Of a stretch of DNA of 64,000 nucleotides, positions 1 to 64,000 are shown piece after piece. The translations under genes and the position numbers were made by a program. Positions within the stretch are counted from its first letter, which is position 1. Every line of letters starts with the position of its first letter. The stretch spans positions 5,952,001 to 6,016,000 of the forward strand of contig CM069154.1 in the NCBI GenBank assembly GCA_035221665.1, given 5' to 3'. Origin of the DNA: Okamejei kenojei (Eukaryota). The notes below the pieces were generated by a model. That model made no database searches. It was not told where the DNA came from and worked only from the letters and a program-made list of their open reading frames with translations.

Positions 1-362
1 GAAGCAGGGTGGGAGGAAGAGTAGTCCAGGTAGCTGTGGGAGTCAGTTGGTTTGTAGTGGATGTAGATCAGGAGTGTATCACCTGCAATAGAGATGGTGA
101 GGTCAAGGAATGGTAGGGAAATGTCGGAAATGGTCCAAGTGTATTTGAGTGCCGGATGGAAGTTGGTGGTGAAATGGATGAAGTCGGTCAGTTGTGCGTG
201 GGTGCAGGAGGTGACACCAAAGCAGTCGTCGCTGTAACAGAGGTAGAGGTCGGGGATGGGTCCCTGGTACGCCGAGAACAAGTATAGTTCGACGTACCCA
301 ATAAAAAGGCAAGCGTAGCTGGGGCCCATGCGTGTGCCCATAGCTACGCCTTGTGTTTGGAA
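1..362 (-). mobile_element. Penelope-like retroelement RT fragment (paralog of 18601-18962)
   Basis: Minus strand reads QTQGVAMGT.MGPSYACLF, a PLE RT motif; collinear with 18601-18962. Confidence 0.85.
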
Positions 363-805
363 ATAGGGCATTTGGCCGTTTCAGACAAATGCATTCACAT
401 GATTCCTGTGTCAATCCTATCTTTATTTTCCCTACTTTCACATCAACTACCACTACCGTCCAACACCCTCCCTCCCCGCCCCACCCCACCCATTCTTCAC
501 AGATTCAGCCGCTCTCCTGTACACACGGGCAGCTTACAACTGGCATGTGTTTGGGAGCTGGAAGGAAACTGGAGAATTTAAATGAAACCAACACAATTAA
601 AGGCTAATCATACAGACCACACATAGACAGCAGTACATGTCGTGGCGTTGTGAGGCTGAGGCTGTGCCACTGTGCCTCAGGTCAATACTCTCATGCATTT
701 AATGCTAGTGAAAGGAAGGCACAACTTTCTCCCAATTAAAGCATTCCCAATCAAAACTCCAGCAATTAGTACATTGTAACTTTAATTGGAAACAGAGTGG
801 TTTAC

Positions 806-854
806 CTTGCAGAGTAATTGGATGTTATCGAATTTTCACAAGAATATTCATGAC
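806..854 (-). CDS. Receptor gene 1 stalk exon (GHEYSCENSITSNYSA+AG)
   Basis: ttccaacag|GT...GCAAG|gtaaac; phase 1 in, phase 2 out; identical copy at 19527-19575. Confidence 0.75.
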
Positions 855-1052
855 CTGTTGGAACAAGGAAATTAAAGTCAAGTTTCACTGCTTTTCACTT
901 GCAGTTGAACAAGTAGGTATGATTTTCCGATGTAAGGAGTTGATAGGCTTAACAGACAGGGTAATGGTTCTTCCGTGTGATTTGCAGCAAATGGGAGATG
1001 TTATCAAAACAAGCAGGCGTGCTGGTAAAAAACTCTGGCGCCAGGTGTAGAC

Positions 1053-1330
1053 GGCACGGTGGCGCAGCGGTAGAGTTGCTGCCTTACAGCGCCAGAGGCA
1101 AGGGTTCGATCCTGACTACGGATGCTGTCTGTACGGAATTTGTACCTCCTCCTTGTGACCGCGTGGGTTTTCTCCAAGCTCTCCAGTTTCCCCGCATTCT
1201 GAAGTCGTGCAAGTTGGTTGGTTAATTGGCTTCTGTAAATTGTCCCCACTGAACTAGTGTACTGGTGATTACTGGACGTTGTGTACTCAGTGGGCCGAAG
1301 AGCCTGCTTCCACGATGCATCCATAAACTA
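1053..1330 (+). mobile_element. tRNA-derived SINE (HE1/V-SINE-like); further copies at ~13500-13730(-), 19773-20050(+), 26250-26430(-), 27120-27300(+), 33710-33935(+), 34600-34865(+), 35165-35540(+), 57150-57447(-), 58028-58305(-)
   Basis: Pol III A box TGGCGCAGCGG and B box GGTTCGATCC, shared body, (TAAAC)n tail. Confidence 0.8.
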
Positions 1331-2029
1331 ATCAAAAGGGTGAAATTTCACTTGAGAGGGGTATTGCTTGGGATGGAACATTACACTGATGGGGGGGGGG
1401 GGGGGGGGGCTGGATAGGGGTTTTATAAAATTCCATGCAGGACAAGTGAGGAAGGGGGAACCTATTACAGGTGTGCAAAATTGTGAGCAGCATAGATAGG
1501 GTATTTTTAGAACATATTGCATGACATATAGTATTGATAGTACTGAATGGTCAATATTAACACAGTGGACCAAATCTAATACCATCGTCAAGGAGATAAC
1601 TGTTGCCACATTTACAATAATATCTGATCCCTTCCCATATTTGAGTGATGGTCTTGTGGAGATGATGGGAAGTGAAAGTGCTTGGACTGATGTCACTGCA
1701 AACCTAGTTTAAAGCTGTGTAAACATAAGAGGAAGTTCTAGCCGGGAAGCTGGCCTACACCAGCACTGGGAAATCTATTTCTGGAGCCCAGCAACCACAT
1801 ATTGACCAATGGGCAATAATTCCATCATTTTAATCTTGATAAGTTAATTAAATAACGTGCATGGATTTCAGGGTGTTGGGGTTATGGGGAGAAGGCAGCA
1901 GAATGGGGTGAAGAGGGGAAGATAGATCAGCCATGATTGAATGGTTTATTTCTACTTCTATCACTTGTGATCCTATGAACCACCCCACCCCCACTTCCCC
2001 TTCTTCTCCACATTGCCTCCACTACTTAC

Positions 2030-2350
2030 CAGTGCCGTTGATTTTCACTAGGAAACTGCAGGACACGTCACTGCTGGAGCTGGACACATTGACCATTTCA
2101 CTGGATTTTGATCCACGTTGATTGGCGGCTGTGCAATAATATTGATGGTGCTGGTGTTTGAAGGATTGACAATGTAGGTCTAGGGCATTGTTGTCTGAGA
2201 TATCTGAATCCACAGATGGGGTCTTTTCATACCAGGTGTAGCTAATGGGAAGGGATCCCCGGACCGACTCACAGGACACTGTCACTGAGCCCCCAAGACA
2301 GGAGACATTGGCTGGTGACAGAAATACAAGCACAGGAACAGACACGGGTT
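2030..2350 (-). CDS. Receptor gene 1 C2/I-type Ig domain exon
   Basis: cccacag|AA...ACT G|gtaagt; 321 nt, phase 1-1; EPVSVPVL..VSC..YTWY..YYC. Confidence 0.9.
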
Positions 2351-3480
2351 CTGTGGGAAAGGAGCAAACAGTCAGACACTGAGTGAACATCTGAAAATCA
2401 AAACACTCGCCAATATTCACCATCTCTGTATCTTAGCCAAAGCCGGCAGGTTGGAATCTGACCCATCCATCTACATAGAAGTCATACAGTGTAGAAACAG
2501 GCCCTTCGGTCTAACTTGCCCGCACTGACCAACACGCCCAATCTGCACTAGGTCCCCACCTGACCTTTCTTGGCCCTTAACCCTCTAAACTTATCCTATT
2601 CATGTACCTGTCCAAATTTTTCTTAAATGTTGCAAGAGTACCTGCAATAACTACTTCCGTCTGCAGTTCGCTTCATCTACCTACCAACCTTAGTGTAAAA
2701 ACGTTACTCCCCAGACACTTGATAAATTACTCCACCCTCATCTTAAATCTATGTCCTCTGGTTCTCGATTCCCCTGTGTATGCACAAACGCATTTATGAA
2801 GTAAATCGACAGGGACTCACTCCAGTACAGATAAGGACAATGTCCCAGCTCAGATATTGCATTTCAAAGCGACAGCCAAATTGCCCGTCAGAAAGCTCCT
2901 TCTCCTCACAATCCATTTACCAGATATGTACATCTCTGTGTCTCTCCATCCTCCCAGCTGCCAGAACAACCATGTCTGCCACTGTACCAGTACACAGCAG
3001 TACCATCTCTATTTGTTTTGTATTTCCAGCATCTGCAGTATTTTTAATCTGAAACTCTGCCACAAATCTACAATACCAACATTCAAACACTTCATTAATG
3101 CAACATTATCACTATCAACAACTTTTTAATTTCCTTGTATAAAATTGTTGATAGTGATACTGTTGCACTAATGAGACGTGTGAATGGCGGTATTGTAGAA
3201 TTGTGTTTAGGGAGCAAATGGGAAAGTGGAATAACATAGAACTAGTGTGACCGGTGATCGCTAGTCGGTGTAAACTCATTGGGCCAAAGGATCCGTTTCC
3301 ATGTTGCATTTGTAAACTACAACTAAATATCCGGGTGAACCTTTTCTGTAACCTCTCCAAACCTCTCACTTCTTTTGTTTTATAAAGCGGGGACCAGAAC
3401 TGTGCACCAGACTCCCACCTAACAAATGTTTTGTGTGGATGCCAAAGTGGAGACATCAAGTCACTCGCTGAGAAACCTAC

Positions 3481-3639
3481 CTTCAGATACTTGGAGATGT
3501 ACTTTAAATGTTGGTTCGCCAGATGTAGTAATTCCACATCTGTACCATCCTGTATCTCCAGAGCAAAGATCCTCCACTGTCACAGTAAATATTCCTCAAC
3601 GGCTCATCTACATCTCTGTGAGTGTGCGAAGCCCAGAAA
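3481..3639 (-). pseudogene. Degenerate second V exon of gene 1 (truncated, two in-frame stops)
   Basis: ttcag|TT TCT GGG..TAG..TGA then GIFTVTVEDLCSGDTGWYRCGITTSGEPTFKVHLQVSE G|gtaggt. Confidence 0.8.
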
Positions 3640-4129
3640 CTGAAGAAGGTTAGAGTTGTAGAGAAACGAAAGAGGCCCATGACCAAACATGCCACTGCGG
3701 TAAATGACACCTTACTAATCCCCCCTCTTTAAATAGTTTCCATTACCTCTGTCCTCACTTTTCATCCGCACATCGTGGGAAAATGAACATGCTTCTCGTG
3801 ATTGATACATTTCTCTAAGTTCCTCGCTCAATCATTTCCACAGCAAGGAATAAAGTCTTAGTTTGTCCAATCGCTCTCTGCATCAATCGCATCCTGTCCA
3901 GGCAGCGTCGCCCTAAATCCTTTCTGGACGCTGTCCACCTCAAAGGCATTTTTCTTGGAGCTGAAGATCTAAAGCTCAACACAATTCCCAAAGAGCGGAT
4001 TCAACATCTGCACGTCTGAAGCTTATTATCTCAAATTATGTTCTGAATGTTCTCACTGATGAAGACCAGCGTGCAAAAAACCTTATTCAATGCCTTGGAA
4101 TTTAAAGGCGAAAACTAATTACGATCGCT

Positions 4130-5725
4130 TTAAGATAGACACAAAATGCTGGAGTAACTCAGCGGAGCAGGCGGCATCTCTCAAGAGAAGGAATGGGTGA
4201 CGTTTTGGGTCGAGACACTTCTTCAGCCTGAGAGTCGTGGGACAGGGAGAGAGAGAAATGGAAGGGTAAGATGTGAAAACAAGTCATCAAAGGTGACAAA
4301 GTTAAAGGAAATTGTAGAATGAATCATTGTCGACTGAAGGGAAGGTGACAACGAGGCATACAATCAGTAAAATAGAATCAGGGTGACAGTGAAACTAAAT
4401 GGAGAACTAGGATGGAGGCAGGATGGAAAGGAGTAAAGCAAGGGTTACTTGAAGTTCATTGTTTTAACCGTAGTGACAAGGCCAGCTGCTTTAAATACCT
4501 GGGAGTCCACATCACAGAGGATCTGACATGGACAACACACACTGCCACACTGGTGAGTAAGGCATGGCAGTGCCTTTACCACCTCAGACAGCTGAGGAAA
4601 TTCAGAGTCTCTCTGAGAATCCTTCAGTGCTTCTACTCTGGGGCTATAGAAAGCATCTTGTCCGGCAACATCACAATCTGGTTTGGGAACAGCTCTGCCC
4701 AGGACAGGAAAGCTCTGCAGAGAGTAGTGCGTTCGGCCAAACGTACTATGGGAACTACACTCGCCCCCCTGCAGGACCTTTTCACCAGGAGGTGCAGATC
4801 CAGAGCCAGAACATTATGGGGGACCCCTACCACCCAACAACGGACTGTTCCAGCTGCTAAGGTCAGGCAAACGCCTCCGCTGTCATGCTGTGAAAGCAGA
4901 GATGATGAGACGGAGTTTCTTCCACAGGCCATCAGGACTGTAAACTTATCTCACCAGGGACTCATTCACTGTCCTAATTTACCATTGTGTTGTGGCTTAA
5001 AAAAATAATCTCTTCTAACATGTAAATACTGAATCTGTTTCATTCCATTCTATTCTGTACTTTGTGTGCAATCCGCAGGCATTGCCACTTTCATTTCACT
5101 GCATATCTTGTATGTGTATATGACAAATGAAGTTACTTGTCTTGTCCCTGTCGCTCAAAACACTAGGTTGTAAGCTGCCCAAGTGAAATATGAGGTGCTG
5201 TTCCTCTAATTTGCCTTTGACCTCACTCTGACAGTGGAGGAGGTCCAGGACAGAAAGGTCAGTTTGGGAATGGCAGGGGGAATTAAAGTGTTTAGCAATC
5301 GGGACTTAGCGTAGGCCGAGGCAGACTGAGCGGAGTTGTTCAGCGAAACGATCACCGAGTCTGTGCTTGGTCTCGCCGATATATAGGAGTTCACACCTGG
5401 AACAGCCAATATAGTTGACGAGGTTGGAGGAGATGCAAGTGAACCTCTGCCTCACCCGAAAAGACTGTTGGAGTCCTTGGACAGAGTAGACGGAGGAGGT
5501 ATAGAGACAGGTGTTGCATCTCCTGCAGTTGTAGGGGAAGGTACCTGGGGAGGGGGTGGTTTGGGTGGGAAAGGACGAGTTGACCAGGGACTTGTGGAGG
5601 GAACGGTGTCATCGGAAAGCAGAAAGCGGTTGTGATGGAAAGATGTGGCTAGTGGTGGGATCCCGTTGGAGGTGGTGAAAAAGTCGGAGGATTATGTGCT
5701 GTGTGCGACGGCTGATGGGGCGAAA
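4130..5725 (-). mobile_element. Penelope 3' fragment (GIY-YIG end plus pLTR with degenerate hammerhead at 4199-4226), interrupted by a Rex1-type LINE
   Basis: Homology to 17444-18360; QRFTCISSNL..RLGDRFAE motifs. Confidence 0.75.
4476..5146 (+). mobile_element. Rex1/Babar-clade LINE 3' fragment
   Basis: FKYLGVHITEDLTW..LYHLRQLRKF..ESILSGNITIWFG..LQRVVRSA; (CTTGT/A)n-like tail. Confidence 0.8.
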
Positions 5726-5832
5726 GATTTGTTTATTGTGCTTACCACCAGGGAAATATCCGGGCGGAGAGGCTGGCTGGCTGGCTGCCGGGCGGTGGGT
5801 GGACAGTGGCTGCTGGGGGTGTGGGCACATTG

Positions 5833-6575
5833 AAACATAAAACGTAGAAAATAGGTGCAGGAGCAGGCCATTAGGCCCTCCGAGCCAGCACCACCATTCA
5901 TTGTGATCATGGCTGATCATCCGCTATCAATAACCCAGGCCTGCCTTCTCCCCAAATCCCTTGACTCCGATAGCCCCTAGAGCTCTATCTAACTCCCTCT
6001 TAAATCCATCCAGTAATTTGGCCTCCACTGCCCTCTGGGGCAGAGAAGTCCATAAATTCACAACTCTTTAGGTGAAAAAGTTTTTTCTCACCTCAGTCTT
6101 GAATGACCTCCCCTTTATTCTAAGTGTGGCCAGTGGTTCTGGACTCGCCCAACTTTAACCATATAACCATATAACAATTAATACCATATAACATTAACCA
6201 TATAACCATATAACAATATAAAATATAACCATATAACCATATAACAATTATAATAACTTTGCGAACATTTTTCCTGCATCTAGCTTGTGCAGTCCTTTTA
6301 TAGTTGTATACCTTTCTATAAGATCCCCCTCAACCTTCTAAACTCTAGTGAATACAAGCCTAGTCTTTTCGAATTTTATTCATATGACAGTCGCGCCACC
6401 CCAGGGATCAATCTCGTGAACCTACGCTGCACTGCCTCAATCACAAGGATGACCTTCCTCAAATTAGGAGACCAAAACTGTGCACAATATTCCAGATGTG
6501 GTCTCACCAGAGCCCTATACAACTGCAGAAGAACCTCTTTACTCCTATACTGAAATCCTCTTGTTATGAACATTC
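5833..6575 (-). mobile_element. CR1 LINE 3' fragment
   Basis: LYRALVRPHLEYCAQFWSP..VQRRFTRLIPG; (TTTCTATG)-type tail; absent from the paralogous gene 3 intron (~62860-62900). Confidence 0.9.
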
Positions 6576-7053
6576 CATTAGCTTTTGAGGGAGAGAGAGA
6601 GGGCGCGCAGAGTGGGGAGCGAGTGACTGATCCCAGAAGTGGGGGCGGGGAGCGGGCTGGCCGTCCCCGGGAGGACTGAACGCTGTCTGTTGAGCTCTGG
6701 AGACGGATTCCATGTTTATGATTCTCCGGGTACTCAGACCGCGAGCAACATTTGTTTCTCACTGATCTGTCGGATAATTAGCTTGGAAGTCGGAATGCAA
6801 ACCTCTGAAAGGGTGATATTTCATACAGTTAAGTGGCAGGGTAATGTGCTGAGCTTCCCAGTTGAAGTGGGTGGCCGCTCAGTGGGACAGAGCTCGCACT
6901 TGGTGAGAGCAACATGAGTGGGGTTTCCCGACCCCCGCAGGTCTCTGCACTGCTGCGGAGCCTCGGGATATCGGTGTTGCCCTGACCCTTCCCGGAGAAA
7001 ACATCGATCAGGCATTTCAGTGGAGACGTCAAGTCAATCGCTGCGAAACGTAC

Positions 7054-7362
7054 CGTCAGATATTTGGAGATGTACGTTAAATAGTGGATGGTCGGCAGAT
7101 GTTGTAATTCCACAACGGTACCATCCTGTATCTGCAGCGTGAAGATCCTCCACAGTCACAGTAAATATTCCTCGTGCCGGGCTATCTGTGATTGACATTC
7201 TTCCACTCCGTCCGTGTCGCCCACTTGTTGCCACTGCACACCGTTTCCTCCACCAATCACACCAGTATTTTGTGTGTGAGCGGTACTCTGCTGCATAGTG
7301 ACAATCGATTGTGATCGCTCTTCCCACAACTCCTCTTATATACCTATCTCCCCACACTGCAC
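7054..7362 (-). CDS. Receptor gene 1 Ig V exon, CD300/pIgR-like
   Basis: tttcag|GT GCA..TCT GAC G|gtacgt; 309 nt; IDCHY..KYWC..C..DTGWYRC with extra C-C' Cys pair. Confidence 0.92.
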
Positions 7363-8448
7363 CTGAAATTGAGGGGAGAAACTTTCAGATGGAGAGCAAA
7401 TGAACTGTTTAATGGAAATAGATATATTTTGAAGATTACATGAAATAAAACTTAAATCGTTCCATGATGTGTCATATTGCTTCACGACCAATGTCTCCGG
7501 TCTGAAGTGCAGGCAGTGCTGTTATTGTACCAGTTGTGTCAGTGTTCTGACCCCGGGTCAGTACAATTAGGGTTCACTTCCCACTCCAGATCCCTGAGCA
7601 GAAACTGGACTGGGATCGCAGTGCGGCACTGAGGGAGCGCGGCAGTGTTGCAGGAGCTGCCTTTCAACAATCCCAGGCGGTGCCCGGCCTATCACCCGAC
7701 AGATAGACCCCACTTTGCTATTTCATTGGAGGTGCCGCCGGCTGCGCTGCCAACATTCATCTCTCAACCGATGGTGGGCCGGACCCGTGTTTAGACATTC
7801 ACTGCCTTTACAACGCCCTGACTGAGGACAGAGGACGGACGGGTTACAATAAAGCGGGTCCGTTACCGGAAAGCGATAGGAGCGTGAAAACTCACAACGC
7901 CAGATTTGGGGACAATTTTATTCCCAGCTGTTATCCGGAACCCGAATCGTCCTACCACGACAGAGAGCTGTGCTGAACTTCTTTGTACCTCTTTGATGAC
8001 CCTCGGACTACCCTTGACCGGACTTTGCTGGCTTTACCTTACACTAAACGTTATTTCCTTTTCGTGTATCTATGCACTCGATTGTAATCATATATTGTCT
8101 TTCTGCTGGCTGGTTAGCAGGCAACAAAAAGCGTTTCACTGCACCTCGGTCCACGTGACAATAAACTAAACTGAATTGGGAGCCAAATGTCCCGCTGCTC
8201 ATCGGGGACAGGTTCTGTTCTCAATTTAAACTATCATCAGGATGCAATTAGGCCATGTGACAACAGTGGTTAAACTACGAACATAGTCCATAGATTCAAA
8301 TGTGATTTCAGATCCATTACCACAATGCACTGGTTTTATTTCCTCCATTACATGTCCACACACACTTAACCATCTCTGCTGTAGAAAGGGTGCACGGGAC
8401 CCCAACTAACATCGATTATTGGAATATCAACATCTGGCTTTCACTCAC

Positions 8449-8485
8449 CGAGCAGCGAGGAGATGAGAAGAATGGGAATCCACAT
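8449..8485 (-). CDS. Receptor gene 1 signal-peptide exon MWIPILLISSLL(G)
   Basis: ATG..CTC G|gtgagt; 37 nt, phase 1 matches the V exon; paralog at 26573-26609. Confidence 0.85.
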
Positions 8486-9647
8486 TGTTTTATCCATAGT
8501 GACAAGGCCAGCACTTGTCTGCCAGTCGCTCAGCTCTGAGCTCTCAGATACAACCGCATCTCTCAATTTAACAATGAGGAAGAAGCGAACGGGACGTCAG
8601 ATCCTGGGCCACAGCGAGTCAGCAGCTGTTCGCACGTTGTAGTGTGAAAGGCTCAGGGTAATATTTCGCAAATGGTTGGGTCAGATGATCACAGAGTCAT
8701 ACAGCACGGAAACGCCCCTTCTCCCCAACTCGTTAGACCATTATGCTCCTCTAAGTTAGTCAAATTTAACCACATCCCCCCAAACCCATATCTCCCCCAA
8801 ACCTTCCCTATCCATGGGCCTGTCCAAGTGCCCGTTACGTGTCGTTATTGCAGCTGCTTCAACTACTTCGTCAAGTGTGATGTGTCCGTAAGGATGGAGC
8901 AGCGGTTATCTCTTGACGCAAAGCCTGTTAACACTGTGCAGTGGTGGATATATTGATAGACTAAAAATGTAGGAGCCTCTCTGCCGGCCAGCCAGCACCT
9001 CTGGAGAAAATGGATCAGTGACGTTTTGGGTCGGGACCCCTCATGTAAACAATGAGACGTTGGATAAAATATGACATTTAAAAGAGTAGAAACGTCTAAG
9101 ATGTGTACACTTCCGGATCATTCCCTCTTGATGATTTTGTAAGTGGACCGGCAGGTCAAAGATATAATCATTGGAACTTTTGTTTAGGCATATTACTGTT
9201 GACAAGGGGCAAAACCGGAAGCTGGCGTTAGGAAGTAGGGGATTTTCACCTGAAATCAGCTAAGTTTAATTGGAGTTTGACAATCTCCTCTCTGCCTCAA
9301 CTCTTTCATTCAAACTTTGAAACACTATTGTCATGATATTCACGTTTTGAAAATGACATTTAATGGTGGATTGGACTGTGAAGACGTTTCTCTAGAATTA
9401 CCATAGGATGGAGATCAGCTGGGAAAGCGAGATGTGGAATGTAACTCAAACAAGCGTGAAGTAATACACTTGGTGAAGTTAAAGCAATGCAGAATATGCA
9501 CAATGAATTGAATTGTTAACTTGTCTTTTTTGCAATCCAGAGCTAATAAATTATCAGGGTTGTCTTCATGTACATTCCATTGGCTGATTTTGTACATCTG
9601 TTTGCAACGATTTCATTCTGTCGGCAGCTAGTTGCTTTATATTATAA

Positions 9648-10790
9648 CAAGTCAAGTCAAGTCAAGTTTGTTCGTCACATACACATACGAGATGTGCAGT
9701 GAAATGAAAAGTGGCAATGCTCGCCGAAGTGCAAAAGACAAACAAACAAACAAACAAACTACAAACAGAATCACATATTCTTTTACATATTAAATATTGT
9801 GGGAGGAAGGGAAAAGGGAAAAAAACAGCAATTGAAAAAAAAACAGTAGAATGGTACAGTAAAGTTAGTCCCTGGTGAGATAGGAGTTTATAGTCCTAAT
9901 CGCCTCTGGGAAGAAACTCCTTCTCAACCTCTCTAGCTCTCACAGCATGGAACAGTCCGTTGCAGGGGTGGAAGCGGTCTCCCATGATCTTATTGGCTCT
10001 GGAGTTACACCTTCTGATGTGTAGTTCCTGCAGGGGGGCGAGTGTAGTTCCCATAGTGCGTTCCGCTGAACGCACTACTCTCTGCAGAGCCTTCTTGTCC
10101 TGGGCAGAGCTCATCCCAAACCAAATCGTGATATTTCCGGACAAGATGCTTTCCACAGCCGCTGATTAGAAGCATTGGAGGATCCTCAGAGACACTCAGA
10201 ATTTACTTAATTGCCTGAGGTGGTAAAGGAACTGTCTTGCCTTACTCACGAGTGCTGCAGCGTGTGATGTCCATGTCATATCCTCAGAGATGTGGACTCC
10301 CAGGTATTTAAAACAGCTCACCCTATCCACAGTATCCCCATTTATCCTCAATGGTGTGTACGTCCTCGGATGACCCTCCTAAAGTCCACGATCAGCTCCT
10401 TAGTTTTTTTGGTGTTCAAGAGGAGGCTGTTGTCCTGACACCAGAGTGCCAGATCAGCCACCTCCTCCCGGTAGGCCTTCTCATCGTTGTCTGAGATCAG
10501 GCCCACCACCACAGTGTCATCAGCAAACTTGATTATCGGGATGGAGCTGGACCTAGCCACACAGACATGCGGGTACAGGGAGTACAGTAGGGGGCTGAGG
10601 ACGTAACCCTGGGGCGGGGGGGGGGGGGGGGGGGGGGGATCCTGTGCTCAGGGTGAGGGACTTCGGTGTATTTCCCCCCATCTTGCCTACATGGGGCCTG
10701 GTGGAGAGAAAGTCCAGGACCCAGGCAGACAGGGGGGTGTTCAGCCCCAAATCCAGTAGCTTCTCGGCCAGTCTGGTGGGGACTATCGTG
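9648..10790 (-). mobile_element. Rex1/Babar-clade LINE, 5'-truncated and degenerate
   Basis: IIKFADDTVVVGLIS..LLLNTKKTKELIVDFR; (CTTGA)n tail at 9648-9667. Confidence 0.85.
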
Positions 10791-11514
10791 TTGCAATATT
10801 GTGGCAATCAGTGGCAATATTGTGCATCAGTGGCAATATTGTGCATCATGTGGTATGGGTGTAACACACTGACGTGTCCGCCTGATGTTAGCTGAGCGTT
10901 GGCGACCCCCAGTAAATTATGTTTTGTTCAGAGCTATTTCCTGTTCACCAAAAACACTGCAGAGAGGAACCGAAGATGCAGCAAAACAATTTAATTCTGT
11001 CTTCATTCGCCTTTGACCCATGTCTTCTGCTAACACTGCTCAGCAAATAGTGTTACAGCGAACTGCTCGCAAGATGCGGTTCAGATGTACAAATCCACAC
11101 ACCCTTGTATCAGCAGCGCGAGCAAAGTGTCAGCACTGCAGAACAATTCAGTGTAAAGAAAGAAATGACTGTTTGAACATATTAGATTAAAGTACATTCC
11201 AAGTCAGCACCCACCATTAAAACAACATTGGCATCGACCAGAAATGTCACCCATTCTTTCCATCCATTGAAATCTATCTATCTGTGGCATCTTAGACCGT
11301 CTATCTCTCACTATCTGTGAGGCACTTTGGGATGCCTTGCAGTGGGGAAAAGCTCCAATTTAAGATCATTCCTCCCATTGGACCATTAACAAACTCAATT
11401 TGAACGGGCCGGGCAGCATCAGTGTGGCCACAGAATTTGCAAGTATCTCTGGCTATTCAGCACCCCTCAGATGTTCATGACCTGGGGGTATGTGAGTTCA
11501 AAGCAGCCTCTGGT

Positions 11515-11893
11515 CGCCGCATCTGCTCCCAGGATGAGGTGTTCCACACCAGGTCATCACAAATGGCCTCATTCTTCAGAGAACGGGGATTCCCCTCCCC
11601 CACTATTGATGAGGCTCGCACCAGGGTCTCCTCCATACCCCGCAACACTGCCCTCTCTCCCCATTCCCCCACTCGCAAACAGGGCAGAGTCCCCCTGGTC
11701 CTCACCTTTCACTCCACCAGCCGGCAAATACAACATATAGTCCTCCGCCAGTTTCGCCAAAAAAAACCAGTCTGAAGAAGGGTCTCGGCCCGAAACGTCG
11801 CCTATCTCCTTCGCTCCTTAGATGCTGCTGCACCCGCTGAGTTTCTCCAGCTTTTTGTGTACCCTCGATTCTCCAGCATCTGCAGTTCCTTCT
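11515..11893 (+). mobile_element. Penelope internal fragment fused through an A-run to a hammerhead-bearing pLTR segment
   Basis: RRICSQDEVFHTRSSQMASFFRERGFP is near-identical to the 17771-18970 element; pLTR starts at 11768. Confidence 0.85.
11772..11799 (+). ncRNA. Minimal type I hammerhead ribozyme motif
   Basis: CTGAAGA-A-GGGTC TC GGCCC-GAAAC GTC: CUGANGA core, stem II, GAAA, GUC cleavage triplet. Confidence 0.75.
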
Positions 11894-12261
11894 TTAAAAA
11901 TCTGGTCTCATTTCCTCGTCTCCCCGCTTACTGTGTGGAGAATACCCAAAGTAATCCTTGAGTCTTTCCGAACTTTATGGTGGTTACTCCGTTATTGCAG
12001 GTCACCATTTTTTATTATCAAACAACATCCTTAACAGTTCTTTCATGAGCGGGGTGATAGTGACAATTCAGACTGAGGAAAGCAACACAATGTATTTTCA
12101 GTTTCACACCCCGTTCTTTGCAAGCTGCAACTCAACCATTGTGTCCTGCACAAGATTAGACTTTCCACTAGTTTAGTTTAGAGATACAGCGCGGAAACAG
12201 GCCCTTCGGCCCACCAAGTCCACACTGACCAGCGTTCGCCGCACATTAACACTACCCTAGC

Positions 12262-13495
12262 AAGCAAGCATATTTATTTATATAGCACATTTCAGCAACA
12301 AGGCAATTCAAAGTGCTTTACACAAAGCATTAAAAAGTAACCTAAACAATTAAAATGTAATTAAAGAGCATAGAAAATAAAAACAAGCTAAAATAAAATA
12401 AGGCGTATAAAATACAAGAATAAAAATTACAGCGCAGTATTAAAAATAAATTATTATTTTATTGAATTAAAAGTAATTAAATGCAACGTCAAATAGAAAA
12501 GTCTTCAGCCCTGATTAAAAAAGCTGAGAGTTGGAGCAGACCAGCATTTTTCAGGAAGTTTGTTCCACTAAACGCTGCTTCACACTTCTGGCACAGTTTG
12601 TTCACACTAAACGCTGCTTCTCCATGTTTAGCTCTGACTCTGGGGACAGAAAGCAGACCTGTCCCTGACGACCTCAGAGGTCTGGATGGTTCATAATGTA
12701 GCAGAAGATCAGACATGTCTTTTGGCCCTAGACCATTCAGTGCTTTATAAACCAAGTAATATTTTGAAATTAATTCTATGACAGAATGGAAGCCAGTGTA
12801 AAGACCTCAAAACTGGAGTGATGTAATCCACTTTCTTGGTCTTAGAGAGGACACGAGCAGCAGCGTTCTGAATCAGCTGCAGCTGTCCAGGCGATTCTTT
12901 AGGGAGACCTGTGAGGACAGCATTACAGTAGTCAAGTCTACTGAAGATAAATGCATGGGTACGTTTTTCCAAATTCTGCTGAACCATAAGTCCTTTAACC
13001 TTTGATATATTCTTAAGGTGATAGTAGGCCGACATATTAATTGCCTTAAAGTGGCTGTTGAAATTCAAATCTGAGTCCATGATTACACCAAGAGTTCTGG
13101 CTTTCTCCGTGGTTTTTAACATTGCCGATTGAAGTTGAGCACTGACTTTCAATCGTTCCTCTTTGGCTCCAAAAACAACTACCTCAGTTTTGTCTTTGTT
13201 TAATTGAAAAAAGGTTTTGGCACATCCAGTCGTTGATTTGTTCGATGCACCTACTCGGTATTCGGATTGCTCCATGGTCCCCTGGTGACATGGTTCTGTA
13301 CTCCGCATGTCATATTTGTCCGCTCTGAGTGTAATTACCTATAGACACAAAGTAGTCCCTGATCTTTAAGTAGGATTCAAACCTGTTTAGTACTGTGCCA
13401 GAAAGTCCAACCCAGTTTTCCAATCGGTCCAGTAATATGGTGTGGTCGACCGTGGCAAATGCAGCACTGATATCCAGTAATACTAATACTGAAAC
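12262..13495 (-). mobile_element. L2-clade LINE fragment inserted into a SINE
   Basis: QLNKDKTEVVVFG..FSRLDYCNA..LQLIQNAAARVL..ITPVLRSLHWLP; SINE halves at 12170-12260 and 13500-13730. Confidence 0.85.
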
Positions 13496-13944
13496 GTTGC
13501 CACCCTACACACACTGGGGACAACTTATATTTATAGCAAGCCAATTAACCTACGTACCTGTACGTCTTTGGAGTGTGGGAGGAAACCGAAGATCTCGAAG
13601 AAAATCCACGCGGTCATGGGGAGAACATACAAACTCCGTACAGACAACTCCAGTAGTCTAGATCGAACCCGGGTCTCCGGGGCTTCAAGCGCTGTAAGGC
13701 AGCAACTCTACCGTTGCTCCACCATGGCCATTATTTATAGTCATTTAACGCCTTTGGACGGTGGACAAAATGAATAACTTGTTGCAGCATTAAAATGTTT
13801 ATCAATATTACGGTACTCAAAAGACGCGAAAGTGGGATGCTATAGAACCAGTGTGAAAGGGTTAATTGCTGATTGAAATGGACTCGGTGGGCCAAATGGT
13901 CTGTATCCATGCTGTATCTTTCAATCACTTAATCAAAAAAAATA

Positions 13945-14640
13945 GTTTTACAAAATGCTGGAGTAACTCAGCGGGACAGGCATCATCCCTGGATGAAAGA
14001 AATAGGTGACGTTTCTGGTCAAGACCGTTCTTCAGACTGAAATCAGGGGAGAGGGGATACTTGGAATCGGATCCGTGGTTTGTAAATGGGACAAAGGGGA
14101 TGGCGATGAAGGAAAATGCAGAATAGATCATTGTTAGTTGGGAGAAGGTAACAACGAAGCAATTAAAGATAAAATGTAGTCGGAGACTGTGAGACTGCTC
14201 GGGGAACTGGGAAGGAAGGGGGGGGGGGGGGTGTGGAATGAGATGGAATGCAAGGATTACTTGGAGTGAGAAGTCCATTTTCACACCGCGGGGGTGTGAG
14301 AGCTGCCCAAGCAAAATATGACGTGCTCTTCCTCCAATCTGCGCGGGAACTCAATCTGACAATGGAGGATGCCCAGGGCAGAAATGTCAGTGGGACTGGG
14401 AGGGGCAGTTAAAGTGTTTAGCGACTGAGATATCAGTTGGGGGTGGACTGAGTGGAGGTGTTCAGCGAAACGATCGCCGAGAAGCGAGAACAAGCGCAGG
14501 CTCGGCGATCGTTTCGCTGAACGCCGCTGCTCAGTCTGCATACCCCTACCTGATCTATCCACAGATGCCGCCTGTCACCTGTTACCCCAGCAATGTATGT
14601 CTATCTTCAGTTTAAACCAGCATCTGCAGTTCCTTCCTAC
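13945..14640. mobile_element. Fold-back Penelope derivative with hammerhead-like motif at 14008-14035 (-)
   Basis: Inverted pLTR ends; perfect 22-bp inverted repeat at 14460-14481/14501-14522. Confidence 0.7.
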
Positions 14641-14915
14641 CTAAATATTAGTTGCATATCGGAAATGGAATCTGCAGATGATGGATGTGCAAAGCGCGTC
14701 AGCCAGCATCTGTTGACAGAAAAATAGGGCTAATAGTCAGAACAATGTTGATGCATAATTTTGTTCTGATGGGATAGCATGGCCTGAAAGATTAATTGAT
14801 TGCCTTTACTAAACGCCACTAACGTTCGGCAACAGGAGGATTATCCAGCAGTCTGATTGCAGTCTGTTGTGCATCACTAAAGTTGCAGTCTATACAAAAC
14901 AAATTAGACAAACCA

Positions 14916-14938
14916 TTTATTGACAACAATCATTTATT
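14916..14938 (-). terminator. Two AATAAA polyadenylation signals of receptor gene 2
   Basis: TTTATT at 14916-14921 and 14933-14938, about 200-230 nt past the predicted stop. Confidence 0.55.
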
Positions 14939-15142
14939 AAGAAGCATTATGTTGCATTATTATTCATAACCAGTGAAAAACCTTTTTTTTCCAGAAAGAT
15001 TGAAAGCATGTTAATATAGTTTACCAGAGTATTAGACTCTGGAGCAGCAAAACCCACGCAGAGGTTAAAACAATAGTTCGAAGCTGACAAAAGAATCCTT
15101 GGAAGAGGTGACAAAAATTAAGGTGGTGCAAGCTGGGTGTCT

Positions 15143-15190
15143 TCATTGTAATCCGTGGGTCGAGTGGCAAAGTTCTGATTCATCGCGTCT
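15143..15190 (-). CDS. Gene 2 terminal exon RRDESELCHSTHGLQ*
   Basis: cattatcttttgcag|AGA; phase 0; an alternative acceptor near 15301 cannot be excluded. Confidence 0.55.
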   Translation of the reverse strand, partial: RRDESELCHSTHGLQ

Positions 15191-18100
15191 CTGCAAAAGA
15201 TAATGTGAAGTCATCAGTCTCATTTGACCCGACCGCTCCCAACACAATGCTACCTGGAAGATGGACCCCAACGAATCCACACCGGGCACTGAAATCCACT
15301 CTGCACACGTGCAAACTGACAAAACCTCGTGATATCATCTGCATTGAGATTTGGTTTAACTTCAGGATATGAAAACATGCATGGTTTTTGTTTCTATCAA
15401 TGGACAGGGTATTTGAAAGCATTAATGGAAACCGTTTGGATACATTCGGCGATGAAAAGTGATTGCTTTGGTCAGGGGGTGTTGAATCCATGGATTTCAT
15501 TCCCACAGGAGGCTGTGGGGGCCAAGCGAATTCACACTGGAGATGCTGCCTGTCTCACTGAGCTACTCCAGCATTTTTGTATGTATCCAAATCAATTGAT
15601 ATTTTTAAGGGGGAGATTTTGATATTCTTGATAAATAAGGATGTCAATGGTTATGGGGAGAAGGCAGGAGAATGGGATCGAGAGGGAAGAATAGATCAGC
15701 CATGATTGGGGGCGGATTAGATATGATGGGCTGAATGGCCTAATTCTGCTCCTATCATTTATGACCACGATGACAATAAAACCTACCTTAGAGCCTCTTG
15801 TGAACACCGCGGTTGAGATACTCCAGATCACAAGCAGGAGAAAGAGCAGCCAGCGCCCCACTCTCCATGAGATGTAACTGGGCAGAGGGCAAGAGATACA
15901 GAATCAATGGGAGGAAATTAGACGGTTTATCTTTGAAGCATTTACCTGTATAGTTGCTTCATAATCTTGGTGGTGGAGCGGGGAGAAGCAGCAGAGTAAA
16001 TGGAGATCATCTTGGAGAAAGAAACGGGTGTTGGACGTGAGGGGGTTCGGGGGGGAGGGGTGGGGGGGGACACAACTTATGATCACCAATTATTGACCTC
16101 ATTGCTGGGGCATGGCTACAAGACTGAGTATGAGCGACTACGCAGTTAAATGGATTCGGAGAAGACCGAGAAATAACATGAGATGGAGCAGTGAATCAAG
16201 TGAATACAGAGTAGATAGACACAAAATGTTGGAGAAACAGCGGGAGAGGCAGTATCTCTGGAGAGAATGGAGGAAGATTGCAACCTTCACGTGGTCCGCC
16301 TTTTTTCAACTAGTGGAATCAACTCGACGTGCACAAATGGAAGATCAATTAGAACAAGTTGTCCAACAACTTTAGGCTGTGCACGCCACACAAAAGAAGA
16401 AGAAGACTGGGAATCACGGGAGAGGGAAAATGGGGATGTGGAAGGATATAAAGAACAGTGTAATACCCTAGAAGAATGAAAATCCAGCTGCAAGGAAGAA
16501 TATAATAAAATCCATATGGATAGACAGGAATAATAAAAATGGATCAATTCTAATGATAGAAGGGAGGTGGGGAATAAATATGGAAACGGATGAGGCCAAT
16601 TAATAAAATAAATTAAAAATGATAATGCATAATCTCACACTGGATACTTCTTGGATTAATGCGGTAGGTGTGTGCATGGAGGAAATGTGTTCGAAAAATC
16701 GGTTAAAGGTTCGCTCATAACGGCGTGGCTTTTATGAACATTCTTATTTCCTAACGCAAGCGTAACGCAAGAGTGTGATAGGAAGTCAGATCTATTTCAA
16801 TTGTAATAAGATAAATAACAAAGTGTTCTCACTTTCATGACTATATTATGATTGAATATTTAATGGTTTCAAGTTTCAACGAGTAAAATAGCTTCAGTTA
16901 ACTCATTTTGCTGTATTCGGCCTGATTCAAGACTAGTTTGTCACATTCTGCGCCAGCGATTTTATGATGTTTGACCCCATCAGTTGCAAGGTGTTGCCAC
17001 ACGTGATATCAAGGGGGGGTGTCTTCGCCCATAATTCACAATGCATTTTCCTATCAGCACCACACCAGAGCAAGTCACAGCAAAGCTAAACTGCAAGACT
17101 TGGGTTTGGCAACTATGTTCATCTCACAGCATGGGATGAGATTAGTGATGGAGGTCATGGTGAATACCATAGGGAGCACTCTCTAAAAAGCAGCAAATGG
17201 GGGAACATGTTCTTATCATCCAAGCATGTGCACACCACAATGAGATGTAAACCCAGTGTGATTCCCCTTCTGATGAGTTAACTAATAACTGGTTTGCACG
17301 TAATATTTATTTTATTAAAGAATATTTAAAAGATAAATTTATATTTGGTGTCAGGTTTGAAACATGTACAACAATTGATATGCTTCCTGCTATTTGGGTT
17401 AATTGGATCAAGGACCCGTAGAGAAATACAGTAGAGAAATAGGGCACACAAAAGGCTGGAGAAACTCAGCGGGTGCAGCAGCATCTAAGGAGCGAAGGAG
17501 ATAGGCGACGTTTCGGGTCGAGACCCTTCTTCAGACTGGTCAGGGATCAGGGAAACGAGAGATATAGACGGTGATGGGGAGAGATAAAGAACAATGAATG
17601 AAAGATATGCAAAAAAGTATCGATGATAAAGGGAACAAGCCATTGTAAGCTGTTTGTGGTGTGAAAATGAGAAGCTAGTGCGACTAGGGTGGGGGAGGGA
17701 GATAGAGAGAGAGGGAATGCCAGGGCCCGAGGGCTGAGGGAGAGGTGGGAAGGGGAGGAGACAGCAAGGGTTAACAGAATTGAGAAAATTCAATGTTCAA
17801 GCCCAGAGGATGCAGACTCCCCAAGCGGAATATGAGGTGCTGTTCTTCCAACTTGCGGAGTTGCTCACTCTGGCCGTGGAGGAGGCCCAGGACCGAGAGG
17901 TCGGATATGGAATGGGAGGGGGAGTTGAAGTGCTGAGCCACCGGGAGATCGGCTTGGTTATTGCGGACCGAGCGGAGGTGTTCGGCGAAACTATCGCCAA
18001 GCCTCCGCTTGGTCTGACCAAAATAGATCATCTGGCATCTGGAGCAGCGGATGCAGTAGATGAGGTTGGAGGAGGTGCAGGTGAACCTCTGTCGGACTTG

Positions 18101-21100
18101 GAAGGACTGCTTGGGTCCCTGAAAGGAGTGGAGGGGGGAGGTGAAGGGACAAGTGTAGCATTTCTTGCGGTTGCAAGGGAAAGTGCCCGGGGAAGGGGTA
18201 GAGCGGGAGGGAATGGAAGAATTGACAAGGGAGTTGCGGAGGGAGCGGTCTTTGCGGAAGGCAGACAGGGGGGGAGATGGGAAGATGTGGCGAGTGGAGG
18301 GGTCACGTTGGAGGTGGCGAAACTGGCGGAGGACTATGTGTTGTATTTGCCGGCTGGTGGGGTGAAAGGTGAGGGACCAGGGGGACTTTTCCCTGTTTGC
18401 GAGTGGGGGAATGGGGAGAGAGGGCAGTGTTGCGGGGTATGGAGGAGACCCTAGTACGAGCCTCATCAATAGTGGGGGTGGGGAATCCCCGTTCTCTGAA
18501 GAATGAGGCCATTTGTGATGACCTGGTGTGGAACACCTCATCCTGGGAGTAGATGCGGCGTAGACGGAGGAATTGGGAATAGGGGATGGAGTCCTTACAG
18601 GAAGCAGGGTGGGAGGAAGAGTAGTCCAGGTAGCTGTGGGAGTCAGTTGGTTTGTAGTGGAGTAGGTCAGGAGTGTATCACCTGCAATAGAGATGGTGAG
18701 GTCAAGGAATGATAGGGAAATGTTGGAAATGGTCCAAGTGTATTTGAGTGCTGGATGGAAGTTGGTGGTGAAATGGATGAAGTCAGTCAGTTGTGTGTGG
18801 GTGCAGGAGGTGACACCAAAGCAGTCGTCGATGTAACGGAGGTAGAGGTCGGGGATGGGGCCCTGGTATGCCGAGAACAAGGATTGTTCGACGTACCCAA
18901 CAAAGAGGCAAGCGTAGCTGGGGCCCATGCGTGTGCCCATAGCTACGCCTTGTGTTTGGAAATAGGGCATTTGGCCATTTCAGACAACTGCATTCACATG
19001 ATGGTACACAAAAAGCTGGAGAAACTCAGCGGGTGCAGCAGCATCTAAGGAGCGAAGGAGATAGGCGACGTTTCGGGTCGAGACCCTTCTTCAGACTGGG
19101 AAGTCTGCATTCACATGATTCCTGTGTCAATCCTATCTTTATTTTCCCTACTTTCTCATCAACTACCACTACCGTCCAACACCCACCCTCCCCCGCCCCA
19201 CCCATTCTTCACAGATTCAGCCGCTCTCCTGTACACACGGGCAGCTTACAACTGGCATGTGTTTGGGAGCTGGAAGGAAACTGGAGAATTTAAATGAAAC
19301 CAACACAATTAAAGGCTAATCATACAGACCACACATAGACAGCAGTACATGTCGTGGCGTTGTGAGGCTGTGGCTCGACAGGCTGTGCCACTGTGCCTCA
19401 GATCAATACTCTCACGCATTTAATGCTAGTGAAAGGAAGGCACAACTTTCTCCCAATTAAAGCATTCCCAATCAAAACTCCAGCAATGAGTACATTATAA
19501 CTTTAATTGGAAACAGAGTGGTTTACCTTGCAGAGTAATTGGATGTTATCGAATTTTCACAAGAATATTCATGACCTGTTGGAACAAGGAAATGGAAGTC
19601 AAGTTTCACTGCTTTTCACTTGCAGTTGAACAAGTAGGTATGATTTTCCGATGTAAGGAGTTGATAGGCTTAACAGACAGGGTAATGCTTCTTCCGTGTG
19701 ATTTGCAGCAAATGGGAGATGTTATCAAAACAAGCAGGCGTGCTGGTAAAAACTCTGGCGCCAGGTGTAGACGGCACGGTGGCGCAGCGGTAGAGTTGCT
19801 GCCTCACAGCGCCAGAGGCAAGGGTTCGATCCTGACTACGGATGCTGTCTGTACGGAATTTATACCTCCTGCTTGTGACCGCGTGGGTTTTCTCCAAGCA
19901 CTCCAGTTTCCCCGCATTCTGAAGTCGTGCAAGTTGGTTGGTTAATTGGCTTCTGTAAATTGTCCCCATTGAACTAGTGTACTGGTGATTACTGGATGTT
20001 GTGTACTCAGTGGGCCGAAGAGCCTGCTTCCACGATGCATCCATAAACTAATCAAAAGGGTGAAATTTCACTTGAGAGGAGTATTGCTTGGGACGGAACA
20101 TTACACTGATGGGGAGGGGCTGGATAGGGGTTTTATAAAATTCCATGCAGGACAAGTGAGGAAGGGGGAACCTATTACAGGTGTGCAAAACTGTGAGCAG
20201 CATAGATAGGGTATTTTTAGAACATATTTCATGACATGTTGTATTGATAGTACTGAATGGTCAATATTAACACAGTGGACCAAATCTAATACCATCGTCA
20301 AGGAGATAACTGTGGCCACATTTACAATAATATCTGATCCCTTCCCATATTTGAGTGATGGTCTTGTGGAGATGATGGGAAGTGAAAGTGCTTGGACTGA
20401 TGTCACTGCAAACCTAGTTTAAAGCTGTGTAAACATAAGAGGAAGTTCTAGCTGGGAAGTTGGCCTACACCAGCACTGGGAAATCTATTTCTGGAGCCCA
20501 GCAACCACATATTGACCAATGGGCAATAATTCCATCATTTTAATCTTGATGTTAATTAAATAACGTGCATGGGTTTCAGGGTGTTGGGGTTATGGGGAGA
20601 AGGCAGCAGAATGGGGTGAAGAGGGGAAGATAGATCAGCCATGATTGAATGGTTTATTTCTACTTCTATCACTTGTGATCCTATGAACCACCCCACCCCC
20701 ACTTCCCCTTCTTCTCCACATTGCCTCCACTACTTACCAGTGCCGTTGATTTTCACTAGGAAACTGCAGGACACGTCACTGCTGGAGATGGACACATTGA
20801 CCATTTCACTGGATTTTGATCCACGTTGATTTGCGGCTGTGCAATAATATTGATGGTGCTGGTGTTTGAATGATTGACAACGCAGCTCCAGGGCATTGAT
20901 GTCTGAGATCTTTGAATCTACAGATGGGGTATTTTCATACCAGGTGTAGCTAATGGGCAGTGATCCACTGACCGACTCACAGGACACTGTCACTGAGCCC
21001 CCGAGACAGGAGACATTGACTGGTGACACAAATTCAAGCACAGGAACAGACACAAGTTCTGTGGGAAAGGAGCAAACACTGGATGAACATCTGAAAAATT

Positions 21101-24100
21101 AAACTCGCCAATATCCACCATCTCTGTATCTTAGCCAGAGCCGCCAGGTTGGAATCTGAACCATCCATCTAATAGTTATACAGATTAGAAACAGGCCCTT
21201 CAGTCGAACCTGCCTGTGCTGACCAACACGACCAAACTACACTAGTTCCACCTGCCCTTTCTTGGCACTTAAACCACTAAACATATCTTATTCATGTACC
21301 TGTCCAAATATTTCTTAAATGTTGCGATAGCACCTGCCATAACAGGCCCGTATGGAGCTTTTCAAAAAGGGGGCTGGCATGTGAGGATTCCAAAAAATGT
21401 ATGTGAAATAATGTGCACGCAGTGCACATCACAAGCGGGAAGCCTCGCGTCCGGGTTCCAGGGCCCGCTTAAGGGCCCTGAAAGCTCTGGGGTTTTAGAT
21501 GCTCTCTGGTGCATTCTGAGCCTTATTTTGGAGCTTTGTTGCACCAAATGTATGACCAATATTTCGGAAATAATTTTGGTTGAGTCAAGAGTAATGAGTG
21601 GGTGGAATGGGATGATTGTGGTCATTGTTGTACACATTTTTTTTAAATTAAGAATTGTTGTCATTGTTTTAATAATCAAGTTGTACTGTTGTAAAATGTT
21701 ATGTAAAATGTTATAAAGAGCATGCAAAAACAGCAAAAAGAAAACTAAGTTTTTGCAGTAAAGAAAAACTTAAAAAAAAAAAAGTTTTGTGAGTTGATTT
21801 GATTGCCTGTTACTGTTAGACTGTGTTAGTGTGTGCAGTGCACCTTTAATGGTCCTCCTGACCTAACAACTTCACATCACATCAACCTCAACATGAAATT
21901 GTTCGTTTTCCGACAATGTAACTGTGCAAATCTACTCACCACTTTGTCCAAGTCATGTGCAAAGTCATAGTGAATGTGGATTAAGGCAATTGCAGACAGC
22001 CTGTTATTGCTCATGGAAGTCCTCGTCTTTCCTTCTTTGCGGATGTGAAACCCGTTGGCTGGATCAAAGTAAGATGCCAAGTGAGATCGCGCCCACTGCA
22101 GCCACATGAGCAGCACTCCAGGGAGAAACAGCAGCCTCGCCAGCAACACACCAGGGTGCACAAGGAACTACACCAGCAGCACCCCAGGAAGCACCAGTCG
22201 CCACAACAGCGCATCCCAGGGTGCACAAGTAACCACGCCAGCAGCATCCCAGGGTGCACAAGTAACCACGCCAGCAGCGCGCAGAGAGGCAGCAGCAGGT
22301 CGCCCCAAGGAGCCGCACAAGCGGCAGGTTGGTGAAGGCGGATTATGGCGCACTCTGACCTCAGCTGCCGGTTCTCCCGAGCCTGCTCGGGCTTGGACAG
22401 TTTCTTCAAAGACTGCGGACTCGAGCCTGAGGTGATCGAGAACATGGCCAGGGAGAAGTTTGCCGCCGACGCCGCCTTAGAAAGCCTTGCCCTCATGTTT
22501 CGCAGCGTGAAAGGCCTGTCTCACTTGGGTGACATTTTCAGCGACAGCCTGGAAAAAGGTTGTCGAGTCATGGTCGGGTTGTGACGCGGCCTGATGTGTG
22601 GTGACACATATAGTGATGCGCGGTGACTCCCTTTCACCTCTGGATTTTGGAACGCTCAAAATCCAGGGGCGACATCTGGGTGTCTCCTCACGTCGTGTGC
22701 CCTGTCATACGCTGACGTATGCTGCCCTGACAAACGGTTAGGGTTGGGGTTACGGACCACAGATGGGCTGTAAAATATTCTTCCTTCAATGCATGGATTT
22801 TAAACGTTAATATATTAAAATTAATACAATAAAATCAATTGTGCAATTGAAAAGATGTCTGTCCAGTTTTATTTACAGATGTATTGGTCAGCTTCCAGAT
22901 CCAATCACCCTCTCTAACTTTTCACAGGGATTGATTCAGCTAAGTCTCAGCTGCCCTTTATCTCAGGCCGAACCGTCCGGTTGATATCTCACGGGCTCAT
23001 CTATATCTCTATGAGTGTGCGAAGCCCAGAAACCAAAGAAGGTTAGAGTTATAGAGATCCGAAAAAGGCCCATCACAACAGCTCATTCATGCCGACCAAC
23101 ATGTCTTTCTAGGCCATTTACATATGTCCACGTTTCTCTTTTATCACTCGCAATGATCCCAATCTACGCAACTGTCCAAAATGTATTTTAAATGCTGTTA
23201 TTCTAACTGCCTCAACAACTTCCTCTGGCAGCAGGTTCCATATACATATCACCCAATGTGTGGAAAATGTCCCTCAGAACAGAAGTTGGGATGTTATGTT
23301 TCAGTTGTATATATGTTATTGAGGTCGAACTTGGGCGAATTGTGTTCAGCTTTGGGCGCTCATCTGTACAAAACATGCCATTGCAGTAAATGACACCTTA
23401 CTATTCCTCCCTCTTTAAATAGTTCCCATTGCGTCTGTCCTCCACTTTCTCATCCCACACATCGTGGGAAAGTGAGCATGCTTCTTGTGATTGATACATT
23501 TCTATGTTACTCGCTCAATCATTTCCACACCAAGGAATGAAGTCTGAGTTTGTCCAATCGCTCCCTGCGTCAATCACATCCTGTCTTGGAGCTGAGGGAC
23601 TAAAGCTGAACACAATTCCTAGAATGTGGACTCAACATCCGCACGTCTGCAGCATATTATGTCAAATTATGTTCTGAATGTTCTCACTGATGAAGACCAG
23701 CGTGCTAAAACCGCAATTCAATGCCTTGGAATTTAAAGGCGAAAATTAATTAGGATCCTTTTAAGATAGACACAAAATTCTCTCAGCGGAGCAGGCAGCA
23801 TCTCTCGAGAGAAGGAATGGGTGACATTTCGAGTCGTGACACTTCTTCAGCCTGAGAGTCATGAGAAAGGGAGACAGAAGAGAAATGGAAGGGTAAGGTG
23901 TGAAAACTATTGATCAAAAGTGAAAATGTAAAAATAAAATGTAGAATGGATCATTGTCAGCTTAAGGGAATGTGACAACGAACCCGCACTGGGTGAGAGC
24001 AACATAAGTAGGGTTTCCTGACCCCCGCCCGCTCCCCGCAGGTCACTGCACTGCTGCGGAGCCTCGGGATATCGGTGCTGCCCTGACCCTTCCCGGATCA

Positions 24101-26609
24101 GGCATTTCAGTGGAAAAATCAAGTCAATCGCTGCGAAACATACCGTCAGATACATGGAGATATACGGAAAACATTGGATCCAAGCTATCTGTATTAATTC
24201 CACAGCTGTACCATCCCGTGTCTCCAGAGTGAAGATCCTCCACAGTCACTGTAAATATTCCTCGTGCCGGGTTATCTGTGATTGACACTCTTCCACTCCG
24301 TCCGTGTCGCCCATTTGTTTCCACTAAAACTCTACACTGTTCAGTCCACCCGTGACACCAGTATTTTGGGCGTGTGCGGTACTCTGCTTCATAGTGACAA
24401 TCGACTGTGACCGCTCTTCCCACAACTCCTCCTACATATTTCTTTCCCCACAACGCACCTGAAACGGAGAGGAAACATCTTCTGAAAATGAACAGGAAGA
24501 ATCGGGTGAACATTCGGAATGATCAGGGGTGCGCTGGACAACATTCATCCCCACACCAACACTGGACCAGATCATCCATCACTGCATGGACTTGCCCTCG
24601 TTTCAATTGGAGGCGTCTCTGCCATCTCCAACCCAGTGGTATGGAACAACATCTCATATTTCCCGTCAGCAGATTACACTCCAATGGTATGAATATTGAT
24701 ATCTCTAACTTCAAGTAAACCTAGCACCACCTCTCTCTCCATCCCTTCCCCACCCAAGTTGAACCAGCTTCTTGTTGAATCTCATTGTCTGTAACTAGTT
24801 CTCACTTACTTCACAGCTAGCAATGGCTTGTTTATTTTATCGTTTTTACTTTTTGCATATCTTTCATTCATTTGTTCTATATCTCTCTACACAACCGTCT
24901 ATAACTCTCATTTCCCTTTCCCCTGACTCTCAGTCTGTAAACATAGAAACATAGACACATAGAAATTAGGTGCAGGAGTAGGCCATTCAGCCCTTCGAGC
25001 CTGCACCGCCATTCAATATGATCATGGCTGATCATCCAACTCAGTATCCCGTACCTGCCTTCTCTCCATACCCTCTGATCCCCTTAGCCACAAGGGCCAC
25101 ATCCAACTCACTCTTAAATATAGCAAGGGTATGTAGAAGGGTCTAGATCTCGAAACGGCACCTATTCCTTAGCTCCAGAGATGCTGGCTGATCAGCTGAG
25201 TTATTCCAGTATTTTGTGTCTATCTTCCAAACCGACATTGTCTCTTCTGTCCCCTCAGCATTGCCGGCGTTTCTGTCGCTCGTCACGCTGCTGGGAGCGT
25301 CAATTCCCGGTCTTAGTGTCGGCTGGTGGCTTCCCAGAAGATCTAGCAATTGTGAATGGAAGGAGGCCGCAGAGTACAATATTCGTACAAATTACCTCAC
25401 TTCAGCTACCAACTAAATGGGTCGCTTTAATGACCGAGTGAAAAAATACGTCCAGGAAAATATATGGGAATCTGGATCTCACTCACAGTCAGTATCACAA
25501 CTGCTTCAGGATTAAGGTTGGGCCTTGCTGAATTAGACAAAAGCACAACAGAGGCAAAACAAAATGAGAAGTAAATGGTTACTTATTGCGAGAACGCTGT
25601 TGACCAGCACTCTACCCACGAGGATTAGAGAACTAAAAATACACGGCAAAATTAAAAAAAAACAAACGAACGTGGTGTCAATTTGAGAATATCTAAGCGT
25701 AATTTACGTTCTGCTTTCAGTGAGAACTGAAGTGCAGTAACTAGATCTATGTCCAATTATAGGGGTGCGTTTGCGCTTTGATGTAACTTCTGCTTACGCG
25801 GGAGTGTGGCGACTTTTCGGGAGATGGTCCAAGGAGAGACGACTAATTTAGGCAACTAAAGAACGGCGCTCCCTCTACCCACTCCCCCCCCCCCCCCTCA
25901 AACCTCCCCCCCCCCCCCCCCCCCCCCTCCATCTTCACAGTGCCCCCCCCCCCCCCCCCCGCAACCCGCACTCCAAACTGGATAGTTAGAAACATAGGCG
26001 CAGGAGTAGGCCATTCGGCCCTTCGAGCCAGCACCGCCATTCAATATGATCATAGCTGATCATCTAAAATCTGCCCTTCGAGTTAAATCTAACTCTCTTG
26101 AAAACAACCACTGCCTTGTGTGACAGAAAATTCCACAGATTCACAACTCTCGGGGTCAAAACGTTTTTCCTGATCTCAGTCCTAAATGTCCTAACGATGC
26201 ATATCGGTTCCTCCCAGTAAGTTGAAGATACATTAGCAATACTTTCTTAGTTTAATTTAGTTTAGAGATACAGCGCCGAAACAGGAACTTCGGCCGACGG
26301 AGTACGCGCACGACCAGCGATTCCCGCACATTAACACTGTCCTACACACCCTCCGGACAATTAGAATCGAACCCGGGTCTTTGGTGTTTGTAAGGCAGCA
26401 ACTCTACCGCTGCACCACAGTGCCCTGCCGTACAACGGTGTTGATACGAGAATACATGTTCAGTTACATTTCCTGGGTCTGTTCCACATTTACACTCCAT
26501 ATATGTCAGCCATCTCTGCTGTGAAAACTAACACTGGTTATCAGAATGTTCAGCTCTATCTCTGTCACTCACCGGGTAGGGAACAAACGATAAGAATTGG
26601 AATCCACAT
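15143..26609 (-). CDS. Receptor gene 2, complete: CD300/pIgR-like (MDIR-like) V-C2 type I receptor, 286 aa; join(26573-26609,24144-24458,20738-21058,19527-19575,15787-15877,15143-15190)
   Basis: All junctions GT-AG with compatible phases 1,1,1,2,0; 861 nt open to TGA; polyA signals follow. Confidence 0.8.
15787..15877 (-). CDS. Gene 2 transmembrane exon SYISWRVGRWLLFLLLVIWSISTAVFTRGSK
   Basis: ctctgcccag|T..AAG|gtaggt; completes the AG|T codon from the stalk exon; hydrophobic run with Arg. Confidence 0.85.
17444..18962 (-). mobile_element. Penelope-like retroelement, 5'-truncated: RT + GIY-YIG endonuclease + pLTR
   Basis: GVAMGTRMGPSYA, YLRYIDD, NLIYCIRC..IYFGQT.R.L..F.EH; internal frameshifts. 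Confidence 0.92.
17507..17534 (-). ncRNA. Minimal type I hammerhead ribozyme motif in Penelope pLTR
   Basis: CTGAAGA A GGGTC TC GACCC GAAAC GTC on the minus strand. Confidence 0.8.
19003..19104 (-). mobile_element. 102-bp hammerhead-containing mini insertion with 15-bp TSD (hammerhead at 19067-19094)
   Basis: CTGCATTCACATGAT at 18988-19002 and 19105-19119; single copy at the paralogous site ~389-403. Confidence 0.9.
19527..19575 (-). CDS. Gene 2 stalk exon
   Basis: Same sequence and splice sites as 806-854. Confidence 0.8.
20738..21058 (-). CDS. Gene 2 C2/I-type Ig exon
   Basis: cccacag|AA CTT GTG..ACT G|gtaagt; 321 nt. Confidence 0.9.
21343..22939. mobile_element. Non-autonomous hAT-like element copy 1 (left end present, right end lost), carrying FAM110-like sequence
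   Basis: Starts CAGGCCCGTA exactly where homology to gene 1 breaks; minus-strand hAT dimerization-like remnant RTSMSNNRLSAIALIHIH; homologous to 45080-46390 and 48907-48986. Confidence 0.65.
22074..22584 (+). pseudogene. FAM110: FAM110-like fragment, copy 1 (N-terminal domain replaced by short repeats)
   Basis: MPSEIAP..; HSDLSCRFSRACSGLDSFFKDCGLEPEVIENMAREKF..LMFRSV resembles the FAM110 C-terminal domain. Confidence 0.7.
24144..24458 (-). CDS. Gene 2 Ig V exon, CD300/pIgR-like
   Basis: tttcag|GT GCG TTG TGG..GAC G|gtatgt; 315 nt; KYWCHGWTEQC, DTGWYSC. Confidence 0.92.
26573..26609 (-). CDS. Gene 2 signal-peptide exon MWIPILIVCSLP(G)
   Basis: ATG..CCC G|gtgagt; 37 nt, phase 1. Confidence 0.85.
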
Positions 26610-27325
26610 TGTTTTCTTCACGGAGACCAGTCCAACGCTTGTCCGTCGCTCAGTGCGTGTAATATGAATGGGGGAGAAGGAAGCAGGAATCTGGGTTGTG
26701 AAACCGCTGGACACCAAGTGTAAATATCACACGTATGTACTTGACGTCTTCTCAGCTCACTTTTACAAATTCATCTCTTTGTATTTCCATTTCATGTCGG
26801 AAATAGTTCAGTTTAGTTTAGTTTAGATATGCAGCGCGGAAACATGGACTTCGGCCCACCGAGTCCACGCAGACCAAGAGAAGGCATTTGTGTTTCGAGG
26901 TTTCCACGTTGATACAGTCAGCTGCCAGTAACGTGCAAACCAATACAACTCTTCTCCCATTGAAATGTTTCCACAGAGTGTGTTGGGTGCTTTGAATGTA
27001 CTGCCAGAAGTGGTGGTGGAGACAGACACAAGAATGGCTTCTAAGAGCCACATGGACCTGCAGGGAATTAAAGGATACAGATCATGTGCAGACAGAGGAG
27101 ATTAATTTAACCCGGCAATTTTCTCCGGGAGCTCCGGTTTACACTCCAAAGGCGTACAGGTTTGTAGGTTAGGCTTCGGTAAAAATGGTAAATTTTCCCT
27201 CGTGTGTAGGATAGTGCTAGTATACGGGGTGCTTGCTAGTCGGCGTGGTGTCGTTGGGACGAAGGGCCTGTTTCCGCGCTGTTTCTCTAAAGTCTAAAAG
27301 CGTAAAGCCAGCTGGTGGCCGCTCT

Positions 27326-27390
27326 TCCCGCCCCTGTGGACTTTCCCGTCATACTGTAGCTATTTATGGGCTTCCCCCACGCACTTCCTG
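27326..27390. promoter_or_regulatory. Candidate enhancer of gene 2: GC box, two kappaB-like sites, ETS site
   Basis: CCCGCCCC, GGACTTTCCC (27338), GGGCTTCCCC (27368), CACTTCCTG (27382); motif matches only. Confidence 0.3.
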
Positions 27391-28562
27391 TTCATTTCCG
27401 ACTTAGAAACAGTTTGGGTTAGTGCCATGGAGTCATACAGCACAGTAACATGGCCTTTGACCCAACTTGTCCACGCTGACCAAGATGCCAAGGTGCCAAG
27501 ATGCCCCATCTAACCTAGTCCCATTTGCCCACATTTGGCTCATATCCCTCTAAATCTTGTTCAGATTGCTAGCCCTAGTTTATCCTGGTCTTTTCTTGGT
27601 TGCAGGTCCCCTCACCCTCCACGATCAGCCTGGGGAAGGATCATTTGGACATGTACATGACTAAGGTAGGTTTCGCGGGATATGGGCCAAACACAGGCAG
27701 GTTGGATTAGCCTAGATGAGACATGTTGGTTGTCGTGGGCAAGTTGGGCCGAACGGCCTGTTTACATGATGTATGATTCTGGGACTCTGTACCAACATGA
27801 AATGGCACATATCCATTTTCTTTAGAGATACTGCATGTCCCACTGAGTTACTCCAGCATTTTGTGTTTATCTTTGTTATACACCAGCATCCTTTTTATTA
27901 CATTCCCTCTAAACCTTTTCTTTGCTTTCTTACAATGGGTCTCAGTAATAGAACTCTGTTGTAACTTGGGGACTTGCACGATAACTTTGATAGGACAAGA
28001 CCACATTTGATGCTGTAGCCATTGACCCTAGGATATATGAGCAGAAATAGGTCATTTGGCCCATCAAGTCTACTTCGCCATTGATTCATGGCTGATCTAT
28101 TTTACTCTCTCAACCCCATTCACAATTTCACAAGTTGGTCTGATCTTCTTCGAGAGTGTAGCTCGGTCCAACTGATACCACCACCTGGAAGGACCAGGTA
28201 GAATCTGGCTGGTTCGACACTATTGTGAATCACCCATGGTCCCCATTGCTCAGTTACTGTTTAAAAGTGCCTACGGTATCAGAGTAGTTACATTGCTGAA
28301 TTGGTAACACGTTGACCTGGAACAATGATTTGTGCATGGAAGATCAAATTTAGCAAAGCAACTGGACCATTGTTAATTAAATTCCAGGAATACAAAAGTA
28401 ACATCAGCAGTGGCAGCTGTGAAACCTAGTTAGAGATGCAGTGTGGCAATGGGCCTTCTGACCCACTGAGTCATACTGACCAGCAATCAGCCATATACTA
28501 GTTCCATCCACGTTAAGGGCAATTTTCGGAAGCTACTTAACATAAAAACCTGTGTAGAAAGG

Positions 28563-31500
28563 AATAGTAAGATTAAATGCAAACTTACCTGTTCGACATT
28601 TGATCTTTACTTTATGAGGAGTTATGATGAGGGATTACGTGAAGAAGCCCCGCCAGGCGCATGCACGTCACACTTCAAAGCAGCGGTGTGAAAAACACAG
28701 AAACCGATAGCCGAAGTAAGATAGTAAGGCTCACAAAGACTAGAACTACCAGATGATCCTTTAGATTATGAGGGTCGGGAGCAGAGGGCATGTAATCCCT
28801 CATCGTAACTCCTCATAAATAAAGATCAAACTTCGAACAGGCAAATTCTCGTTTAATCTTACTATTTTACTTCGGAGTCACGTGAGTGACTATGTGAAGA
28901 TTTTAAAGCTATGTGATTTTCATGCCATAGATTCACTCCATAAGACACATTGCTTCGGTTGACCCAGTAATGAATAAATAATATATTGAACATTGCTTGA
29001 AATTATGCAATAAGTATTTTAATAATATTAATAATAATAAGAAAGGAAAGTAATAACCCCTCTATCCCTGGGGGAAATTACAACAAAGGATATGAAACCA
29101 ATGATATAAAACAAAGCAAACAATTTAAACTGAACCCAACACAGCGTGTCCAAATCCTGGCACTGTGACAACAGATTTATCGTAAAACTTTGAAAAAGTT
29201 TCTTCTTTAGATCATCCTGCGGCCTCTAAAATTTGATCGAGCGGCACATCCTGCGCCTTCGCCGTGGATGTTGATGCCGCCCTGGTGGAGTGAGATTTAA
29301 ACACATGAGTGTCCACTCCAGCTAAATCCAGAACCTGGTTTAACCATCTAAAATTAGTTTCTACTGTCACTTTTTTATATGGTTTCTTGTGGGTAATGAG
29401 CATTGCTGTCTCACAACCTCGGTGACTCATAGTTACTTCAATATATCGAGTCAGATGCTTAACCACACACAATGTTTGGTCGACAGTGTGTGCTTTAAAG
29501 ATTACTTTGGTTCCAGCCTTTCCTGGCCTGCTTTGTTTGATTAGATCATAAACATAAAAAGTAATTTTATCTACGGACAAATCCATACAATCTAACCATA
29601 ACATCTGCAATGTTTGTACTCGTTGTGATGATTCTAATGCCATGAGCATTACCACTTTAAATGTTAACTTCTGAAAAGACAGTGACGTAATTTGAGCCCA
29701 CTGCCGAAGCAATGTGAGAACTATACTGACATCCCAGATCGCTGTATATCTGGGTTTGGGAGGATTTTTATTAAACATTCCTCTCATAAATCGGGATATT
29801 AATGGATGAGACCCGATAGAATGACGTTCTGAAAATTGTCCTAAATAGGACAAGGCACTCCGAGCACTATTTATGGCACTATAACTCAGGTGCTGATCAA
29901 AATACAGCATAGCAAGGAACTCCAATACATCCAATCTGTTTGCAGTTTGATAAGATATATCTGACTGTATACAAAAGATTTCCCATTTCTTTATATGAGA
30001 CATATATTGTTTCTTAGTGCTATCTCTCCAAGCTGCAGTTATGACATCCATGGTCCTATCCAACAGTCCAAGCCCTTGTAATGGTCTGGTCAAAAACCCA
30101 CAGATTAACAAATTAATATGATCATGCAATGGATGACTGTTACTGGTTGTACCAACAAATTACTGCAGCTGGGGATCGTCATGAATGGTTGAGTTATCAT
30201 TCTGAGCACCAATGGGAACCATGGCTGTGTAGGCCAGTTTGGAACCACCAAAGCGCCTGTGGCGGAGTCTTGCTCTATTTTGGTGAGACATTGCCTAATC
30301 AGGCAGAATGGGGGAAAAGCATAGAAGAACATATTTCCCCAATGCTGCGAGAATTCATCCACCGCTACTGCTCCTGGGTCAGGCTCCCATGAGACGTATT
30401 TAGGCAACTGGTTATTTAATCAGGACGCAAACAGATCAATATCTGGTAACCCATGCCGACTGACAATTTTTTTGAAAACTTCTGGACTTAACATCCATTC
30501 TGTATTGTCATTGAACTTTCCTGATCAGTTGTCTGCCACAATATTGTCTCTCCCTGGTAGATAGATAGCTGAAAGCCAGATATTCCTAGAGATACACCAG
30601 TGCCACATCAGGTTGACCAGATTATCACATGATACTGATCTTACTCCCCCCATATGATTGATATATGCCACAGCTGTGGTATTGTCTACTTGTAATTGAA
30701 CATGCAAGTCATTCATTGTAGAACAATAAACCTTCAATCCATCAAATGCCCCAAATAACTCCAAATAATTGATTCCATATGTTTGGAGAATTAAATCCTC
30801 TTGGACAGACCATCTACCACCACAGCTGGTATCGCTGTCTGTAGCTCCCCATCCGAGAGCGCTCACATCAGTTTGTAATACCACTGAAGGTTGCTGAACC
30901 AAAATATTTTTAGTAGCTTGTGCAACATTGAGAATCCACCATTGCAATTCAACTAAAGCTTCAGTTGTTAACTGCATGGACCTATCAAAATGATCTGCAC
31001 GCTTTTTAGTGCTTGTTCTCTGTCTCTTTGAAGACTTTGATAGTGCAGAGGTCCAAACTCGACAGCAGGGATTGCTGCTACTATTTTACCAATAACCCTA
31101 GCTACTTCTCGGATGGAGGGATAAGGTTTGTCAGCGAGGCAAGTACAGACATTTGTAATGTCCTCAACTTTATCTGTTGGCAAAGTTACTGACATATCAA
31201 CTGGATTAATGACAAACCCCAAATAATCAATTGTTTGGGATGGCTGTAGCTTAGATTTTGTTAGATGGATCAGAAACCTTAGCCTTTCAGCAACAGGCTT
31301 ATAGTTGTTGAAACTGATTCTTCAGCTGTCTCCTGAGTGGCATTTACAATTAAGATATCATCGAGATAAGCCATTACAATGTGATTTTGAGCCCTTAATA
31401 ATGCCAGTGCTGGTTTCAATAATTTTGTGAACAGCCTGGGAGCTGAAACTAACCCATTAGGTAATGCTTTAAATTGCCACAGCTGACCCATCCAATTAAA

Positions 31501-33462
31501 CTTCAAGTACCTGCGATAACGATAATGAATTGGCACTGAATAATAAGCATCTTGTAAGTCTATAGTAGCCATGTAACAGCCTTGTGACAACAACTGCTTT
31601 GCAGTGTTGAAGGTGTCCATTTTAAAATGCCTATACTGGACATACAAATTCAATTTTGTGAGGTCCAGAATGACTCTACAACCCCCATCTTTCTTTGGTC
31701 TGGGGAATATATTGGACACAAATTGTTGCGGATGATTGACAGTTCTTTCAATTACCCCTTTTTTGAATAAATGTTTAACTTCTTCTTTTATCTGACAGGT
31801 TTCTGGTACAGGAAACACCAAAACCCAATTAGGTTTATTCTGTACAGGTGGATCAACTCCTGCCATAAATTCTATTGTAGAACCTGACACAGTATCTAGT
31901 ATAAACCGATCAGATGTTATACTGCACCATTCATCATAAAACAATTGTAATCTACCCCCAATTACCCCCGGTTGTTTCCCAGAAGGTTTTTATGTGATGG
32001 AATGAAGTTTTTGTACCTCAGTAAATGACCGTGACGGTATCCTTCTTCCAATAAATGGGTTGACATTGGGCTGTGCTGGGTAATAGTACCTTCTACCCAT
32101 TCCCCTGCCTCTGCTTGTTCCTGCTCCGGAATCAAACCCCCTTCTCATCCAGCCTGCTTGTTTTCTTTGACTATGGATGAAAGGTTTCATGAGGCTAATT
32201 GTTTTTGCCTCCTCATGAATATCTTTGATTTGTTTCGGCAGGTTCTCCCCAAATAAATAATCCGGAGCTTGAGTATTACTCGATCCGCACAATCCTGCAA
32301 ATCTAGGGTGCAATATGGGCCCTTTTCCTGAGGCGATTTTCCTCATGCAATTTATTTCAAAGTAGGAATTGCAGAATAACGCCAGCATGTCTTTTTGAAC
32401 TTTAGACATAGCACACGCTTTTATCTGCTTCCCAAAAGCAGTGATGCCAGCTGTTATGAGCTTGAGGACACGCTGGAAATGCATTTCCTGCCCTCGCATC
32501 GTTGAACTCATGGGTGCCCAAATTGCAGAATTCACTGTTGGCACCCAGAGTGAAGCACAATTCACAGGTGTTTTGTAGAATTCAGCTGTCTCAACCATGA
32601 CAGTATCTTGGAGCTGGAGCTAAAAACCAAGTAGTTGATGTTGGCAGCCAAGTTTGCTTCCATGGCCTCACCGCTCCCTTCCAGTATAGCAAAACTTTGC
32701 GCTACATCAGGTACACCCGGAGCTTGGCTCTTGTGCTCTGGTGTGTACACATGAGCAGGGACACCAGCTTCAGGGTCAGTCTCCTGCTGCCCTGGTACTC
32801 CCAAGACTTGCTCGAATGAGACCTCTTCCAGACCTAAACAAGGCTCTGGAGAGTCAGATTCCCATTGTGTGTAGGCACCATATTCATGATATGGAACTCC
32901 TTCGGAGGCTGCCTGGGAATATTCTGGGTCTTTGGACCCTTGGTTGATGAGCGTTTGGAGCATGGTCTCCATTTGCTCCATTCTTTGCCACATGGCTTTC
33001 CTGTCTGGAGGAGAATCCTCTTCATCAGACAAAACGGGCCTGACAGACTTCCTCTTACTTTTCCTGCCTACAGTAGTGGCCTCAGTGCCCTGCGGCACTG
33101 GAGCAGCTGGAGGCTCATTAACAACAGGATTCACGGCTACCGGTATCGGAACCGGCACCGCACTTATCTGCAGTCCTGATCGCTGTTGTGGACCATCTTC
33201 AATGCGTGACCCGCGCTTAATACGCACCGACTTTCTCGCACTGCTCTCCATTTTCAAACTTCTCCTGGCTAGCCAGCCAGCATTATGGAGCCTAAATAAA
33301 GGCTAGGAAGTAGTTTAAACCACTTACCTGCAAAGTCTTTTACGCACCGCTGGTGAAGTTGCGCTCTGTAACTCGTTCCTAGCGACATGCGTCGACGTAA
33401 TGACGCACATGCGCCTGGCGGGGCTTCTTTACATAGTCACTCACGTGATTCCGAAGTAAAAT
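28563..33462 (-). mobile_element. DIRS retrotransposon A, full length and frameshifted: gag (~33251-31990), RT-RNaseH-MT (~31970-30105), tyrosine recombinase (~30060-29212)
   Basis: DLQDAYY, LPNGL.SAPR, YLDD, QTD.S..GWG, VDN.TA, YAFPPF, HSTRAAS; ITR/ICR termini. Confidence 0.95.
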
Positions 33463-35573
33463 TGGAGATGCTGGTTTATACTGAAGATAGATGCAAGGTG
33501 CTGGAGTAACTCAATGGTTATACATTTCTGGTGACAAAGGATGGGTGACGTTTCAGTTCTGGACCCTTTACACCCCGTCTGAAGAATGGCCCCAATTTGA
33601 AATGTCACCCAAACCTATTACTCCGGAGATGTCGCCCCACACATTGAGTTACTCCAGCACTTTATGTCTATCTTCAACTTACAAACTTGCACATCTTTGG
33701 GATTACAATGGGTGCTGTTTGCATAGAGTTTGTATGTTTGCCCTATGATCACATGGGTTTTCTTAGATTGCTCTGGTTTCCTCCCACATTCCAAATACAT
33801 GCAGGCTTGTAGGTTAATTGGTTTCTGTAAATCGGTGTGTAGGATAAAATTATTGTGAAAGATAGAATGGGTGATCACTGGTCAGTGCAGACTCGGAGGG
33901 CCGATGGACCTGTTTCCATGAGGTATCCTTCAGCTTAAATAGATTGCAGAATATAGTTCTCAGGATAGTAACACATCAGTTCCATATACAAAGTTCAATG
34001 TCTACAATGGGGTAGAGATGAATTTGACAGTACCCTAGTTTATGTAAGTGCCATTAATGTTAAAGCGAGGCTGAGCATTGAATGACTAACACCTGCTTCT
34101 ATTTAATATGTTCTGAATCATCAAGTCATGCTTCCAACTCATCAGTTCAAGTCACGCACCATACTGATTTGAAAATATATCGCTGGCTGTGTCTGAGTCT
34201 GGAATACACTGCCCTATTGTGGTGGAACCTTTGCCAGGACAGCAATGGTTCAAGGAGGCAGCTAACAGCCACTTCAACAAGGGCAGTAAGGAATGGGCAA
34301 CACGCACATGCCTTGTCGGCAACACTACAACCCCCAAATGATTAAAAAAATTCAGATGATGAGGAAGTTCAGGTTTTCTCAAGTCTGCAATAGTTTTAGA
34401 AAGTAGTGTGCAGAAGTGGTGACAGTTAAAAAAAATCTCATGAGGGTGGTGATTTTTTCAACAAAACTGTTTTTCCACGTTTCCATTTAATCACGAGCAT
34501 TCAGAGACTGCTTTATTGATAAACAAGTAATTTTGCAAACATGGCTGGATGTCATTAAACCAAGACCAAATAAGGTGAAATAAATGTTGCGTTCATGCAT
34601 AATTGTGAAGTTATTTGCCTCAAAGCACCAGTAGACCCGGATTTGATCCTGACCTGGGGTGCTGATTGTGTGGAGTTTGGAGGTTCACCCCCTAGGCTTC
34701 CTCCGTGTGCTCCAACCCCCTCCCACTTCGCATAGACGTACAGGTTTGTAGATTAATTGGCCTCAGTAGAGAGTAGATGGGAAAGTGCAAATAACATCTA
34801 ACTTGTGTGGACTTGATGGGCCGAAGAGCCTGTTTCCATGCTTTATCTCTCAATTAAACTAAACTAGTTCCTGACACTGAGCTTTAGCAACCTGCAGTGC
34901 ACATTGGAAACTTGAGATCTGTACACAAAATGGTTTCTGATCATTGGTTCAAAGAATGAGGAATTGGTAATTGACTTCCAAAAATAACCAACCCAGCTGT
35001 TAATGCTATGTGACAATCATAAATAGTTCCCTATTTCATGTAATTCTGTGCGAATCTCCTCACATCTCTGCTGGAATATTGGAGAATTCTCAGGGGAATT
35101 GCCATTGCTGTGTCGCAAGAAATCAGGAGAAACACTAAAGGTTTAACGGTCGAAATTACACAGGGTCTCACAATGGCACAGTGGTAGAGTTTGTTCCTCA
35201 CAGTGCCAGAGACCCATGTCTGATCCTGACTATGGGTGCTGTCTATACACAATTTGTGACCCGTGACCTGTGTGAGTTTTCTCCGGGATCTCCGGTTTCC
35301 TCCCACACTCCAAAGACGTACAGGTTTGTAGGTTAATTGTCTTGGTATAATTGTAAATTGTCCCTAGTGTGTGTAGGATAGTGCTAGTTTGTGGGGATCA
35401 CTGGTTAGTGCGGACTAGGTGGCCGAAGGGCCTGCTTCCATTCTGTATCTTGAAACTAAACTGAACTAAACTAACCAAAACTAAACTAAACTAGATTGAA
35501 CTAAATTAAATTACACTAAACTAAACTGAACTGAACTAAACTAAAAAAAACTCAATGGCTGGATAACATGGCA

Positions 35574-38500
35574 ATTTTACTTCGGAGTCACGTGAGTGAC
35601 TACGTGAAGACCCCGCCAGGACGCATGCGCGACATATCGTCGAACGCATTGCGGAAGTGACAGTCGGGAGGAGCGCCGCTCCTCCAGCGCGAATTTTGAA
35701 AAATTACTGAAGGTAAGTCTTACCTTTTCTGGTGAGCGTGGCGACTCGGTGTAATTTCTTTTTCAGGAGGAAGCACCATGGAGTCGCGCAGGGGAGAGCA
35801 GCAGCTGATACCGCTGCTGTGGAAGCAGCCAGCAGCGTGCCGTCTCTCCAGAGCTGCAGGTGCTGCCAGCAGCTCCCGGCTTCTCGCCGCTACAGACCGC
35901 AGGTGCGCCGCGGTCGGCGGCAAAACCACCCGGAAGTCGGACAGGTCCGTTGACTCGGCTGGGTCCGGACCTGAAGGCACCCCGTTCCCAGATAGCGACG
36001 GCGGGCGTCTTTCCCGCAGGAGTGGGTGGGGAGCAGTGCTCCAGCGTGACCTGCTTATGCAGGGGCAGAGTCACAGTGGGTCTCTTCGCAGACCCACGGC
36101 AGGATCCTTTCAAGGACTGCCAAATGTCTCACCCTCTTCACAGGGGAGCATTAGGGGTCAGAGCTGGGCTGACCCTGAAGAAGGGGCAATGGCTGAACAG
36201 TCAACTGTGAGGGGTGCCAGAAGAGAGAGCAGCAGAAGATTGTGGGACACATGCTGTATCAACTCAAGAAGGACTGCCTATACAAAGCTGCAAGCCAGTA
36301 AAAAATACATGGCTACAAACCAGCTACAGGAGCAAGCCATTAACTTTATGGCTGGGAAGCACATTGCTCCAGAGAACTCCATTTCTCTTAAAGTACCAGC
36401 AGTCTATGACCCCATCTGGGCAACAGGAGCCCATCTATAAGGAGCCAGGATGTGAAGCTCCAGAGGAAACTGCTGGCTGCTAAAATCACAGCAGTACCAG
36501 GACAACTGATGGGGTTGATTTGCCTGAAGAGTTACGTGATGCTCTAGCATACTGTGTAATACTCAGTGGAGATTTACAGTTACAGGAAGAGCATCATCAA
36601 GAAGTGCGGAATTATGCAAGACAAGTAGCACACAGGCGCCAAAATTGCTGTTGGGGGACCTCCCGAAGCAGGTGAAAGACCTGCATGAGGAAGCCAAGGC
36701 TATAGGCCTGATCAAGGTGCCAAGCACCTCTAAAACCCACTATCAACAGCGGCAGCACCCCTACACACCCACCAGACATCGGTGCTATGGAAGACCATCT
36801 GGTGGTGAAAGCTCGAAGGCCGGCCCACCTGCACAGTGATCTTTCAGACCATGGCCCAGCCCGGCCTTCATGGAAAACGCGCCAACCCCACAACGCAGCA
36901 ACACAATACCAGAAGAAACAACTGCGGAGACAACCCACACAACACCGGTAACCATGGAGGTAGGTGGGTCTGGTTGTCTTAAAAAACATTGCATGTCCGA
37001 TTCATTAAAGTTGGGGGACGGTTGCACTTGTTTCATCATGTGTGCTGCACTTTTACCTCTGAACTTTTACATACTCGGAAGTATTCAGAATTACAAAATT
37101 GAATTTGTATACGAACTACCGTCCCAGTTCAGCATACGCCTAGCAGGAAGTTCATACTTCACAAAAAGAGAGAACAGCAGGCCATGCTGAACTGTTAAGA
37201 CTAAACACAAAAGGGATTGAGAAAACAATCAGAGAATTTCAAGAGTTCGTATCAAATATATTTATAAAAAACTAAAAAGATGGTGGTTGCCGTATCATTA
37301 CAGATTTGACCGAACTAAATACTTCCGTTCAGTATGCCCATTTCAAAATAGACACGTTTGTCACACACAGGGTCATCGTAAATACCTGAAATTTATCTGG
37401 ATGGGACAGCAATGGCAGTATGCCTTATCCAATGGGTTGTCATCAGCACCCAGGCTATTACAAATTTATTAAAACCAGCTTTAGCATACTTAAAGAAACA
37501 TAACCATATCGTCATTTCTTACATTGATGATATTCTCATTGTAGGTGAAAATTGGAGCTGGCTACATTGGTGGTATCAGCCACAACAGAGAGGTTTAACG
37601 TTCATCCAGATAAATCAAAATTGGAACCCTCCACTACCATGGATTATTTGGGGTTCACTATTGACTCTGTTCATATGTCTATCACCTTGCCACCAAACAA
37701 AGTGACAGACTTGATGGGAGTATGCAAAAGCCTCACTGGCATCAGGGAACCATCCATTCGGCAAGGAGCAAGAGTGATTGGGAATTGGTGGCTGCGTTCC
37801 CAGCAGCACAATTGGACCACTCCATTATTAAAACCTGGAAGAGGGAAATTTTAGCTCTCAAAAATCATACAGGCCATTTCAATAGGCCTATGCAACTACC
37901 AGGGAAAGTAAATTAGAATTAAACTGGTGGATAGAAATGTTCCATATTATCCTAACCCCATCACCCCATTCTATATCCCTAGGGTACATTACAGACTGAT
38001 GCCAGTGCTAAAGGTTGGGGAGCAACTATTACCACCGCAAGTTGTGGTGGCAGATGAGTGCACAAAAATTATTCTGTTTAAAGCACTAGGAATTAATTAT
38101 CTAGAAATGCTGGGAGCGTTTCATGGACTCAGGGCCTACTGCTCAGATGAGCACCAGTTGCATGTACGGTACAGATTGATACCACACTGGGGGCCTATAT
38201 ATAATCATATGGGTGAAATAAAGTCGATATCATGTGATGAATTGCCTAATAATATCTGGCACTGGTGTCTGGGAGAGAGATTTGGATCTCAACCACTTAC
38301 CTTCCAGGTAAGCTAAATACAGTGGCAGACATCAGGTCACGTAAATTCAACGACAACATTAAATGGATGTTGGATCGGAAAGTGTTTACAGATATTATAG
38401 ACCGGTATGGGACACCAGATATCGACCTTTTTTCCATCCGGACTAATTCACCAACTACCAACATATGTTGCTTGGGAACCAGACCCAGGGGCAGCAGCGA

Positions 38501-40184
38501 TGGACGATTTCTCGCCGCATTGGGGGGGGGGGGGGATTTGTTTTGCTATGTATTTTCCCCTTCTGCCTCATCAGGCGAGTCTTACAATAATTAAACAAGA
38601 TGCCGCAACGGGTACCATGGTCCCCAACAGTACAAAGATGGTCTCAGAACCCTGCATCTGGATCAACAACGGCCAAGGAGGTTGGCACACCCCGTGCGGG
38701 AAAGTATCCGTGCCATGACTGTATGAACTTGTTGATTTGCAGTTTCTGAACAGGCCATTTCTGGCATACGGACTCTCCGACAGGACGATCAATGCCATCT
38801 CAGCGTCGTGCAGGGAGTCCACGAGAAGACAGTACCTGACATATGTCAGGAAATGGGAAGTGTTCTGCACCAGGACGAACACTACATATGACTCAGCCAC
38901 CAACACTGGAGTGCTGGAGTTCTGGCCACCCTTCATTTCGATGAAGGTTTGAGTTACAGTGCCATTATTGTGCAAGGAGTGCCCTATCTAATATCTGGGC
39001 AGAGGGGAGTGATCACCTGGCTATAGGATCACACCCACTAGTACCTAAACGAATGAGGGGTATTTGTACTCTATTCCCCCCAGGCCCAAATACACCCATA
39101 TATGGGACATAGGTAGTACACCATGTTACGAGGATGGACACCAATATCGGGGCTCACTCTGGACAAACTAATATCCTAGATGGGAATGGTTATGGCACTT
39201 GGATCAGCACAACGGGTCCAGTCCTTACACAAGCTAGAATAGGACGTCATGTCTGTCACAAATGGCACATAACCTGCTACATACAGGGGTACTTAAACTA
39301 GACTGACCCGGTTCCTTTGGCCAATGTTAGAGTTCTGGCCTATCCTGCAGATAGTCGGCCCTGCATAGTGACACATACTTTCCAATATATAGTCACCAAG
39401 ACACTTATGGGCACGGAGAGAGCTTTCTCATTAGCCATAAATGCCCTCGCCTAAGGTCACAGTGCAAACCATATCCAGATGTTTCTGGTGGTATTACGTG
39501 CAGTGGTGAATACTAATGTTTCAAATCTCACTCCAACAGGGCTGCATCTACATCGGACGCTAGGATGATGGGAGTTCCTATGGACCACATCCTTGCCACA
39601 GCGGGGTGGAGCAATGAACGCATTCAATGCTTTATAATAAACCCGTGGCCGATCCTGAGACGTTTGCAGGGAAAAATTAAGTTCTGTAAAATAAAATTAC
39701 CCAATGTGGGGCATATTATTTTAGGTATGAATAATACCTTTATTGTTTTTCAGCACAGTGTCATGTGTGAAATACGTTCATCCTCCGTCCCAGAATGGCA
39801 GTGTGTGAGCATGGTCTCGTTCCAGGGCATGAAATCACAGAGCTTTGAAATCTTCACGTAGTCACTCACGTGACTCCGAAGTAAAATAGTAAGATTAAAT
39901 GAGAACTTACCAGTTTGAAGTTTGATCTTTATTTTATGAGGAGTTACGATGAGGGATTACGTGCCCTCCGCTCCCAAAACCCTCTATTATAAAGTTCAAC
40001 TGGTATGGAAGTTCTCTCTTATCTTACTATATTAGTCTACTCTGGTATCTGTGATTTCACACCACTGCTTTGAAGAATGTCGCGCATGCGTCCTGGCGGG
40101 GTCTTCACGTAATCCCTCATCGTAACTCCTCATAAAATAAAGATCAAACTTCAAACTGGTAAGTTCTCATTTAATCTTACTATT
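35574..40184 (+). mobile_element. DIRS retrotransposon B, full-length ends, heavily decayed ORFs
   Basis: Left ITR from 35574; ICR 39851-39963; right ITR plus extension 40077-40184; YIDD, INYLEM, WEPDPGA remnants. Confidence 0.92.
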
Positions 40185-40765
40185 CAATTGACAACACAGA
40201 AAGCTGATAAATCAGTGATAAATCTTCTGTAAAAGCTCGTCATAGCTATCGGTATTATGAACAAACGTGAAAATTATCAGTCCAGAAAATATACTCAAGT
40301 GTGAAGCTATACACTTCAGCACATATGTAATGGAGGAAGAAGTAGCTGGGATGGCACGGCTGTGACATAGTTCCTCCCACGATCATTGCAACCAAAGTGA
40401 AGCACAAGATGAGGAAATTCAACTGTTTTGAGATATTTTAGGCATTGGAGGCCAGCTGGAACAAACTTTGAGGTTCTCATTGAAGAAACTGACAGTGGGT
40501 AGATATAATTCAAGTAAAATCACTCGGTGACCAGTTGATCCATTGGCTTTTCTTTAGAGGCTGATTTCCCTCCCCTCCTTTATGCTTAGCAACCTGCAGT
40601 CATGGGTTTAACAGAGATTATTCAAGTTCAAATTCACATTTATTGTCACATGCACCAATTGAGATACAGCGATATTTGAGTTGCCATACAGCCGTAGAAT
40701 TAAAAAAAACACCATCTATCTATATTACTAAAAGTAAGATCTTCACCGCTCTTGACTCACTGCGA

Positions 40766-41722
40766 TGTGAATTAGGAGCAACACTAGCAAGTTTGCGGAT
40801 GTCACAAAGCTTGGTGGCAGTGTGAACTGTGAAGAGGATGTTAGGAGGTTGCAGGGTGACCTGGACAGATTGAGTGAGTGAGCAGATGCGTGGCAGATGC
40901 AGTATAATATAGATAAATATGAGGTTATCCACTTTGGTGGCAAAAACAAGGGGGCAGATTATTATCTCAATGGGGTTAGGTTAGGTAAGGGGGAGGTGCA
41001 GCGAGACCTGGGTGTCCTTGCACACCGGTCACTGAAAGTTGGCGTGCAGGTACAGCAGGCAGTGAAGAAAGCTCATGGAATGTTGGCCTTCACAACAAGA
41101 GGATTTCAGTATAGGAGTAAAGAGGTTCTTCTGCAGTTGTATAGGGCTCTGGTGAGACCACATCTGGAGTATTTTGTACAGTTTTGATCTACTAATTTGA
41201 CGAAGGACATCCTTGTGATTGAGGCAGTACATCGTAGGTTCACGAGATTGATCCCTGGGATGGCAGAACTGTCATAGGAGGAAAGATTGAAAAGACTAGG
41301 CTTGTATTCACTGGAGTTTAGAAGGATGAGGGGGAATCTTATAGAAACATATAAAATTATAAAAGGACTGGACAAGCTAGATGTAAGAAAAATGTTCCCA
41401 ATGTTGGGCGAGTCCGGAACCAGGGGCCACAGTCTTAGAATAAAGGGGAGGTCATTTAAGACTCAGGTGAGAAAACACTTTTTCACCCACAGAGTTGTGA
41501 ATTTATGGAATTCCCTGCCACAGAGGGCAGTGGAGGCCAAATTACTGGATAGATTTAAGAGAGATTTAGATAGAGCTCCAGGAGCTAATGGAGTCAAGGG
41601 ATATGGGGAGAAGGCAGGCACGGGTTATTGATAGGGGACGATCAGCCATGATCACAATGAATGGCAGTGCTAGCTCGAAAGGCCGAATGGCCTCCTCCTG
41701 CACATATTTTCTATGTTTCTAT
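40766..41722 (+). mobile_element. CR1 LINE 3' fragment
   Basis: QRDLGV, RPHLEY, RGHSLRI..FFTHRVVNLWNSLP; TTTCTATG tail. Confidence 0.9.
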
Positions 41723-42029
41723 GATTTCCAAGAGAACGCCGCCGATTATGACCATCATTTTTGCCCACCTCGCTCAGAGCCCCCCTCCGCCGGACTGGAC
41801 TGGAGGATTTTCCCATTGATGAAAAATCAGAGAGATATTAATGTTTAAAAAATATTCACCATTCTCTCTGCTGCCCCTGCTGGTGAGAGGGGGGAGGGAG
41901 TATAAAACCAGGAAGCTGTGTGCCTCACTAAGTCTCTGCAAGATGGAGGAAGCGCGAGGGTCACGTTTCTCTGAGCTCTGAATAACACTGAACACATGTC
42001 TACTCAACTGTGAGTGCCCTTAATGTGGT

Positions 42030-43180
42030 TTGAAAATGAAAATATGGTTGCTTTCAAATGCTGCACAGCAAAAAAATGGCTGTTGTTGGTGGTGGTAACT
42101 GCTTTCAAAGGCTACACTGCAAAAAAATTGGCTCTCGTTGTTGTTGATAACTGCTTTGAAACGCTGCACCGCAACAACAAAAAAATGGCTGTTGTTGGTG
42201 GTGGTAACTGCTTTGAAAGGCTGCTCTGCAAAAAAATGGCTGTTGTTGGTGGTGGTAACTGCTTTCAAATGGCTGACCTGGAAAAAAATGGCTGTTGTTG
42301 GTGGTGGTAATTGCATTGAAAGTCTGCATTGTAAAATAAAAATGGCTGTTGTTGGTGGTGGTAACTGCTTTGAAAGGATGCACTGCAAAAAAAAAGACTG
42401 TTGTTAGTGGTGGTAACTGCTTTTAAAAGGCTGCACTGGAAAATAAATATGGCTGTTGTTGTTGTTGGTAACTGATTTGAAATGCTGCAACACAAAAAAT
42501 GGCAGTTGTTGGTGGTGGTAAATGTTTGAAAGCTGCACTGCAAGGAAAATGGCTGTTGGTGGTGGTAACTGCTTTGAAAGGCTGCACTGAAAGAAAAAGG
42601 CTGTTGTTGGTGGTGGTAACTGCTTTGAAAGGCTGCACTGCAAAAAAAAATGGCTGTTGTTGGTGGTGGTAACTGCTTTGAAAGGCTGAACTGCAAAAGA
42701 AAATGGCTGTTGGTGGTGATTGTAACTGCCTTGAAAGGCTGCTGAACTAAAAACAAATGGCTGTTGTTGGTGGTGGTAACTGCTTTGAAAGGCTGCTGCA
42801 CTGCAAAAAAATGGCTGTTGTTGGTGGTGGTAATTGCCGTGAAAGGCTGCACTGCAAAAAAAAATGGCTGTTGTTGTTGGTGGTAACTGTTTTGAAAGGC
42901 TGCACTGCAAAAAAAAAATGGCTGTTGTTGTTGGTGGTAACTGCTTTGATAGGCTGCACTGCACAAAAAAAGGCTGTTGTTGGTGGTGTTAACAGCTTTG
43001 AAAGGCTGCAATGCAAAAAAAAAGACTGTTGTTGGTGGTAACTGTTTTGAAAGGCTGCTATGCAAAAAAAAATGGCTGTTGTTGTTGGTGGTAACTGCTT
43101 TGAAAGGCTGCACTGCCAAAAAAAAATGACTGTTGTAGTTGGCAGTAACTGTTTTGAAAGGCTGCAATGCAAAAAAAATG
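42030..43180. repeat. Minisatellite, ~50-bp unit (CTGCAAAAAAAATGGCTGTTGTTGGTGGTGGTAACTGCTTTGAAAGG), roughly 20 copies
   Basis: Tandem periodicity visible directly. Confidence 0.95.
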
Positions 43181-43312
43181 CCTGTGATTTTTGGCCATCC
43201 TACTCAATTCCTCGCCACTCATCAGGTGCAGAGGATTCTTCCTATCAATGAAAAATAAAATTATTATTAGTGTTTTAAAAAATGTTGAGAATCGCTCTCC
43301 TGTCAATCACAC

Positions 43313-43590
43313 TAGACATAGACATAGAAATTAGGTGCAGGAGCAGGCCATTCGGCCCTTTGAGCCTGCACCGTCATTCAATATGATCATGGCTGATCAT
43401 CCTACTCAGTATCATGTACCTGCCTTCTCTCCATACCCCCTGATCCCTTCAGCCACAAGGGCCACATCCAACTCCCTCTTAAATATGGCCAACAAACTGG
43501 CCTCAACTACCTTCTGTGGCAGAGAATTCCACAGATTCACCACTCTCTGTGTGAAAAATGATTTTCTCATCTCGGTTCCAAAAGACTTCC
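43313..43590 (-). mobile_element. CR1 3' end fragment
   Basis: FFTQRVVNLWNSLPQKVVEA..GYGEKAG; CATAGA tail. Confidence 0.85.
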
Positions 43591-43842
43591 CCTCGCCCCT
43601 GAAAGCCTTGCCCCTTCCAGTTAGAGGGGGAGGGATTATAAAACCCATAAGTGTGGGTGTGGCTCAGTCTCTGCAAGATGGGGGAGAGGGAGGTCACAAC
43701 TCTGTCTGAGCTGTGAATCAACTGAACACACTGAATGTCTACTGAACTGTGACTGTGGTGTTGATGTGGTGTTGTGTATGGTTTTATATTGGTTTTATGG
43801 TGGTTTCACCCTGATTGAAATGGCATGAAACAACGCTAGCAT

Positions 43843-44106
43843 TTGGTGGCCTTGCACCCTGCTTGAATTGACGTGAAACTGCACTTGAATTGGGTGGCCT
43901 TGCACCCTGCTTGAAGTGGCATGAAACTGCACTTGAATTTGGTGGCCCTGCAGCCTGCTTGAAGTGGTCGGAAACAGCACTTGAATTTGGTGGCCTTGCA
44001 CCCTCCTTGAAGTGGTAGGAAACTGCAATTGAATTTGGCGGCATTGCACCCTGCTTGAAGTGGTAAGAAACTGCACTTGAATTTGGTGGCCTTGCACCCT
44101 GCTTGA
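43843..44106. repeat. Minisatellite, 48-bp unit (..GGTGGCCTTGCACCCTGCTTGAAGTGG..AACTGCACTTGAATTT), about 5.5 copies
   Basis: Tandem periodicity visible directly. Confidence 0.9.
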
Positions 44107-45506
44107 TTAGTACAAGTGTCAGAGGTTATGGGGAGAAGGCAAGAGATTGTGGTAAGGAGGGAGAGATATATCAGCCATGATTGAATGGCAAGGTCTACTT
44201 GATGGGCTCAATGGCATAATTCTGCTCCTATCACTTATGACCTTATACCTCGGTACATGTGACAATAAACTAAACTGAACTGAACTGAGAAAAAAGTTTT
44301 CCCTCCTATTGGGGAGCAGAGACCTTGAAAGGGAACTAATGCTTTGAAAGCACAGCATTTACGCCAGATCAGTCGGCCAATCAATGGCGTGTGTGTGATA
44401 AACAGGAACATATTGAGGATAGTCCTTGTTCTTCAGAACGCACTACACAGAAACTGGATTTTTGAAAATCAGTGTTTTGCATGCAACCTCATGTATTCTC
44501 AAATATTATGGAATACTGAAAATCAGTACTCCTGAATTGTGAAACCATTTTTGAAATGTGAATATAAAATATATAATAATAAACATACATTTCGCAATTC
44601 ATCATATAGTTTACCAAGCAATCAAACATGCTGGCATGATGCTGCATAATCATTCAGGTGCTCCTGGATGTATATTGCCATTTACCTCTACTACCACTAC
44701 AAAAGCATTAGTTGGCCTTAGCCTATATGCCATTCTTGGTTCCTTGAATATAGCACCTCATACCAGTTTATCTAGCATGACAGTCCTCAGTTCGTTAATG
44801 CTATCAAAACATGTGTCATTCCGCAGTACACTGATGTAGGTGGCCCTTCTTCTACCTCTTCTTGCAGTGCCACGTTTGGTCTCCCGAAGTGTGACTTTAT
44901 CTTTAATGGCAGTCCTCAGTTCATTAACGCTGTCCAAGGCCTGTGTCATTCTGCAGCTAGTACACTGATGTAGGTAGCCCGACTTCTACCTCTTCTTGCA
45001 GTGCCCTGTTTGGGCTCCCAAAGTGTGAGGGGATTAACAGACAGTTCAAGGTTCCAGACTTTGACAAGACTCTTGGCAGACCAGCATATATTGCCATTTA
45101 GCCATGAATCACATTTTCCTTTTCCAGTTCCATTTTCCGAGAATGTAACTGTGCAAACCCAGTCACCAATTTGTCCAAGTCATGAGCAAAGTCATAGTGA
45201 ATGTACATTAAGGCGAGTGCAGACAACCTGTCATTGCTCATGGAAGTCCTGGTGTAGTGAAGCAGGCGCCGGACACTCGTGGCACACCTGCATATATTGT
45301 CATTTAGCCAGAATTCATGTTTTCCAGTTCCATTTTCCAAGAATGTAACTGCGCAAACCTAGTCACAACTTTGTCCAAGTCATGGGCAAAGTCATAGTGA
45401 ATGTGGATTAAGGTGTCTACAGACAGGTGATTGCATGGAAGTCCTGGTCTTTGCTTCTTCATGGATGAGAAAACATGTTTGTCCACGTTGGCTGGATCAA
45501 AGTAAG

Positions 45507-46114
45507 ATGCCGAGCGAGATGGCACCCACTGCAAGCAGGCCACCCGAGGCGAGTATCTCTCTGCTGCTCAGGCTCATGTCCAAGGGTCCCGGCTACCTCC
45601 GCAGTCAAACGGAGGGGGACAGGCGGAGTCGGCAGAGCGCCGTGGTGAGACTGGCTACTGACAAGGCCAAGTACTTGAAGAGCCAGACGGCGAGGGGGTG
45701 CAAAGTGGATCCCAATGGTTTGGGCAGCTCTGCCTCCGAGGAAGGCAGCAGCAGCGGCAGTGGGGCCAGCAGCAACACGAAGACTTACCTGGCCTCCAGC
45801 AACCCCCAGCAGAGCAGGCAGCTGGGTCTCCCCCCTGACATTGTGCGTCACAGGTTGGTGAAGGTGGATTATGGCGCTCGCACTCCAACCTCAGCTGCCG
45901 CTTCTCCCGAGCCTGCTCGGGCTTGGACAGTTTCTTCGAACACTGCGGACTCGGACCCGAGGTGATCGAGAACCTGGCCAGGGAGAAGTTTGACGCCGAC
46001 GACACCTTCGAAAGCCTTGCCCTCATGTTTCGCAGCGTGAAAGGCCTGTCCCACTTCGGTGACATTTTCGGCGACAGCCTGAAAAAAGGTTGTCGAGTCG
46101 CGGTCGGGTCGTGA
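45507..46114 (+). pseudogene. FAM110: FAM110-like captured fragment, copy 2 (N- and C-terminal domains, frameshifted)
   Basis: MPSE..LRLMSKGPGYLRSQ..SAVVRLATDKAKYLKSQ, then from 45866 LWRSHSNLSCRF..FFEHCGLGPEVIENLAREKF..LMFRSV. Confidence 0.8.
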
Positions 46115-46392
46115 CGCGGCTTGATGTGTAGTGATGCATGTAGTGACGCGCGGTGACTCCCTGTCACCTCTGGATGTGGGAATGTTGAAAATCCAGGGGC
46201 GACATCTGGGTGTCTCATCATGTCGTGCGCCCTGTCACATGCTGACGTATGCTGCCCTGCGGGTGACGACCGGTTAGGGTTGGGGTTAAGGACCACAGAT
46301 AGGCTGTAAAATATTCTTCCTTCAATGCATGGATTTTAAACATTAATATATTAAAATTAATACAATAAAATCAATTGTGCAAATGAAAAGAT

Positions 46393-48907
46393 TGAGGGAC
46401 TGAAAAGAGAAAGCTAGTAGACAATATGTGAGGCAGGTGACAGAGAAGGGAAGCACTCAGACCCAACATGTAGGGGGGAAAGAAGAAGAAAATAATAAAC
46501 AGAGAATAAGAGGTGGTGGGTTTCTGAAATGTGTGAGCAGAGAGACAGAGGGGTGTAAAATGAGGGTAGAAGCAATAGGTAGCAAGGTGAAAAGTAAAAG
46601 TGCAGGCAGACAAATTCAGGGCAAAAATCAAAAAGGGCCACTTTTCAACATAATTGTATAAGGGGTAAGAGTGTTGCAAAAACTAGCCTGAAGGCGTTGT
46701 GTCTCAATGCAAGGAACATTCGTAATAAGGTGGATGAGTTGAATGTGCAGATAGCTATTAATGACTATGATATAGTTGGGATCACGGAGACATGGCTCCA
46801 GGGTGACCAAGGCTGGGAGATGGACATCCAGGGATATTCAATATTCAGGAGGGATAGACAGAAAGGAAAAGGAGGTGGGGTAGCGTTGCTGGTTAGAGAG
46901 GAGATTAACGCAATAGAAAGGATGGACATTAGCTTGGAGGATATGGAATCGATAAGGGGAGAGCTGCGAAACACTAAGGGGCAAAAAACAGGCCACCTAA
47001 CAGTAGTATTGAGTAATGAGAAAGGGTTAGTTAGTAGTCTTGTTGTGCGTGGCCCATTGGGCAAGAGTGACCATAATATGGTTGAGTTCTTCATTAGGAT
47101 GGAGAGTGACATAATTAATTCAGAAACAAGGGTTCTGAAATTTTGAGGGTATGAGACGTGAATTGGCCAAGATAGACTGGCAATTGATTCTTAAAGGGTT
47201 GACGGTGGATAGGCAATGGAAGGCATTTAAAGACTGCATGGATGAACTACAACAATTGTTCATCCCAGTTTGGGAAAAGAATAAATCAGGGAAGGTAGTG
47301 CATCCGTGGATAACAAGGGAAATCAGGGATAGTATCAAAACAAAAGATGAAGCATACAAATTAGCCAGAAAAACAAGCCTACCAGGGGACTAGGAGAAAT
47401 TCAGAGTCCAGCAGAGGAGGACAAAGGGCTTAATTAGGAAAGGGAAAATAGATTATGAAAGGAAATTGGCAGGGAACATAAAAACTGACTGCAAAAGTTT
47501 TTATAGATATGTGAAGAGGAAAAGATTAGTTAAAACAAATGTTGGTCCCTTGCAGTCAGAAACAGGTGAATTGATCATGGGGAACAAGGACATGGCAGAT
47601 CAATTGAATAACTACTTTGGTTCTGTCTTCACTAAGGAATAACCTGCCGGAAATAGCAGGGGACCGGGGGTCAAATGAGATGGAGGAACTGAGTGAAATC
47701 CAGGTTAGCCGGGAAGTGGTGTTAGTTAAATTGAATGGATTAAAGGCCGATAAATCCCCAGGGCCAGATAGGCTGCATACCAGAGTACTTAAGGAGGTAA
47801 GCAAAGACAGGAAGCAAAGCAAGGAAGTACTTAAGACAGGAAGCAAAGAGTAGGAGTAAACGGGTCCTTTTCAGAATGGCAGGCAGTGACTAGTGGTGTA
47901 CCGCAAGGCTCAGTGCTGGGACCCCAGCTATTTACAATATATATTAATGATTTGGACGAGGGAATTGAATGCAACATTTCCAAGTTTGCGGATGACACGA
48001 AGCTGGGGGGCAATGTTAGCTGTGAGGAGGATGCTAGAAGGCTGCAAGGTGACCTGGATAGGCTGGGTGAGTGGGAAAATGCATAGCAGATGCAGATAAT
48101 GTGGATAAATGTGAGGTTATCCACTTTGGTGGCAAAAACAGGAAAGTAGACTATTATCTGAATGGTGGCCGATTAGGAAAAGGGGAGATGCAACGAGACC
48201 TGGGTGTCATGGTACACCAGTCATTGAAAGTAGGCATACAGGTGCAGCAGGCATTGAAGAAAGCGAATGGTATGTTAGTAATCATAGCAAAAGGATTTGA
48301 GTATAAGAGCAGGGAGGTTCTACTGCAGTTGTACAGGGTCTTGGTGAGGCCACACCTGGAGTATTTTGTACAGTTTTGGTCTCCAAATCTGAGGAAAGTC
48401 ATTCTTGCCATAGAGGGAATACAAAGAAGGTTCACCAGACTGATTCCTGGGATGTCTGGACTTTGATATGAAGAAAGACAGGATAGACTCGGCTTGTACT
48501 CGCTAGAATTTAGAAGATTGAGGGGGGGATCTTATAGAAACGTACAAAATTCTTAAGGGGTTGGACAGGCTAGATGCAGGAAGATTGTTCCCGATGTTGA
48601 GGAAGTCCAGAACAAGGGGTCACAGTTTAAGGATAAGGGGGAAGTCTTTTAGGACCGAGATGAGAAAATCATTTTTCACACAGAGAGTGGTGAATCTGTG
48701 GAATTCTCTGCCACAGAAGGTAGTTGAGGCCAGTTCATTGGCCATATTTAAGAGGGAAATAGATGTGGCCCTTGTGGCTAAAGGGATCAGGGGGTATGGA
48801 GAGAAGGCAGGTACAGGATACTAACTTGGATGATCAGCCATGATCATATTGAATGGTGGTGCAGGCTCGAATGGCCTACTCCTGCACCTATTTTCTATGT
48901 TTCTATG
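46393..48907 (+). mobile_element. CR1 LINE ORF2 (APE endonuclease + RT) with internal deletions
   Basis: CLNARNIRNK..GITETWL..GGGVAL..SDH; [16 protein letters not shown]; TTTCTATG tail. Confidence 0.92.
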
Positions 48908-50510
48908 TCCAGTTTTATTTACAAATGTATTGGGCCGCCTCCAGATCCAATCACCATCTCTAACTTTTCACAGGGATGGATTCAGTGAGTGTAGACTGGA
49001 CTCCCCTCTCACCGCCACCCCCCACTTCCCTTATCCTATTATTTATTTTGGGGGGAGGGCCTGGGTGAATCAGTGCGGGATGGAAAGATGGCGGGGCGGG
49101 GGGGAGGGGGGGGAGGTTGAGAAGGCAATCGGTTTGGAATGGATGGATTGAGGCTGGAGAATTAGTGTGTGTTGGTTGGAGTCGGTAAAGTTGTGAGGGG
49201 AGAGCATGGGTGATGTCAGTGGGGGAATACGGGATGGATGGGGGGGAATCAGTGCAGGATGGAAGGGGGGGAATCAGTACAGGATGAATGGGGGGTTCAG
49301 TACAGGATGAATGGGAGTGGGTCAGTACAGTGTGGATCGGAGATCTGTGCAGGATGAATGGGTGGTTCAGTACAGGATGAATGGGGAGAGCAGTGCAGGA
49401 TGGATGGGAAGGGGGTCAGTACAGGATGAATTGGGGGACGAGTGTAGGATGGATGTGGAGGTGGCAGGGGAATCAATGAGAGGTGGATAGGGAGATCATT
49501 GCAGGATGAATAGATGGGGGGTAGATGGGGCGGGGGGGGGGGAAGCACAGGGGATGTCAGTGAGGACTGAATAGAGGGGGGAATGGGGATCAGTGTGGGG
49601 TGGAGAGGAGGGGTCCCAGGATATGGTGGTGGGGGGCATACGAGAGCGAGAGAGAGAGAGCGCGGGAACGAGCGCTGCAGGTGCTTCAGACGGCAGAAGT
49701 GGGCCTACCCCCTTCTTTTCTCGCTCCCTCCTTCCTCCCGGCCTCGGCGTGCGGGAGGGGTTGTTTTGAAAGCGTTTGTTGCCGTTGGCGGAGTAGCACT
49801 CAGCGGCCGCTAAGAGGGTGCAGAAGGAGGTGGAGCCGCCGTCGCCACCACTGCTGCTGTGCGGGGCGAGGGACCGGCGGGGGACGGAGGGGTGGGGTGA
49901 GGGGTGGCGTAGACCCGGCCGGAGAAGCGCCTGGTGTCGGGTCACGGCCGCTGCCTGGACTGGGTTCAGAGTCAGTCGTTCCTGCTTCCCGCCCGGCGAC
50001 AGGAGAACGGTCGGAGGAATAGAGGGGGGAATGGGGATCAGTGTGGGGTGGAGAGGAGGGGTCCCAGGATAAGGTGTTATCGACCGACCGACTGGACGGG
50101 ACCCGCTGCCGAGGCTCCGACGCCGTGGATGGAGGCGATGGACTGGGCAGGCAGACCACCCCCCACCCCTTTTCTCCCCAAACCATCCCGCGTGTCGGAT
50201 TGGACCCTTCGCGGGTAGTTTAACACCCCCGATGTAAAAAACAGATTCCCCCAACCCGCAAAGCATCGCAATATTTCACGGCCCCACTCACCCAAACTAG
50301 GCCCGGAGCGTCGAGGCGATGCATTGAAAATGTCCGTGATCTGATCACGCGCACCGCGCACGCGCGGAGAGGCGGCATCATATTGCGTCGCTTCTGCGTC
50401 TTTGGTCACCAGCTTCCCCCCACTGCACAGGCACGGATGGTCACAAATATTTTTTTTAAATCATCCCGTGGGCCGGAACCAGAATTTTGCATAAATGTTT
50501 TTTACTCTAA

Positions 50511-53500
50511 ATTTTACTTCGGAGTCACATGAGTAAATCCAGTGCGGACAGCCGCGCGCATTTGTATCAGCAGGCTGGGGGGGGGGGGGGGGGGGGGAGA
50601 GCGCTCTCTCCTCCGGCTCCTTTATAAAGGGCCGGAGGTAAAGTACTTACCTTCACTCCACAGGATGGACAAGGGCAAGAGGAAGGCGACGCTGTCCAGG
50701 AGCCGTGCTGCATCGACCAGCCAAAGGCCCTTGTCCCCGGAGCTGCAAGCACCACCGGCAGCTTCAGGACGTGTGGGGGCAAGAATGCGGAAGTTGGGCG
50801 CTCCTGCTAGTTTAGCGCCCGACTCATTCACCCGAGTGGTTTACCGCCCCGGAACAGGATGCAACGGATCCAGACTTCGAGCCCCCTTCCCCCAAGAAAA
50901 GAGGGGGGAAACAGGTACGTGCAAAGGGGCCTCACTCATCGCTAGCGACTTCACCCCGAGTTCCAGTAGACGCGAGGGGGCTGGGCCGAGGGTCAGCTGC
51001 ACGACAGGGGAGCCCGACAGCTGTGCTCCACCACGTGCCACTGCCAGGGAGATCTGCCGTAGTGAAGTCTGGCAGCTCTACCGCTGCGTCGAGCAGACCT
51101 GCAGGAGCAGGTGCCGTCGACAAAACACCCCGTCAGGCTGCGGTCAAGGGTGGAGGTGGCAGCAGTAGTCGGTCAGCTCAGCTCTGGGAGCGGCTGACCA
51201 TGCGCCTCCACGCCAAAAATTGGGCGATTGTGGAGGTAAGCCTGCACGGACTCCGGGGAGCCAAGTTCCGGGGGCCGGCGCCGATCCAACTCACCTGCCT
51301 TCGTATCAGACAGGTGGGCCGCCACAGTGTGGGAGAAGACAGACTAGCGGAGAGTCCGTGCGGGAGTCGTATGAGCCTACTCGGGCAGTAGGTCACGACA
51401 ACCTGCCATTGGACTCTAGACAGCACCTTACGGAGGTGTGGTCCAATGGTGGAAGCCCCAGTGATTTTGCAGGGCCTGGGGAAGTCGGCTTGTCCGCTGC
51501 ACATAGCAGGGACGGTCGCATAGAGCGGTTGGAGCTCTTAGTGGAGCAAACTCCTCCAGCGGGACCGGGAAGAGCGGGACTCACGAGCATCCACAAGCCG
51601 TGCAAGGAGTCCTCTCAGCATCTCGTCGTCACCAGCCAGAGGTGCTAGCAGTTGCCCAGCCGCTGTGTTTGAAGACGACACGGGACAGCCAATGACTGCT
51701 GAGCCAGAGCATGAGGAGGATATGCTGGACGTGGTGGGCAAGTTTGCCGCAACTACACAAACAGGGGAACCCATGCACCACAAACTGGCGGGCAACATTG
51801 ATTACCTGACTACTCACCAACTCCAGAGTCAGGTTCTCAATGATACTATGGAGAAAATAAAACCGCCCGAGAACTGCATCAACCTCAGTGTGCCCTTGGT
51901 TAATGCCCAGATCTGGGGACACTTGAGTACGGCCACCAGGATGCAGGATGCAGCCTTCAGCGTATCTTAAAGGTCCTCTCCACGGGCATAACGGCGTTTG
52001 CTAGGACCCTTGACGGGGATAATGTGTCCAGTGAACAACAAGATGCCCTGGCACTCCTATGCAATGCCCAGTATGAGATCAACTGCCTGCATAAGAGCTC
52101 CATTAAGCCCACACTCAACCCCAAATTCGCGGGGTTGTGCCGTCCATCAACCGCTCCACCGCCTCATCAATTGTTTGGTGACCTGTCCAAACAAGTGAAG
52201 GAACTGGACGAGGAGGCCAAAACAGCTGGCCTCATGAAACCTCCTACGGCCAGACTTCACCCATACCACCGGCAACAGCCACACACAAACTGGAAACCAT
52301 GACTGCCGGACAGGACACAAAGGACCTATCCACCTCCACTTCCCCAAACACAACAACCTTTTTTAGGACAAGGCCAACAGCGGCCTGCATGGAAGATGCG
52401 GCCGCCATCCCGTCAACCTCCACAACGTCCACCCAAAACACCATACGTGTGGAACCGTCGTTAACCATGGAGGTAAGGGGGCCTGGTTCCTCTCACGCTG
52501 TAGCATCCCCTCCTGCACAAATTGGTGGGCGATTGCGGGCTTTTTTGGAAATATGGAACACTGTCACTACAGATTAGTTTATTTTACAAAGTGTTCAAGG
52601 CTATGTTATAGAATTTATTGATGGAATAAATCCCCCAACCCAGCATTCGCCTCATAGGAAATTTATACTATCCCAAAAAGAGGTGGAGGCAGGACATGCT
52701 GAAATTATACGGCTAGCGGCAAAAGGGGTAATTGGCAAAACAACGCATGAACCTATTGAGTTTGTGTCCAACATTTTCACCAGAATTAAAAAATATGGGA
52801 GATGTCGGATAAATAGACATAACAGAGCTGAACACTTTTGTACAATATACCCACTTCAAAATGGATACTTTTGAAACAGTCAAGCAGATGCTTTACTCAG
52901 GGTATTTTATGGCATGCATCGATTTAAAAGATGCATACTATACGGTGCCCATCTCTGAAGCTCACAGGAAATTTCTAAAGTTTGTCTGGAAGGATCAATT
53001 ATGGGAATACAAAGCGTTGCCCAATGGAATCACCACAGCCCCTAGGCTGTTTACAAAATTAGTAAAACCTATATTGGCTCTTCTCCGACAACAAAATTAT
53101 ATGGTTTGGCTACAAGGGCAGTGGCTGCAACTAAGGCTCTTTTCGAGAAGCTGGGATTTGTAATCCATCCAGACAAGTCAAAGTTGCACCCGGTACGGGT
53201 TATGGATTATTTGGGGTTCACCCTAGACACCAACTTAATGATGGTTACCATCCCAACCAATAAAGCTACTGCTATAAGAGAAGAGTGCCACAGTCTTGTT
53301 TGCGCCAGGGTACCGACCATTCGGCAAACGGCAAAAGTAATAGGGAAATTGGTAGCTACATTCCCAGCTGCACAATTCGGACCGCTACACTACCGAAATG
53401 TACAAAGAACAAAGATTGCAGCATTAAAAGCAAATGATGGGCACTTTGATCGGCCAATCCGGTTACCACCAAAGGCTAGAACCGAGCTACAATGGTGGGT

Positions 53501-55786
53501 TGACAATATTAGTAAGTGTCACAGACCCATCATAGTAAGCAACCCAGATGTCGTGCTACAAACTGACGCAAGCGCACACGGCTGGGGAGCAACTGATACT
53601 ATGTCCAGTTGTGGTGGCAGATGGAACTCTCGTGAGTCTACCTTCCTGGAGTTACACGGGATAAATTATATTGAAATGCTGGGGGCATTTCATGGACTGT
53701 ACTAACTCACGGGATTTACATGTCCGCCTCCAAATAGATAACACTACAGTGGTGGCTTACATCAATCATGTGGGTGTATTCAGGTCGCTATCTTGTGATG
53801 AATTGGCAAACACAATTTGGCACTGGTGCATTGAAAGGAATATTTGGATTACAGCGACCTATTTGCCAGGGAAGCTTAATACAGTGGCGGACACCAGGTC
53901 ACGTGTATTCAATGACAACATCGAGTGGATGTTGAACCCTCAAATTTTTGGAGACATTATAGCTCACTATGGGACACCAGATATTGACCTTTTTGCGTCC
54001 AGGTTGAACCATCAGATACCAACGTATGTGTCTTGGGAACCAGACCCTGGGGCAATAGCAGTGGATGCGTTTTCTATCCATTGGGGGAAATGGTTTTGCT
54101 ACGCATTTCCCCCATTTTGCCTTATCAGTCGGGTATTGCAGAAAATTAAACTGGACTCTGCAACTGGCATATTGATCATTCCCGACTGGCCTACACAGCC
54201 ATGGTACCCGATGGTCATTAAAATTTTGAAACAACCATGGATTTCGATTGGGAAACACCCCAAATTGATTACTCACCCCATTACGGGGGATAGTCATCCA
54301 TGCCATGGTCACCTAAACTTGTTGGCCTACAGGTTCTGAAAAGACCACTCATCAAGGCGGGCATCTCACCACGAGCCATGGAACTCATCTCAGCATCATG
54401 CCGAGAATCAACTCGGAAGCAGTACCTCACGCAGATCAGAAAGTGGGAGGCATTCTGTGCTCGTACGAACAAGACTTCCAACAAGGCAACCATACCTGAT
54501 GTTCTGGAGTTCCTAGCTGGCCTACATTTCGATGATGGCCTTAGCTACAGTGCCATCAACAGTGCCAGGAGTGTGCTGTCCTCATACCTGGATAGGTATA
54601 GGCTCCAACCACCTGGTGTCTAAACTCATGAGGGGAGTGTTCAACACCAACCCTCCGCGACCCAGATATACTTTCACGTGGGATGTGGGGATCGTGGTGA
54701 CCCTACTGAGGAGCTGGGCTCCAATGAATGAGCTACCGCTGAAACAGCTCACCCTCAAGGTGGTGATGCTGATGGCACTGACTACAGCCCGACGAGTCCA
54801 GACGTTACAAAAACTGCGATTGGACCGCATGGTGGCCACCCCTGGTCAAATACATTTCTTTATACAAGATTTATTGAAGCAGCACAGGCCAGGGGCACAT
54901 GGGCTGCAGTTGGAGTTTCGGACGTACCCTGTAGATGCCACTCTCTGCATAGTTACGCATCTCCACCACTATATCGGAATTACAGGAGCCATCAGGAAGA
55001 AGGAACAGGGGCTCCTTATCAGCCACAAACCTCTGCACCATCGGACTGTACAGACCATCACCAGGTGGCTCAGGGTGGCGTTGGATGCAGCAGGAGTTGC
55101 TACTAACATTTTTAAATCCCATTCCACTAGGGCTGCATCCACATCAGCGGCGAGGGCCATGGAGGTGCCCATGGATCACATTCTCGCCACTGCGGGCTGG
55201 GCCAGAGAAGAAACCTTTCAACGGTTCTACAATAAGCCACTGGTCGCCTCTGCGACATTCGCAGAAGATGTGCTGGGAACCGCTCAGTGAATGTCTGTCC
55301 CCGAATTAGGGGTTATTTGTTTGTTTTATTTGAAATTGTATTACTTTTTCAGCCAGTTTCGACTGAACTGCACTAACAGCCTTCCTCCATCAGACTTGCG
55401 GCAGTGTGATAAGCATGGACGTTGTCCAGGGCGTGAAATCACAGAGCTTTGAAATCTTCACGAAGTCACTCACGTGACTCCGAAGTAAAATAGTAAGATT
55501 AAACGAGAACTTACCAAGTTTGAAGATTGATCTGTATTTTACGAGGAGTCGCGGTGAGGGATTTCGTGCCCCCCACTCCCACCCTCTATCATAAGGTCAA
55601 CTCGGAAGTTCTACGTTCTTCATCTTACTATTTTTAGTCATGGTGCGTTCTGCGATTCCACACTGCTGCTTTGAAGGATGCTGCGCATGCGTGCTGGCGG
55701 GGTCTTCACGAAATCCCTCACCGGGACTCCTCGTAAAATACAGATCAACCTTCAAACATGGTAAGTTCTCGTTTAATCTTACTATT
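50511..55786 (+). mobile_element. DIRS retrotransposon C, full length and frameshifted: gag, RT-RNaseH-MT (~52470-54339), tyrosine recombinase (~54380-55290)
   Basis: DLKDAYY, QTDASAHGWG, IDNTT, DLFASRLN..YAFPPF..PDWPTQPWYP, HSTRAAS..AGW; ICR ~55454-55568. Confidence 0.95.
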
Positions 55787-56959
55787 TTTTTTCCTCTGGG
55801 GAAAAAAAGGGGGGTGCGGTCGCACCGAACGCACCCCCCCTTCGGACGGCCATGCAGACAGCACCCATATATGGGTTATCATTGTTTCTTGGTGGTTGCA
55901 CAGGTCATTGTTTGTCTCGAGAGTTGGGGGAGAATGTGGAGAATGAAGAATTTTTTTTAATACGGTTTGAGAATCAAGGGGAATATTATAGAACATGTAA
56001 AAGTGTACAATATGTGGTAGAGATCAACATGTTGGATTGCTTATAAAGGATCATAAAGGACACATAAAGGATCAAACCCGGGTCTCTGGCGCTGTGAGGC
56101 AGCAGCTCAACCGCTGCGTCACTGTGCCACCCTACAAGGAATATGTAACTACAAGGAACTGCAGATGCAGGCTTATCCCAAAGAAAGTTCATGTTCATAA
56201 GTCATAGGAACAGAATTAGGCCATTTCATCCATTGAGTCTACTCTGCCATTCAGTCATGAATAATCTATCTCTCCCTCTCAACCCCATTCTCCTGCTTTC
56301 TCTGCGTGGCCCTTGACCCTTGTACTAATCAAGAACCTGTCAATCTTTGCTGGATATTCCTTGCTATCGGCTGACACGATGGACTGAAAAGAAGGAAAGG
56401 ACACTTAATTTTTATTAATTCTTAGAAATAGTTATAAAAGGTGTCAGGGGTTATGGGCAGAGAGTAGGAGAATGGGATAAAGAGGGAAAGATTGGGGATG
56501 TGAGGGGGCGGGAAATCGGAGCACCCGGAGAAAACCCACGTAATCACAGGGAGAATGTGCAAACTCCACACAGAGAGCACCTGAACTCAGGATCAATCCC
56601 AGGTTTCTGGCATGTGAGCAACAGCTTTACCCTTGCAGAGATTGCTATTACACTCCTGGTGTCAGGGGTTATGGGGAGAAGGCAGGAGAATGTGGTTAGG
56701 AGGGGGAGATAGATCGGCCACGATCGAATGGTGGAGTAGACTTGATGGGCCCAATGACCTAATTCTGCTCCTATCACTTATGAACTTATTAACTTAATTC
56801 CAAGCAAGGTGTTCCCTCATCTGTCTGAAGGAAGGTCCTGACCTGAAACATCCCCTATCCATCCCTTCCACAAATGCTGCCTGACCTGCTGAGTTACTCC
56901 AATGTGTTGTCAATGTTGAATTTAAAGATGCAGAAAGAGGTGAATAAAATAAATCTTAC

Positions 56960-57069
56960 CTGTTTCCTTTGCCTACATTCTCACGGTCACAATACCCCAG
57001 ACAAGCAGAATGGCAAGGACTATCCAACGCATAATGTTCCATATGAAATTGTAGTTAGTATTATGTTTC
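56960..57069 (-). pseudogene. Orphan transmembrane exon KHNTNYNFIWNIMRWIVLAILLVWGIVTVRM*, apparent +1 frameshift
   Basis: ccctcttag|G AAA..CAG|gtaaga; same W..(x)RW motif and entry phase as the gene 2 TM exon; not in the ORF track. Confidence 0.75.
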
Positions 57070-57616
57070 CTAAGAGGGAAGAGGCAAATCAGTTTAATCA
57101 AAGGCGTTTACTAAGAGTACAGATGGATGTGCATCCGATTATTTGTACTTAGTTTAGAAATAGAGATACCATGCGGAAACAGGCCCTTCAGCCCACCTAG
57201 TCTGCGCCGACCAGTGATCCCCGCATATTAACTATCCTACACACACTAGGGACAATTTACATTTACACCAAGCCAATTTTGCTACATACCTGGACGTCTT
57301 TGGAGTGTGGGAGGAAACCAAAGATCTCGGAGGAAACCCACGCGGTCACTGGAGAATGTACAAACTCCGTACAGACAGCATCCATAGTTAGGATCGAACC
57401 CAGGTTGTGTAAGGCAGCAACTCTACCGTTGCACCACCGTGCCGCCCTTGTTTGCTTGGGCAGGACTGTTGGGGACACAAAGTGCAGGAGTAACTCAGCG
57501 GTTCAGGGAGCATCTCTGGAGTTCAGGGATAGGTAATATTTTGGGTCAGGACCCTTGTTCAGACTTCTGGAAATTGTCCACAGGGTATCGGATGGAACAA
57601 GAATACAGGTGATCAT

Positions 57617-57762
57617 ACAATGGCTTGCAAACGTTTTCATACCCCTTGAACGTTTCCACATTTTGTCACGTTACAACCACAAACGTAAATGTATTTTATT
57701 GGGATTTTATGTGATAGACCAACACAAAGTGGTGCATAATTGTGAAGTGGAAGGAAAATGAT
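57617..57762. mobile_element. Isolated Tc1-type TIR fragment
   Basis: TACA.TG.CTTGCAAA..TTCATACCCCTTGAAC.TTTCCACATTTTGT resembles the inverse of 62100-62160. Confidence 0.6.
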
Positions 57763-58829
57763 GGAGAGATATGGATTATGTGTAGGCAGATAAGGGTTTG
57801 TTCAGGGCAAGCCCTACCAGAGGGGGGCAACGAGTGCCATTTGGCATGGGCCTCATGCCTGTCTGCTTCAAAGGGATCTTGATTTGGGGGCCTCTAAAAT
57901 TGAGGGGCTTCTGCTTGAAATTCTAAAATTGAAATTGGCCTGGGCCTCAGTTCATCTATGATATGGCCTGGTTCCTGGCATTATGTTCGGCACGGACATT
58001 GTGGGCCCGAGGGCTTGTTCCTGTCGTGTTTAGTTTAGTTTAGAGATACAGCATGGAAACATGCCCTTTGCCCCACTAAGTTTGCTCTGACCAGCAATCA
58101 CCCATACACTAGTTTTATCGTGCACACTGGGTACAATTTACAGAAGCCAATTAACCTACAAACCTGCACGTCTTTGGAATGTGGGAGGAAACCAGAGCAC
58201 CCAGAGAAAACCCATGCGGTCACAGGGAGAACGTACAATCTCCGTAGTCAGGATTGTCCCAGGCGTCTGGCAGCAACTCCACCGCTGTGTCACTATGCCA
58301 CCCTGGCTCAAGAAAGCAGCTAACATAATAAAGGAGCTTTATCACCACAGTCATCCCCTCCAATCCCTCTTTTGTCCATGATAACATTCAAGCTTATATT
58401 TGCAATTTGCACAAGGACTAGACTATATCAAAAATATTTTTGGCACTAATTGTTTGTTTACATTTTGAAGGTTTTTGTTAGTTAGTTAGCTAGTTAAGTT
58501 TATTGTCACTCATAAGTCGCTCAGCTCTTCCTCTTCATTGCAAAATACGTTTAAGTAGAAATGTTACGAGGAACATAAATAAGGAAGAAGTCAGCAAGAC
58601 ATTGTGTATGAAACCACAATGATCTTGCAGTTTAACTCTCGAGTTTCAAATTTTCTCAGCACATTTCAAACATAAATTAATGTTCATAGAGTAATGAAAA
58701 TGGTGAAAAGAAAAACCTGGCACGAGTGTGGAATATTTGGTAATACGCTCACCTTACCATTCAATCATGGCTCATCTACCTCTCCCTCCTAACCCTATTC
58801 TCCTGCCTTCTCCCCATAACCCCTTTGAT

Positions 58830-59465
58830 TGCAGCCGGATCTGGATCGATTGACCTGGTGGGCGGAGTATTGGTTGATGGAATTTAATACAGAGAAGTGT
58901 GAGGTGTTGCGTTTTGTGACCTTGGACCTACACAGTAAATGACAGGCCTCTGGGTAGTTGTAGAGCAGAGGGATCTAGGAGTACAGGTGCATGATTCCTT
59001 GAAGGTTGAGTCACAGGGAGATAAAATGGTCAAAAAGGCACTTTGACCTTCATCAGTCAGAGTATTGTGTATAGAAGTTCGGAGGTCATGTTGCAGTTGT
59101 ATAAGATGTTGGTGAGACTGCATTTAGAATATTGTGTTCAGTTCTGGGCACCATGATATAGGAAATATACTGTCAAGCTTGAAAGGGGTCCGAAAAGATT
59201 TACGAGGATGTTGCCAGGACTAGAGTGTGTGAGGTTGAGTAGGCAGGGTCTCTATTCCATGGAGCACAGGTGGATAAGGGGTGATCTGAAAGAGGTGTAT
59301 AAGATCATGAGAGGAATAGATCGGGTAGATGCACAAAGTCTTTTGCCCAGAGTAGGGAAATCGAGGAGCAGAGGACATAGGTTCAAGGTGAAGGGGAAAG
59401 ATTTAATAGGAATCTGAGGGGTAACTTTTTCACACAAAGGGTGGTGGGTATATGGAACAAGCCAC
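58830..59465 (+). mobile_element. CR1 fragment, older subfamily, truncated at the Tc1 junction
   Basis: QRDLGV, HLEYCVQFWAP, RGDL.EVYKIM, RGHRFKV. Confidence 0.8.
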
Positions 59466-59469
59466 TGTA

Positions 59470-62159
59470 GATTAAATTCATTTCTTTATCATCAATCTAC
59501 ACACAATATCCCATAATAAAAAATCTAAAACAGGTGTTTAGACATTTTTTCAAAGTAATTAAAAATAAATAACTGAAATATCACATTTACATAAGTATTC
59601 AGACCCTTTACTCGGTATTTTGTTCATGCACCTTTGGCAGCTATTACAGCCTCAAGTCTTTTTGGGTATGACTACAAGCTTGGCACACCTGTATCTGGGT
59701 AATTTCTCCCATTCTTCTCTTCAGATCCTCTCAAGATCTGTCAGGTTGGATGGGGAGCATCGATGCACAGCTGTTTTCAGGTCCCTCCAGAGATGTTCGA
59801 TTGGTTTCAAATCCGGGCTCTCGCTGGGCCACGCACGGACATTCACAGACTTGTCACGAAGCCACTCCTGCATTGTCTTGGCTGTGTGCTTAAGGTTGTT
59901 GTCCTGTTGGAAGGTGAACCTCCACCCCAGTCTAAGGTCCAGAACGCTCTGCAGCAGGTTTTCATCAAGGATCTCTCTGTACTTTATTCCGTCCATCTTT
60001 CCCTCGATCCTGAGTAGGCTCCCAGTTCCTGCCGCTGAAAAAACATCCCCACAGCATGATGCTGCTACCACCATGCTTCACATTAAGTATGGTATTGGCC
60101 AGCTGATGAGCGGTGCCTGGTTTCTTCCAGACGTGACACTTGGCATTCAGGTCAAAGAGTTCAATCTTGGATTCATCAGACCAGAGAAAATTGTTTCTCA
60201 TGCCTTTTGGCAAACTCCAAGCGGGCTGTCATAGAAACATAGAAACATAGAAATTAGGTGCAGGAGTAGGCCATTCAGCCCTTCGAGCCTGCACCGCCAT
60301 TCAATATGATCATGGCTGATCATCCAACTCAGTATCCCGTACCTGCCTTCTCTCCATACCCCCTGATCCCCTTAGCCACAAGGGCCACATCCAACTCACT
60401 CTTAAATATAGCCAATGAACTGGCCTCAACTACCCTCTGTGGCAGAGAGTTCCAGAGACTCACCACTCTCTGTGTGAAAAAAGTCTTTCTCATCTCGGTC
60501 TTAAAGGATTTCCCCCTTATCCTTAAGCTGCGACCCCTTGTCCTGGACTTCCCCAACATCGGGAACAATCTTCCTGCATCTAGCCTGTCCAACCCCTTAA
60601 GAATTTTGTAAGTTTCTATAAGATCCCCTCTTAATCTCCTAAATTCCAGAGAGTATAAACCGAGTCTATCCAGTCTTTCTTCATAAGACAGTCCTGACAT
60701 CCCAGGAATCAGTCTGGTGAACCTTCTCTGCACTCCCTCTATGGCAATAATGTCCTTCCTCAGATTTGGAGACCAAAACTGCACGCAATACTCCAGGTGT
60801 GGTCTCACCAAGACCCTGTACAACTGAAGTAGAACCTCCCTGCTCCTGTACTCAAATCCTTTTGCTATGAAAGCTAACATACCATTCGCTTTTTTCACTG
60901 CCTGCTGCACCTGCATGCCTACTTTCAATGACTGGTGTACCATGACACCCAGGTCTCGCTGCATCTCCCCTTTTCCTAATCGGCCACCATTTAAATGATA
61001 GTCTGCTTTCCTGTTTTTGCCACCAAAGTGGATAACCTCACATGTATCCACATTATACTGCATCTGCCAAACATTTGCCCACTCACCCAGCCTATCCAAG
61101 TCACCTTGCAGTCTCCTAGCATCCTCCTCACAGCGAACACTGCCCCCCAGCTTAGTGTCATCCGCAAACTTGGAGATATTGCCTTCAATTCCCTCATCCA
61201 GATCATTAATATATATTGTAAATAGCTGGGGTCCCAGCACTGAGCCCTGCGGTACCCCACTAGTTACTGCCTGCCATTGTGAAAAGGACCCGTTTACTCC
61301 TACTCTTTGCTTCCTGTTTGCCAGCCAGTTCTCTATCCACATCAATACTGAACCCCTAATACCGTATGCTTTAAGTTTGTCATGTGCCTTTTACTGAGGA
61401 GTGGCTTCCACCTGGCCACTCTACCATAAAGGCCTGATTGGTGAAGTGCTGCAGATATAGTTGTCCTTCTGGAAAGTTCTTCCATCTCCACAGAGGAACT
61501 CTTGAGCTTTGTCAGAGTGATCATCGGAATCTTGGTCACCTCCCTGACCAAGGCCCTTTTCCCCCTGTTGCTCAGTTTGGCCGGGCGGCCAGCTCTATGA
61601 AGAGTCCGGGTGGTTCCAGAGTTCTTCCATTTAAGAATGAGGGAGGCCACTGTGCTCTTCGGGACCTGCAATGCTGCCAACATTGTTTTATACCCTTCCC
61701 CAGATCTCTGCATCGAAACAATCCTGTCTTGGAGGTTTACAGAAAATTCCTTCGTCTTCTAGGCTTGGTTTTGCTCTGACATACACTGTCAACTGTAGAA
61801 ACTTATATAGACAGGTGTATGCCTTTCCAAAGTCATGTCCAAACAATTTAATATACCACTGGTGCACTCCAATCAAGTTGTAGAAACATCTCAAGGATAT
61901 CAATGGAAACAGGATGAACCTAAGCTCAATTTTGAGTGTCATAGCAAAGGGTTTGAATACTTATGTAAATGTGATATTTCAGTTATTTATTTTCAATTTA
62001 TTTGCAAAATTTTCTAAACACCTGTTTTCGCGTCGTCATTCTGGGGTATTGTGAGTAGATTGATGATAAAAAAATAAATGTAATCCATTTTAAAATAAGG
62101 ATGTAATGTAACAAAATGTGGAAAAAGTGAATGGGTCTGTATAATTTCTGAATGCACTG
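59470..62159 (-). mobile_element. Tc1 DNA transposon (DD34E), one TIR truncated, interrupted by a CR1
   Basis: GRPAKLS, WSDESK, FQQDN-34 aa-E (SPDLKPIE); ~200-bp TIRs; ends CACTG|TA. Confidence 0.93.
60233..61377 (-). mobile_element. Young 5'-truncated CR1 with uninterrupted 338-aa RT ORF and TGTCAT TSD
   Basis: ORF 60329-61345; TGTCAT at 60227-60232 and 61378-61383; (CATAGAAA)3 tail. Confidence 0.95.
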
Positions 62160-62439
62160 TACATCCACCTTTCTTCCTTATCACTCACAGTGATCCCAAT
62201 TGACTCAAATGTCCAAAATGTCTTTTAAATGCTGTTATTCTGACTGCCTCAACAACCTCCTCTGGCAGCAGGTACCATTTACATATCACCCAATGTGTGG
62301 AGAACGTTGTCCCTCAGAACAGAAGTTGGGATGTTATATTTCAGTTGTACATATGTTGTTGAGGTCGAACTTGGGCAAATTGTGGTCAGATTCAGCCACT
62401 CATCTGTACAAAACATGCCATTACAGAAAATTGCACCAT

Positions 62440-62790
62440 CTACTATATCCGCTTGTTCACACCTGGTACGACGGATATAGTAGATGAGGTTAGAGGAGAT
62501 GCAAGTGAACCTCTGCCTCACCCGAAAAGACTGTTGGAGTCCTTGGACGGAGTGGACGAAGGAGGTATAGGGACAGGTGTTGTATCTGCTGCAGTTGTAG
62601 GGGAAGGTACCTGGGGACGGGGTGGGTTGGGTGGGAAAGGATGAGTTGACCAGGGAGTTGCGGAGGGAACGGTCTCTACGGAAAGCAGAAATCGGTGGAG
62701 ATGGAAAAATGTGGCTAGTGGTGGGATCCGGATGGAAGTGGAGAAAATGTCGGAGGATTATACGCTGTGTGCGACGGCTGATAGGGCGAA
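62440..62790 (-). mobile_element. Penelope fragment (paralog of ~5390-5720)
   Basis: RQRFTCISSNLIYYIR. Confidence 0.8.
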
Positions 62791-63238
62791 ATGTGAGTTT
62801 ATTCTCCTTACCACCAGGGAAATGTCGGGGTGGAGAGGCTGGCTGTCTGCCGGGCGGTGGGTGGACATTGGGGGTGGGGGCTCATTGACGGGGCAGAGGA
62901 AGGGAGAGAGAGAGAGAGCGCAGGGTGGGGAGGAAGAGACTGAGGTGGTGGCGGGGATCGGGCTGGCCTGCCTCGGGAGGACTGAACGCAGTCTGTTGAG
63001 TTCCTGGGACTGATTCCCTGTTTAATATTCTGCGGGTATTCAGACCACGAGCAACACTTGTTTCTCACTGATCTGTACCTGTGGGATCATTAGTTTGAGT
63101 GGGAATGTAAACCTCTGGCAGGGTGACTTTTTTTTACAGTTCAGAGGCAGGGAAATGTGCTGAGCATCCCACTTGAAGTGACACTTCCCGGATCAGGCAT
63201 TTCAGTGGAGACATCAAGTCAATCGCTGCGAAACGTAC

Positions 63239-63553
63239 CGTCAGATACTTGGAGATGAACGTTAAACAGTGGATCCGTGTGATCTGTATAAATTCCACAG
63301 CTGTACCATCCTGTATCTTCAGAGTGAAGATCCTCCACAGTCACAGTAAATATTCCTCGTGCCGGGTTATCTGTGATTGACACTCTTCCACTCCGTCTGT
63401 GTTGCCACTTAGTTGCCACTAAAACTTTACATTGGATAGTCCACCCATGGCACCAGTATTTTGTGTATGAGCGGTACCATGATTCATATTGACAATCGAT
63501 TGTGATCGCTCTTCCCACAACTCCTCTTACATACTTCACTCCCCACACTGCAT
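63239..63553 (-). CDS. Receptor gene 3 Ig V exon (leader outside window; gene probably broken downstream)
   Basis: tttcag|AT GCA GTG TGG..GAC G|gtacgt; 315 nt open; flanks collinear with gene 1 (~6580-7810). Confidence 0.88.
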
Positions 63554-64000
63554 CTGAAACTGAGGGGAGAAACTTTAAGATGGAGAGCATATGAACTGTT
63601 TAATGAAAATAGATACATTTTGAAGATTACACGAAAGAAAACTTAATTCGTTCCATGATGTGTCATGTTGCTTTCCGGCCGATGTCTCCAGGCAGTGCTG
63701 TTATTGTACCAGTTGTGTCAGTGTGCTGTCCCCGGGTCAGTACAATTAGTGTTCACTTCCCACTCCAGATCCCTGGGCAGAAACTGGGCTGGGATCGCAG
63801 TGCGGTACTGAGGGAGCGCGGCAGTGTTGCAGGAGCTGCCTTTCAACAATCCCAGGCGGTGCCCGGCCTCTCACCCTACAGAAACACCCCACTTTGCTAT
63901 TTCATTGGCGGTGCCGCCGGCTGCGCTGCCTACATTCATCTCTCAACCGACACTGGGCCGGACCCTTGTTTGGACATTCAGCGCCGCCACTGCCTTTACA

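Follow-up and report, generated by a model that had tools for sequence, protein, structure and literature searches.

A 102-bp hammerhead-bearing insertion in Okamejei kenojei as a probable run-off product of a Neptune-type Penelope-like element

In this study, we analysed a window of 64,000 nucleotides of Okamejei kenojei DNA (contig CM069154.1, positions 5,952,001 to 6,016,000) and relate a 102-bp insertion within it (19003..19104, minus strand) to the copying of the element from which it comes. We consider it likely that this insert is an abortive run-off cDNA of a young Neptune-type Penelope-like element (PLE), copied from an internal RT start to the 5′ end of the RNA, itself probably a capped start. 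By itself the insert is ordinary, a typical member of the commonest product of its PLE family, and its value lies in the family pattern: the family has left tens of thousands of natural end-points which, if the run-off reading is true, amount to a fossil map of how the element is copied. The type of element is known, and dispersed minimal hammerheads of truncated PLEs, inverted pLTRs and one-sided tails are already on record in the accessible text of earlier work (PMC4209133, PMC8557442, PMC3846280); the new part is the pattern of ends with its fixed edge. Our search of the openly readable literature found no account of run-off or strong-stop PLE insertions with a fixed edge and end-to-end jumps. 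As far as the accessible text of two recent papers goes, the completion of insertion, the origin of pLTRs and inverted ends, the action of hammerheads in vivo and the origin of retrozymes are open questions (PMC11167929, PMC7761336).

The insertion and its duplicated surroundings

Positions in the pLTR unit are numbered from 0, the first C of CTGAAGA, which is the hammerhead's first base. On this scale the insert is a unit running from -5 to +91 plus five unmatched letters at its 5′ end, as judged by comparison with L273, a full-length tandem unit of 3,994 bp, to whose pLTR it is identical at 96 of 97 nt. It lies between exact 15-bp target-site duplications (TSDs), at 19105..19119 on the element's 5′ side and 18988..19002 on its 3′ side, and the paralogous target site at 389..403 carries a single copy of this repeat, differing at the first base, and no insert. 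The earlier note had described both the insertion between direct repeats and the empty site, and both are seen in the sequence. The 13-mer core of the repeat occurs in only three places in 184 kb (the window plus its neighbours), namely the two TSD copies and 389-403.

Self-comparison of the window together with 80 kb of neighbouring DNA revealed a segmental duplication in tandem, repeating every ~18.7 kb at 95-98% identity, which spans positions 1-21343 and ~23 kb upstream of the window and comprises at least two full copies and one partial copy. Since the flanks are 3.7-3.9% diverged while the insert has one mismatch in 97 nt to the full-length unit, the sequences indicate that insertion most likely took place after the duplication, the order that had been proposed for it. 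An older, 5′-truncated copy of the same PLE lies beside the insert (17441..18960, minus strand) and holds the RT core, CX4CxxC linker, GIY-YIG domain, 3′ UTR and hammerhead. It is 96% identical to the young unit, has its own 11-bp direct repeat (17436-17446 and 18959-18969) and is also carried by the paralog. Only 27 bp separate the insert from the 5′ junction of this same-orientation neighbour (18960-18988), by chance or through local targeting.

The duplication supplies empty sites for two insertions. The second, of 385 bp (11516..11900, plus strand), is flanked by a 7-bp direct repeat, is missing from three paralogous sites and is made up of an ORF piece (11516-11759), eight A (11759-11766) and a pLTR unit with tail (11767-11900). 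We read it as a jump that left an RNA at its 5′ end and landed on a 3′ end of oligo(A). A copy at 11768 had been cited as an independent instance of the same 5′ end; it begins one base earlier, at 11767, and is an internal junction of this second post-duplication insertion. An AATACA hexamer, which we take to be a variant polyadenylation signal, stands ~27 nt ahead of the A-run junction, inside the ORF piece (11726-11766).

Within the 102-bp insert, a minimal type I hammerhead core occupies 19067..19094 on the minus strand (CUGAAGA, an unpaired A, helix II, GAAA, a palindromic ACGU and GUC), with a helix I of 2 bp only and a predicted cut between 19067 and 19066. Past this cut follow 64 nt of pLTR (19003..19066, minus strand), so that the description of the insert as a minimal hammerhead with a remainder of pLTR was accurate; their end coincides with the first of two places where 3′ ends recur, and by analogy with the anole element PAc this place would be the first RT start site. 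The 5′ end is ambiguous. The five letters absent from the reference unit (19100..19104, minus strand) precede CCAGT and, together with the last three TSD letters, form a 6-bp fold-back on -3..+2; they may be filler or a micro-inverted arm, or may partly represent a minor 3′-UTR deletion variant, the TTCCCAGT variant being present in L017 and L025. A beginning at -5, or an ambiguous one, counts against an exact run-off edge for this particular insert. Its retention of sequence upstream of the cut implies an uncleaved template, and in this respect the earlier note, which had called for an uncleaved, multimeric or circular one, was right; neither a multimer nor a circle is needed, and the predicted hammerhead is most likely an uncleaved passenger here.

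The element and the ends of its copies

By its sequence, the element is a young Neptune-type PLE. The order in L273 is endonuclease stop, 3′ UTR, hammerhead (0), +92, tail to ~+126, 5′ UTR and an ATG at ~+162. Its frames match RVT_1 (E=2e-6) and GIY-YIG (E=6e-4), both slightly under Pfam's curated cut-offs, and this copy carries stops and frameshifts; a Pfam search with the two frameshifted frames of the window gave no match, nor did a PDB sequence search. As in endonuclease-bearing PLEs, RT is followed by a C-terminal GIY-YIG in one ORF, and the partial tandem organisation, inverted copies and tail typical of PLEs are found as well (the 3,994-bp unit; 65 head-to-head pairs). A CX4CxxC linker lies upstream of GIY-YIG, and a CX2-5CxxC linker at this position is given as the definition of Neptune/Nematis, Penelope/Poseidon being without it, in the accessible text of PMC8557442. 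Neptune is preferred to Nematis because of its reported vertebrate distribution.

Genome-wide, exact anchors number 25,144 for a hammerhead 38-mer and 56,997 for a downstream 33-mer; those in the ORF and 5′ UTR number 869, 463 and 238. For an unselected view of the ends we took the 100 copies that head the list of matches to the downstream anchor, all within the first 4.4 Mb of a single contig, and left out loci picked by ORF or 5′-end patterns; 30 loci of a first similarity search were omitted from the end counts because that search was biased to the query's 5′ letters. The 5′ end fell at -7..+7 in 59 copies, at +8..+46 in 18, at -8..-150 in one and beyond in 22, extension tending to under-measure long copies. 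In the same bins the 87 copies that passed a young-subfamily filter were distributed 50/14/1/22, equivalent to stop rates per nt of 0.046 at the edge, 0.004 downstream and 0.0003 upstream, the edge class being inflated by a small number of copies of older subfamilies whose 3′ UTR is different (L193, L200 and L268, for example, passed the young filter). Thus the preferred 5′ boundary claimed for the unit is borne out, while its form is not a fixed CCAGT: the boundary is spread about -4..+7 and is commonest at -1 to -3. Randomly distributed 5′ ends, named beforehand as the result that would speak against such a boundary, were not found, and the clustering argues against ordinary random truncation of the PLE. 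The -4 class (3,485) consists mostly of older subfamilies with another 3′ UTR. Among 30 near-full-length copies, five start at the same edge (L231, L233, L241, L244 and L256).

The 3′ ends cluster at +90..95 and +123..133, ~35 nt apart. Exact TSDs of at least 8 nt flank 27 of 52 solo edge copies, against 1.7% of shuffled pairs, and the duplication reported for the 102-bp insert is therefore typical of the family; lengths are mostly 9-16 bp. When solo edge copies are pooled, 43 of 68 have such a TSD, and the 25 of 68 that have none count against a run-off origin. The units in the 43 TSD-bearing copies are bimodal in length, with 30 of 87-99 nt and 13 of 127-138 nt.

Under a run-off origin, the element's enzyme would nick the target, and reverse transcription would begin inside the element's own RNA, ~92 nt downstream of the hammerhead's first base. 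Copying would run to the RNA 5′ end, which probably lies at a capped transcription start 1-4 nt ahead of the hammerhead. The run-off product, with a few filler letters between it and the target, would integrate alone, pair head-to-head or jump to an RNA 3′ end. Long copies would have two possible sources: a jump or transfer of this same cDNA to an RNA 3′ end, or a template that includes sequence read through from upstream. The view that the 3′ end sites of the units are RT start sites draws on analogy with PAc, and the distribution of 5′ ends suggests that the RNA physically ends at the edge, probably with a capped start.

Several features of compound copies bear on this mechanism. Of 65 head-to-head pairs, 56 have one arm from each 3′ site (32.3 expected, p=8e-10). 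Related insertions show that the template continued into the 5′ UTR and the ORF start: 18 of 30 5′-UTR-holding copies stop at +189..+393 and none at +159..+188. Half of these copies (15/30) are short partial tandems, and four repeat the same start at both places, two more nearly so.

We take the edge sequence to fit an initiator consensus with A at -3. Five of six single letters added between TSD and element are G, and an extra G also occurs at two jump junctions at -3 (L305, L322), a tiny sample in either case; at full-length L1 junctions an extra G marks the cap (PMC11702581). The letter before AGT in the first 100 listed genome-wide matches, by hand count, is G in 37, A in 41 and T in 22, which counts against a cap-derived G. 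Two further observations count against a strict reading of the edge. Only 19 of 70 direct junctions fall at -7..+7, jump junctions occurring at many other starts too, and ~55 of 97 long copies, by eye, cross the edge without a scar, which requires read-through templates or homology-guided transfer. The 24 RNA runs listed are all assembled contigs; four of them had no peaks of starts or ends, but assembled contigs cannot show starts. Contigs of runs X1 and X2, which may be DNA and from a related organism, contain a go-back joint from ~+268 to -4 (L273:7780 to 7508), of the same kind as the jump junctions.

Alternative origins of the pattern

That the 5′ edge marks an RT stall or an endonuclease cut on a long tandem or read-through RNA, rather than an RNA end, we regard as unlikely, although it survives better than any other alternative. 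DNA nicking by PAc within its own pLTR region has been observed in vitro, and a multi-copy mRNA has been proposed for it in the accessible text of PMC11167929; moreover, tandem 3,994-bp units exist, and the seamless crossing of the edge by long copies is what such templates would yield. Nevertheless, the edge is on the far side of the ribozyme, beyond the point where the RT has already unwound it, and a physical RNA end better fits both the extra G, oligo(A) and other letters at same-edge jump junctions and the partial tandems that end twice at the same start.

It is distinctly improbable, in our judgement, that the ~100-bp unit is an independent retrozyme- or SINE-like element with its own transcripts, mobilised in trans through multimeric or circular RNA. 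Its fixed ends, TSDs and very high copy number would suit such an element; non-LTR retrozymes derive from PLE pLTRs, and rotifer pLTR sequences can mobilise other DNA in trans, according to the accessible text of 10.64898/2026.07.22.740005 and PMC3846280, respectively. Two-hammerhead mini-tandems (L305, L319, L322) could in addition serve as its non-autonomous sources. The counts and structures point the other way: there are 13 head-to-tail short junctions genome-wide against 56,997 anchors, and the solo unit carries a single hammerhead whose helix I is 2 bp long, lacks the sequence to ~+189 that all 18 truncated 5′-UTR copies keep, and has two length classes instead of a single master length. 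Nor does it have private variants, the four commonest young variants, at the four variable sites compared, being common to short (31/13/11/2 of 72) and long copies (24/10/18/3 of 59). Successive junctions in L447 and L449 differ by a base between passes, and this genomic heterogeneity fits jumps between ends of a linear RNA better than passes around a covalent circle. The earlier note had put forward a self-standing unit with a multimeric or circular template and mobilisation in trans; this is not supported, given the scarcity of head-to-tail dimers, the shared variants, the templates that reach the 5′ UTR and ORF, and the variable junctions.

A splicing origin appears very improbable. It would make -1..+159 an exon that opens behind a 3′ splice site at -1 and closes at a 5′ splice site immediately ahead of the start codon, and the units would be templated by spliced RNAs or back-spliced circles. 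A pyrimidine tract plus CAG precedes -1, AAG|GTATG precedes the ATG, and we take both sites to match the splice-site consensus. The exact joined junction was found three times, at two loci, in older subfamilies, but none of the three matches belongs to the young subfamily and none of 30 young 5′-UTR copies has the joint; a 2-nt microhomology jump yields the same junction. Besides, the TSDs usually lie directly against the element, no exon intervening, and a distant TSD was seen in only 2 of 25 TSD-less copies. The two loci, L294 (G000:C3:2.61 Mb) and L295 (C16:47.18 Mb), are copies of older subfamilies with an exact +159 to -1 joint, possibly a spliced or back-spliced 160-nt hammerhead exon. 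Two other candidates were rejected: a branch-point stop at -5/-6, where few ends fall, and capture of a host exon, again in view of the distant TSD in just those 2 of 25 copies.

It is barely credible that the empty site at 389..403 is secondary, whether by loss of the unit through recombination between the 15-bp repeats or because the paralog is a mis-assembled haplotype: the 27 bp between the insert and the older copy's 5′ junction could suggest one compound event, but that copy has an 11-bp TSD of its own and is 4% diverged against 1% for the insert, and the paralogs are ~4% apart, with several independent indels and a third partial copy.

The hammerhead and relation to known systems

Minimal hammerheads are found in metazoan PLE pLTRs, mostly as dispersed single motifs (Cervera and de la Pena 2014, PMC4209133). 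An Rfam scan assigned no hammerhead family to our sequence at E<=1, and we therefore base the ribozyme call on motif anatomy in comparison with that work: a conserved core, an unpaired base at 9/10.1, G10.1-C11.1 and a palindromic helix III, a helix II variant in the family retaining pairing. Helix I has 2 bp, as in the D. virilis variant, rather than the 4-5 bp expected of a minimal PLE hammerhead, and the hammerhead fold was not the MFE structure, either as a monomer (z=+0.6) or as a cofolded pair. Like the hammerheads in the accessible text of PMC4209133, ours have the unpaired base before helix II, the palindromic minimal helix III and a weak helix I, and occur as thousands of single copies with close opposite-strand pairs, ascribed there to truncated PLEs; that text reports no fixed 5′ edge, TSD statistics or run-off origin.

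Starts at the predicted cut are rare. Seventeen of 30 inspected copies, chosen from 275 pattern matches, start at +28, which scales to ~156 true starts among the 275; the -3 and -2 classes hold 3,626 and 4,126, figures only roughly comparable with it as the patterns differ. Among 185 copies not selected for this start, none has it, and an enrichment of starts at the ribozyme cut is not supported. L435 (G000:C1:164171569-164174603, around 1450-1570), a single selected case, is one TSD-flanked insertion of -17..+27, ~31 A, a G and +28..+92, with the poly(A) exactly at the predicted bond, a sequence that suggests that an RNA was cleaved in vivo and may then have been A-tailed before a template jump. 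Head-to-tail arrays starting at the ribozyme cut were observed at L447 (G000:C2:137.65 Mb), L448 (C3:58.47 Mb) and L449 (C3:131.46 Mb), made of +28..+90 (up to four units) or +28..+222, with 1-2 variable added letters at each joint.

The closest experimental counterpart is PAc, a Poseidon element of Anolis, for which unprocessed RNA was inserted and 5′ truncation of the template shortened the product (Frangieh et al. 2024, PMC11167929). In the accessible text of that study, its two internal RT start sites bound a 30-40-nt tail, which resembles the two 3′ end clusters of our family, and it primes both strands from an uncleaved RNA substrate, to which the head-to-head pairs and the uncleaved insert correspond. 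PAc needs downstream sequence to its ORF position +172 (equivalent to ~+180 here), to be compared with the floor of +189 in our copies. Unlike PAc, the present element has the Neptune/Nematis linker and an ORF start at ~+162, outside the ribozyme rather than inside it. The RNA 5′ end, solo run-off insertions and end-to-end jumps are not defined in the accessible PAc text. In D. virilis, a start site and an internal promoter have been placed in the upstream pLTR of the PLE, as given in the accessible text of PMC2377424.

Endonuclease-bearing PLEs in general, as described in the accessible text of two studies, share with our family 5′ truncation, partial tandems, inverted 5′ copies, a tail that is often one-ended, 8-10-bp TSDs and solo pLTRs (Craig et al. 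2021, PMC8557442; Arkhipova et al. 2013, PMC3846280). They differ from it in that units of ~100-135 bp dominate here and have a fixed 5′ edge; in addition, rotifer solo pLTRs are said in the latter text to be without TSDs and to result from recombination, whereas solo units here are often TSD-flanked.

Metazoan non-LTR retrozymes, going by the accessible text of PMC7761336 and 10.64898/2026.07.22.740005, are likewise derived from PLE pLTRs, non-coding and equipped with a type I hammerhead, and are defined by at least two tandem hammerhead units and a circular RNA. The insert at 19003-19104 is a monomer, and tandems are rare here, as the 13 head-to-tail junctions attest; the variants that short and long copies have in common are, at the four sites compared, not those of an independent lineage. 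Four mini partial tandems of 200-330 nt (L305, L319, L322 and L324) do have the two hammerheads of a retrozyme tandem, without an ORF body. They could be non-autonomous sources, and L305, L319 and L322 may show how PLE-derived retrozymes are born.

In LTR retroelements, minus-strand strong-stop DNA is made by priming near the RNA 5′ end, run-off and transfer to the RNA 3′ end, and template jumping is known for non-LTR RTs. PLE run-off would differ from strong-stop synthesis in that nicked target DNA would serve as the primer and the short product is itself integrated. Taken together, these parallels allow a broader and more tentative picture, which as a whole we would not put at even chances. 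A protein dimer would use the two internal sites of a single RNA to prime both strands of the target and would copy to the capped 5′ end, giving an integrating strong-stop cDNA; long copies and pLTR tandems would form only by an end-to-end jump to an RNA 3′ end; and jumps on short RNAs would yield the two-hammerhead mini-tandems as newborn retrozymes. The rare cut-site starts, one with poly(A), would record cleavage in vivo, and the insertions would be a genome-wide fossil record of the whole PLE cycle. The family pattern itself gives exact predictions: RNA 5′ ends should map to -4..+2, RT should start near +92 and +126 and use one of these sites per strand, template sequence should be needed to ~+189, and cleavage at +27/+28 should be rare.

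Two further repeats were observed in the window. A 145-bp imperfect palindrome at 3061-3205, with weak, sub-threshold matches to miRNA families, is probably a MITE-like repeat, and a tandem array at 42048-43194 has a period of ~53 bp and 81-84% identity between copies.
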